Source: Candidatus Omnitrophota bacterium (GTDB lineage Bacteria; Omnitrophota; Gorgyraeia; Zapsychrales; JBAZNR01). Taken from it: a stretch of DNA of 64,000 nt. The position numbers and the translations under genes were made by a program. This document shows, in pieces, positions 1-64,000 of the stretch. A model generated the notes under the pieces. The model was not told the origin of the DNA. It did no database searches and was given only the letters and a program-made list of their open reading frames with translations. The stretch is from contig JBAZNR010000001.1 in NCBI GenBank assembly GCA_041649175.1, positions 911,497 to 975,496 on the forward strand, read 5' to 3'. Numbering within the stretch: position 1 is the stretch's first letter; the number at the start of each line of letters is the position of its first letter.

Positions 1-2762
1 TGATCATTATCATGGGATCCGGAGCGGAAGCTGTTCATGAAACAGTAGATTTCTTAAATAAAAAAGGCGAGAAGATCGGAGTTTTAAAGGTTCGGCTTTA
101 TCGTCCTTTTTCTATCAAACATTTTGTGGAAGCAATCCCTAAAACGGTTAAAACGATCGCTGTTCTCGACCGCACCAAAGAACCCGGCAGTGCCGGAGAG
201 CCTTTGTATTTGGACATTGTGAACGCTTTTGTTGAGGGCGGCGAGGGAGCCGGATTTAAAAAAATGCCCAAGATCATCGGCGGGCGTTATGGATTATCGT
301 CCAAAGAATTTACTTCGGCCATGGTCAAAGGTGTTTTTGATGAGTTATCTAAACCAAATCCCAAAAATCATTTCACCATCGGCATTCTAGACGATGTGAC
401 GCATACGAGCTTAGACTATGATGCCAGTTTTACGACGGAAGCTTCTGATGTTATTCGTGCTCTTTTTTACGGGCTTGGCGCCGACGGAACTGTGAGCGCG
501 AACAAAAATTCCATCAAGATCATCGGGGAAGACACTCCTAATTATGCGCAAGGATATTTTGTTTATGATTCTAAGAAATCCGGATCGGTGACGGTTTCCC
601 ACTTACGTTTTGGCCCGCGGGCGATCCGTTCCACCTATTTGGTTAATCGCGCTAATTTTGTCGGCTGTCATCAGTTCGTATTCTTAGAGAAATATGATGT
701 TTTGAAAGATATCGTCGAAAAAGGGACATTCCTTTTGAATAGTTCTTTTGGGGTTGATGAAGTTTGGAATCATCTGCCGCGTTCGGTTCAACAGCAGATG
801 ATCGATAAAAAGATAAAATTTTATGTTATCGATGCTTACAAAGTCGCCCGAGAAGCGGGAATGGGCGGAAGGATCAACACCATTATGCAAACCTGTTTCT
901 TTGCCATTTCCGGTGTTCTTCCAAAAGATGAAGCAATCGCCGCTATCAAGCATTCCATTGAAAAGACTTATGGGAAAAAAGGCGAAGAAATGGTCCAAAT
1001 GAATTTTAAAGCGGTAGACCATTCTTTGGCGCATCTTCACGAAGTGAAAATTCCGGGAAAAATATCAAGCACCATTGAGATGCGTCCGGCTGTTCCGGCT
1101 GCAGCTCCTGGATTTGTGCAAAAAGTAACCTCGATGATCATCGCGTCCCGCGGTGATGAATTACCGGTCAGTTGCATGCCCAATGACGGAACTTATCCGA
1201 CGGCAACAGCTCAATGGGAAAAACGTAATATCGCGCAGGAAATTCCCGTTTGGGATGAATCCATTTGTATTCAATGCGGCAAATGCGTGGTGGTTTGTCC
1301 TCACGCGGTTATTCGCGCTAAAGTTTTTGATACTAAAGATCTTGTCGGTGCGCCAGCTAGTTTTAAATCGACAGATGCGAAAGACCGTGAATGGCAAGGA
1401 TTGAAATTTTCTCTCCAAGTCTCTCCGGAAGATTGCACCGGCTGCGCCATTTGCGTAGATGTTTGCCCGGTAAAAAATAAAACAGAAACGAAGCTTAAAG
1501 CGATCAATATGCGGCCTCAACCGCCTTTGCGGGAAGCGGAATCTAAGAATTGGGAACATTTCCTGAAGATCCCGGAAATAGACCGTAATTTAGTGAAGCG
1601 TAATTCTATTCGGCAATCCCAGGTTTTCCAGCCGCTTTTTGAGTTTTCCGGCGCTTGCAGCGGTTGCGGAGAAACACCTTATCTAAAATTGATCAGCCAG
1701 TTATTCGGCGACCGGATGGTGGTTGCGAATGCGACGGGATGTTCTTCCATTTATGGAGGAAATCTCCCCACCACACCGTGGGCAAAAAATAATGAAGGCC
1801 GCGGCCCAGCATGGTCTAACTCTTTATTTGAAGACAATGCCGAGTTTGGTTTAGGATTCAGGCTTTCTATCAACAAGCAGAAAGAATTCGCCCGGGAATT
1901 AGTTCAAAGAATGGAATCACAAATCGGCGGTGAACTAGCCAAATCTATCTTAGACGCTGAACAAAAAGACGAACCGGGGATCTTTGAACAGCGTCAGCGC
2001 GTGGAGATCTTAAAAAAGAAGATCCAAACGCTTAAAACCTCGGAAGCCAAGATGCTTTTAAGCGTCGCGGATATGCTGGTCAAAAAAAGTGTTTGGATCA
2101 TCGGTGGCGACGGCTGGGCTTATGATATCGGTTTTGGCGGATTGGACCATGTCATGGCGTCCGGATACAATGTGAATATTCTTGTCCTGGACACAGAAGT
2201 TTATTCTAATACCGGCGGGCAGATGTCGAAATCTACGTCGAGAGCGGCGGTCGCCAAGTTTGCCGCCGGTGGAAAAAGTACGCCGAAAAAAGATTTAGCC
2301 CGCATTGCTATGACTTATGGAAATGTTTATGTGGCTTCCATCGCCATGGGCGCAAAGGATGAGCAGACACTGCGTGCGCTTTTAGAAGCGGAAAGTTATG
2401 ACGGCCCATCTTTGGTCATTGCCTACAGCCATTGCATCGCGCACGGCATTGACATGACGACAGGGATGCAAAATCAAAAAGCGGCTGTTGCGAGCGGCTA
2501 TTGGCCGATATTCCGTTACAATCCTTTGCTTAAAAAAGAAGGAAAAAATCCTTTCCAGCTGGATTGCGCGGAACCAAAATTATCATTTAAAGATTATGCG
2601 TATACGGAAAATCGTTTTAAAATGCTGACAAAGAGCAAGCCCGAAGAAGCTAAGGTTCTTCTTGGGCTCGCGCAACAAGATATTCTTGAGCGCTGGAAAA
2701 TTTACGCGGCGATGGCGGCGGCTCCGGCGGCACAAAATCCCGAACCCATTCAGAAAACTTAA
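1..2762 (+). CDS. nifJ: Pyruvate:ferredoxin (flavodoxin) oxidoreductase, single-chain type. The N-terminal ~260 aa lie upstream of the window.
   Basis: The ORF has no in-frame stop back to base 1. It contains two 4Fe-4S ferredoxin motifs (CIQCGKCVVVCP, CTGCAICVDVCP) and the TPP-binding motif GGDGWAYDIGFGGLDH typical of PFOR domain VI. Its 916 aa match the C-terminal ~3/4 of a ~1170-aa PFOR. Confidence 0.85.
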   Translation, partial: IIIMGSGAEAVHETVDFLNKKGEKIGVLKVRLYRPFSIKHFVEAIPKTVKTIAVLDRTKEPGSAGEPLYLDIVNAFVEGGEGAGFKKMPKIIGGRYGLSSKEFTSAMVKGVFDELSKPNPKNHFTIGILDDVTHTSLDYDASFTTEASDVIRALFYGLGADGTVSANKNSIKIIGEDTPNYAQGYFVYDSKKSGSVTVSHLRFGPRAIRSTYLVNRANFVGCHQFVFLEKYDVLKDIVEKGTFLLNSSFGVDEVWNHLPRSVQQQMIDKKIKFYVIDAYKVAREAGMGGRINTIMQTCFFAISGVLPKDEAIAAIKHSIEKTYGKKGEEMVQMNFKAVDHSLAHLHEVKIPGKISSTIEMRPAVPAAAPGFVQKVTSMIIASRGDELPVSCMPNDGTYPTATAQWEKRNIAQEIPVWDESICIQCGKCVVVCPHAVIRAKVFDTKDLVGAPASFKSTDAKDREWQGLKFSLQVSPEDCTGCAICVDVCPVKNKTETKLKAINMRPQPPLREAESKNWEHFLKIPEIDRNLVKRNSIRQSQVFQPLFEFSGACSGCGETPYLKLISQLFGDRMVVANATGCSSIYGGNLPTTPWAKNNEGRGPAWSNSLFEDNAEFGLGFRLSINKQKEFARELVQRMESQIGGELAKSILDAEQKDEPGIFEQRQRVEILKKKIQTLKTSEAKMLLSVADMLVKKSVWIIGGDGWAYDIGFGGLDHVMASGYNVNILVLDTEVYSNTGGQMSKSTSRAAVAKFAAGGKSTPKKDLARIAMTYGNVYVASIAMGAKDEQTLRALLEAESYDGPSLVIAYSHCIAHGIDMTTGMQNQKAAVASGYWPIFRYNPLLKKEGKNPFQLDCAEPKLSFKDYAYTENRFKMLTKSKPEEAKVLLGLAQQDILERWKIYAAMAAAPAAQNPEPIQKT

Positions 2763-2782
2763 AAAAGAAAGAGGACGAACAT

Positions 2783-3772
2783 ATGGACCTGTCAACCAGC
2801 TACATGGGGTTAAAACTTAAAAATCCTTTGGTCGCTTCGGCATCGCCTTTATCCGATAGTGTTGAGAGCATTAAACGCCTGGAAGATAGTGGTATTGCGG
2901 CTGTTGTTAATCATTCTCTTTTTGAAGAACAGCTTTCTCGCGAGGCGAAAGAACTCGACCATCATTTAACGCACGGAACGCAAAGCTATGCTGAATCTCT
3001 TACTTATTTTCCGGAGATGGCCGATTTTTCTTTAGGTCCGGAAGAATATTTGAAACACATCAGCCAGGCCAAGAAAGCTGTTAAAATTCCCATCATCGGA
3101 AGCTTGAACGGCTATACTGACGGCGGCTGGGTCAAATACGCGAAAAATATTCAAGAGGCCGGAGCCGATGCGCTTGAATTGAATATTTATTTTATTCCGA
3201 CGGACGCGGATCTTTCCGGCGTGGATGTGGAAAAACGCTACATTGATATTTTACGGGCTGTTAAATCCAATGTTTCTATCCCGGTGGCGGTTAAGCTTAG
3301 CCCATATTTTAGTTCTATGGCCAATATGGCGAAAAGGCTTGATGAGGCCGGAGCCGATGCCCTTGTTTTATTTAATCGTTTTTATCAGCCCGATATTGAC
3401 CTAGAAACTCTGACGGTTGTTCCTAACGTTTTATTAAGCACGCCTCAGGCGATGCGGCTTCCGCTGCGCTGGATAGCCATTCTTTACGGCCGTCTTAAAG
3501 CAGATTTAGCGGCAACGAGCGGTATCCATCATCCGGAAGATGTCATCAAGATGCTGATGGCAGGAGCAGATGTCGCCATGGTTTGTTCTGTCCTTTTGCG
3601 TAACGGTGTTGATTATACGAAAGATATTTTAAAAGGCATTGAATGGTGGATGAAGGAGCACGAATATGAATCGGTCAAGCAAATGAAGGGAAGTATGAGC
3701 CAGAAATCCTGCGAAAATCCGCAGGCCTTTGAGCGGGCCAATTATATGAAGGCTTTAAAAACGTTTAGATAA
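2783..3772 (+). CDS. Dihydroorotate dehydrogenase (PyrD)-like FMN TIM-barrel protein, possibly non-canonical.
   Basis: It has a PyrD class-1-like N-terminus (LKLKNPLVASASP) and an overall barrel pattern. At the position of the catalytic 'ELNxSCPN' motif the sequence reads ELNIYFIPT, so the Cys/Ser base appears absent. Confidence 0.5.
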   Translation: MDLSTSYMGLKLKNPLVASASPLSDSVESIKRLEDSGIAAVVNHSLFEEQLSREAKELDHHLTHGTQSYAESLTYFPEMADFSLGPEEYLKHISQAKKAVKIPIIGSLNGYTDGGWVKYAKNIQEAGADALELNIYFIPTDADLSGVDVEKRYIDILRAVKSNVSIPVAVKLSPYFSSMANMAKRLDEAGADALVLFNRFYQPDIDLETLTVVPNVLLSTPQAMRLPLRWIAILYGRLKADLAATSGIHHPEDVIKMLMAGADVAMVCSVLLRNGVDYTKDILKGIEWWMKEHEYESVKQMKGSMSQKSCENPQAFERANYMKALKTFR

Positions 3773-3817
3773 AATTATTTCTGAACAATGCCGCACCTTA
3801 AGAGGAGTTATTGATCC

Positions 3818-4327
3818 ATGATGAAAAAGAACATAAAAAATTACGATCTACCAAAAGATGATCCGCGCACAAAAATGATCTTAGCGGCCATCAAAAAAGA
3901 AAGCGGCAAGCCGGACTCACTTATTCAGATCTTGCATACGGCGCAAAACCTATACGGGTATTTACCGATGAATGTCATCGGGTTCATTACCCAGCAATTA
4001 GGAGTTCCGCCGAGCCGTGTTTTTGGGGTCGTAACGTTTTATCATTTTTTCTCATTAAAGCCCAAAGGTGAACACACGTGCTTGGTTTGTACCGGAACTG
4101 CGTGTTACGTCAAAGGTGCGCAAACCATCCTGGAAGAAATTGAGAAGAAGTATTCTTTGAAACCGGGCGAGGTAACGCCCGACAATCATCTGGGCCTTCA
4201 GACAGCGCGCTGTATCGGGGCTTGCGGTTTAGCACCGGCCGTTGTCATTGACGATAATATTGTAGCCAAGGTTAAGCCGGAAGAGGTTGGCGGTATTATT
4301 CATTCAAGGATCGGAGACAAGAAATGA
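3818..4327 (+). CDS. hoxE: Bidirectional [NiFe] hydrogenase diaphorase subunit HoxE (NuoE-like 2Fe-2S thioredoxin-fold protein).
   Basis: NuoE/24-kDa family cysteine pattern (CLVCTGTAC ... CIGACGLAP). It overlaps hoxF by 4 nt. Confidence 0.8.
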   Translation: MMKKNIKNYDLPKDDPRTKMILAAIKKESGKPDSLIQILHTAQNLYGYLPMNVIGFITQQLGVPPSRVFGVVTFYHFFSLKPKGEHTCLVCTGTACYVKGAQTILEEIEKKYSLKPGEVTPDNHLGLQTARCIGACGLAPAVVIDDNIVAKVKPEEVGGIIHSRIGDKK

Positions 4328-5961
4328 ATTTAGAAGAACTTAATAATATTGCGGATAGTGTTAAAAAGAAAAATGACGGATTAAAAAAGAAAGTTTGTGT
4401 TTGTTGCGGCGCGGGCTGTATTTCCTCGGGAAGCGAGGCGGTTTTAAAGAATTTACAGGAAGCCGTCAAATCAAAGAATTTAAGCAATGAAATCAGCGTT
4501 GTTCCGTCGGGATGCATGGGGCCGTGCAATCAAGGGCCTTTGGTCAAAGTGGTTCCCGATCAGACGATCTATCAGAGGATCACCGAAGAAGATGCCGGAA
4601 TTATTTTTGATAAACATGTTCTGCAAAATCAACCTGTCAAAGAAAAGATCCTTTTTTCGGATGTGCGCCAGCAAGCTTTTGTGAATACCAATGACGACCC
4701 GTTCTTTAAAAAGCAGCACAAGATCGTTTTAGAAAATTGCGGCAATATCAACCCGGAAGTCATCGAAGATTATATTGCTGTGGACGGCTATAAAGCTATT
4801 GAGAAAGCTTTGCACTTATCACCGGAGGCCGTGATCGTCGAAATAAAATCAAGCCGTTTGCGCGGCCGCGGCGGCGCCGGTTTTCCGACGGGATTAAAGT
4901 GGGAAACGGTGCATAAATACGTGGCGGATGAAAAATATGTCATTTGCAACGGTGATGAAGGCGATCCGGGCGCTTTTATGGATCGAAGTGTTTTAGAAAG
5001 TGATCCGCATCGTGTTTTGGAAGGGATGATCATTGCCGGATTTGCTATCGGGGCGCAGAGGGGATTTGCCTATATTCGAGGAGAATACCCTTTGGCCATC
5101 AAGCGTTTTGATCAAGCCATCAAGCAAGCCCGCAAGTTAGGGCTTTTGGGCAAGAACATTTTGGGGACGGAATTTAATTTTGATGTGGAAATTCGTATTG
5201 GCGCGGGGGCTTTTGTTTGCGGCGAAGAAACAGCTCTTATTGCCTCTATCGAAGGAAAACGCGGAACTCCGCGTCCACGCCCGCCGTATCCGGCGGAAGC
5301 GGGGCTTTGGGGAAAACCGACGCTCATCAATAATGTGGAAACATTCGCCAATATCGCGCCGATCATTTTACGCGGCGGAGCCTGGTATGGCGCTATCGGA
5401 ACGCCGAAAAGCGCGGGAACAAAAGTGTTTGCCTTAGCGGGAAAAATTAATTTTTCCGGGCTGATCGAAGTTCCCATGGGGACAAGTTTGCGTGAAATTA
5501 TCTTTGATATCGGCGGAGGCATTCCCGGCGGAAAAAAATTTAAAGCGGCGCAAACCGGCGGCCCGTCGGGCGGATGTATTCCGGAACAGCATTTGGATAC
5601 AAAAGTGGATTATGAATCCTTGGTGAGCTTAGGCTCTATTATGGGCTCCGGTGGTCTTATTATTATGGATGAAACATCCAATATGGTGGATGTAGCGCGC
5701 TATTTTATGGAATTTTGTATGGACGAGTCTTGCGGAAAGTGTGTTCCGTGCCGCGCGGGAACAAAACAAATGCATGAGCTTTTATTGAAATTTTGCGCCA
5801 AAAAGGCAACTGATGCCGATATGGCGCTTTTAGAAGAATTAGCGACGTATGTGAAAGAAGCCAGCCTTTGTGGCTTAGGCGCTTCCGCGCCCAATCCTCT
5901 GCTTAGCACATTGCGGTATTTCAAGGACGAATACGCGGCGCAGATCAACAAAAGCTTATAA
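4324..5961 (+). CDS. hoxF: Hydrogenase diaphorase subunit HoxF (NuoF-like, FMN/NAD-binding, Fe-S).
   Basis: N-terminal thioredoxin-like 2Fe-2S (CVCCGAGC), the GRGGAGFPTGLKWE FMN/NADH motif, and a C-terminal 4Fe-4S (CGKCVPCR). Confidence 0.85.
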   Translation: MNLEELNNIADSVKKKNDGLKKKVCVCCGAGCISSGSEAVLKNLQEAVKSKNLSNEISVVPSGCMGPCNQGPLVKVVPDQTIYQRITEEDAGIIFDKHVLQNQPVKEKILFSDVRQQAFVNTNDDPFFKKQHKIVLENCGNINPEVIEDYIAVDGYKAIEKALHLSPEAVIVEIKSSRLRGRGGAGFPTGLKWETVHKYVADEKYVICNGDEGDPGAFMDRSVLESDPHRVLEGMIIAGFAIGAQRGFAYIRGEYPLAIKRFDQAIKQARKLGLLGKNILGTEFNFDVEIRIGAGAFVCGEETALIASIEGKRGTPRPRPPYPAEAGLWGKPTLINNVETFANIAPIILRGGAWYGAIGTPKSAGTKVFALAGKINFSGLIEVPMGTSLREIIFDIGGGIPGGKKFKAAQTGGPSGGCIPEQHLDTKVDYESLVSLGSIMGSGGLIIMDETSNMVDVARYFMEFCMDESCGKCVPCRAGTKQMHELLLKFCAKKATDADMALLEELATYVKEASLCGLGASAPNPLLSTLRYFKDEYAAQINKSL

Positions 5962-5980
5962 ATCTATCGGAATTCTTATT

Positions 5981-7579
5981 ATGAATAAGAAAGTAATTAT
6001 TACAGCGCTGTTATTCGTGATGGGCTGTTTTGCCGTTCATCAAGAATGCGCTTTTGCCAATAACCTTGCGGTCTCCAACGTGACGATGAGTACGCGTGAT
6101 CCGGCTAATGACACTTTTATTTTACAATTCGATGTTTCTTGGAACAATTCTTGGCGCAATAAGATAAATCATGATGCCATTTGGTTTTTTGTCAAAGTGG
6201 ATACCGGCACAGCACCTTATTCCCATTGTTTGATGAAAACTTCCGGTGCTAGTCCCACGGGATTTTCCGCGGGCTCAGATACGAATTTAGCCATTTATGT
6301 CCCATCCGATAAAACGGGAGCATTTTTACGCCCGTCATCTTATAGAGCCATGGGTAGTGTTTCCTCAACCAGTGTCCAGCTCAAGGTAGATTATGGTGCC
6401 AGCAGCTGCAATATTGCGGATACGGCAAGCATTACGCCTTATGTTTACGGCATTGAAATGGTTTATGTTCCGCAGGGAGAATTTTATGTCGGGGATTTTG
6501 CTACAAGTACAAGTAGTTTTAAGCAGGGTTCTGCGGACGACGATCCTTGGTATATTTCCAGCGAAGGAACCTTGCTCACAACCAGCGGAGCATCGGACGG
6601 GTATTATTATGTTGACTCGACAGCAACAGTCGGAGCTGAATTTCTTGACGGTGATATCTTTACCATTCCGGCGGCTTTTCCCAAAGGTTATCAAGCCTTT
6701 TATTGCATGAAATATGAAGTAACCGAAGGACAATACGTTGATTTTATTAATAGCCTTAGTCCGGAAGCGGCAAAAACTCGGGATATTACGGATACCACAG
6801 GAAAGAACTCCGATAGCGTGATTGTGCGCAATACGATCACAATTAATTCGGCAGTTCCGACTGCCACGACCACTCGTTCTGATCGCGCTTTAAACTACAT
6901 CAGCTGGATGGACTTGTCTGCCTATCTTGATTGGGCGGCCCTTCGCCCTATGACAGAATTAGAATATGAAAAAGTTGCCCGCGGCCCGGTTATTCCTGTT
7001 AAGGGAGAGTATGCCTGGGGCACGACGGATATTATTCGCGCTGTTACTATTTCCATTAGCCCCGAAGACGGTACCGAAACTGTAACCACAACCGATGGCA
7101 TAGGAAGGGCATATGTTAATCAGGGAGGTAGGACTTTTAGCCGAGGAGATGTCCATTTGGGAGTGGAGTATACCCGAGGGCCGCTTCGCGTAGGCATTTT
7201 TGCTACGGCAACAGCGGACAGGGTAACAGCAGGAGCCGGTTATTACGGAGCAATGGAGCTTAGCGGTAATGTTTCGGAGATGGTAGTTATTATCGGTAAT
7301 TCTTGGGGAATTACATATACCGGTGGTCATGGAGATGGCGCCTTAACGACGAGCACAACAAATCAAGGCAATGCGAATGTGACAGGGTGGGTATTATTGG
7401 ATCCGGCTGATTCTGCTAGAGGCATCACGGGATATACGGGTTCTGCCGATAGAGGCGATGGATGGACTGCTGCCAGTGGAACAATTTCATATCGCCGCCG
7501 CTATCTTGACAATGTTGGTATGGATGGGATCCCGCGCAAGCATTACATAGGCGGACGCGGTGTAAGAACATACAATTAA
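5981..7579 (+). CDS. Secreted FGE-sulfatase (SUMF1/EgtB/PvdO) domain protein inserted inside the hox operon.
   Basis: Signal peptide (MNKKVIITALLFVMGCFAVHQECAFA). The FGE-domain start MVYVPQGEFYVGD matches MVxIPgGxFxMG, and the motif RPMTELEYEKVARGP...EYAWGT matches LPTEAEWEYAARGG...YPWG. The N-terminal 130 aa have no recognisable family. Confidence 0.6.
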   Translation: MNKKVIITALLFVMGCFAVHQECAFANNLAVSNVTMSTRDPANDTFILQFDVSWNNSWRNKINHDAIWFFVKVDTGTAPYSHCLMKTSGASPTGFSAGSDTNLAIYVPSDKTGAFLRPSSYRAMGSVSSTSVQLKVDYGASSCNIADTASITPYVYGIEMVYVPQGEFYVGDFATSTSSFKQGSADDDPWYISSEGTLLTTSGASDGYYYVDSTATVGAEFLDGDIFTIPAAFPKGYQAFYCMKYEVTEGQYVDFINSLSPEAAKTRDITDTTGKNSDSVIVRNTITINSAVPTATTTRSDRALNYISWMDLSAYLDWAALRPMTELEYEKVARGPVIPVKGEYAWGTTDIIRAVTISISPEDGTETVTTTDGIGRAYVNQGGRTFSRGDVHLGVEYTRGPLRVGIFATATADRVTAGAGYYGAMELSGNVSEMVVIIGNSWGITYTGGHGDGALTTSTTNQGNANVTGWVLLDPADSARGITGYTGSADRGDGWTAASGTISYRRRYLDNVGMDGIPRKHYIGGRGVRTYN

Positions 7580-7625
7580 AGATCAAGGTTTTTAGGAACT
7601 TAAAGAAGCTTAAGGAGGATGGTGA

Positions 7626-8336
7626 ATGCCTGTAAAAATTCCGATCACGATTGACGATAAGCCTATTGAAATTGATTCTGGAAAAACAATTCTGGAGGCA
7701 TGTCGGGAAAACGGCATCGATATCCCGACGATGTGTCACTTGGAAGGGCTTAAAGATGTGGGGGCTTGCCGGATGTGTTTAATTGAGATCGAAGGCATCC
7801 CAAAGCTTTTGCCGTCTTGCACCACAAAACCGGCGCCGAATCAGAAAATAAAAACCCAATCGGAAAAGATCAAGAAATACCGACGGATGACGGTCGAATT
7901 GCTTTTTGCCGAACGTAATCACGTTTGTTCTATTTGTGCCGCCAATAATAATTGCGAGCTTCAGGATTTGGGCTACAAAGTCGGAATGGAACATGTGCGT
8001 TTTCCGTACCTTTTTCCTCAATGCCAAATTGATGCCTCGCACGAAAAATATATCATTGATCATAACCGCTGTATTTTATGTACGCGCTGTGTGCGTGTTT
8101 GCGGCGATATCGAAGGCGCCCATAACTGGAACGTGATGGGGCGCGGATTTCAATCGCGTATTATTTCTGATTTTAATCAGCCCTGGGGCCAATCTACGAC
8201 GTGTACGTCGTGCGGAAAATGCATTGAGGTTTGCCCGACGGGAGCATTATTGCCCAAAGGAATTTTTCAGGGGCAATTAGATAAAACTCCTGAATCAATC
8301 GTTGAACTTGCCAGAAAAAGAAAGATGAGCCTATGA
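7626..8336 (+). CDS. hoxU: Hydrogenase diaphorase subunit HoxU (NuoG N-terminal-like 2Fe-2S/4Fe-4S protein).
   Basis: 2Fe-2S motif CHLEGLKDVGACRMC, followed by CSICAANNNC, CILCTRCVRVC and CTSCGKCIEVCP clusters. Confidence 0.8.
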   Translation: MPVKIPITIDDKPIEIDSGKTILEACRENGIDIPTMCHLEGLKDVGACRMCLIEIEGIPKLLPSCTTKPAPNQKIKTQSEKIKKYRRMTVELLFAERNHVCSICAANNNCELQDLGYKVGMEHVRFPYLFPQCQIDASHEKYIIDHNRCILCTRCVRVCGDIEGAHNWNVMGRGFQSRIISDFNQPWGQSTTCTSCGKCIEVCPTGALLPKGIFQGQLDKTPESIVELARKRKMSL

Positions 8337-8872
8337 ACAAGAAAAAAATTGCGACCGTGTGGTTGGCCGGATGCTCCGGATGTCATATGTCTTTGTTGGA
8401 TATTGATGAACGGATCTTAGATGTCGTGAAATTGGCCGATATTGTCAAAAGCCCTATTGTGGACGGAAAAGAATTTCCGGATGTCGATGTGGCTTTGGTA
8501 GAAGGGTCGGTAGCCAGCGACGAACATTTGCGAGAGATCAAGCATATCCGCGCGCACTCTAAGATCCTTATTTCATTCGGTGATTGCGCGGTAACGGGTA
8601 ATGTGTCGGCGCTAAGGAATTTTATTACTAAGGAAGCGGCTTTAAATCGCGCTTATATTGAGGCGGAAAGTAATGACCAAGGCCTTATCCCTGATTCACC
8701 GGAAATTCAAAAGCTCATTGATCGGGTTTATCCTTTGCACGAAATTGTTAAAGTGGATTATTATATCCCGGGATGCCCTCCATCGGCTGATCTTATCTTT
8801 TATGTGTTAAGCGAGCTTTTGTGTGACCGGGTTCCCAATTTAGAGGAAGGAAGGAAATTGAAATATGGATAA
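8333..8872 (+). CDS. hoxY: [NiFe] hydrogenase small subunit HoxY (NuoB-like).
   Basis: WLAGCSGCHMSLLD proximal-cluster motif. Its size (179 aa) and position directly upstream of the large subunit fit HoxY. Confidence 0.8.
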   Translation: MNKKKIATVWLAGCSGCHMSLLDIDERILDVVKLADIVKSPIVDGKEFPDVDVALVEGSVASDEHLREIKHIRAHSKILISFGDCAVTGNVSALRNFITKEAALNRAYIEAESNDQGLIPDSPEIQKLIDRVYPLHEIVKVDYYIPGCPPSADLIFYVLSELLCDRVPNLEEGRKLKYG

Positions 8873-10292
8873 AAAAATAACCATTAGCCCTGTGACGCGT
8901 ATTGAGGGCCATGCCAAGATCACGATCCAGCTAGGCGAAGACGGGCAAGTTAAAGATGCGCTTTTTCACGTGAATGAATTTCGCGGATTTGAAAAATTCT
9001 GCGAAGGCCGCGTTTATACAGAAATGCCTTCTATCACGCCGCGTATTTGCGGAATTTGTCCCGTGAGCCACGCTGTTTCTAGCGCGAAGGCCTGCGAAAT
9101 GATCATGAAAGTTCAGGTTCCGTATACAGGAACGCTTTTACGGCGCTTGATCCATCTTGGGCAAATGATCTCTTCGCATGCGCTAAGCTTCTTTCATCTT
9201 TCTTCACCGGATTTTCTCTTAGGGTGGGATTCTGACCCCACCACGCGTAACATTGTTGGTTTGGCGGAAAAATTTCCGGATATTGCCAAACGCGGAATCC
9301 GTTTGCGCAAATTTGGCCAGGAGATCAGTGAACGGCTGACGGGCAAAAAAGTCCATATTATGGGTATTATCGCCGGAGGATTTTCTTATCCACTGGAAGA
9401 AGCTAATCGCAAAGCACTTTTAGAATGGATCCCGGAAGCGCTAGAGACAACTAAGATCGGCATTGATATTTTTAAGAAGTATTACGCGCAAAATAAAAAA
9501 GAAGTTGAATCGTTCGCTAATTTTGAAACATTGCACTTGGGAACTGTTGGGCCCGACGGTGAATTGGAATTATACGACGGTAAACTGCGCTATGTGGATG
9601 CCCATGGAAAAATGTTAGCCGATCAACTTGATCCCAAAAACTATCTTGATTTTATTGCCGAGCGCCCTATTGCTTGGTCGTATTTAAAGTATCCGTATTA
9701 TAAACCGGCCGGTTATCCGCAAGGATTTTACCGTGTCGGGCCTTTGGCGCGGCTTAATGTGGCTTCAAAAATGAAAACGCCTTTAGCTCAAGCCGAGTTT
9801 AAAAATTACAAAGATTTGGGCCGCGGCAAACCGCTCAATGGTTCTTTTTATTTTCATTACGCGCGGCTCATTGAAACCTTAGGATGTATTGAAGAAGCGC
9901 GAGATATTCTTAATGATCCTAAAATCCTTTCGACAGAAATTCAGGCCGTTGCCTCACGCAATCAATCGGAGGGCGTGGGCTGTTCTGAGGCGCCGCGTGG
10001 AACATTGTTCCATCATTATAAAACCGATGATAACGGTGTGTTGACCAAGGTCAATCTTTTGATCGCTACGGGTCAGAATAATCCGGCGATGAACCGCTCA
10101 GTTTTAGAAGTTGCCAAACAATACGTTAAGGGAAGCGATGTGAAAGAAGGGGCTTTAAACCGGGTTGAGGCGGCTATTCGCTGTTATGATCCGTGCCTTT
10201 CTTGCTCGACGCATGCCATCGGCGCTATGCCGCTGATCGTGGAGATCCATGACCATCAAGGAAGAATTTTAAATTCTATCAAACGGGGATAA
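8865..10292 (+). CDS. hoxH: [NiFe] hydrogenase large subunit HoxH.
   Basis: N-terminal RICGICPVSH (RxCGxCxxxH) and C-terminal DPCLSCSTHAIG (DPCxxCxxH) Ni-Fe ligand motifs. Confidence 0.9.
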   Translation: MDKKITISPVTRIEGHAKITIQLGEDGQVKDALFHVNEFRGFEKFCEGRVYTEMPSITPRICGICPVSHAVSSAKACEMIMKVQVPYTGTLLRRLIHLGQMISSHALSFFHLSSPDFLLGWDSDPTTRNIVGLAEKFPDIAKRGIRLRKFGQEISERLTGKKVHIMGIIAGGFSYPLEEANRKALLEWIPEALETTKIGIDIFKKYYAQNKKEVESFANFETLHLGTVGPDGELELYDGKLRYVDAHGKMLADQLDPKNYLDFIAERPIAWSYLKYPYYKPAGYPQGFYRVGPLARLNVASKMKTPLAQAEFKNYKDLGRGKPLNGSFYFHYARLIETLGCIEEARDILNDPKILSTEIQAVASRNQSEGVGCSEAPRGTLFHHYKTDDNGVLTKVNLLIATGQNNPAMNRSVLEVAKQYVKGSDVKEGALNRVEAAIRCYDPCLSCSTHAIGAMPLIVEIHDHQGRILNSIKRG

Positions 10293-10736
10293 ATGATCTG
10301 TCTCATTGGCTACGGAAATAATATGCGTTCGGATGACGGTATAGGAATTTATGTGGCGCAGAAAATTGCCGCGGAAAATAATCCGAATGTCAAAGTTTGC
10401 GTATCTCATCAACTGCACATTGAAATGCTGGAAGAAGCGGTTTTGTATGATAAGGTCATTTTAGTGGATGCGGCGGCTGGCGGAGAAGAAGTTGTCTTTC
10501 GAAAAGTGGATGCCGGCTCAAAAGCTTACGTTGCTTCGTCGCATCATTTAAGCCCGGAACTTTTCTTCAATCTGGCTGAAAAAATCTACAGAAAAAATAT
10601 CAATCTTTACGCGTGTTCGATTAAAGGAGAGTCGTTTGAGCTTGGGAACACGATCTCTCCGATCGTTTACACACGCGCAGAAAAATCCATTGACCTTATC
10701 CATTCTTTGATCAATAAGGATCTTGTTTATGCATGA
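10293..10736 (+). CDS. hoxW: Hydrogenase maturation endopeptidase (HoxW/HyaD family).
   Basis: MICLIGYGNNMRSDDGIGIYVA, the N-terminal signature of hydrogenase maturation proteases. It sits immediately after hoxH. Confidence 0.8.
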   Translation: MICLIGYGNNMRSDDGIGIYVAQKIAAENNPNVKVCVSHQLHIEMLEEAVLYDKVILVDAAAGGEEVVFRKVDAGSKAYVASSHHLSPELFFNLAEKIYRKNINLYACSIKGESFELGNTISPIVYTRAEKSIDLIHSLINKDLVYA

Positions 10737-11070
10737 AGGTGTTTTTACCGAACAGATCGTGGAGGCTATTCTCGCTCAGGTGAAAAAAGATTCCTTGGGG
10801 AAACCCAAAAGAATTAAAGTGAATGTCGGAGAAGTTTTTCATCTTCAGAAAGATTCTGTCTTGATGCATTATCAGATCCTAACGCAAAATACCGATCTTT
10901 GCGGTGTCGATCTTGACTTAACCGAAGAGACTGTTCGTGTTTTATGTAATGGTTGTCAAAAAGAAGGCCCGGTCGAAGATCATCATCTTTTGATGTGTTC
11001 ATACTGCGATTCACGCGACGTTAAAATGATCAGCGGCGATAGGATCTCTATAGAGTCTATTGAGGTTTAG
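10729..11070 (+). CDS. hypA: Hydrogenase nickel-insertion protein HypA.
   Basis: Starts MHEG.. as HypA proteins do. C-terminal zinc finger CNGC...CSYC. The ORF-track start at 10723 is probably 2 codons too long. Confidence 0.8.
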   Translation: MHEGVFTEQIVEAILAQVKKDSLGKPKRIKVNVGEVFHLQKDSVLMHYQILTQNTDLCGVDLDLTEETVRVLCNGCQKEGPVEDHHLLMCSYCDSRDVKMISGDRISIESIEV

Positions 11071-11101
11071 TGATCGCTGGTGTTGTTTAGAGGGTTTTGT
11101 T

Positions 11102-13423
11102 ATGAGTGTCCTGCCTCAAGTGCTTCCCGCGCAAAAACAAGGCGCGGCTCGTCTTAAAATTATTGTTCAAGGAACTGTTCAGGGAGTTGGGTTCCGGCCG
11201 TTTATTTTCCGCTTGGCTCAAGAGCTGAAATTAACGGGCTGGGTCAAAAATTCTTTGTCGGGCGCGGTTATTGAAGCCGAAGGGGCAAAAGAAAATTTAG
11301 AACATTTTATTATCCGCATTAAAAAAGAAAAACCTCCGCAGTCATTTATTCAGAGCTTGGAATTCTCTTTTTTAGACGCAATTGGCCACTCAAGTTTTGA
11401 AATAAAGGCAAGTGATGACACAGGGAAAAAGACGGCCTTGATCTTACCGGATTTCGCAACTTGTCCGGATTGCCGTGATGAAATTTTTGACGCCCTTAGC
11501 CGGCGTTATTTATATCCGTTTACCAATTGTACGCATTGCGGCCCGCGGTTTACGATCGTTGAAACTCTTCCTTATGACCGCAAAAATACATCGATGAAGG
11601 GTTTTACGATGTGCCCGGATTGCCAAAGGGAATATGAAGACCCTCAAAACCGCCGTTTCCACGCGCAGCCCAACGCTTGCCCCGCTTGCGGCCCGCAATT
11701 AGAATTATGGAACAAAGATGGGAAAGTTTTATCGCGAAAACACGAAGCTGTCCTTGCGGCGGCGCAGGCTATTCGCGATGGAAAGATCGTCGCGCTTAAA
11801 GGATTGGGCGGTTTTCATCTGATAGTGGACGCGCGAAATGAGACGGCTATTTTGCGTTTACGCAAGCTTAAATTCCGCCAAGAAAAACCCTTCGCGCTGA
11901 TGTTTCCCTCCATAAAAGATATTGAAAAAGTTTGTGAAGTGTCGGGCCTAGAACGGAATTCCTTAGAATCCGGCGAAGCGCCGATCGTTATCTTGCGCAG
12001 GAAAAAAGGAACACCAGGTCTTTCTTCGATCGCGCCGTCGGTAGCGCCAAAAAATCCGTGTTTAGCCGTTATGTTGCCATATACGCCGCTTCATCATATT
12101 TTACTTAAATTACTTTCTTTTCCGATCGTTGCCACCAGCGGGAATTTATCGGATGAACCGATCTCTACCGATGAACATGAAGCCTTAGGGCGGCTTGGCG
12201 GTATTGCGGACCTATTTTTAATTCATGATCGCCCCATTGTCCGCCACGCGGATGATTCTATTGTTAAAATGATCGCCGGAAGGCCGATGATTTTCCGTCG
12301 GGCGCGCGGATTCGCGCCGCTTCCCATTGAAACAAATGATGTTTTGCCTCCCGCTGTTTCTGTCGGAGGCCATTTGAAAAACACCATCGCCGTCACTGCC
12401 GGAAATAATATTTTTATCAGCCAGCATATTGGCGATCTGGAAACCCATCAATCAACGCAAGCCTTTGAACAAGCCATTAAGGATTTTAGAGGCCTTTACG
12501 AGGTAAGTCCCAGCTATGTTGCTTGCGATATGCATCCGGAATATTTATCAACCAAGTACGCCAAGAATTTAAAAATTCCGGTAAAAAGCATTCAGCATCA
12601 TCACGCGCATATTGTTTCCTGCATGGCGGAAAATGAAATAGATGGACAAGTGTTGGGCGTTGCTTGGGACGGAACCGGTTTTGGCACCGATGGATGTATT
12701 TGGGGCGGGGAATTTCTTTTTTCATCTTTGTCGGATTTTAAACGAACGGCATACTTACGCTATTTTCCTCTTCCCGGTGGTGAAAAAGCGGTCAGAGAAC
12801 CTCGGCGCAGTGCTTTGGGAATTTTGTATACGATGTTCGGTGAAAAAGCTTTTGAGCAGAAAAGCGTTGCTCCTACCCGTGCTTTTAAACCCCAGGAACT
12901 TTATGTTATTTCGAAAATGTTAAAACAAAGCATTCATTCGCCTTTGACATCAAGCGTGGGAAGATTATTTGATGCTGTGAGCTCTCTTTTGGATTTGCAT
13001 CACATAACAAACTTTGAGGGCCAAGCGGCGATGAGCTTGGAACATCTCACCGAAGATGTTCAGACAAAAGAGTTTTATCCTTTTCATGTTTCCTCAACTG
13101 ATCCTATGATTATTGATTGGGAACCGATGATCTTAGATATTTTAAAAGATATTAAAGACGAAATTTCTCCGGAGATAATTTCTGCAAAATTCCATAATGC
13201 GCTCAGTGAAATGATCGTCGCGATCGCTCGAATTTCAAACGAAGAAAAAGTTGTTTTAAGCGGCGGTTGTTTTCAAAATAGATATTTAACGCAGTGCGCT
13301 GTTGCGCGCCTTCGTGAAGAGGGTTTTAAGCCGTATTGGCATCAACGTGTTCCGTGCAATGACGGCGGGATTTCTTTAGGGCAGATGGTGGCCGCGTCTT
13401 GCCAAATCAATAAAGGGGTGTAA
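11102..13423 (+). CDS. hypF: Carbamoyltransferase HypF.
   Basis: Acylphosphatase domain (VQGVGFRPF), two zinc fingers (CPDC...CTHCGPRF; CPDC...CPACGP), and YrdC/Kae1-like domains. The ATG at 11102 avoids overlap with hypA; the track start is 11060. Confidence 0.85.
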   Translation: MSVLPQVLPAQKQGAARLKIIVQGTVQGVGFRPFIFRLAQELKLTGWVKNSLSGAVIEAEGAKENLEHFIIRIKKEKPPQSFIQSLEFSFLDAIGHSSFEIKASDDTGKKTALILPDFATCPDCRDEIFDALSRRYLYPFTNCTHCGPRFTIVETLPYDRKNTSMKGFTMCPDCQREYEDPQNRRFHAQPNACPACGPQLELWNKDGKVLSRKHEAVLAAAQAIRDGKIVALKGLGGFHLIVDARNETAILRLRKLKFRQEKPFALMFPSIKDIEKVCEVSGLERNSLESGEAPIVILRRKKGTPGLSSIAPSVAPKNPCLAVMLPYTPLHHILLKLLSFPIVATSGNLSDEPISTDEHEALGRLGGIADLFLIHDRPIVRHADDSIVKMIAGRPMIFRRARGFAPLPIETNDVLPPAVSVGGHLKNTIAVTAGNNIFISQHIGDLETHQSTQAFEQAIKDFRGLYEVSPSYVACDMHPEYLSTKYAKNLKIPVKSIQHHHAHIVSCMAENEIDGQVLGVAWDGTGFGTDGCIWGGEFLFSSLSDFKRTAYLRYFPLPGGEKAVREPRRSALGILYTMFGEKAFEQKSVAPTRAFKPQELYVISKMLKQSIHSPLTSSVGRLFDAVSSLLDLHHITNFEGQAAMSLEHLTEDVQTKEFYPFHVSSTDPMIIDWEPMILDILKDIKDEISPEIISAKFHNALSEMIVAIARISNEEKVVLSGGCFQNRYLTQCAVARLREEGFKPYWHQRVPCNDGGISLGQMVAASCQINKGV

Positions 13424-13424
13424 G

Positions 13425-13679
13425 ATGTGTCTAGCTATTCCCGGGAAAGTGATGACTGTCGAAGGCAGTGAGCCTTTTTTAAAAATGGGAAAAGTTAATT
13501 TTGGCGGCATTATTAAGGAAGTTTCCTTGGCGTATGTGCCGGATGTTTGTATCGGTGATTATGTGATCGTTCATGTGGGTTTTGCCATTAGTAAAGTGGA
13601 CGAAGAAGAAGCCTTGCAGGTTTTTGAATACTTAAAAAAGATGGATGAGCTTCAGGAATTAGAAGGACAATCCGCTTAG
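13425..13679 (+). CDS. hypC: Hydrogenase assembly chaperone HypC.
   Basis: MCLAIPGKV N-terminus (essential Cys2), 84 aa. Confidence 0.85.
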   Translation: MCLAIPGKVMTVEGSEPFLKMGKVNFGGIIKEVSLAYVPDVCIGDYVIVHVGFAISKVDEEEALQVFEYLKKMDELQELEGQSA

Positions 13680-13697
13680 AAAAAAAGCAGGAAGACC

Positions 13698-14810
13698 ATG
13701 AAATTCTTAGACGAATACCGCGACGCAAAATCAGCTCAGCGCTTAAGCCAAGAGATCAATAAGATCACCACGAAGCCGTGGACTATTATGGAGATCTGCG
13801 GCGGGCAAACACATGCTATTGTTAAATTCGGCATTGATGAACTTTTGCCAAAGCATATTACTTTAGTTCACGGGCCGGGATGTCCGGTGTGCGTAACACC
13901 GCTGGAGCTTATTGATAAAGCGATCACAATTGCTTCGCGCCCGGATGTTATTTTTTGTTCGTTCGGCGATATGATGCGCGTGCCGGGTTCTTCAACCGAT
14001 CTTTTAGCGGTGAAAGCCAAAGGCGGGGATGTGCGCATGGTTTATTCGCCTTTGGATGTCTTAAAAATCGCGCAGGCTAATCCGTCAAAAGAAGTTGTTT
14101 TCTTTGCCGTCGGATTTGAAACAACGGCGCCGGCTAATGCCATGGCGGTTTATCAGGCGAAGAGCAAAAATATCCCTAATTTCTCTATGTTGGTTTCTCA
14201 CGTCTTGGTTCCTCCGGCGATGGAAGCTATTTTGTCGTCGCCGCATAATCGCGTTCAAGGTTTTTTGGCGGCCGGCCACGTGTGTACGGTGATGGGATAT
14301 GACGAATATGAACCCATCGCTTTAAAATATAAAATTCCTATTGTTGTCACGGGATTTGAACCGCTGGATATTTTGCAAGGCATTTATATGTGCGTTAAAC
14401 AATTGGAAGAGAAAAAGTTTATCGTGGAAAACCAATATACGCGTTCGGTCAAAAAAGAAGGCAATCAACCGGCGCAGTATGTTATTAAGGAAGTCTTTAA
14501 GATCGTCCATCGCAAGTGGCGTGGAGTTGGCCAAATTGAAAAAAGTGGCCTTGGATTTCAAAAGGATTATGAGCAATTTGACGCGGAATTGAAATTTGGC
14601 GTTGCCGATTATACGGCGGAAGAATCTAGCGAGTGCATGAGTGGTTTGGTGCTGCAGGGATTAAAAAAACCAAATGAATGTCCGGCCTTTGGAAATAAAT
14701 GTAAACCGGAGCATCCTCTGGGAGCAACGATGGTTTCTTCCGAAGGGGCTTGCGCGGCGTATTATCGTTACCGCGGATTTTCCTTGAGCGCAAAAAAAGA
14801 AACTATTTAG
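13698..14810 (+). CDS. hypD: Hydrogenase maturation factor HypD.
   Basis: [13 protein letters not shown] and GFETT motifs, plus C-terminal cysteine-rich CPxxG region. Confidence 0.85.
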
Positions 14811-14813
14811 ATT

Positions 14814-15875
14814 ATGATAGAAAAACAAACAAGTAATTTTACGCTTTCATGCCCGATCTCTTTAACAGATTATCCGGCGGTGACTTTAGCGCATGGCGGC
14901 GGCGGAAAATTGATGCACGATTTGATCCAGAAAATGTTCGCGGCCACCTTTGGCGATTGCGTGTTGCAATCTTCATCCGATGCGGCTATTTTAAATATTC
15001 CAACAGAAAAACTTGCTTTTACCACCGATTCTTTTGTGGTCAAGCCGCTTTTTTTTCCGGGCGGCGATATCGGGTCTTTGGCTGTTTATGGAACGGTCAA
15101 TGATTTGAGTATGGTTGGGGCTCGTCCGCTTTATTTAAGCGTTGGACTTATTCTGGAAGAAGGCTTGCCGATGGAAACGCTTTGGAAAGTGGTTAAATCC
15201 ATACATCAAGCGGCGCAAAAATCCGGTGTTTCCATTGTAACGGGTGACACGAAAGTTGTGGATAAAGGCAAAGGCGACGGGATTTTTATTAATACGACCG
15301 GAATTGGAACGTTAGAGCGCGGAAAAGTATTATTGCCGGCGAACATTCAAAAAGGTGATCAAATTATTATTAACGGCGATATCGGACGCCATGGAATTGC
15401 CATTATGGCGGTACGCGAAGGATTAGAGTTTGAAAGCGCTATTGAAAGTGACGCCGCACCTTTAGCGGAATTGGTTGGAAAACTTTTATCGGAAAATATA
15501 GAAATTCATTGTTTACGCGATCTAACACGCGGCGGATTGGCCAGTGCTTTAAATGAAATTGCGCTAGCCGCGAATATTGCCATTGCGATCGATGAAAATA
15601 AGATCTCTGTTCGGGAAGATGTCCAGGGAGCTTGCGAAATTTTAGGGTTTGATCCGCTTTATGTTGCCAATGAAGGCCGTTTCGTGGCTTTTGTCGCGGC
15701 GAAAGATGCCCAGCGCGCGCTAAAGATCGTGAGCGCGCATCCGCAAGGCGCGGGAGCAGTTTGCGTCGGAGAAGTTGTGGATGGGGCGGTGCCGATGGTG
15801 ACGATGAAAAGTAAGATTGGCGCGATGAGGATCATTGATATGTTAAGCGGCGAACAATTGCCGAGAATTTGTTAA
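14814..15875 (+). CDS. hypE: Hydrogenase maturation factor HypE.
   Basis: AIR-synthase-like fold pattern, with the protein ending in the conserved C-terminal PRIC. Confidence 0.85.
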
Positions 15876-15906
15876 ATTTTGAGATAAAACACTTTTAAAA
15901 AGAAAG

Positions 15907-17847
15907 ATGAGGGTAAAAACAGTGCAGTACTATTCGGATTACAAATGGACCAAGAGAAAGAAGCCCGTCTGGGTTAACGCTGATATGGCGATCCAAAAGA
16001 TCAAGAAAGGAAAGAGGATCTTGATCGGGTCAGGTTGCGCCGAACCGCAGCATTTGGTAGAGGCCTTGGTGCGCAATGCCGACCGGTTTTATGATAATGA
16101 GGTTGTCCATATTTTAACGGTCGGCATTGCGCCTTATGTCGACCCTAAATATGCCAAGTCATTTCGCCATAGCGCCTTTTTTATGGGAAAAAATGTCCGC
16201 GGGGCCGTAAGCGAAGGCCATGCGGATTATACGCCGATCTTTTTATCAGAGATCCCGCTTCTTTTTAAAACCGGACAAATGCCGCTACACGCTGTCCTTG
16301 TTCAGGTATCACCGCCGGATAAAAAAGGATTTGTTTCTTTAGGCGTTAGTGTTGATGTTCTGCTAGCGGCGATTTCTGTTGCCGATATTGTGATCGCTCA
16401 AGTGAATAAGTCCATGCCGCGTACTTGCGGAAAATCCAATATTCCGCTTAGCTGTATCGATTATCTAGTAGAAGCCGACGAAAAGATCTTGGAATTTCCG
16501 CAAAGCGAACCGGATGATACTTCTTCCCAGATCGGTAAACATATCGCGCGTTATATTCGAGACGGAGATACGCTTCAATTAGGGATCGGCGGCATTCCGG
16601 ATGCGGTTTTAAAGAATTTGTCGGATAAAAATGACTTAGGCATTCATACCGAAATGATCTCCGATGGAGTTGTGGATCTTTACAAAAACGGTAATATTAC
16701 CAACAAGCTTAAAGGAATTCATAAAGGACAATCTATTTTGGGTTTTGTTCTGGCATCCAAAAAAATATTTGATGTGGTGCGTGAAAATCCCGATTTCCAG
16801 TTCTATCCCACCGAATACACCAATGATCCCTTTGTGATCAGCCAGAATAAAAATATGGTTTCTATTAATTCGGCCATTCAAATTGATCTTACCGGACAGG
16901 TTTGCTCGGATAGTTTAGGAACTAAATTTTTTAGCGGTTTTGGCGGGCAAGTCGATTTTGTTCGCGGGTCCAAGCGCTCTCCCGGCGGACGCTCCTTTAT
17001 CGCGTTTCCTTCAACGGCCAAAAGCGGAACGATCTCTAAAATTGTCCCTTATCTTGATCAAGGGGCAGGTGTTGTAACCTCGCGCGCGGATGTCCATTAT
17101 GTGGCTACTGAATACGGCATCGCGCATTTGCATGGGAAAAATATCCGTGAACGGGGCTTGGCCCTTATTCAGATCGCCCATCCAAAATTCCGTGATGAAC
17201 TTTTGGATTACATGAAACAAAAACATTATGTTTACTTAGACCAAAGAACGATCAAAGACGATCACAGTCCGGTCAAAGATCTTATTCCGTTCAAGAAAGC
17301 TTTCAAAGGAAAAACTGTTTACTTTCGCCCCTTGCGCCCTTCCGACGAGAAAGCCATCCAGGATTTCTTCTATAGCCATGACCCGGAAACGATCTATCAG
17401 CGCTATTTAACGCAGGTAGAATCTCTTCCTCATGAAGAAGCCCGCGCGCGGGTTTCGGTTGATTACAACAAAGACATGGCGATCGCCGGATTTGACTCGC
17501 CGGCGCCTCATGCTCAGATGGTTTGCCTGGGAAGATATTTCCGCAATGAAGATAATTCAGCCATCGCTGGCCTCGTTGTTAAGGAAAGCTACCAGGGAAT
17601 TGGCATAGGGTCTTTTATGGCAGAATGTTTATTGAAGGCGGCGAAATGGCACAATGTATCAAAATTGATCGGCAATGTGGGTGAGAACAATAAGGCCATG
17701 ATCAAGATCTATAAAGAACAAGGTTTCCAGAAAACACTTAGCTCCGACGGGAAAAAGTATGTTTTTTCCATCGACATCGTTCCGGAAACTCCCGAGAAAG
17801 CTGCCGGCAGCGCCGAGCAGCCCTTTATCTGGGATAAAAAATCTTAA
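15907..17847 (+). CDS. Acetyl-CoA hydrolase/transferase family (family I CoA-transferase) domain fused to a C-terminal GNAT acetyltransferase domain.
   Basis: N-terminal GSGCAEPQHLVEAL... CoA-transferase signature over ~430 aa. The C-terminal ~190 aa have a GNAT pattern (VYFRPLRPSDEKAIQDFF ... QGIGIGSFM). Confidence 0.6.
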   Translation: MRVKTVQYYSDYKWTKRKKPVWVNADMAIQKIKKGKRILIGSGCAEPQHLVEALVRNADRFYDNEVVHILTVGIAPYVDPKYAKSFRHSAFFMGKNVRGAVSEGHADYTPIFLSEIPLLFKTGQMPLHAVLVQVSPPDKKGFVSLGVSVDVLLAAISVADIVIAQVNKSMPRTCGKSNIPLSCIDYLVEADEKILEFPQSEPDDTSSQIGKHIARYIRDGDTLQLGIGGIPDAVLKNLSDKNDLGIHTEMISDGVVDLYKNGNITNKLKGIHKGQSILGFVLASKKIFDVVRENPDFQFYPTEYTNDPFVISQNKNMVSINSAIQIDLTGQVCSDSLGTKFFSGFGGQVDFVRGSKRSPGGRSFIAFPSTAKSGTISKIVPYLDQGAGVVTSRADVHYVATEYGIAHLHGKNIRERGLALIQIAHPKFRDELLDYMKQKHYVYLDQRTIKDDHSPVKDLIPFKKAFKGKTVYFRPLRPSDEKAIQDFFYSHDPETIYQRYLTQVESLPHEEARARVSVDYNKDMAIAGFDSPAPHAQMVCLGRYFRNEDNSAIAGLVVKESYQGIGIGSFMAECLLKAAKWHNVSKLIGNVGENNKAMIKIYKEQGFQKTLSSDGKKYVFSIDIVPETPEKAAGSAEQPFIWDKKS

Positions 17848-17853
17848 AAAGAT

Positions 17854-18639
17854 ATGACGAAGAAAAATTATAAATATCTTTATGGGCCGCTTCACTCATG
17901 GCGGCTGGGGTCTTCTTTGGGGATCGATCCTATCTCAACTAAGGAAAAGGTCTGCAATTTCGATTGCATCTATTGCCAGTTGGGAAAAACAAAGAAACTT
18001 GTTTGCGATCGTCACGAATTTGTTTCGACTCATGATCTTATCGAAGAAATTAAGTTATTGCCGGAAAGCCTCCATATAGATTATTTCACTTTTTCCGGGC
18101 GGGGCGAACCGACTTTGGCTAAAAACTTAGGGCACATGATCAAAGAGCTTCATAAGATCCGAAAAGAGAAAATTGCCGTCATTACTAATTCGTCACTCAT
18201 GCATTTGGTGGATGTGCAAATGGATCTATCAAAAGCTGATTTTGTTTTAGCCAAATTGGACGTTTGTTCGCAAGAAACTTTAAACGAGGTCGGCCGCGCT
18301 ATGCACACGATCGAATTTAAAGCGATCGTGAACGGCATCATTTCGTTTAAAAAACATTTTCATGGCAAATTAGCCCTGCAGGTGATGTTCGTTCATCAAA
18401 ATAAGGCAAGTGCGAGTGAGATCGCGAAGATCGTAAGGAAAATTAAACCCCACGAAGTGCATCTTAATACGCCTCTTCGTCCTTCGTCTGTTAAGCCTTT
18501 GTCGCGGGAAGAACTTGGCGCGATCGAAGATTGTTTTTTTAAAGGTTTGCCGGTCACAAATGTTTTTGAAGTAGGAAAAAAAGAAGTGGAACCCTTTGAC
18601 AAGAAGGAAACTGTCCGTCGGCACGGATATTTCAAGTAA
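17854..18639 (+). CDS. Small radical SAM protein (PflA-like activase family).
   Basis: CNFDCIYCQ (CxxxCxxC) cluster motif and SGRGEPTL SAM-binding motif, 261 aa. Confidence 0.6.
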   Translation: MTKKNYKYLYGPLHSWRLGSSLGIDPISTKEKVCNFDCIYCQLGKTKKLVCDRHEFVSTHDLIEEIKLLPESLHIDYFTFSGRGEPTLAKNLGHMIKELHKIRKEKIAVITNSSLMHLVDVQMDLSKADFVLAKLDVCSQETLNEVGRAMHTIEFKAIVNGIISFKKHFHGKLALQVMFVHQNKASASEIAKIVRKIKPHEVHLNTPLRPSSVKPLSREELGAIEDCFFKGLPVTNVFEVGKKEVEPFDKKETVRRHGYFK

Positions 18640-18663
18640 GAAAGGTAAAATTTCTGTTTACAA

Positions 18664-18714
18664 GGGAACACTAGATGTTGTATGATGCAGTCAGAAATAC
18701 ACAATATATAGCGA
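18664..18714 (+). promoter_or_regulatory. Two NrdR-box-like palindromes with centres 31 bp apart, upstream of nrdJ.
   Basis: The second box, ACACAATATATAGCG(A), matches the acaCwAtATaTwGtgt consensus at about 14 of 16 positions. The first, ACACTAGATGTTGTAT, matches at about 13 of 16. The spacing equals three helical turns. Confidence 0.4.
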
Positions 18715-18745
18715 TAAAAAGATTTTAATCAAGGAGGCGAAGGCG

Positions 18746-21082
18746 ATGGGGCTAAGGATTTCAGAGAACGCGAAAAAAGTTTTGGAAAAAAGATATTTAA
18801 AAAAAGATGAAAACGGAAAGGTGATCGAAACGCCCGAAGAAATGTTTCACCGTGTCGCGCGCGCCATTGCCGGTGTTGACAAGCAATACGGCAGTAGTGA
18901 TAAGCAGATTTCGCAAACCGAAGAAGCTTTCTATCAAATGATGGCTAATTTGGAGTTCATGCCAAATTCTCCTACTCTTATGAATGCCGGCCGCCCTTTA
19001 GGGCAATTAAGCGCTTGTTTTGTCCTCCCCATTGCTGATTCCATGGAATCCATTTTTGAAACATTAAAAGCAACAGCCATTATTCATAAATCCGGCGGCG
19101 GAACGGGATTTTCATTTTCGCGTTTGCGCGAAAAAAATAGTTTAGTACAAGCCACCGGCGGCATTGCTTCCGGCCCGATCTCTTTTATGAAAGTTTTTGA
19201 CGGCGCCACCCAAGCCGTTAAACAAGGCGGAACCCGGCGCGGGGCCAATATGGGAATTTTGCGCGTTGATCATCCGGATATTTTAGAATTCATCACCTGT
19301 AAACAGCAAGACCAGGAAATTGCCAATTTCAATATCTCTGTTGCCATTACCGATAAGTTTTGGGAAGCTCTTCAAAAGGGCGAAGACTACGAACTTATTT
19401 CTCCGAATACACAGCAAGCTGTCCGGAAAATCAATAGCCAAAAAGTTTTTGATCTGATCGTTGAAAACGCTCATCGTAACGGTGAACCGGGGCTTATTTT
19501 CATTGATAAGCTCAATCAATATAATCCCACGCCGCAGCTAGGGCTTTTTGAAGCGACTAATCCTTGCGGCGAACAGCCCCTTTTGCCTTATGAAAGCTGT
19601 AATTTAGGCTCCATCAATCTTTTAGAAATGACAAAAAAAGATGATACCGGAAGCCTTAGCGTTGATTGGGATCGATTGCAGGCGGTGGTGCGTAAAGCTG
19701 TTCACTTCTTAGACAATGTTATTGACGGCAATAAGCATCCTATTAAAGAGATCGAGCAAAATACGAAATTGACCCGTAAGATAGGCTTAGGTGTTATGGG
19801 CTGGGCTTCGCTTTTGGCGCGTTTAGGCATTGCTTATAATTCTGAACAAGCGCTGGAATTAGCCGACCGTATGATGTCTTTTATTTTGACGGAAGCGAAG
19901 ATGAAATCCCTGGAAATTGCCAAGACCAAAGGGGTTTTTCCGGCATTCGATAGAAGCATTTACGCCAAAGGCGGGGATAAAATGCGTTTTCGTAATGCGA
20001 CGCTCACCACCATTGCGCCGACAGGAACGATCAGTATTATCGGCGGGCCTTGTTCTTCGGGGATCGAACCTATTTTTGCCATTTGTTATTATCGTAATGT
20101 TATGGATAAAACAAAGCTGGTGGAAACTGATCCGGTTTTTGAGCAGATCGCTAAAGAAAGAGGATTTTACAGCTCGGAATTAATGCAAAAAATCGCCGAG
20201 CAAGGCTCTATCGAGCATATTGAAGAAATTCCGGAAGATGTAAAAAAAGCTTTTGTTACTGCGCATGATATTGCCCCCGAATGGCACATCCGTATGCAGG
20301 CGGCTTTTCAGAAGTTTACCGATAATGCGGTTTCAAAAACCATCAATTTCCCACATACGGCAACTCCCGAAGATGTTCGTAAAGCTTATCTTTTATCCTA
20401 TGAATTGAATTGTAAGGGAATTACCGTTTATCGTGATGGAAGCCGTCAGGAACAAGTATTGAATGTCAGTAAAAAAGAAGCAGACGGTGCGCAAAAATCT
20501 GAAACAAAAGTAGAGTCGGCTGTTGATCCCAATGCCGGAAGAATTGAGCCGCGCCGAAGGCCGGAAGTGATCACCGGAACGACTTCTAAAGTTTTAACCG
20601 GATGCGGGAATCTTTACGTCACCATTAATTATGACGGTGATAATAAACCGTTTGAACTTTTTACCCAAATGGGAAAAGCAGGAGGCTGTGCATCAAGCCA
20701 GCTGGAGGCGATCGCGCGCTTAGCTTCTTTGGCGCTTCGTTCCGGAATTGATTTTAAAGCGGTCATTGATCAATTGCGCGGTATTAGATGCCCCGTTCCG
20801 TCTTGGGATAAGGGGGCGAGGATATTTTCCTGCGCCGATGCCATTTCTCGGGTTTTAGAAAAAAGACTATCGGAAAAAGCGCCCGCTTTTCAACCGCAAG
20901 AAGTTTTAACAGCGGCTCAGACAGCAACTCAGGTAGCGACATTAGCGACAAGTCAATTAAAGCCATCGGAAACGATGAACAGCCGCCTTAACATGGTTGG
21001 GGTTTGCCCCGACTGTGGTAGTCCTTTACATCATGAAGAAGGATGTTTAAAGTGTTATGGCTGTGGTTTCTCGAGATGCTAA
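18746..21082 (+). CDS. nrdJ: Class II (adenosylcobalamin-dependent) ribonucleotide reductase.
   Basis: Motifs CGEQPLLPYESCNLGSINL and TIAPTGTISIIGG typical of NrdJ. C-terminal zinc ribbon CPDCGSP...CLKCYGCGFSRC. Confidence 0.85.
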   Translation: MGLRISENAKKVLEKRYLKKDENGKVIETPEEMFHRVARAIAGVDKQYGSSDKQISQTEEAFYQMMANLEFMPNSPTLMNAGRPLGQLSACFVLPIADSMESIFETLKATAIIHKSGGGTGFSFSRLREKNSLVQATGGIASGPISFMKVFDGATQAVKQGGTRRGANMGILRVDHPDILEFITCKQQDQEIANFNISVAITDKFWEALQKGEDYELISPNTQQAVRKINSQKVFDLIVENAHRNGEPGLIFIDKLNQYNPTPQLGLFEATNPCGEQPLLPYESCNLGSINLLEMTKKDDTGSLSVDWDRLQAVVRKAVHFLDNVIDGNKHPIKEIEQNTKLTRKIGLGVMGWASLLARLGIAYNSEQALELADRMMSFILTEAKMKSLEIAKTKGVFPAFDRSIYAKGGDKMRFRNATLTTIAPTGTISIIGGPCSSGIEPIFAICYYRNVMDKTKLVETDPVFEQIAKERGFYSSELMQKIAEQGSIEHIEEIPEDVKKAFVTAHDIAPEWHIRMQAAFQKFTDNAVSKTINFPHTATPEDVRKAYLLSYELNCKGITVYRDGSRQEQVLNVSKKEADGAQKSETKVESAVDPNAGRIEPRRRPEVITGTTSKVLTGCGNLYVTINYDGDNKPFELFTQMGKAGGCASSQLEAIARLASLALRSGIDFKAVIDQLRGIRCPVPSWDKGARIFSCADAISRVLEKRLSEKAPAFQPQEVLTAAQTATQVATLATSQLKPSETMNSRLNMVGVCPDCGSPLHHEEGCLKCYGCGFSRC

Positions 21083-21117
21083 AAAAATGTCAAAGTAGCT
21101 TTCTTGAAAATGGGAGT

Positions 21118-22551
21118 ATGGTTTTAGGCGCCAAGAGACAACAGCGTTGTCTCTTGGCGCCTATTTTTATTTCCTTTCTTTTATTATCGGCAAGTGCTTT
21201 TGCCCAAGAGGACGCTTCAAAGATACTTAAACTTAGTCTTAGCGAAACTGCCAACAAAGTCGTCCAGCATCTTCCGCAGCTAAAAATCCAAGAATACGCT
21301 GTTTTAGCGGCTCAGGCTTCTAAAAAAGAAGCATATTCTTCTTATCTGCCTTCTGTTGGTTTGGGATTTTCTGCCACGCGTGGCAATGATCCTGTTTATG
21401 TTTTTAGCTCGCTATTAAAGCAGCGGTCTTTTAGCCAGGAAAATTTTGCCGTTCCTTCTCTTAATAAACCGGACCCTTTCTCTAATTATCAGTCAGCTCT
21501 TGAACTTTCTTTGCCGATCTTCTCGGCGTTTCAAACCGAAGGCCGTGTTCGCAGCGCGGATTTTGCTGTTAAAGCGTCTCAATCTTTAAGAGAAAACAGC
21601 GAACAAGAAGCGATGCTGACCGCCATCATTGCGTATACACGCGTTTTATCTTTGGAAAAAATGATTGCGGTGGCGCAAGATATCGTTACGATCAGCGAAC
21701 AAGCTGTTAAAGAAGCGGAAAATCTGCAAAGCAAAGGCATGGTTTTAGGTTGCGACTATTTAACAGCCCGGGCTACGATCGCGCAAATGAAACGGTTTTT
21801 AGAGACGACTAAATTTAAACTTGCGGCAGCATATAGTTCTTTGAGCATTCTCATGGGATTGTCGCAAGAAGAGAAGATCGCTTTAATTCATACTATCCCT
21901 CCCGAGCAATTTCCTGAGATTGATATTGTCGAATTTCAAAAAGACTTATTAACTTTACGCAAAGACGCTCAGGCGGCAAAATATAACGTTGATTTAAGCC
22001 AATCTGAGCTTGCGCGCGAGAAAAATAACAGGCTTCCTAATATTTCTGCTTTTGCGCGCGCAGAAAGCAATACCAATCAATGGGATGACAGCGCGGAAAA
22101 TTATACGGCGGGATTACAATTAAGAATGAATATCTTTGAACCGTCTTTATCGCCGCGCATCGATCGTCTCCAAGCGGAAGTAAAACGTTCAAAATCATTT
22201 TATTTGCAGGTGGAGGAATCTTTAAAGGATTCCTTACAGCAAACCCTATCCGAATATCAATCTCAAAACGAGATCTTAAAACTCACCAAACAATCATTAA
22301 TGGATGCCCGCCAAGCAGGGATGTCTATTGGCGATTTGTACCGCGTCGGAAAACGAAGTATCGCTGATTTCCTAAAGGCCCAGACCTATCAATTAGAATT
22401 AGAAAATACCTATTGGGATATCCGTTTTGGAGCCTATATTAATTTTGCGAAGCTATTTTTTCTTTCCGGAAAACTGAATAGTGAAAATATGCAAATCCTA
22501 GAAACAATGTTAGCGCAAGATAATGTTTCGCTTGTGGAACAAACGCCATGA
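21118..22551 (+). CDS. TolC-like outer membrane efflux protein.
   Basis: Signal peptide (MVLGAKRQQRCLLAPIFISFLLLSASAFA), then coiled-coil-rich repeats typical of the OEP family. The track start at 21043 overlaps nrdJ and is rejected. Confidence 0.6.
   Translation: MVLGAKRQQRCLLAPIFISFLLLSASAFAQEDASKILKLSLSETANKVVQHLPQLKIQEYAVLAAQASKKEAYSSYLPSVGLGFSATRGNDPVYVFSSLLKQRSFSQENFAVPSLNKPDPFSNYQSALELSLPIFSAFQTEGRVRSADFAVKASQSLRENSEQEAMLTAIIAYTRVLSLEKMIAVAQDIVTISEQAVKEAENLQSKGMVLGCDYLTARATIAQMKRFLETTKFKLAAAYSSLSILMGLSQEEKIALIHTIPPEQFPEIDIVEFQKDLLTLRKDAQAAKYNVDLSQSELAREKNNRLPNISAFARAESNTNQWDDSAENYTAGLQLRMNIFEPSLSPRIDRLQAEVKRSKSFYLQVEESLKDSLQQTLSEYQSQNEILKLTKQSLMDARQAGMSIGDLYRVGKRSIADFLKAQTYQLELENTYWDIRFGAYINFAKLFFLSGKLNSENMQILETMLAQDNVSLVEQTP
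21127..21172 (+). terminator. Perfect 16-bp inverted repeat (GGCGCCAAGAGACAAC-AGC-GTTGTCTCTTGGCGCC) followed by UAUUUUUAUUU.
   Basis: Seen directly in the sequence, 45 nt after the nrdJ stop. It overlaps codons 4-15 of the downstream OMP gene. Confidence 0.55.
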
Positions 22552-25500
22552 AACTCGCCGGATCTATCGCAAAAACATTCATTGATTCTAAGCTGACACT
22601 GCTTTTGATCATCAGCATTCTTCTTTTGGGCGCGTTTGCCATTATGCAGCTTCCGCGTGAAGAAGAGCCGCAAATATCCGTTCCTTTTATGGATATCTTC
22701 ATTTCGTTTCCCGGAGCTTCGGCTAAAGAAGTGGAAACGCTTGTTATTGAGCCTTTCGAAAGAAAGCTTTGGGAAATTCCCCAGGTAGAATACCTTTATT
22801 CTACCGCTCAACCTAATTTTGCTTTGCTTGTCGTGCGCTTTGAAGTCGGCGCGGATGAAGAGCAAAGCTTAGTAAAGCTTTATACAAAGGTGTTTGCGAA
22901 TTTAGATTTGCTTCCCTCCGGCGCCGGACAACCCATTATTAAACCACGAACGATTTACGATGTCCCCGTTTTGGCGCTGACGTTTTCATCGAAGGATCAG
23001 GATATTAAAACGCTGCGTAAAACGGCGGCCTTAGTCCGCCAAGAGATTAGCTCGATACAAAATGTTTCGGAAACAACTTTGATCGGGGGCCATCAGAGAA
23101 CTTTTCATGTTCTTTTTGATGAACAGAAGCTAGAAGATCATTCTTTAACACCGCTAACGCTTGCCCATATTGTGCGGCAGGCCAATCAAAAGTTACCCGC
23201 CGGAACAACAACACAAAGCGAAATGCTCACCGCGGTTGAGTCCAGCGGATTTTTAGAAACAGCCGAAGATCTAAAGAAAATCGTTGTCGGTATTTGGGCG
23301 GGGAACCCTTTGTATCTTTCGGATGTTGCGCAAGTTTTAGACGGAGTGGATGACCGGGAATCTGACGTATCTATCAGTTTTTCAAAAAACGGTTTGGCCG
23401 AAACATCGCCGGCAGTTACCTTAAGTATTTCTAAGCGAAAGGCAACCAATGCTATCACGGTTGTGGACCAGGTTTTAAAGAAGATAAAAGCGCTTCAAAA
23501 AACAATTATTCCTCAAGACATCGAAATTACCGTAACGCGTAATTACGGAAAAACAGCAGAAGAAAAATCAAATGAATTGTTGTGGCATATGTTCTTGGCG
23601 ACCGTTTCTGTCACTCTTCTTATTTCTTTTGCGCTGGGGCGAAAAGAAGCGGTGGTTGTTTTTATCGCTATCCCCGTAACGCTGGCGCTGACACTTTTGA
23701 TCTATTATCTTTTTGGGTATACCCTAAATCGCATTACACTTTTTGCTTTGATCTTTTCGATCGGTATTCTCGTCGATGATGCCATCGTGGTGGTGGAAAA
23801 TATTCATCGCCATTATGTTTTATCGGGGCATAAAAATCTTATGCAAAGCGCCATTGAAGCGGTGGATGAGGTTGGAAATCCGACCATCTTGGCGACATTT
23901 GCCGTGATCGCGGCGATCTTGCCGATGGCCTTTGTTAGGGGATTGATGGGGCCGTATATGCGCCCTATTCCGGTGGGCGCTTCGATGGCGATGTTATTTT
24001 CTTTGGGTGTTGCGTTCATTGTTTCGCCGTGGATCTTTTATCATCTGCTCAAGAAATATCCCGCGGCACATAAAGGAGCTGAAGAAAAAGTATCAAAGCT
24101 CGATCTTTTGTATCGTAAAAGCATGACAGTTCTATTAGAGAATGCGAAAGTAAGATCTCTATTCTTTGCGATGATCGCTTTTCTCATCCTTGGCAGTATG
24201 TCGCTTGTTTATTTTAAGGCGGTCGTTGTTAAAATGCTGCCGTTTGACAATAAAAATGAAATTCAGATTATTTTGAATATGCCCGAAGGAACGGCTTTTG
24301 AAAAGACAAGGCAAGTGATCTATAAAATGAAAGATGCTTTGATAGGAATTGAGGAAGTTGTTGATATACAAACATATTCCGGAACTGCCGCGCCGTTTAA
24401 TTTTAACGGGCTTGTCCGTCATTATTATTTACGCAATATGCCGTGGCAAGCGGATCTGCAGATCAACTTAAAAGATAAACATGATCGCAAACGCCAAAGT
24501 CACGCGATCGCCAAAGAGATCCGTCCTGTTGTCGAAAGAATTGCCAGGGAACACGGCGCTAGAGTCCAAGTGGCGGAAGTGCCTCCGGGCCCGCCGGTTT
24601 TAGCAACTCTTGTGGCGGAAGTTTACGCGCCCAATTTAGAGAAGCAAACCGAGCTTGCCGGCAAGGTATTTGACGTTTTTAAAAATTCCGACGGTGTTGC
24701 GGATGTCGATACGTATGTCCAACATGAATATGAGAAAAAATTCCTTAAGATCAATAATGAGAAAGCGACTTTAAACGGAATTTCTTCGCGGGACATCACT
24801 CAAACACTTCTCTTAGCGTTGGAAGGACAGAATATTGACATTGCCCATGCGAAAGATGAGCCGGAAACCGTTGCCATTCGTCTCAGGCTTCCTCCTGAAA
24901 AAAGAAGTGACCTTGCCAGCCTTAAGAATATTGTTTTATTAAACCGTCTTGATCATCCCGTGACGATCAATGAATTAGTTCAAGAGGAAGATATCAAACA
25001 AGAACGTGCCATTTATCATAAGAATTTAAAACCTGTTACTTACGTGACCGGGGATTTGACGGGCAGGCTGGAAAGCCCGGTGTATGCGATGCTGGCGATG
25101 GAAAAACGCTTAAAAGAAATTTCACAAGACACGGAGAATTTACAAATTTATTGGAATCATCAGCCGGAACTGCTGGATAAACCGGCGATCAAATGGGACG
25201 GGGAATGGCAAATTACTTTTGAAGTGTTCCGGGATTTAGGCATTGCCTTTGCCATGGTTTTGATCTTGATCTATGTTTTGGTGGTGGGATGGTTCCGGTC
25301 ATTTACGGTCCCTCTAGTTATTATGGCGCCGATTCCTCTAACACTCGTCGGAATTTTGCCTGGGCATCTTTTATTCGGCGCTTTCTTTACGGCGACATCC
25401 ATGATCGGGTTTATTGCCGGGGCGGGGATCGTTGTGCGTAATTCCATTATCCTCGTTGATTTTACGGAATTACGGTTAAAGCAAGGAATGCCGCTCAAAG

Positions 25501-25712
25501 AAGCCGTGATCGATGCCGGCGCGACACGTTTTCGTCCAATGCTTTTAACCGCCGCCGCTGTTATGGTCGGGTCGGCTGTCATCCTTTTTGATCCTATCTT
25601 CCAAGGATTGGCGATTTCGCTTATGACAGGCGAAATTGCCTCCACCATTCTTTCGCGCACCTCAGTTCCTATTTTATATTATCTCTTGAAAAAACACGAA
25701 CATAGGGTTTAG
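22548..25712 (+). CDS. RND efflux transporter permease (AcrB/CzcA superfamily).
   Basis: 1054 aa with twelve-TM RND architecture and the TM4 motif GILVDDAIVVVENI. Its start overlaps the OMP stop. Confidence 0.85.
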   Translation: MKLAGSIAKTFIDSKLTLLLIISILLLGAFAIMQLPREEEPQISVPFMDIFISFPGASAKEVETLVIEPFERKLWEIPQVEYLYSTAQPNFALLVVRFEVGADEEQSLVKLYTKVFANLDLLPSGAGQPIIKPRTIYDVPVLALTFSSKDQDIKTLRKTAALVRQEISSIQNVSETTLIGGHQRTFHVLFDEQKLEDHSLTPLTLAHIVRQANQKLPAGTTTQSEMLTAVESSGFLETAEDLKKIVVGIWAGNPLYLSDVAQVLDGVDDRESDVSISFSKNGLAETSPAVTLSISKRKATNAITVVDQVLKKIKALQKTIIPQDIEITVTRNYGKTAEEKSNELLWHMFLATVSVTLLISFALGRKEAVVVFIAIPVTLALTLLIYYLFGYTLNRITLFALIFSIGILVDDAIVVVENIHRHYVLSGHKNLMQSAIEAVDEVGNPTILATFAVIAAILPMAFVRGLMGPYMRPIPVGASMAMLFSLGVAFIVSPWIFYHLLKKYPAAHKGAEEKVSKLDLLYRKSMTVLLENAKVRSLFFAMIAFLILGSMSLVYFKAVVVKMLPFDNKNEIQIILNMPEGTAFEKTRQVIYKMKDALIGIEEVVDIQTYSGTAAPFNFNGLVRHYYLRNMPWQADLQINLKDKHDRKRQSHAIAKEIRPVVERIAREHGARVQVAEVPPGPPVLATLVAEVYAPNLEKQTELAGKVFDVFKNSDGVADVDTYVQHEYEKKFLKINNEKATLNGISSRDITQTLLLALEGQNIDIAHAKDEPETVAIRLRLPPEKRSDLASLKNIVLLNRLDHPVTINELVQEEDIKQERAIYHKNLKPVTYVTGDLTGRLESPVYAMLAMEKRLKEISQDTENLQIYWNHQPELLDKPAIKWDGEWQITFEVFRDLGIAFAMVLILIYVLVVGWFRSFTVPLVIMAPIPLTLVGILPGHLLFGAFFTATSMIGFIAGAGIVVRNSIILVDFTELRLKQGMPLKEAVIDAGATRFRPMLLTAAAVMVGSAVILFDPIFQGLAISLMTGEIASTILSRTSVPILYYLLKKHEHRV

Positions 25713-25762
25713 AATAGAAAAGCTTATATTGCCTGGGTTATTCAATCTGAAAGGAGAGATCC

Positions 25763-25963
25763 ATGGAAAGAAAATTGCGCGGTATTGCGGGAATTTTTAT
25801 ACTCATTAGCGTCAGTTTAGCGCATTATGTGAACCCCTTATGGCTTTGGTTTACGGTTTTTATTGGGCTTAATCTTTTGCAATCTGCTTTTACCAATTGG
25901 TGTCCGATGATGTGGATCTTAAAGAAATGCGGCTGTGAAAGCTGTTGCGATAAAACAAAATAA
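25763..25963 (+). CDS. DUF2892 (YgaP-like) small membrane protein.
   Basis: Two-TM hairpin with the NWCP motif, 66 aa. Confidence 0.55.
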   Translation: MERKLRGIAGIFILISVSLAHYVNPLWLWFTVFIGLNLLQSAFTNWCPMMWILKKCGCESCCDKTK

Positions 25964-25987
25964 CTTTTATATTAAGAAAGATAAAAA

Positions 25988-26992
25988 ATGGCTAACAAAG
26001 TTTTAGTAGTTGATGATGATCCGGTGTCCTTGGAATTATTGCGGGCACGTTTATCAGCCAACGGATATACGGTTGTTTCTGCGGTGGACGGCAGCGAAGG
26101 TTTGCAAAAGGCCAAACAGGATAAGCCGGATCTCATCGTTACTGACTTTATGATGCCGCAAATGGACGGATTTACATTCTTTAAGGAGCTTAAAAAAGAT
26201 GAGAAAATGGCGTCTATCCCGATCATTGTCCTGACGGCTCGGGCAAAAATAGAAGATTCTTTTAAGGTGTTTGGGGTCGATAGTTTTCTTACTAAGCCGT
26301 TAAATATGGATTTATTCTTATCGGAAGTGGCCAAGTTGACAAAGAATTCTGATTTGCTCAATAAGCTGTCTGGCGCGCCTACCGGCACGCCGGAGGTAAA
26401 AAAACCCGAAGCAAAAACAGAAGCCAAGCCGCCGGAGCCAAAGTCAAAACCAGCCGAACCCACAAAACAGCCTGAGCCGCCAAAGCCTGTCAAGCCAAGC
26501 GTAGCAAAACCATCTGCTGATGTAAAAAGCAATGCCAAGAATAAAGTTCTTATCTTTGGGGCCAATGAAAGCATTATGAATAAAATGCTTCAGGAGCTGG
26601 AGGGCAAGAAATGCCAAGTGACTCTTCTCAAAGACGATAAACAATTGGTCTCGCAAGCGGAAAAGCTAGAGGTTAATCTCATTTTTCTGCAGGTGAATGC
26701 CGTGACTTCTATTCCGGTCGATCAAATTGTTGTTCAGCTGAGTGATCTTATTCGAAAAAAAGCCAAAGAGGCCCGCGCTGAGGAAAAAGATGAAGATGAT
26801 TCTATCGAAAAGATATGCCCTATCATCCTCTATAAGGTAGAAGCGGAGACAGAAGCCGGGACCTTGTCCGGTTCAGATCTGGCGGATATGGAAAATTTGG
26901 TCCAAAAATGCCAAGAGCAAGGCGCGTCAAAATATATCGGATTGTATTCGTCACTTTCGTTCATGTCTAAAATAAAGAATTATTTAACATAA
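25988..26992 (+). CDS. Response regulator: N-terminal REC domain, Pro/Lys-rich linker, C-terminal degenerate receiver-like domain.
   Basis: REC signature (VLVVDDD...DLIVTDFMMPQMDG...LTAR), then the low-complexity linker PEPKSKPAEPTKQPEPPKPVKP, then a second alpha/beta domain lacking the phospho-Asp. Paralogous to 31272-32162. Confidence 0.7.
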   Translation: MANKVLVVDDDPVSLELLRARLSANGYTVVSAVDGSEGLQKAKQDKPDLIVTDFMMPQMDGFTFFKELKKDEKMASIPIIVLTARAKIEDSFKVFGVDSFLTKPLNMDLFLSEVAKLTKNSDLLNKLSGAPTGTPEVKKPEAKTEAKPPEPKSKPAEPTKQPEPPKPVKPSVAKPSADVKSNAKNKVLIFGANESIMNKMLQELEGKKCQVTLLKDDKQLVSQAEKLEVNLIFLQVNAVTSIPVDQIVVQLSDLIRKKAKEARAEEKDEDDSIEKICPIILYKVEAETEAGTLSGSDLADMENLVQKCQEQGASKYIGLYSSLSFMSKIKNYLT

Positions 26993-27013
26993 ACCTTAAA
27001 AAGGAATCTCAGC

Positions 27014-28015
27014 TTGTCCATTCTTGCTTATGCCGCTTCCGGCCCCAAGGAAACACTTAAAGTATTTCGATTCGATGCGCCGCAGTTAGGTCCTTGGGAT
27101 GTCGAGGTCAAGGTTACGCATTGCGGAATTTGTCATAGCGATGTCCATCTCATTGATAATGATTGGAATATGAATTCTTATCCGCTTGTCCCGGGCCATG
27201 AGGTTGTCGGCATTGTGAAAGCGGCAGGGAAAAATGTCCAGAAATTAAAAGCAGGTGACCGCGTTGGTATCGGTTGGCAATCAGGAAGCTGTCAGACGTG
27301 CGAATGGTGTATAAAAGGCGAAGAAAATCTTTGTGCGGATAATAAGGCAACATGTGTCGGCCATTATGGCGGATTTGCCGAAACCCTTTACACGGACAGC
27401 CGCTTCGCTTTTCTTATTCCGGAAAAATTGAAATCGGAAAATGCCGCGCCGCTTTTATGCGGCGGAGCAACCGTTTATTCTCCTCTGGCGCGCCATGTGA
27501 GATCGTCAATGAAGGTTGGCGTGATCGGTATCGGCGGTTTAGGGCACTTAGGCTTACAATTTGCGCGCGCTTTCGGCTGTGAAGTAACGGCTTTTTCCAG
27601 CGATCCGACAAAAGAAAAAGAAGCTAAAGATTTTGGCGCGCATCATTTTGTGGCCAGCAACAAAGTCGATCAACTCAAAAAATTATCCAGGTCGCTAGAT
27701 TTTATTCTTTCAACGGTCAATGTTGATCTTGATTGGGGAAAATTCTTGCAAGTCTTGCGCCCCAATGGCAAATTATGCATGGTCGGTGTTCCGGGAAATC
27801 CGATGGAAATCTCGGCCTTTGCCTTGATCAGCGGACAAAAAAGCGTTGTGGGAAGTGTTATCGGAAGCCGCAGCGGCATTGAAGAAATGCTTGAATTTTC
27901 CGCGCATCACAACATCGCGGCAAAAACAGAAACCATGCCTTTAAGTGATGTGAATAAGGCTGTTGAGAAAGTCCGGCAGAATAAAGCGCGTTACCGGATG
28001 GTTCTAACCGTTTAA
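27014..28015 (+). CDS. Zinc-dependent NAD(P) alcohol dehydrogenase (cinnamyl-alcohol dehydrogenase family).
   Basis: CGICHSDVH catalytic-zinc motif, GHEVVGIV, structural-zinc Cys cluster (CQTCEWCIKGEENLC) and a GIGGLGH Rossmann motif. Apparent TTG start. Confidence 0.8.
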   Translation: MSILAYAASGPKETLKVFRFDAPQLGPWDVEVKVTHCGICHSDVHLIDNDWNMNSYPLVPGHEVVGIVKAAGKNVQKLKAGDRVGIGWQSGSCQTCEWCIKGEENLCADNKATCVGHYGGFAETLYTDSRFAFLIPEKLKSENAAPLLCGGATVYSPLARHVRSSMKVGVIGIGGLGHLGLQFARAFGCEVTAFSSDPTKEKEAKDFGAHHFVASNKVDQLKKLSRSLDFILSTVNVDLDWGKFLQVLRPNGKLCMVGVPGNPMEISAFALISGQKSVVGSVIGSRSGIEEMLEFSAHHNIAAKTETMPLSDVNKAVEKVRQNKARYRMVLTV

Positions 28016-28030
28016 GGACTTTAAAGCATA

Positions 28031-28525
28031 ATGCTTTTAAAATTCAGCGCGATATTCTTATTTTATTTTCTTCTCCTTTTCGCAATTTCATTTCCTGTCC
28101 AAGCCGAAACTCCGGCTGAAACCAATCAAAAACTTGCCTGGATCCATGATCCGCTTTTCTGGAAAGAGCTTAAACATGAAGATAAAGTTCGGTTGATCAA
28201 AAGCCTTGTTGAGTCTTTAAAAGAAGAAAACATTATCATCAGAAAAAATCCTGCTTTTTATGCCGAGCAGATCGACCTCAATGAAAAGCAAAATCCAAAG
28301 TTATTTTTTAAGCCCGTTGGAATTCAGCTTAATACATTAGCGATCATGTACGGCGATTATGATAATGGCCAAAACCCGTTTGACTTGATCAAGGAAATAT
28401 TCGGCGAGCCATTTTATATAGAATATATCCATAAAAATATGATGGTAACACTGCAAGAAGAGTATGATAAATGGCGAGAGAAGAATCGCCCTAAGGAGCA
28501 GGAGAAAAGTGCTAAGAAAAAATAA
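28031..28525 (+). CDS. Secreted hypothetical protein.
   Basis: Signal peptide ending VQA-ETP, Lys-rich C-terminus, no recognisable domain. Confidence 0.4.
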   Translation: MLLKFSAIFLFYFLLLFAISFPVQAETPAETNQKLAWIHDPLFWKELKHEDKVRLIKSLVESLKEENIIIRKNPAFYAEQIDLNEKQNPKLFFKPVGIQLNTLAIMYGDYDNGQNPFDLIKEIFGEPFYIEYIHKNMMVTLQEEYDKWREKNRPKEQEKSAKKK

Positions 28526-28638
28526 GCTCTTCCATCTGTGGTTCGTTATTTTTAGCGGCTGATGATTTCTCATGAAGCCGTTTTTTTATGGCTTTTAAAA
28601 AGCAGTTTCAACAGCTGTAAAGGATCCAGCGAAACATT

Positions 28639-31224
28639 ATGACAATACGCGGCAAACTCATCTTGGCTTTTGTTTTAGTCTTTTTGCTGTTTTGTGTGGG
28701 AGCATTTATTTCTCTTAAGATCATTGAGAAAATGCTGATCGACACGATCGGCTATGAATCTAAGCTTTTAGCAAATCAGGCGCTGGATCAGATCGATCAA
28801 ACAATCCAGCGCAGGATCGAAGATTGTAAAATATTAGCCATCAATACGGAAGCCCAAAATGCCTTAAGAGAATCCAATCGCCAATTTGAGCAATATGGCG
28901 ATATTCAAGCATATATTGATCAGAAGGATAAAGAGTGGATGTCTTTTCCATCGAGTGAATTAAGCCCGTTTATGGAAGACATCCTTTCTAATAAGGTTTC
29001 CGATAATCTGAAGAAAAGAACAGAGTTTTATAAGCGTGAGTATAGTTTTAACCTGATCGGGGAGATTTTTATTACTAACAAATACGGCGCTAATGTTGCC
29101 CAAACAAATAGAACTTCCGATTACCGTCAGGATGATGAGTCTTGGTGGCAGCAGGCGCGCTCTGACGGGATTTTTGTATCTGATGTAGAATACGATGAGA
29201 GTTCTGATGTCCAGGCTGTCAGCATTTGTCTTCGCATTGATAGCGATGAAGGAGAATTCCTGGGTGTCATGAAAGCCGTTTTGAACATTCAGCAGGTGAA
29301 GGATATCCTAAAGAACTTAGAGGGGGAGGAAAAGTTTCAGGTCCATGGAGTGGCAAGAACGGAATTCAAAGTTTTAACAAAGGATTATCGGTTCGTTTAT
29401 TCGAGCGAGAATTATCCTTTGGGTTCCAGATTGCAGGAAGAAGCTATCCGAAATATTGAAAAAAATATTAAGGATACAAGCGCTTATTGGATAGATCAAA
29501 CAGAGCTGTCCCAGGAAGGAGTGCAAGAGCTGGCTTCTTTCGCGCAGTCCGATGGCTTTTTGGACTATAAGGGGCTGGGATGGGTTTTAGTTGCTGAGCG
29601 AAAGACAAAAGAAATCTTAGCTCCGGTCAGGCAAGTACGAGATACACTTATCCTTCTTCTGTTTTTATCAGGATTTATCCTTCTTTTGATCGTCATTGCT
29701 TTTTATCGAATGATCACGATTCCTTTGGGCAAGTTGACAATGGCAGCAACCAAGATCGGAGAAGGCGATCTCGATATTCATATTGAAAGTTTTTCAAAAG
29801 GCGAGATCGGAACGTTAGCAAGAGTGATTAACGAAATGACGCGCAAATTAAAAACGGCTTATGAAGGACTCGAAGAAAAGGTCAAAGAGCGTACGGTGCA
29901 GTTAAGAGCAAGCGAGGAACAGCTCAAAAAAACAAATACAAGCCTTGTACATCGTGAACAGCAAACCCGGGTTCTTTACGAGGTCATGAAAATGGCCGCT
30001 CAGACAGATTCAGTGGAAGAGGCCATTTATGGTTGCGTGGGGACCATCTGCCGATTGACCTCTTGGCCCATAGGCCATGTTTACGTTCTCTCTGAAGATA
30101 AGGCCCGAGAATTGAAATCCAGCAAAATATGGTTCATTAAAGATGGGCAAGACCAGGATTTTATTGCTGAGTTCAAAAGAGTCACAGAAGAAATTTCTTT
30201 TGCTCCCGGTATTGGGCTTCCCGGGCGAATATGGCAATCCGGAGAACCGGCCTGGATCCACAACGTCCAGGAGGATGATAATTTTCCACGAAAGAATTTA
30301 TGTAAGAACATAAAAATAAAAGGGGCGTTTGGTTTTCCGATCAAGGATCATGGCAAAACGATAGCGATCGCTGAATTCTTCACCAATGAGAAAATGGAAA
30401 GAAATGAAGATCTCTTGCTCACGGTCCGTGGCATTGGGGAACAACTAGGGCGGGTTATCGAACGCCAGCAAGCCGATAAAGAACTTAAGTCAGCCGAGGC
30501 ACAGCTGCTGCAATCGGAGAAAATGGCCGCCGTCGGCCAGTTAGCCGCCGGGATCGCTCACGAGATCAAAAATCCTTTAGCGGTCATTTTGCTGGGGGCC
30601 GAAGGATTGAGGGGGGCTCCGGATTCTCTGAACGCGCAAGCGAAAATGAGAATTGATATGATCGAAAAAGCGGCGCAAAGAGCTAATGGCGTTATTATGA
30701 AATTATTGGATTTTTCCAGGCAATCCGAATCTAAAATAGAACTGTTGAATATATGCCAAGTGATGGATAATTCCATTGGCTTTGCCGATAATCGCGCCAA
30801 ATTTAAGAATATTGACCTGCAAAGAAATTATGAGCCAGAGATCATTTTCTTTGAAGGAGACAGGATCTTGCTGGAACAGGCGTTTGTTAATCTTTTGACA
30901 AATGCGATCGATGCCGTCCAAGACAGGGGAAGAGTTTTGGCGCATATTTATTTGCAATCCAGCGCGCAGGCGGGGATTTCGGGAAATAAAAACCTTGTCG
31001 TTGAGATTACCGACAATGGCTGTGGGATGCCTCCGGAAGTTTTATCAAAGATATTTGAGCCTTTTTTTACGACCAAAGGGCAAGGGGAAGGAACGGGGTT
31101 AGGTTTATCGATCGTTTACAAGATCATTGAGCACCATAACGGGAAAATAAGCGTAAAAAGCCAGGAAGGCCAAGGGACAACATTTACGATCCTGTTGCCT
31201 ATGCGGCAAAAGGAAGAAAAATAA
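28639..31224 (+). CDS. Sensor histidine kinase (TM - periplasmic double-Cache-like domain - TM - HAMP - GAF - HisKA - HATPase).
   Basis: Two TM segments flank a ~300-aa extracytoplasmic region. HAMP and coiled coil follow, then a GAF-like region, the H-box AAGIAHEIKNPL, and ATPase N/G boxes (LLTNAIDA, DNGCGMPPE, GTGLGLSIV). Confidence 0.8.
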   Translation: MTIRGKLILAFVLVFLLFCVGAFISLKIIEKMLIDTIGYESKLLANQALDQIDQTIQRRIEDCKILAINTEAQNALRESNRQFEQYGDIQAYIDQKDKEWMSFPSSELSPFMEDILSNKVSDNLKKRTEFYKREYSFNLIGEIFITNKYGANVAQTNRTSDYRQDDESWWQQARSDGIFVSDVEYDESSDVQAVSICLRIDSDEGEFLGVMKAVLNIQQVKDILKNLEGEEKFQVHGVARTEFKVLTKDYRFVYSSENYPLGSRLQEEAIRNIEKNIKDTSAYWIDQTELSQEGVQELASFAQSDGFLDYKGLGWVLVAERKTKEILAPVRQVRDTLILLLFLSGFILLLIVIAFYRMITIPLGKLTMAATKIGEGDLDIHIESFSKGEIGTLARVINEMTRKLKTAYEGLEEKVKERTVQLRASEEQLKKTNTSLVHREQQTRVLYEVMKMAAQTDSVEEAIYGCVGTICRLTSWPIGHVYVLSEDKARELKSSKIWFIKDGQDQDFIAEFKRVTEEISFAPGIGLPGRIWQSGEPAWIHNVQEDDNFPRKNLCKNIKIKGAFGFPIKDHGKTIAIAEFFTNEKMERNEDLLLTVRGIGEQLGRVIERQQADKELKSAEAQLLQSEKMAAVGQLAAGIAHEIKNPLAVILLGAEGLRGAPDSLNAQAKMRIDMIEKAAQRANGVIMKLLDFSRQSESKIELLNICQVMDNSIGFADNRAKFKNIDLQRNYEPEIIFFEGDRILLEQAFVNLLTNAIDAVQDRGRVLAHIYLQSSAQAGISGNKNLVVEITDNGCGMPPEVLSKIFEPFFTTKGQGEGTGLGLSIVYKIIEHHNGKISVKSQEGQGTTFTILLPMRQKEEK

Positions 31225-31271
31225 ATTCAAATTACCGCTGAAAATCCTTTAAAAGGGGAGACCGAAGAAAG

Positions 31272-32162
31272 ATGCAAAAAATAAAAGTTCTTATTGTGGA
31301 AGATGAAAATGATTTGCGTACTTTGATGGCGCTCGAATTAGAAAGCGCCGGCTACTCTGTGTCTCAAGCCGGAGACGGAGACGAAGGGCTGACGGTGGCC
31401 GGCCAGATCAGGCCGGACATTATTATCTCTGACGTGGTGATGCCAAAAAAGGACGGAAATCAATTCTTGAAAGATCTACGAAAGGCAGAATTCGGTAAAA
31501 AGATCCCGTTTGTCATCTTGACGGCCCGGGTCAAGATGCGGGAATACTTTGAGCTGACCGATGCTGATGCTTTCTTGGAAAAGCCTTTTAAGATGGCTGA
31601 ATTGGTGGATGTTATCAAGAAAGTTCTTTCAAAAGAACGAAAAGAGAAGATAGGCACCGGGCAAAAAGAGACCATCCCTGAAACGGCAGAAATTATTATG
31701 CATGATGATATGACGAAATTACGCGGGATGAGCCCGGTAGAAAAGACTTCTGTCGAAACTCTGTATCCGGGATTGTCCGGGAAATACAAGGTAAAGCGTA
31801 CTTTTTCTGAAAAGAAAAAGAAGGTCATCCTTCTCGAAAATGATGCGGAGATCTATCGGGAGCTGGACAGCATCCTTACGCAATGGCATTGCGAAGTTCA
31901 TCTGGTGGCGAATGCCGATGAGTGTCTTCAGGAAGCCATATCTTGGGTTCCGGATATCATTATCCTTAAAGAGATCTTTGAGAAGTTAAATGCGCGGGAA
32001 TTAGCGGACCGTATCAAAAATATGCCGCGGCTACAAACAATCCCTGTTGTTATCTATAATTATCTGGGGGAATGGAATAAAAGAGTGCAGCCGAAATATT
32101 TCGAGTTTAATAAAGACGGGCATCACTTCTTGGGAATGGTCAAGAATTTGATAGAAAAATAA
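31272..32162 (+). CDS. Response regulator (REC + degenerate second receiver-like domain).
   Basis: REC signature (KVLIVEDENDLR...DIIISDVVMPKKDG...LTAR). The second domain lacks the phospho-acceptor Asp. Paralogue of 25988-26992. Confidence 0.7.
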   Translation: MQKIKVLIVEDENDLRTLMALELESAGYSVSQAGDGDEGLTVAGQIRPDIIISDVVMPKKDGNQFLKDLRKAEFGKKIPFVILTARVKMREYFELTDADAFLEKPFKMAELVDVIKKVLSKERKEKIGTGQKETIPETAEIIMHDDMTKLRGMSPVEKTSVETLYPGLSGKYKVKRTFSEKKKKVILLENDAEIYRELDSILTQWHCEVHLVANADECLQEAISWVPDIIILKEIFEKLNARELADRIKNMPRLQTIPVVIYNYLGEWNKRVQPKYFEFNKDGHHFLGMVKNLIEK

Positions 32163-32194
32163 CCGATTAAGATTTAACACGGAAAGAGTGTCAA

Positions 32195-32884
32195 ATGTTT
32201 ACCGCGCTGTTGCTGATTCTTTTTTGGGGAGGTGTTTTAGCTTTCGTTCCGGTAACTTTTTATCTGCTTATCAAAAATCCGCCTTTGCGCCAGCTTGAAA
32301 CAGTTCGCGGGCGGGGCATTTTTATCATGACGGATGAATCAAAACTTGCCCGGGGGAAAGAATCTCGAGTGAAGACAATTGGGGTCATTTATGCTGTTTC
32401 TTGCGCGCTAGTTTTGGTGTGGTATTTGATCAACCGCAAAGAAGGGAGCGGAGTGGTTCCCCTGGATGTCTTTTCATCATTTTCTGTCATTTTGTTTTAT
32501 TTCTCTATGTTGACGTACATACCTGTTATTTTTTATTTACGCTGGTGTAAACCTTGGCAATATCGGGAAGAGGGTATGTGCTTGACGGGGATTTACCATC
32601 TTTACGGAGTGGGTATTTTTGCTTTTGCCGGGTTTTTTCTGTATTCTTGGCTAAAACAAAAAGGGCTGGTCCTTTATCCTCAGCAAGTTTTTTATGCTTT
32701 GCTGGGTGCTATTTTTGCCGCCGCCTTACTCTCTTATCTGCCTATTCTTGCCTATGTGTTGGTTAGGGCGCTGCGCTCCTGGCAGGATCGCCCCATACGC
32801 CCTAACATTATTTTTGTTATCTATAGCTTATGTTTTGTGGTTTTTTCGATCATTTATGTTTTTGAATGGCTTTACGCCCATTAG
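32195..32884 (+). CDS. Polytopic membrane protein, hypothetical.
   Basis: Six to seven predicted TM helices, no recognisable motif. Confidence 0.4.
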   Translation: MFTALLLILFWGGVLAFVPVTFYLLIKNPPLRQLETVRGRGIFIMTDESKLARGKESRVKTIGVIYAVSCALVLVWYLINRKEGSGVVPLDVFSSFSVILFYFSMLTYIPVIFYLRWCKPWQYREEGMCLTGIYHLYGVGIFAFAGFFLYSWLKQKGLVLYPQQVFYALLGAIFAAALLSYLPILAYVLVRALRSWQDRPIRPNIIFVIYSLCFVVFSIIYVFEWLYAH

Positions 32885-33602
32885 AAGCTCTCAAGGTAAT
32901 AATGCCCTTAAGATACCTCTGGCGTTTTGTTTCCGGAAACCGTTCAATGGCATAACGCAGCATGGTGCGTGGCATTTTTTTGTAATGTGTTCTTAAAAAA
33001 CCTTCTTCCGTTTTTAGATTGCGTTTTCCCACTTCTCGCAACATCCATCCCACAGCTTTTTGGATGAGGTCTTCCTCGTCGTGCAGTAATGCTTTTGCGA
33101 TCCTTAGCGTGTCGCCAAAGAAACGGTTTCTAATAAAATAAAAAGTTGCCATTATGGCGATACGTCGCGCCCAGAGGTTTTTTGATCTTGCCAGCCGGTA
33201 AAGGATTTGTTTGTCTTTATTGAAAAGAAAATCGCCCATGATCTTTTCTGCGGATAGATCGATCAAGTCCCAGTTGTTGATATATTTTTGGTTCTTTAGG
33301 TAGATTTTGTAGACCTTATTTTTCTCTTGGGCAGAGCTCTTCTTATAGCGCTCGATGAGAATGAAAAGTGCGCAAAGCCGTTCTTCGTGAATAGGCGAGT
33401 GTAAAAGGGATATGGTATCTCCAAGACTTAAGTCTTTAAATTGTTTCGCGACACTACGTGTTTCAGGGACAGTTACGCCGATAAAAATGTCTCCCTCTCC
33501 ATACTCACCGGGTCCGGTTTTAAAAAACCGTTGCAAGATCTTGGCTTTCGCCGGGCTGGATAGTTCTTTGAGTTCTTTTTTGATCAGTTTCAACTGAGAC
33601 AT
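32850..33602 (-). CDS. DNA alkylation repair glycosylase (AlkD/AlkC HEAT-like repeat family).
   Basis: LQRFFKTGPGEYGEGDIFIGVTVPETRSVAKQF corresponds to the AlkD MARYMKNHFLGIRTPVLRKIAKE region. WARRIAI HEAT-like repeats are present. Start chosen at MSQLKL, 12 codons inside the track ORF. Confidence 0.6.
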   Translation of the reverse strand: MSQLKLIKKELKELSSPAKAKILQRFFKTGPGEYGEGDIFIGVTVPETRSVAKQFKDLSLGDTISLLHSPIHEERLCALFILIERYKKSSAQEKNKVYKIYLKNQKYINNWDLIDLSAEKIMGDFLFNKDKQILYRLARSKNLWARRIAIMATFYFIRNRFFGDTLRIAKALLHDEEDLIQKAVGWMLREVGKRNLKTEEGFLRTHYKKMPRTMLRYAIERFPETKRQRYLKGIITLRASNGRKAIQKHK

Positions 33603-33655
33603 AGGCGTTATTTTAGCTTGTTTAAAACTTAAGTTCAACGTAAAATGTTTTTCCT

Positions 33656-34093
33656 ATGCGCTTATGGTCGCTTCATCCTCAATATCTTGACCGCCAAGGG
33701 CTTTTGGCTGTTTGGCGGGAAGGGCTTTTGGCGCAGAAAGTTATCGTCGGAAAAACGAAAGGCTACAAAAATCATCCGCAGTTAGAACGTTTTAAAAGAC
33801 ACTCTAAGCCGCTTTTGGCGATCGGGAACTATCTTTTTTCGATTTATCTAGAGGCAAAAAAAAGAAAATATCAATTTTCAAAAAATAAGATCTTATTTTA
33901 TTCAAAGAAGAAGTTTCATCTTAAAGTGACAAAAAAGCAAATGGATTATGAGTTCCGGCATCTTTTGAAAAAACTTAAGATTCGCGATAAGAACGTTTAT
34001 CAAAAAATCAGTGCTACTCGCCGCGTGAAGCCTCATCCGTTATTTTCTGTTGTTTTCGGGAAAATTGAGCCGTGGGAGAGAATAAAAGATTAG
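33656..34093 (+). CDS. Pyrimidine-dimer DNA glycosylase / AP lyase (T4 endonuclease V, DenV family).
   Basis: N-terminus MRLWSLHPQYLDRQGLLAVWREGLLAQ is characteristic of bacterial DenV homologues. Confidence 0.55.
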   Translation: MRLWSLHPQYLDRQGLLAVWREGLLAQKVIVGKTKGYKNHPQLERFKRHSKPLLAIGNYLFSIYLEAKKRKYQFSKNKILFYSKKKFHLKVTKKQMDYEFRHLLKKLKIRDKNVYQKISATRRVKPHPLFSVVFGKIEPWERIKD

Positions 34094-34174
34094 GGTCAGT
34101 TTTCCTGTTTTGGCGGTTTGGGAAAGTTGTGATACAATAACCCTTCAAAAGTTAATACTATATTAGGGAAGAAA

Positions 34175-34378
34175 ATGACAGCATCAAAAATAAGAACTAT
34201 CCTGCGCTGGGTTCATATTATTATCGGCTTGATATTGCTGTGCTATATCTATTCGCCGTTTCATCGTTATATTTTGTTTCAAGCTTTTGTAAAATGTGTC
34301 GCGATCCCGATCGTGGTGGTCAGCGGTTTGTGGATATGGAAATCGAGTATTTTTAATAAGGTTTTTCACATCAAGTAG
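34175..34378 (+). CDS. Small two-TM membrane protein, hypothetical.
   Basis: 67 aa with two hydrophobic helices. Confidence 0.3.
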   Translation: MTASKIRTILRWVHIIIGLILLCYIYSPFHRYILFQAFVKCVAIPIVVVSGLWIWKSSIFNKVFHIK

Positions 34379-34454
34379 TTTTGCAAGAGCGCTTTATTTT
34401 CTCTGATTTTACGATATAATAGCGGTATTCATTCTAAATAAAAGGGAGGAAGCT

Positions 34455-34748
34455 ATGAAAAAAGTTTTTGTGGTTACATTATTAGGTTTAGCGATGATCG
34501 GTTGCACGACGACACAAAAAGGCGCCGGTGTTGGTGCCGCGGGTGGCGCGATCTTAGGCGGTATTATCGGGCATCAGTCGGGCCATGGAGTAGTAGGCGC
34601 GGCGATCGGTGCGGGAGCGGGTGCCGTTGCCGGGGGCGTAGTTGGCGAGAAAATGGATAAAAAATTCTGCCCGAAGTGCGGAGCAGCTTTCACTAATGAC
34701 GTTCAATTCTGCCCGAAAGACGGAACGGAATTGAAATTAAAAGAATAG
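34455..34748 (+). CDS. Lipoprotein with a glycine-zipper segment and a C-terminal zinc ribbon.
   Basis: Lipobox LAMIGC. Gly-zipper GAGVGAAGGAILGGIIGHQSGHGVVGAAIGAGAGAVAGGVVG. Zinc ribbon CPKCG...CPKDG. Confidence 0.5.
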   Translation: MKKVFVVTLLGLAMIGCTTTQKGAGVGAAGGAILGGIIGHQSGHGVVGAAIGAGAGAVAGGVVGEKMDKKFCPKCGAAFTNDVQFCPKDGTELKLKE

Positions 34749-34785
34749 ATCCCATATTAAAAAATCTTAAGAATTAGAGGTTAAC

Positions 34786-35676
34786 ATGCATATTCCAAGT
34801 TCAATGCTCAATGGTGCTATTTGTCCGGTGACATTAACAGTTGGAGCTGTCGGCTTAGGATTAGCCGGTTATTGGTCCGGAAAGATCAAGGAAAAACCGG
34901 GAGTATTTAAATTTGCCGGCATCACCGCGCTTATTTTTGCTTTGCAAATGCTCAATTATCCGATCCAAGATGGAACGTCAGGACATTTGGTGGGGGCGAT
35001 GTTAGCCGTAAGTTTCTTAGGTATTCCTTTTGCGGTTGTTTCGATGGCGCTGATTTTAGCTGTTCAGGCTTTTTTCTTTGGTGACGGTGGAATAAACGCA
35101 TTGGGAGTCAATATTCTTAATATGGGAATTTTGGGAGCTGCTTTATCCGGGTTCTTATTTTATCGCATGATACAAAAAGGGATGAACCGATCTTTAGCGC
35201 TTGGATTAGCCGCGTGGTTTTCGGTGTTAATCGGTGCGGTTGCCTGCGCGTTTGAAGTTGCTTTTTCCGGAGCTGCGAGCCTCGAAAAAGTTTTACCGGC
35301 GATGTTATCGGTGCATTCTTTGATCGGATTAGGCGAAGGCGTATTAACAGTTGCTATTGTTGCTGTCCTTGGGTCATGTGTGCGTTTTTGGAAAGAAAAT
35401 TCAAAAGCACTTGCCGTGGGAAGCCTTGGATTAGCAGCTGTCGCAACTACATTAAGCCCTTTCGCCAGCAATTTCCCGGACGGCCTTGAGTGGGTGGCCG
35501 AGAAATTCTCTTTTGTGCAGTTCTCAGCGGTGGAATTTCCGGCGTTGTTTCCTGGTTATCAGGCGACATTTATTGGTCACGCCGGCCTATCGAGCGTTGT
35601 GGCCGGTTTCATCGGGATTGCCATCATTTTTATTCTTACATCGGCTACAAATCTTTTCCTTCCCAAGGAAAAGTAA
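34786..35676 (+). CDS. cbiM: ECF-type cobalt/nickel transporter substrate-capture component CbiM/NikM fused to a PDGLE domain.
   Basis: N-terminal MHI metal-binding motif typical of CbiM, 6-7 TM helices, and C-terminal NFPDGLEW (PDGLE domain). Confidence 0.65.
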   Translation: MHIPSSMLNGAICPVTLTVGAVGLGLAGYWSGKIKEKPGVFKFAGITALIFALQMLNYPIQDGTSGHLVGAMLAVSFLGIPFAVVSMALILAVQAFFFGDGGINALGVNILNMGILGAALSGFLFYRMIQKGMNRSLALGLAAWFSVLIGAVACAFEVAFSGAASLEKVLPAMLSVHSLIGLGEGVLTVAIVAVLGSCVRFWKENSKALAVGSLGLAAVATTLSPFASNFPDGLEWVAEKFSFVQFSAVEFPALFPGYQATFIGHAGLSSVVAGFIGIAIIFILTSATNLFLPKEK

Positions 35677-35702
35677 CTCAAGAATTCTCGCAAAGAAATA
35701 AC

Positions 35703-35730
35703 TTGACGTAAATGATTTTTTGTTTATACT
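35703..35730 (+). promoter_or_regulatory. Sigma70-like promoter upstream of the Fur-family gene (TTGACG - 16 nt - TATACT).
   Basis: Hexamers read from the sequence. Located 22-49 nt upstream of the start codon. Confidence 0.4.
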
Positions 35731-35751
35731 AAATAGAAATCATTTCTATTT
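35731..35751 (+). promoter_or_regulatory. Perfect 10-1-10 palindrome AAATAGAAAT-C-ATTTCTATTT, a Fur-family (7-1-7 type) operator candidate and probable autoregulatory site.
   Basis: Seen in the sequence between the -10 hexamer and the ATG of the Fur-family gene. The core TAGAAATCATTTCTA has the 7-1-7 architecture of Fur/PerR/Zur boxes. Confidence 0.5.
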
Positions 35752-36183
35752 ATGAAAAACCAAAAAGAATTTACGACAAGCCTCAAAAAACACTTTCTTA
35801 AAGTCACTCCCAAGCGTGAAGCGGTCATTGACCTTTTCTCCCGCCGGAAAGATTATTTAAGCCCGCAGGAAGTCTGGGCGATTTTACGAAAGAAATTTGA
35901 TCAAGTTGGACTGCCGACTACCTATCGTATTTTAGAAGAGCTTTCTTCGATCGGCCTTCTCTTTAGGATCGAGTCAAGCGACCAGCAGCTTTACTACGGG
36001 TTTTGCCGGCACGAAGACCGCGCGCATCATCACCATCATTTTATCTGCCGAAAATGCCATTCGATCATCGAATTAAGTGAATGCCTTTTTGAACATACCG
36101 AGAAAATCCTTAGACAAAAATTAAAGTGCAAACCGGAACGCCATATTTTCCAGGTGGAAGGCTTATGTGCAAAGTGCCGATGA
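35752..36183 (+). CDS. fur: Fur-family metalloregulator (Fur/Nur/Zur type).
   Basis: Winged-helix N-terminus, then HHHHFICRKCHSIIEL and the C-terminal CAKC metal sites. Confidence 0.75.
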   Translation: MKNQKEFTTSLKKHFLKVTPKREAVIDLFSRRKDYLSPQEVWAILRKKFDQVGLPTTYRILEELSSIGLLFRIESSDQQLYYGFCRHEDRAHHHHHFICRKCHSIIELSECLFEHTEKILRQKLKCKPERHIFQVEGLCAKCR

Positions 36184-36229
36184 AAATAGAGGAGTCAAAT
36201 AATTTATTTTTAGCTAAAGGGAGACACTG

Positions 36230-37162
36230 GTGAATATAAAAACTCTACGGATGATCATCTTTTCTGGTTTTATTTTATTGAGTTGCTGCGGTTTACTTTT
36301 CGCGCAACAGGATAACAGCAGCTCGCAGGACTTAAGCGAATGGTATCCGCCGTCGGCAGGTCCAATTACGGCTTGGACAGCACCTGTTAGCGAGAAAAAT
36401 CAATTATTAGCTCAAACATTTTTTTATTATACACACACCCGCGGCACTTTTGACGCGGAGGGGAATTCAGATTCGCTTCCCGAAGGCGATCGGAAGTATC
36501 AATATCAGCAGCAACTATTCCTCCAGTATGGGCTTACGGATCGCCTAGAGATCAGCGGTCAAATGGCTTACCTGGAAAATTTTATTGAACAAAGCGGCGA
36601 GGAAGCTCATGCGGAAGGTTTTGGCGATACCTACCTATATTCTCGATATTGTTTTCTAGATGAAACAAAAATTTTTCCGCAGGTCACGGGGATATTCCAG
36701 CTTAAATTGCCGAGCGGGCCATATCAAAAACTTGAGGCCGAAAAGTTGGAAACGGATTCCTTCGGGACTGGTTCTTATGAACACGGCTATGGCTTTGTTT
36801 TAACCAAGCGTTTCAAACCGTTCATTTTTCACGCGGATGCGATCTATTCCTTTCCCTTGGTAACCAAAGTTGATGAAGTTAAAACGCAATATGGAAATTC
36901 TTTAGCTTACGATATCGGTGTTGAATATTTTCTACCAAAAGGATTTAATCTTTTATTTGAATTAAACGGTTATACGCAAGGGGACACCAAACAAGACGGA
37001 GACAAAATTCCCGCGAATGATTCCAGTTATGTCTTAGCCGTTCCCGGAATTGGCTGGTCGAATGATAGCATCCAAACTCTTTTGGCGTATCAGCGGACGA
37101 TCTTTGGTGAAAATACGGATGCCAATGACTCAATTGTTATGACGATCATTTATAATTTTTAA
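36230..37162 (+). CDS. Putative outer-membrane beta-barrel protein (MetA/Phenol_MetA_deg-like).
   Basis: GTG start, signal peptide, alternating beta-strand pattern, and a C-terminal aromatic residue (…IIYNF). Confidence 0.4.
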   Translation: MNIKTLRMIIFSGFILLSCCGLLFAQQDNSSSQDLSEWYPPSAGPITAWTAPVSEKNQLLAQTFFYYTHTRGTFDAEGNSDSLPEGDRKYQYQQQLFLQYGLTDRLEISGQMAYLENFIEQSGEEAHAEGFGDTYLYSRYCFLDETKIFPQVTGIFQLKLPSGPYQKLEAEKLETDSFGTGSYEHGYGFVLTKRFKPFIFHADAIYSFPLVTKVDEVKTQYGNSLAYDIGVEYFLPKGFNLLFELNGYTQGDTKQDGDKIPANDSSYVLAVPGIGWSNDSIQTLLAYQRTIFGENTDANDSIVMTIIYNF

Positions 37163-37177
37163 CTTAAAAGGAGCCTT

Positions 37178-37927
37178 ATGAATCCTTCCATTTCTGCCTT
37201 GATCAGCGTCAGCTTGGTGAGCATTATTTCTTTAGCCGGGGCTTTTACGCTTTCTCTTAATAAAGAGTTTTTGCGCAAAATCCTTCTTTTCTTGGTAAGT
37301 TTTGCTGTCGGAGCATTATTCGGAGATGCCTTTATTCATCTTCTGCCGGAAGCGTTTGAAGAATTAGGGCTTAGCCTGCAAACATCACTTCTGGTCATTA
37401 GCGGTATTTTAATATTTTTTGTTCTGGAGAAATTTTTACGATGGCGGCATTGCCATATTTTAGAATCATCGCATGAACACGTTCACCCGATGGCAACTTT
37501 AAGTTTGATCGGTGATGCGGTTCACAATCTCATGGATGGAATGATCATTGGCGCAAGTTATTTGGCGAGCCCCGCTATCGGTGTCGCGACGACCTTGGCT
37601 GTTATCTTGCATGAAATTCCTCAAGAAATAGGTGATTTTGGTATTCTTGTCCATAGCGGCTTGACAGTTCGCAAGGCACTTTTCTTTAACTTCCTTTCGG
37701 CTTTAACTGCTTTTGTTGGGCTTGGAATATCGCTTTTTATCGGGCCGCATATTACCGGTTACGCTTCCTATATTGTCCCGGTGACAGCGGGAGGTTTTTT
37801 GTATATCGCCGGCTCTGACCTTATCCCGGAACTTCATCATGATGTGAAGGCTTCTATTTCTTTGGGGCAGTTTGTCTGTATTATTTTGGGCGTAGGATTG
37901 ATGGCGCTGCTGGTTTTGATGGAATAG
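37178..37927 (+). CDS. ZIP-family divalent metal transporter (ZupT-like).
   Basis: HNLMDGMIIGASY and HEIPQEIGDF signature helices, 8 TM. Confidence 0.75.
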   Translation: MNPSISALISVSLVSIISLAGAFTLSLNKEFLRKILLFLVSFAVGALFGDAFIHLLPEAFEELGLSLQTSLLVISGILIFFVLEKFLRWRHCHILESSHEHVHPMATLSLIGDAVHNLMDGMIIGASYLASPAIGVATTLAVILHEIPQEIGDFGILVHSGLTVRKALFFNFLSALTAFVGLGISLFIGPHITGYASYIVPVTAGGFLYIAGSDLIPELHHDVKASISLGQFVCIILGVGLMALLVLME

Positions 37928-37957
37928 CTTTACGGCAAAAACGAATTCTAAAGAATG

Positions 37958-37987
37958 TTGGAAATATTTTGTCAGGGTGTTTATAAT
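37958..37987 (+). promoter_or_regulatory. Sigma70-like promoter (TTGGAA - 17 nt - TATAAT) upstream of terC.
   Basis: Near-consensus hexamers 27 nt upstream of the terC start. Confidence 0.4.
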
Positions 37988-38013
37988 AGCGGCATTACAT
38001 CAAAGGAGAGATA

Positions 38014-47385: not shown

Positions 47386-47832
47386 TTGATGTTAGCGCTA
47401 GCAAGAATTTTTATTGGATGCGTTTTGATCGTTTCGGGATTTGAGAAGCTCATAAGCCCGATCGAAAACTTTCTTTATGTCGTTCAAAGTTATGAGATCG
47501 GTAATCCTATTTTTAATGATGTGGCCTCTCAAGCTGTTCCCTGGATAGAACTTTTTACCGGCGTTTTTCTTGTCCTGGGGCTTTGGATCCATTTTTCATT
47601 ACGCTTAGCGTGGTTTTTATTTCTCGGATTTATCCTGATGGTCATGCAAGCGATTTGGCGCGGCTTACCCTTAGATGAATGCGGATGTTTTGGCAGTATC
47701 GTTTCAATTTCTCCTGCTTTAATCATCGTTTTAGATACGACAACATTAGTTGTTTTAACTCTCCTGAAGATTTCTCCGGAAAAAACTTCTCAATTTGGCC
47801 TAGATCGGTATTTTCAAAAGAAAACAAAATAA
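47386..47832 (+). CDS. DoxX/MauE-family membrane protein (commonly partners DsbA-like proteins).
   Basis: Four TM helices with the IFIGCVLIVSGFEKL pattern. Immediately follows the DsbA-like gene. Confidence 0.5.
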   Translation: MMLALARIFIGCVLIVSGFEKLISPIENFLYVVQSYEIGNPIFNDVASQAVPWIELFTGVFLVLGLWIHFSLRLAWFLFLGFILMVMQAIWRGLPLDECGCFGSIVSISPALIIVLDTTTLVVLTLLKISPEKTSQFGLDRYFQKKTK

Positions 47833-47848
47833 AACTTAGGAGGGACGG

Positions 47849-49336
47849 TTGAGAAAATATTTCTTTGCTGTCATTATTCTAGCCTCTTCCTTAAATCCTT
47901 TGCTTGCTTTGGAAACAGTGAAAGCTCCCAATGCCAGTGGCCAGTTTTATAGCGCGGATCCCAAAAAGCTTTCAGATGATATCGATGGCATGTTGTTGCA
48001 AGCAAAAAACGTTGAGATAGGCGGAAAAATAAAGATCCTCATCGTTCCGCATGCCGGTTATATTTATTCTGGCGGAGTTGCTGCCTTTGGTTACAAAGCG
48101 GCCCAAAAAAATTCTTACGGGACAATTGTTATTGTTGCTCCCAGTCATTTTTCTGATTTCGAAGGTTTTTCAATTTGGCCGCAAGGCAGTTTCGAAACAC
48201 CATTAGGCTCTGTATCTGTTGATGAGGAATTCTCTAATCAATTGATCGCCGCCGATGACCGCATCAAATCATTTCCACAAGCCTTTGACCGGGAACATGC
48301 CTTGGAAGTCCAGATCCCTTTTTTGCAGAAAACATTCAGTCAGCTTAAAATTGTTCCGATACTAACCGGGCGGCCCAGGTATAATGATAGTAAGGCATTA
48401 GCCACAGCGCTTACGTCTGCCATTGGTGAGCGCGAGGATGTCTTAATTGTTGTCAGCACGGATCTATCGCACTATCACGATGATGCAACAGCTCGGCGCA
48501 TGGATAAGGCAACGCTGGCGGCTATTGAAAATTTTCAAGGCGAACAACTGTGGCTGCAATGTTCTTTAAAAGCGATGGAGATGTGCGGTTTCCCAGGAGT
48601 GGTTACGGCAATAGCCTTTGCGAAAGAAAATAATATCAACAAAGCCGAGATCATCCATTATGCTAATTCCGCAGATGTGACCAATGACAAATCAAGCGTG
48701 GTCGGTTATGGAGCTGTTGCTTTTTACAGAGAAGATATCAAAGGAGATGACCCGGTGAAAAAAGATAGCGAATATATTTCTGCATTAACATTGTCTCAGA
48801 AAAAAGAACTTTTAACGATAGCCCGAACAACCATTGAGCAATTATTAACGTCCCAGAAAACATTTACACCGGAAACTTCTGATCAACGCCTGCATGAGGA
48901 GGAAGGGGCTTTTGTCACATTGCATCAAAAAGGAAAACTTAGAGGCTGTATCGGCAATATTCTGGGAAGAGGCCCTTTGTATTTAACGGTGCGTGATATG
49001 GCGATCGCGTCCGCGACGCAAGACCCGCGTTTTGCGCCCGTTAACGCGCAGGAATTGAAGGACGTAGAGATTGAAGTTTCTGTCCTGTCAAAACCCCGGC
49101 GTATTACAGATATCAATGAATTAGAAGTCGGTGTCCATGGGGCGATCGTTAAACGTGGTTTTCATCAAGGCCTATTTTTACCGCAAGTTGCCACAGAATT
49201 TGGATGGAGCAAAGAAGAGATGTTAGAAAATCTCTGCACCCATAAAGCCGGACTTCTCGCGGATGCCTGGAAAGACCCGCAGACAACGATCGAGATATTT
49301 TCGGCGCAGGTTTTCTCGGAAAAAGATCTACGGTAA
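47849..49336 (+). CDS. Fusion of Memo-like (AmmeMemoRadiSam protein B) and AMMECR1 (protein A) domains, with an N-terminal signal peptide.
   Basis: TTG start with RBS AGGAGGGA. N-terminus RKYFFAVIILASSLNPLLALE is signal-peptide-like. The Memo core follows (SGQFYSADPKKL...LIVPHAGYIYSGG), and the AMMECR1 core is C-terminal (GAFVTLHQKGKLRGCIGNI...QDPRFAP). Confidence 0.7.
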   Translation: MRKYFFAVIILASSLNPLLALETVKAPNASGQFYSADPKKLSDDIDGMLLQAKNVEIGGKIKILIVPHAGYIYSGGVAAFGYKAAQKNSYGTIVIVAPSHFSDFEGFSIWPQGSFETPLGSVSVDEEFSNQLIAADDRIKSFPQAFDREHALEVQIPFLQKTFSQLKIVPILTGRPRYNDSKALATALTSAIGEREDVLIVVSTDLSHYHDDATARRMDKATLAAIENFQGEQLWLQCSLKAMEMCGFPGVVTAIAFAKENNINKAEIIHYANSADVTNDKSSVVGYGAVAFYREDIKGDDPVKKDSEYISALTLSQKKELLTIARTTIEQLLTSQKTFTPETSDQRLHEEEGAFVTLHQKGKLRGCIGNILGRGPLYLTVRDMAIASATQDPRFAPVNAQELKDVEIEVSVLSKPRRITDINELEVGVHGAIVKRGFHQGLFLPQVATEFGWSKEEMLENLCTHKAGLLADAWKDPQTTIEIFSAQVFSEKDLR

Positions 49337-49478
49337 CACTGCGCGCGGAAAGCCGTTTTCCTTAAACTTATTGGCATTGTTCGTATTTACGGACAAAAAC
49401 GATATTTATATTGAAGAATATATTGCCGAAAGGTATAGTAATAGAGGTTTAGACACTTATCTACTTTAAAAGGAGGGC

Positions 49479-49889
49479 ATGATGCCACCATCAGTAAAAA
49501 GATCTCTTTTGCACGTTAATCGATTCCAAAGCCCGTTACTTAATTTGATCATTGCTTTTTCTTTGACAACAGTTATCGTGCTGACGATTTGCGTTTCTTA
49601 TCTTTCTTATGACGTGACGAATTCTATCCTTAATCCGGCTCGTGAAATTCCGACGGTTAAGATCGTTATTATCCTCATTCTTCTTGTTCTTCCGCTTATT
49701 TTCTTTCTTAATATTATTTGGGCCTATCGTGCCTCCAGCCGCCTTTTAGGCGCTTTCGAGCGTATTTTACGGGAATTGGACAATATCCTTGAAACGAAGC
49801 AGAAGAGGCACATTCAAGCCAGGGAAAACGACCGTCTTGCCAATGAGCTTTTAGAGAGAGTTAATAAGCTTATTGATCGAATGGCTTAA
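49479..49889 (+). CDS. Small membrane protein with C-terminal coiled coil, hypothetical.
   Basis: Two TM helices, then a charged helical tail. Confidence 0.35.
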   Translation: MMPPSVKRSLLHVNRFQSPLLNLIIAFSLTTVIVLTICVSYLSYDVTNSILNPAREIPTVKIVIILILLVLPLIFFLNIIWAYRASSRLLGAFERILRELDNILETKQKRHIQARENDRLANELLERVNKLIDRMA

Positions 49890-49917
49890 GCCTTCCAAAA
49901 AGAAAATAATCAAGATA

Positions 49918-50265
49918 ATGATCTTCCAAAGAATTATTTTATGTGTTTTTATTTCAACCTTTTTTTTATTGCCGATGGCCTTTGCTCATCCGCCTTCCGG
50001 TGTTGAACTTAGCTATGATAGCGCTAACGGAGCTTTAACGGTCCAGGCAGAACACGTTTCTAAAAATCCCCGCAAGCATTATGTCCGAAGGATCGCTGTC
50101 AGCAAGAATCAGGAAGATCCTGTTGGGTTTTCGTTTTCGTCTCAAAATTCCGCGTCTCGAGTTTTTGAACAAATTCCTTTTCAGGCTAACCGAGATGATG
50201 TTATTCACGCAAAATTGATCTGTAGCGAAGCCGGCCAAAGCGAAGCGACGATCACCATTCCTTAG
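49918..50265 (+). CDS. Small secreted hypothetical protein.
   Basis: Start at MIFQR gives a signal peptide ending AFA-HPP. Its His-rich beta-type sequence has no clear family. Confidence 0.35.
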
Positions 50266-50288
50266 CGCATCGCTTTTATCATATTGAA

Positions 50289-52439
50289 TTGATGTCCAAT
50301 CCTAATCGTCTTATCAAAGAAAAAAGTCCGTATCTTCTTCAGCACGCCGCCAATCCGGTTGATTGGTATGCGTGGTCGCTTGAGGCTTTCGAAAAAGCAA
50401 AAAAAGAAAACAAGCCGGTTTTTTTATCGATCGGTTATTCCACCTGTCATTGGTGTCATGTGATGGAGCGGGAATCTTTCGAGGACGATCACATCGCCGA
50501 CATTCTCAACGAACATTTTGTTTGTATCAAAGTTGACCGGGAAGAGCGCCCGGATATTGACCATATCTACATGTCATTTGTTACGGCTATGACCGGGTCA
50601 GGCGGCTGGCCTTTGTCTGTTTTTCTGACACCGGATAAAAAACCTTTTTTTGGCGGAACATATTTTCCACCCGAAGCTAAGTGGGGCAGCCCGTCTTTTG
50701 AACAAGTTTTATTATCTGTGAGCGGCAATTGGCGCAGCCAGCCGGAAAAAATTCTGCAATCCAGCGAGGAAATGATGCAAGCCTTATTGTTGCGCGAAGA
50801 AGCGCGGGACAATAACGCATCGTCCATAGATGAAAAAATATTTTCCGTGGCTTATCGGCAGTTGAGCGCGATGTTTGACCCTGTTTTTGGAGGTTTTGGG
50901 CAATCTCCTAAATTTCCGATGGGGCATAACCTGTCTTTTTTACTGCGCTTTTGGAAGAAAACAAAACAGCCGGAAATCTTGAAGATCGTTGAGAAAACTC
51001 TTAAAGAAATAAGCAAAGGCGGCATTTGCGATCATTTAGGCGGAGGCTTTCATCGCTATTCAACGGACCGTCAGTGGCAAGTTCCGCATTTTGAAAAGAT
51101 GCTTTATGACCAGGCTATTTTAGCAAAGGCTTATCTGGAAACCTATCAGGCGACAAAAAATTCAGATTATGCGATTGTTGCCCGTGAAATTTTTGATTAT
51201 GTATTACGGGATATGCAGTATTCTCAAGGAGGATTTTTCTGCGCGGAAGATGCGGATAGTGTCGCGCCGGAGCAGGCTTCTCTTCTGCAACAAGGCGATC
51301 GTCATCCCGAGAAAAAAGAAGGAGCCTATTATCTGTGGGGCTTTAACGAAATCGAAGATGCTCTGGGGGTCCGGGATAGTGAGATCTTTTATTATCATTA
51401 TAATTTTCGCCTGGAAGGCAATGCCGACCATGATCCTCACGGCGAATTTATAGGAAAGAATATTCTTTATGTTGCAAAAACAGTTGAAGCGACCGCACAA
51501 CATTTTAAAAAATCGATGGAAGAAATAGAGGAAGTTTTAAAGCGTTCCAAGGAAAAACTTCTTTTTTTGCGCACAAAAAGGCCGCGTCCGCATTTAGACG
51601 ATAAGATCTTAACGGATTGGAATGGGCTGATGATCTCGGCTTTATCGTTTGGGGCTATAGTTTTAAATGAACCCAAATATCAAAAAGGCGCCGAAGACGC
51701 GGCGCAATTTATCTTGAGCCGGTTAGTCAGAGAAGACGGAACTCTGTGGCATCGTTTCCGAGATGGTGAAGCGGCCATTGCCGGCCATCTGACGGACTAT
51801 GCTTTTTTTATTAACGGCCTTCTGGATCTTTATGAGACAACGTTTAAAACGGCCTATTTAAAAGAAGCCGTTAAATTCGCAGAAACAATGATGTGCCTTT
51901 TTTGGGATGAGAAAAACGGAGGGTTCTTTTTAAGCGCGGCTGACGCAAAAGATATTATTCTTCGCTCTAAAGAAGTTTATGACGGCGCTTTGCCTTCGGG
52001 AAATTCAGTGGCGGCTTTAGTGTTTGTTCGGTTGGCGCGTTTTTTTCCGGACAGTCATTGGGAAAAAAACGCGCAACAGGTCTTTTCTGCTTTTTCTGAT
52101 GAAATATCGCATCAACCAGCCGGATATGCCCAGATGCTTACCGCATTAGATTTTGCTCTTGGCCCTTCTTGTGAAATTGTGGTCGTTGCCGAAAATCGCT
52201 CAGAGCAAACAAGGCAGATCTTGAGGGAAGTTTATGCGTGCTTTATCCCTAATAAGATCATTATTCTTCGAGTTCTCAATGAAAAAGAAGAGCAGGAATT
52301 AATAGAGCTTGTACCATTTATTAAAGAGCAGGGCTTAGTCAGCGGCCAGCCGACCATTTATGTTTGTCGTAACCATGCGTGTCAACGGCCGGTAACGAGC
52401 CCGGAAAGTTTGAAAGCACTTCTTGACGTAGAAATTTAA
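50289..52439 (+). CDS. Thioredoxin-domain protein of the YyaL/DUF255 (SSP411) family, with a C-terminal (alpha/alpha)6-barrel.
   Basis: N-terminus [53 protein letters not shown] is the DUF255 signature. Confidence 0.8.
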
Positions 52440-52494
52440 AAGAGTACAATTTCTTAAAAGTTATTAATTTTTCTTAAACCTACGGAATGACCTA

Positions 52495-54165
52495 ATGGAT
52501 TTTTTGATACAACTTTTTACTACGGATTCGGTGGCGCACACCGTTATTATCTTAAGCCTTATTGCCGCTTTAGGGCTGGCTTTGGGCAGTATGAAGATTT
52601 TTGGTGTCCACCTCGGGATTGCCGGCGTTCTTTTCGCGGGGCTTATCTTTGGGCATTTTAAAATGACCATCGATCCCCAGGTGATGGAATTTGCCAGGGA
52701 ATTTGGCCTCATTCTTTTTGTTTATACCGTGGGAATGCAAGTGGGTCCGGGATTTTTTGATTCGCTTAAAAAAGCGGGATTGCAGCTTAATTTAATGGCT
52801 GCAGCTGTTGTTCTTTTAGGCGTTGCTATCACGATCTTAATTCACCGCTTAGCTTCTGTTGATATGGCGGTGGCGGTGGGATTATTTTCCGGAGCGACAA
52901 CTAATACGCCGAGCTTGGCGGCCGCTCAACAGGCTTTAAAAGAAATGAGCGGTGTAACGGCGGAAACCCTAAATCTTCCCGGCATTGGCTATGCGATCGC
53001 CTATCCGTTCGGTATCCTTGGAATTATTATAACGATGATCTTAGCTAAGACAATTTTCCGTTTGAATCCGCAAAAAGAAGCCGAAAATTATGAGCACCTA
53101 CGCGCTCAGATGGCATCCTCACTGAAGGCGATGAATTTGGAAGTTAAGAATTCAAATCTCAACGGCCTTACGATCGAGAAAATTCCGGGCCTTAGCGCGT
53201 CCGGCGTTGTGATCTCGCGTATGATGCACGACAATAAAGTGCAGATCGCGCAGCCGGATATGGTTTTGCATCTTAATGATGTTTTATTAGCTGTGGGGCC
53301 GGCGCATAAGCTAGAAGAGCTGCGGGTTATTATCGGCAGCGAAAGCAATATTGATCTGCGTAAGATCCAAAGTCAAATTACCAGTAAAAGAGTTGTGGTG
53401 ACTAAGAAAGCAGTGATCGGTAAAAGCATTGAAGAGCTTGATCTATTAACGCGTTATGGCGTTACGATCACGCGCGTGCATCGCACCGAAATTGAATTTA
53501 GCGCGACACAAGATTTGCGTTTGCAATTTGGAGATATCCTTTTAATAGTCGGCGAAGAAGATCCCATAAAAAGGGTAGCCATTGAATTAGGAAATTCTCC
53601 TAAACAGCTAGACCATCCTCATGTCATTCCGATCTTTGTCGGGATCGTCCTGGGCGTTATTTTAGGTAGCTGCCCGATCTATTTTCCGGGCGTGCCGCTT
53701 CCTATCAAGCTGGGTTTAGCCGGCGGGCCGCTGATCGTTGCCGTTATTTTAAGTCGCATCGGCCGCATTGGGCCTTTGATCTGGTATATGCCCGCTAACG
53801 CGAATTTTATGTTACGAGAAATCGGGATCGTGCTTTTTTTGGCGTGCGTGGGATTGCGGTCCGGGGATAAATTTGTTGAGACACTCACGCAAGGGCAGGG
53901 ATTGTATTGGATGGCCATTGCTTCTTTGATCACCTTTGTGCCCTTAGCGGTCGTTGCTTTATTCGCAAGGTTAAAATATAAATTGAATTTCTTATCCCTC
54001 TGCGGCCTTTTAGCCGGAAGTATGACAGATCCGCCGGCCTTAGCCTTCGCGAACTCTTTAACCAGCTCTAATATACCGGCCGTATCTTATACGACGGTAT
54101 ATCCCTTGGTTATGATCATGCGTGTTGTTTCAGCTCAAGTTTTAGTATCGTTTTTTTGGCATTAA
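52495..54165 (+). CDS. YidE/YbjL-family transporter (AAE-type permease duplication with two TrkA-C domains).
   Basis: N-terminal helix hairpin GVHLGIAGVLFAGLIFGHF, as in E. coli YidE. Two central RCK_C-like regions and a repeated C-terminal permease half. Confidence 0.7.
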   Translation: MDFLIQLFTTDSVAHTVIILSLIAALGLALGSMKIFGVHLGIAGVLFAGLIFGHFKMTIDPQVMEFAREFGLILFVYTVGMQVGPGFFDSLKKAGLQLNLMAAAVVLLGVAITILIHRLASVDMAVAVGLFSGATTNTPSLAAAQQALKEMSGVTAETLNLPGIGYAIAYPFGILGIIITMILAKTIFRLNPQKEAENYEHLRAQMASSLKAMNLEVKNSNLNGLTIEKIPGLSASGVVISRMMHDNKVQIAQPDMVLHLNDVLLAVGPAHKLEELRVIIGSESNIDLRKIQSQITSKRVVVTKKAVIGKSIEELDLLTRYGVTITRVHRTEIEFSATQDLRLQFGDILLIVGEEDPIKRVAIELGNSPKQLDHPHVIPIFVGIVLGVILGSCPIYFPGVPLPIKLGLAGGPLIVAVILSRIGRIGPLIWYMPANANFMLREIGIVLFLACVGLRSGDKFVETLTQGQGLYWMAIASLITFVPLAVVALFARLKYKLNFLSLCGLLAGSMTDPPALAFANSLTSSNIPAVSYTTVYPLVMIMRVVSAQVLVSFFWH

Positions 54166-54225
54166 ATAAAATAAGAACTGCCGGGCGTTCCAAAATCAAA
54201 AATCTTAAAAGGATCAAATAAAAAA

Positions 54226-56106
54226 ATGAAAATCATTAAGATCGTTTTGATTGTTTTTCTTGTTGTTTTCCTTATTGCGGGAATAGCGGGATATGTTTTC
54301 TTAAAAACATTCGATATCAATAAATATAAACCGCAAATACTTTCGGCGATCAAAGACAGCACGGGCAGGACTGCTGCGGTTGGACAGTTAAGATTAACAT
54401 TTTCGGCTACACAGGGCATTGTCCTTAATATCAGCAAACTTGCGATCTCCGATCACCTTGATTTTTCTAAAGAAAATTTTCTCGAAGTTGAGAATATTGA
54501 TCTCGGCATTGACGTCATTCCTCTTGTCTCAAGGCGGGAAATTGCTCTCAGTAGTTTACAGATAAATTCGCCCAAACTTATTCTTATCCGTAACAAAAAT
54601 GGTGTTTTTAATGTTCAAACATTTGTCCCGGCATCAGATAAGCAAGATCTTTCTAAAGATGCTTCTCGCGCGAATATGAGCGCCGGGCAAGCCGAAGCAG
54701 CATTACCGATGGCACAAGTCCACTCTTCATCCGCCGCAGCCTTTCCGGCATTATCGATCCGCTCCGTTTGGCTTAAGAATGGCGAGATCGTTTTTGTTGA
54801 TCAAAGTTTTTCTCCGGAATTAAAGGTCGTTATTTCTTCTCTTGATATTAAAGCTAATGATTTGGCCTCAAAGCGTCCTTCCAACTTAATAGCTCGGGCG
54901 TCTTTGTGGAGCCGAAAGCAAAATATTATTCTGGATGGAAAAATGACGGTTGATTTAGAAAAACAGAATGCCACGTTTAATGATCTTAAGTTGAATTTTG
55001 ATCTTTCCGAAATATCGTTGCCGGAATTATATGCTTCTTTATCGTTTGCGAAAGATCTAGAGATGATCAAGGCTGTTGAAGGGCAGCTGCAAAGCGATAT
55101 TCAAAGGGCTGTTGTCGGCGCACAGGGTTTACGCGAATTATCTTTAGACGGAAAGATCATCGGCGGAAAACTTAGGTTATCATCACTGCCTTTGCCCATT
55201 GATCCGGTGACGGCTTCTTTTGCTGCCGATGAGAAGAAATTCGAGATTAAAAATGCAAAACTTGGCTTAGCCGATGGAAATATTACCGGTGATGGAACTA
55301 TTGAGGATTATCTTAAAGAACAGAAATTTAATTTTGACCTGGTAATAGACGCTATTGACTTGTCAAAAATAGTTCCCGCGCAAGATCAACCCGTGGGGTT
55401 AGAGGGAAAGTTATTCGGTCAATCCAATGTTTCCGGAAAAGGTTTCGCGCCTGATAACTTATTTGAATCTTTATCCGGAACGGGTTCTCTGAATGTTAAA
55501 GGGGGAAAGCTAAAAAATATCAATGTCTTAAAACTTGTTTTAAGTAAAATTTCTATGATCCCCGGTCTGGCTGAAAAGGTGAACGAAAATCTTCCCGAGA
55601 AATATAAAGATGCCATGCAATCGGAAGATACGATCCTTAAAACAGTTGATTTAAGAAATCATATTTCTGAAAATACTTTGGTGATCGATTCTCTTCAAGT
55701 GGAAACCGATGCTTTTGCTCTTTCGGGAGATGGCCGTCTTAGCTTCGATCAGGCGATCACGCTTAACACTTTGATCGTTATTCCTCAAGATCTCTCTGAG
55801 GCTATGAGTGCCTCTGCGGAAGGTTTACAATATTTGTTTGATGAGAATAAGCAAATCGCGATTCCTTTGCGCATCGGAGGCAAGATCCCCAATTTAACAT
55901 TCTTTCCTGACCTGGAATATTTGGGAAAGCGGATCATGGCTAATCGTGGCCGGGAAGAATTAGAGAAAGTTTTAGACAAGGTTTTTAAAAGGGATGAAAC
56001 CTCTGAGCCATCAACGCCGGAAGGGCAGGATCCTGACGGCCAAGAGCAACCTAAAAGTGCTGAAGAAGAGCTCATCGGCGCTATTTTAGATAAGGTTTTT
56101 AACTAG
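54226..56106 (+). CDS. AsmA-family envelope protein.
   Basis: N-terminal TM anchor and a long beta-rich periplasmic region with AsmA-like repeats. Confidence 0.5.
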   Translation: MKIIKIVLIVFLVVFLIAGIAGYVFLKTFDINKYKPQILSAIKDSTGRTAAVGQLRLTFSATQGIVLNISKLAISDHLDFSKENFLEVENIDLGIDVIPLVSRREIALSSLQINSPKLILIRNKNGVFNVQTFVPASDKQDLSKDASRANMSAGQAEAALPMAQVHSSSAAAFPALSIRSVWLKNGEIVFVDQSFSPELKVVISSLDIKANDLASKRPSNLIARASLWSRKQNIILDGKMTVDLEKQNATFNDLKLNFDLSEISLPELYASLSFAKDLEMIKAVEGQLQSDIQRAVVGAQGLRELSLDGKIIGGKLRLSSLPLPIDPVTASFAADEKKFEIKNAKLGLADGNITGDGTIEDYLKEQKFNFDLVIDAIDLSKIVPAQDQPVGLEGKLFGQSNVSGKGFAPDNLFESLSGTGSLNVKGGKLKNINVLKLVLSKISMIPGLAEKVNENLPEKYKDAMQSEDTILKTVDLRNHISENTLVIDSLQVETDAFALSGDGRLSFDQAITLNTLIVIPQDLSEAMSASAEGLQYLFDENKQIAIPLRIGGKIPNLTFFPDLEYLGKRIMANRGREELEKVLDKVFKRDETSEPSTPEGQDPDGQEQPKSAEEELIGAILDKVFN

Positions 56107-56603
56107 TGGCTTATTTCAAAGGGAAAATTTTACAACTGAAAAAAGAAAAACGGCGCCTGCCTAACGGGCGCGTTATGAATGTTGAAATTATTGTTCATCC
56201 CGGGGCAACGCTTATTGTTCCGTTCTTAAGCAAAGAAAAAGTTATTCTTTTGAGGCAATACCGCCCGGTGATCAAACAATTTCTTTATGAATTTCCGGCC
56301 GGTACAATAGAAAAGGGCGAAACTCCTTTTCAATGCGCCCGCCGGGAGATCGTTGAAGAAACAGGTTTCGCGGCTCGAACATTAACGCGGCTTGGAAAGA
56401 TCTATCCTGTTCCGGGCTATTCAACAGAAATTATTACCATTTATAAAGCTGAGGGGTTAATTCAAAAGAAATCCTGCTTAGAGGCGGATGAAGTTATTCG
56501 CACCTGTATCGTGAGCCGCGCTCAAATGAAAAAAATGTTTCGCAAAGGGCAGATCAAAGACTCCAAAACGATTTGCGCGCTTTCCTTGTGCGGGTGGATT
56601 TAA
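56106..56603 (+). CDS. NUDIX hydrolase (ADP-ribose pyrophosphatase-like).
   Basis: Nudix box GTIEKGETPFQCARREIVEETG. GTG start overlapping the asmA stop. Confidence 0.8.
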   Translation: MAYFKGKILQLKKEKRRLPNGRVMNVEIIVHPGATLIVPFLSKEKVILLRQYRPVIKQFLYEFPAGTIEKGETPFQCARREIVEETGFAARTLTRLGKIYPVPGYSTEIITIYKAEGLIQKKSCLEADEVIRTCIVSRAQMKKMFRKGQIKDSKTICALSLCGWI

Positions 56604-56604
56604 A

Positions 56605-57402
56605 ATGGCAGAACAAAAACCATATCAGCGGACACGCAATCTCTTTGATCCGACTGCGAAAACACCTTTTAAGTTAAGCAGGTCGCGCTTAGAAAACTTT
56701 CTGAATTGCCCGCGCTGTTTTTATCTTGATCGGCGTTTAGGTATTGAACCGCCTGCTACTCCTCCGTATACGCTTAATTCTGCCGTTGACAGTTTGCTCA
56801 AAAAAGAATTTGATCAATACCGCATGAAAGGGAAAGCCCATCCCTTAATGGAAAAGCACGATGTCCGCGCTGTTCCTTTCGCGCATCCAATGATGGATGA
56901 ATGGCGGGAAAACTTCAAAGGGCTTCAGTATCATCATAAACCGACCAATCTGATTATTACCGGAGCGGTGGATGATATTTGGGCTGATGAGAAGGGTGCA
57001 TTATTCGTGGTGGATTATAAATCAACCAGCACGAGCGCGGAAATTAGCCTCGATGCCGAATATCGTCAAGCCTTCAAGCGGCAAATGGAGATCTATCAGT
57101 GGCTTTTACGCCGTTTGGAATTTAAAGTTTCGGATATGGGTTACTTTGTTTTCTGTAACGCCGATAAAACAAGAAATTCTTTCGATGCGAAACTCGAATT
57201 TAATTTAGAGATCATTCCTTACGAAGGAAGTGATGCATGGGTGGAGCCTGTTATTGTTCAGGCCCATGAATGCCTTTTAAACGATCAAATGCCTGATTAT
57301 TCCAAGAATTGCGGGCATTGTCAGTACCGAAAAATAAGTCAAAGTTTAGAAAAAGGCGTTCTCGCTAAACAAAATATCCAGGGAGATCTGTTCCTGAGAT
57401 GA
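56605..57402 (+). CDS. Cas4/RecB-like PD-(D/E)XK nuclease with Fe-S cysteines. Stand-alone: no CRISPR array or cas genes nearby.
   Basis: N-terminal CPRC, core motifs VDDIW / VVDYKS / QMEIYQW (QhxxY), and C-terminal C...CGHC. Confidence 0.6.
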   Translation: MAEQKPYQRTRNLFDPTAKTPFKLSRSRLENFLNCPRCFYLDRRLGIEPPATPPYTLNSAVDSLLKKEFDQYRMKGKAHPLMEKHDVRAVPFAHPMMDEWRENFKGLQYHHKPTNLIITGAVDDIWADEKGALFVVDYKSTSTSAEISLDAEYRQAFKRQMEIYQWLLRRLEFKVSDMGYFVFCNADKTRNSFDAKLEFNLEIIPYEGSDAWVEPVIVQAHECLLNDQMPDYSKNCGHCQYRKISQSLEKGVLAKQNIQGDLFLR

Positions 57403-57581
57403 TATATCCGGCTTATAAGGGTAAACGCATGGTAGTTTTAGCATTATTGGGGATTATTTTGCTTAGCGGCTGTATGACTTTTACGGATCGCGATTATGAA
57501 TTGCAGGACCAGGCGTATCAGCGCCAGCGTGAGCAAGAAAAGCTTAAGCCCACGGAAGGGACCATGCATATCCCTTGGTAG
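57399..57581 (+). CDS. Small lipoprotein.
   Basis: Lipobox LLSGC and a charged tail. Start overlaps the upstream stop. Confidence 0.4.
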   Translation: MIYPAYKGKRMVVLALLGIILLSGCMTFTDRDYELQDQAYQRQREQEKLKPTEGTMHIPW

Positions 57582-57714
57582 AGGTTTTCGGGGCCGCCAT
57601 AAAATATTCTTGTCATTTGCCAACCTTCATTATATACTTAAGACGATTTTAGAATAACCCCATTAAAATTACGGCAAAATCATTGACGATACGACGGTTA
57701 AAAAAATTTTTTAA

Positions 57715-57750
57715 AAACAGCCTAGCATAAAAGGCTGTTTGTTCATTTTT
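57715..57750 (+). terminator. Weak hairpin (AAACAGCC...GGCTGTTT) with a downstream T-tract.
   Basis: 8-bp stem. The T-run is separated from the stem by 5 nt. Lies between the lipoprotein gene and the PilZ RBS. Confidence 0.3.
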
Positions 57751-57762
57751 AGGGAGGTCATA

Positions 57763-64000: not shown

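Follow-up and report, generated by a model that had tools for sequence, protein, structure and literature searches.

A predicted secreted lectin-fold protein encoded between hoxF and hoxU, a probable lineage-specific passenger of an Omnitrophota hydrogenase operon

Introduction

Unrelated genes at the junction of hoxF and hoxU have been described in cyanobacteria. In Synechocystis, sll1222 lies between the two genes (PMC3933540), and in Lyngbya and Arthrospira the position is taken by hcp, which was shown to be co-transcribed (PMC2674450). A nitroreductase-family ORF is found at the same junction in a Spirulina locus that we compared (L015). Both hcp and this ORF probably belong to families of cytoplasmic redox enzymes; the function of sll1222 is not known. 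These genes resemble the one described here, ORF532, in that each is an unrelated gene placed exactly at the hoxF–hoxU junction and lies on the same strand, is or probably is transcribed along with the operon, and has not been shown to act in the hydrogenase. They are different proteins from a different phylum, whereas ORF532 encodes a predicted exported binding protein.

Diversity-generating retroelement (DGR) variable proteins with a C-type-lectin fold include a subclass of the formylglycine-generating enzyme (FGE) type, of which TvpA is an example. Variable regions (VR) are systematically associated with C-Lec folds (PMC8144416), and that study cites TvpA of Treponema denticola as a DGR variable protein with a C-type-lectin fold (Le Coq & Ghosh 2011, cited in PMC8144416).

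In Omnitrophota, giant genes have a type II secretion-like locus upstream, and secretion genes are associated with giant genes (West-Roberts et al. 2023, bioRxiv 10.1101/2023.11.21.568195). Published work (10.1101/2023.11.21.568195) interprets such secretin/giant-gene loci as machinery for attachment or predation. Neither that preprint nor a 2026 Omnitrophota preprint makes any mention of a protein of the FGE or sulfatase type.

Here we analyse ORF532 and its relatives. Omnitrophota cell-surface machinery includes a predicted secreted protein as a standard part, and the gene is probably an additional, lineage-specific copy of it, carried as a passenger of the hox operon.

Results

ORF532 encodes 532 residues from an ATG start and occupies positions 5981–7579 (+ strand) of the window, the 64-kb stretch of DNA analysed here, between hoxF and hoxU. 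The cluster around it is a complete PFOR-hoxEFUYHW-hyp set with every gene on the + strand. Upstream lie hoxE (3818–4327), encoding the diaphorase 2Fe-2S subunit (PF01257, E 5.4e-46; orthologs in relatives 63–71% identical), and hoxF (4324–5961), encoding the NAD(P)H/FMN-binding diaphorase subunit with Complex1_51K and NADH_4Fe-4S domains. hoxF is intact: its product aligns with those of relatives across residues 1–542 of 545, the nearest database homologs being 80–82% identical. Downstream, hoxU (7626–8336) is likewise intact and matches the NCBIfam HoxU equivalog NF005745 at 361.5 bits against a cut-off of 333. The [NiFe] small and large subunits are encoded by hoxY (8333–8872; Oxidored_q6) and hoxH (8865–10292; NiFeSe_Hases), orthologs of the latter being tagged PF27537:HoxH, and these are followed by the gene for the maturation protease HoxW (10293–10736; TIGR00072). 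The hypA/F/C/D/E genes also lie in the cluster, all on the + strand.

Two short spacers flank the gene. The first, 19 bp long (5962–5980), separates the stop codon of hoxF from the start of ORF532 and contains no strong Shine-Dalgarno sequence; the second, the 46 bp before hoxU (7580–7625), carries a strong one, AAGGAGGA, for hoxU. A sequence scan of the two spacers detected nothing resembling a terminator or a promoter, and neither has an Rfam match. Relatives also carry GGGAG(G) at the position of the hoxU Shine-Dalgarno sequence. As ORF532 lacks both a promoter and a terminator, the anatomy of the locus suggests that the gene is most likely a passenger on the hox transcript. The first-pass annotation had reported the arrangement and orientation of the genes, their close spacing, a signal peptide and a domain of FGE type, and all of these were recovered.

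The predicted protein begins with a Sec-type signal peptide (residues 1–26; 5981–6058), composed of MNKK, a 15-residue hydrophobic core (mean Kyte-Doolittle 2.8) and the putative cleavage site AFA|NN, with a helix at residues 3–19 in the AlphaFold2 (AF2) model. Across the family alignment Ala26 and Asn27 hardly vary or do not vary at all, and the residues upstream are hypervariable. This anatomy predicts Sec export with cleavage past Ala26. For the following 139 mature residues (27–165; 6059–6475) Pfam yields no match, not even at E<=1, and the model shows a β-sandwich. Cysteines occur solely at positions 16, 23, 83, 143 and 242; the conserved Cys83/Cys143 pair of the N-terminal domain would fit an extracytoplasmic disulfide. 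The remainder (166–532; 6476–7576) is a C-type-lectin/FGE-sulfatase-fold domain.

An FGE-like lipoprotein of the T9SS (GldJ/GldK/PorK) was considered as an identity and rejected: the signal-peptide columns have no conserved cysteine, as a lipobox would require, the NCBIfam GldJ/GldK models give no match at E<=0.01, and no gldLMN-type genes neighbour the paralog or its close homologs.

The first-pass annotation took hoxEF and hoxUYH to be normally contiguous and raised the possibility that ORF532 is an insertion. Contiguity holds in relatives, the cyanobacterial loci described above being exceptions. Comparison with orthologous hox operons, the check that the first-pass annotation had itself put forward, showed hoxF and hoxU adjacent in all 11 of the closest ones, whose HoxF reaches 82% identity, with gaps of 19–123 bp and the order PFOR-DHODH-hoxEFUYHW-hypA throughout (L004–L011 and L163–L165). 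No homolog of ORF532 was found at any of 80 HoxU-type loci or in the three closest operons, and no hox gene at any of 82 loci of the ORF532 family. The absence of the gene from the hox operons of relatives, together with the absence of hox genes from family loci, leads us to regard ORF532 as a lineage-specific insertion, as had been suggested.

ORF532 has over 4,700 homologs, the majority of which come from Omnitrophota and are full length, and it is therefore a real gene and not a chance ORF. Full-length matches, aligned across 95–100% of its length, are 46–53% identical to it, and the best, at 65%, is a paralog (P0002) on the same 1,225,647-bp contig; the homology takes in the conserved ANNL at the mature N-terminus and the C-terminal GGRGVRTY. 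At P0002 and the close homologs of ORF532 the gene order is AAA_22 ATPase, T2SSC-like protein, secretin, TPR protein, one or two family genes and a giant ORF. This order recurs in 18 of the 37 loci that span 7 kb or more, and nearly all loci at 42% identity or above have it. P0002 itself stands directly after the secretin/TPR pair and before the giant ORF, a context that matches the published secretion/giant-gene locus, whereas ORF532, which by sequence belongs with the first-position type of these secretin-cluster proteins, lies outside and far from the secretin cluster. The leader of P0002 (GGA-N9-10-ATG) is as weak as that of ORF532.

Neighbour-joining bootstrap trees built on 40 sequences place P0002 as the sister of ORF532 in 200/200 replicates for the N-terminal domain and 197/200 for the C-terminal domain. 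The N-terminal domains of the two are 90% identical and the C-terminal domains about 56%. For the N-terminal domain, dN is 0.05 and dS 1.19 (dN/dS about 0.04), a substitution pattern showing that ORF532 is still under purifying selection; dS is about 0.9–1.2 in the best-conserved part and saturated elsewhere. Because dS against P0002 is about 1 or more, the insertion is, on this comparison, old rather than recent, contrary to the recent event first proposed. Its time is poorly bounded, the nearest sampled hox operon standing at 82% HoxF identity. Nor did composition bear out a foreign gene: codon use (z −1.3) and GC (z +1.5) are both native, and with GC, GC3 and codon-use z-scores all within ±1.5 a foreign origin by composition was rejected.

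We looked for scars of the event. The flanks of ORF532 and P0002 share no DNA similarity, which begins only at 6056, at the mature N-terminus. Two candidate scars, the 7-nt sequence AAGCTTA present at each edge and an inverted repeat of 13 nt (5966–5978 and 7633–7645), were rejected as being at chance level, about 1.4 such pairs being expected by estimate in 2.2 kb.

An old insertion that has stayed intact under purifying selection invites an adaptive reading, in which the gene was kept because a binding protein expressed together with Hox is useful, for example as a distinct adhesin during fermentation or H2 exchange that attaches to an H2-exchanging partner or prey. Along with this persistence, the lack of an own promoter, the strong divergence of the C-terminal domain from that of a sister whose N-terminal domain is still 90% identical, and the published view that secretin/giant-gene loci mediate attachment or predation (10.1101/2023.11.21.568195) all speak for it. 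The insertion is, however, known from one genome only, the link is missing from all other hox operons and family members examined, and a useful gene would be expected to be retained wherever it had landed. We consider this explanation unlikely.

The divergence of the C-terminal domain could also be laid to a DGR. Four distant family members (L127, L103, L144 and L145) are followed by RVT_1 and bAvd genes, and their VR/TR pairs of 128–156 nt cover the last ~45 codons; 58 of the 64 mismatches fall on adenine in the TR and none on adenine in the VR. The equivalent segment of ORF532 spans residues ~485–532 (7433–7576) and ends in GGRGVRTY. ORF532 shares with such targets the C-type-lectin fold and a C-terminus homologous to the VR and, as a predicted secreted protein, resembles TvpA-like proteins in having its FGE/C-lectin fold C-terminal, behind a different N-terminal domain, although TvpA is not among its top Foldseek matches.

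Were ORF532 an active remote target of a DGR elsewhere in the 1.2-Mb genome, its diverged C-terminus would be explained; the proven DGR targets among distant members, whose VR occupies the corresponding ~45 residues at the C-terminus, and the fact that this segment is the most diverged part of ORF532 agree with such a scheme. Yet, unlike TvpA-like loci, the 64-kb window has no RT homolog, Avd gene or second copy of 7101–7600 that could serve as TR, and a GC-rich extension past the stop, such as the VR/TR pairs of the distant members share, is missing. The divergence from P0002 covers the whole 367-residue domain, indels included, and in the close clade the 90%-identity clusters vary along the whole protein with no VR-restricted variation. 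As a weak further negative, none of the best 120 of 6,063 RT matches lies on this contig. A remote DGR is accordingly very unlikely.

Among 100 aligned family members, none diverge more than ORF532 and P0002. They keep 0.833 and 0.839 of the conserved columns, respectively, against 95.6 ± 3.2% in the other members, and the Cys288/Cys295 pair has been lost from both, as has the RLRISDR motif. Because of these losses, their function may differ from the family norm. That ORF532 has the fewest conserved positions of all 100, together with its weak ribosome-binding site, might instead betray a decaying, functionless duplicate merely tolerated in the operon. Against this, the ORF is full length and intact despite a dS of at least 1 since duplication, its N-terminal domain evolves at a dN/dS of about 0.04, and it retains all 47 invariant family columns. 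Moreover, P0002, which sits in the canonical cluster, is equally divergent and has an equally weak leader, and 20 of the 31 deviating positions are common to the two. Decay is thus highly improbable.

Its place inside the operon, on the same strand and with short gaps, is the argument that ORF532 might be an overlooked accessory protein of the bidirectional hydrogenase or a factor in its maturation, the functional link that the first-pass annotation had offered as its other option. This option found no backing in the synteny, the gene being missing from the 11 closest hox operons and from the 80 HoxU-type loci. The export signal and the conserved Cys83/Cys143 pair are at odds with the cytoplasmic Hox proteins, and the usual neighbours of the family are secretin, TPR and giant proteins. 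We regard an accessory role as extremely unlikely.

The C-terminal domain has the fold of an FGE. Pfam FGE-sulfatase (PF03781) matches ORF532 at 40.8 bits (gathering cut-off 23.3), in agreement with the domain first named; the match spans just profile positions 35–136 of 255 (residues 238–349; nucleotides 6692–7027). The AF2 model (pLDDT 91, pTM 0.91) adopts an FGE-type fold, and Foldseek retrieves bacterial FGEs (E 5.6e-07, target TM ~0.5, 14–15% identity). Its matches include 6XTQ, 5NYY, 6MUJ and 2Q17, the best structural matches being FGEs and OvsA. An hhalign comparison with human FGE, using an approximate query, gave a probability of 92% and placed the conserved core, the catalytic segment not being reached. 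FGEs (SUMF1; bacterial FGEs, PDB 6S07, 6MUJ, 2Q17) thus share with ORF532 the overall fold and a central motif, RP..SW.D...W...R..TE.E.E...RG, the sequence match being confined to the central ~55–110 residues. No match at E<=0.001 was found in a viral structure library, and the C-terminal 115 residues gave only chance RuvB-like matches among PDB sequences.

The SUMF1-like label holds for the fold and fails for the enzyme. ORF532 differs from FGEs in its extra N-terminal β-sandwich, its long domain insertions, the missing cysteine pair and the lack of a sulfatase neighbour. Since residues 243–532 contain no cysteine, and so no copper-binding pair, ORF532 is, on its sequence, not a formylglycine-generating enzyme and is apparently non-enzymatic. 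Family-wide, no alignment column past 295 has 30% or more cysteine, and the C-terminal half has no conserved Cys or His cluster. A sulfoxide or selenoxide synthase of the EgtB/OvsA/SenA kind was also rejected: a β-sandwich stands in place of a DinB domain, and SenA, the sole NCBIfam match, scores 15.6 bits against a cut-off of 420. A true FGE or another enzyme of this fold is therefore scarcely credible, for the above-threshold PF03781 score, the FGE and OvsA structural matches and the database name 'SUMF1/EgtB/PvdO family nonheme iron enzyme' are outweighed by the missing cysteines and Cys/His cluster, the central restriction of the sequence match, the absence of DinB, the SenA score and the absence of a PF00884 sulfatase among the ~40 window ORFs scanned with Pfam.

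Discussion

We favour the reading that ORF532 is an extra copy of a secretin-cluster gene. The copy would have inserted downstream of the hoxF stop codon and upstream of the ribosome-binding site of hoxU, leaving both genes unharmed, and would now be read as a passenger of the hox operon. The product would be exported by Sec and cleaved behind Ala26. Its C-terminal domain, which may have lost FGE chemistry or never had any, would serve as a ligand-binding module, as the fold and the DGR-linked relatives suggest: in distant homologs a DGR rewrites the last ~45 residues of the fold, which would therefore mark that surface as the ligand-binding face. The N-terminal domain, nearly identical to that of P0002, may dock to the same partner, and the much-diverged C-terminal domain may confer a different binding specificity. 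We infer no part for ORF532 in hydrogenase assembly or catalysis.

For hydrogenase biology the consequences are small; the hoxF–hoxU junction is again seen to tolerate passenger genes. ORF532 should be annotated neither as a hox accessory nor as a formylglycine-generating or 'nonheme iron' enzyme. A bolder and unlikely proposal is that the arrangement represents evolved regulatory rewiring, by which an ultra-small, probably host-dependent bacterium would confine the display of a diverged adhesin paralog, a specific binding protein of its cell surface, to times of NAD(P)-linked hydrogenase expression. If true, this would link hydrogen and redox metabolism with the attachment of the cell to a partner or prey.

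The result at the level of the family is the more useful one. Proteins now named 'SUMF1/EgtB/PvdO family nonheme iron enzyme' look like non-catalytic, predicted-secreted lectin-fold proteins, tied to secretin/giant-protein loci thought to mediate attachment or predation and related to retroelement-diversified binding proteins. The family would thus supply a concrete candidate for the specificity factor of the secretin/giant-protein machinery.

ORF532 lies between hoxF and hoxU

The window is part of a contig (ENA ERZ27247363 k141_2258133; 1,225,647 bp) from a Candidatus Omnitrophota MAG. On its + strand, hoxE (3818–4327), hoxF (4324–5961), the 532-aa ORF termed ORF532 (5981–7579), hoxU (7626–8336; NCBIfam HoxU equivalog, 361.5 bits against a cut-off of 333), hoxY (8333–8872), hoxH (8865–10292) and hoxW (10293–10736) are followed 3′ by hypA, hypF, hypC, hypD and hypE in this order, also on the + strand. 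Around ORF532, gene order, strand and gaps are as the first-pass annotation described them. Spacers of 19 bp to hoxF and 46 bp to hoxU flank the gene, the latter containing a strong hoxU ribosome-binding site, AAGGAGGA; the insertion point falls between the hoxF stop and this site, and both genes are still full length. When the + strand of the two spacers was scanned, nothing resembling a terminator or a promoter came up, and Rfam contained no match to an RNA element there. ORF532 would be transcribed by read-through from the hox promoter. The main alternative of interest, that it is adaptive for ORF532 to be expressed together with the hydrogenase, we regard as rather unlikely.

Directly upstream of hoxE (12–3772) lie a nifJ-type pyruvate:ferredoxin oxidoreductase gene (PFOR; 12–2762, +) and a dihydroorotate-dehydrogenase-like gene (DHODH; 2783–3772, +). 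The same arrangement is found in related operons (L005, L026, L163 and L164), suggesting that PFOR–DHODH–hox is a conserved unit leading from pyruvate to ferredoxin or NAD(P)H and on to H2.

Elsewhere in the window, a c-di-GMP-I riboswitch (40586–40669, +; RF01051, 63.4 bits, gathering score 35) is situated about 100 nt upstream of an ORF (40767–45848) encoding 1,693 aa with Peptidase_C25, CARDB, PKD/K319L-like, Big_9 and cadherin-like domains. Control by c-di-GMP is therefore possible for this protein, predicted to be a large secreted protease or adhesin.

Signal peptide and domain architecture

Residues 1–26 of ORF532 are organised like a Sec signal peptide, comprising MNKK, a 15-residue hydrophobic core (mean Kyte–Doolittle 2.8) and an AFA–NN junction. 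Across 100 aligned homologues the residues before Ala26 are hypervariable, conservation is complete or almost complete at Ala26, Asn27, Asn28 and Leu29, and no lipobox cysteine is conserved.

An AlphaFold2 model computed from this alignment is confident (pLDDT 91.1, pTM 0.91) and predicts a helix at 3–19, a β-sandwich at about 30–163 and a mixed α/β domain extending to the C terminus. For the predicted β-sandwich (N-domain), Pfam gives no match at a cut-off as loose as E≤1. Its Cys83 and Cys143 are conserved in 86% and 82% of family members, and a putative disulfide joining the two would be in keeping with export of the protein. The C-domain scores above threshold against the Pfam FGE-sulfatase profile, over its central part only (positions 35–136 of 255), and matches solved formylglycine-generating enzymes (FGEs) by sequence across ~55 residues (E about 1e-06). 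Foldseek retrieves bacterial FGEs and the selenoxide synthase OvsA (E 5.6e-07 to 1e-04, 14–15% identity), with a target TM of about 0.5 for the FGE matches.

Four distant relatives are targets of retroelements

Four scattered family loci, with 36–43% identity to ORF532, carry a reverse transcriptase (RT) gene 3′ of the family gene, and three of them also a bAvd-like accessory gene (PF22296, above the cut-off of 40). Target, RT and template repeat (TR) are present in all four, forming complete cassettes of diversity-generating retroelements (DGRs) at L127 7935–11458, L103 1192–4599, L144 165–3655 and L145 831–4459. In each, the last ~45 codons of the family gene, the variable region (VR), recur as a copy near the RT, the two forming a repeat pair of 128–156 nt. 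The RT-proximal copy has adenine at 58 of the 64 VR/TR mismatches (18/20, 16/16, 9/10 and 15/18 per locus) and the gene copy at 0/64. This mismatch pattern is the signature of a DGR. Since the VRs terminate in GGRGVR or GFRAVR and ORF532 in GGRGVRTYN, the VR matches ORF532 residues of about 485–532. DGR variable regions are found systematically on C-type-lectin folds (PMC8144416); taken with the targeted relatives, this indicates that the ORF532 fold serves within the family as a diversifiable ligand-binding surface.

Downstream of the L103 cassette there are ~7 repeated units (L103 6136–9358) at spacings of 285–300 nt or roughly multiples thereof, probably coding for Ig-like domain repeats in a large surface protein.

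That ORF532 is itself an active target, diversified from a remote site, is very unlikely. Neither an RT nor a template copy for it is present within the 64-kb window, the GC-rich sequence common to VR/TR pairs is absent beyond its stop, and within the close clade, in five clusters formed at 90% identity, differences run along the whole protein with no confinement to the C terminus. In an RT profile search, none of the best 120 of 6,063 matches fell on this contig, a result that carries little information.

Origin and selection

The top non-self match of ORF532 is P0002 (65% identity), a paralogue on the same contig. In neighbour-joining trees of 40 members the two are sisters (200/200 bootstraps for the N-domain, 197/200 for the C-domain), which argues for duplication within the lineage and no import; the native GC content and codon usage of ORF532 (z +1.5 and −1.3) agree. 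The pair is a mosaic, with N-domains 90% identical (corrected distance 0.12) and C-domains about 56% (0.61), whereas the two domains are about equally far from other members (0.81 and 0.74). By NG86, the N-domains give dN 0.05 and dS 1.19 (window 6059–6475 versus L001 8148–8560), and the C-domains dN 0.36 with saturated dS. The mosaic suggests either gene conversion of the N-domain after an older duplication, or strong N-domain constraint with diverging C-domains. Under both, the event is evidently old and ORF532 has, by its substitution pattern, been under purifying selection since; the dS values contradict the 'recent' insertion first envisaged.

DNA similarity between ORF532 and P0002 starts where the coding sequence of the mature protein does (window 6056), the flanks being unrelated, and inspection of edge repeats and paralogue flanks disclosed no convincing insertion scar around ORF532. 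AAGCTTA occurs at both insert edges (5953–5959 and 7607–7613), and 5966–5978 in the upstream spacer forms a 13-nt inverted repeat (12/13 complementary) with 7633–7645 at the hoxU start; we do not take these as scars because they are at about chance level in 2.2 kb.

Among 100 aligned members, none diverge more than ORF532 and P0002, which keep 83–84% of 186 conserved columns (others, 95.6±3.2%). The Cys288/Cys295 pair and the RLRISDR motif are gone from both. ORF532 deviates at 31 positions, and P0002 is off consensus too at 20 of these, often with another residue. On these alignments the divergence is a trait of the lineage and not decay of the hox copy. It is highly improbable that ORF532 is a decaying remnant, with P0002 equally divergent and purifying selection apparent.

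Related hox operons lack the insertion

A genome scan with HoxU identified 80 loci. In the eight closest (60–68% identity) hoxF and hoxU are 29–123 bp apart; one, L005, has the full PFOR–DHODH–hoxEFUYHW–hypA order and most others at least hoxEFUYHW. The three closest HoxF sequences (80–82% identity, among 5.8 billion sequences) come from operons of the same order with hoxF–hoxU gaps of 25, 19 and 86 bp. ORF532-family genes occur in 0/80 HoxU-type loci, hox, PFOR or hyp genes in 0/82 family loci, and the protein collection searched contains no ORF532 orthologue above 65% identity. Given this reciprocal absence and the contiguity of hoxF and hoxU in related operons, the insertion is specific to this lineage, and would have arisen after this lineage parted from relatives whose HoxF is about 80% identical. 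L005 shares one MAG with L003, a secretin cluster with family genes, so that organism has both systems, unlinked. Synteny thus upholds the proposal that ORF532 was inserted, and counts against its being an unrecognised hydrogenase accessory; we give hardly any credence to a role in the hydrogenase.

Unrelated genes at this exact junction are already documented in cyanobacterial hox operons. Synechocystis has sll1222 between hoxF and hoxU (PMC3933540). In Lyngbya and Arthrospira, hoxEF–hcp–hoxUYH is co-transcribed (PMC2674450), and in Spirulina subsalsa FACHB-351 the hoxF–hoxU gap is filled by an ORF of 354 aa that matches the nitroreductase family (L015 5863–6927). Compared with these, ORF532 adds both another phylum and another kind of passenger, a predicted exported protein with a lectin fold.

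The hox operon (3818–10292) is as close to L006, L008 and L009, labelled Chitinophagaceae, Niabella and Sphingobacteriales, as to its own relatives. Operons from Bacteroidota-labelled MAGs show 64–68% (HoxU) and 70–79% (HoxF) identity to the window, and many top HoxF matches are named Chitinophagaceae, Lacibacter or Ferruginibacter, suggesting that the operon moved between phyla or that bins are mislabelled.

ORF532 lacks the features of an FGE-type enzyme

The catalytic copper of FGE is held by two cysteines, and the best PDB structural matches of ORF532 are copper complexes. ORF532 has cysteines at 16, 23, 83, 143 and 242 only, and no family alignment column beyond position 295 contains ≥30% Cys. 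In EgtB, OvsA and SenA the iron site sits in an N-terminal DinB domain, in place of which ORF532 has its predicted β-sandwich; with the SenA model, whose cut-off is 420, ORF532 reaches 15.6 bits. Of the roughly 40 window ORFs scanned, none was a sulfatase gene. With no Cys beyond 242, no DinB domain and SenA far below cut-off, we rejected an FGE-type enzyme and consider true FGE-type catalysis practically negligible as an explanation. The initial FGE/SUMF1-like assignment stands for the fold and falls for the enzyme, as the catalytic Cys pair is missing, and 'SUMF1/EgtB/PvdO family nonheme iron enzyme', as databases name it, is a fold label that implies no function.

Close family members reside in a secretin and giant-protein cluster

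Of 8,000 proteins scored in a homologue search, 4,727 had E≤0.001. The best 120 of these are nearly all about 520–570 aa long, with 45–53% identity and 95–100% query coverage, and are assigned to Omnitrophota or Omnitrophica in every case with a name. P0002 and two other close homologues have one common gene order (three loci): S41 peptidase, GT2, DUF2304, methyltransferase and GT2, then an AAA_22 (ExeA/MshM-like) ATPase, a T2SSC-like protein, a secretin, a TPR protein, one or two family genes and a closing giant ORF of 1,369 to more than 6,900 aa. Another 79 loci came from a metagenome scan. Among the 37 loci that measure 7 kb or more, 18 have the secretin cluster, and nearly every one with ≥42% identity belongs to these; the other copies, which are more distant, are dispersed beside housekeeping genes such as ptsP-like, prfC and cysS.

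On the window's contig the cluster occupies L001 3508–15513, and it also occurs in L002, L003, L085, L088, L090, L092–L094, L097, L102, L105, L106, L108, L112, L116, L118 and L132, usually preceded by the GT2, DUF2304, methyltransferase and GT2 genes.

This setting agrees with the Omnitrophota giant-gene secretion locus, in which type II secretion-like genes are associated with giant genes (10.1101/2023.11.21.568195); neither that work nor a 2026 preprint on Omnitrophota giant genes mentions an FGE or sulfatase-like component. The mechanism we favour, and consider as a whole to be likely, is that ORF532, expressed by hox read-through, would be exported by Sec and cut after Ala26, its lectin-fold domain would bind a ligand via the face that DGRs vary in relatives, and its N-domain, near-identical to that of the secretin-cluster paralogue, would dock to the same partner. 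ORF532 thus joins two known kinds, as a probable binding protein of the C-lectin/FGE fold with relatives among DGR targets and as a passenger in a hox operon. For the family, the lead most worth following is that of a conserved lectin-fold component of the Omnitrophota secretin/giant-protein locus, at present misnamed an iron enzyme.
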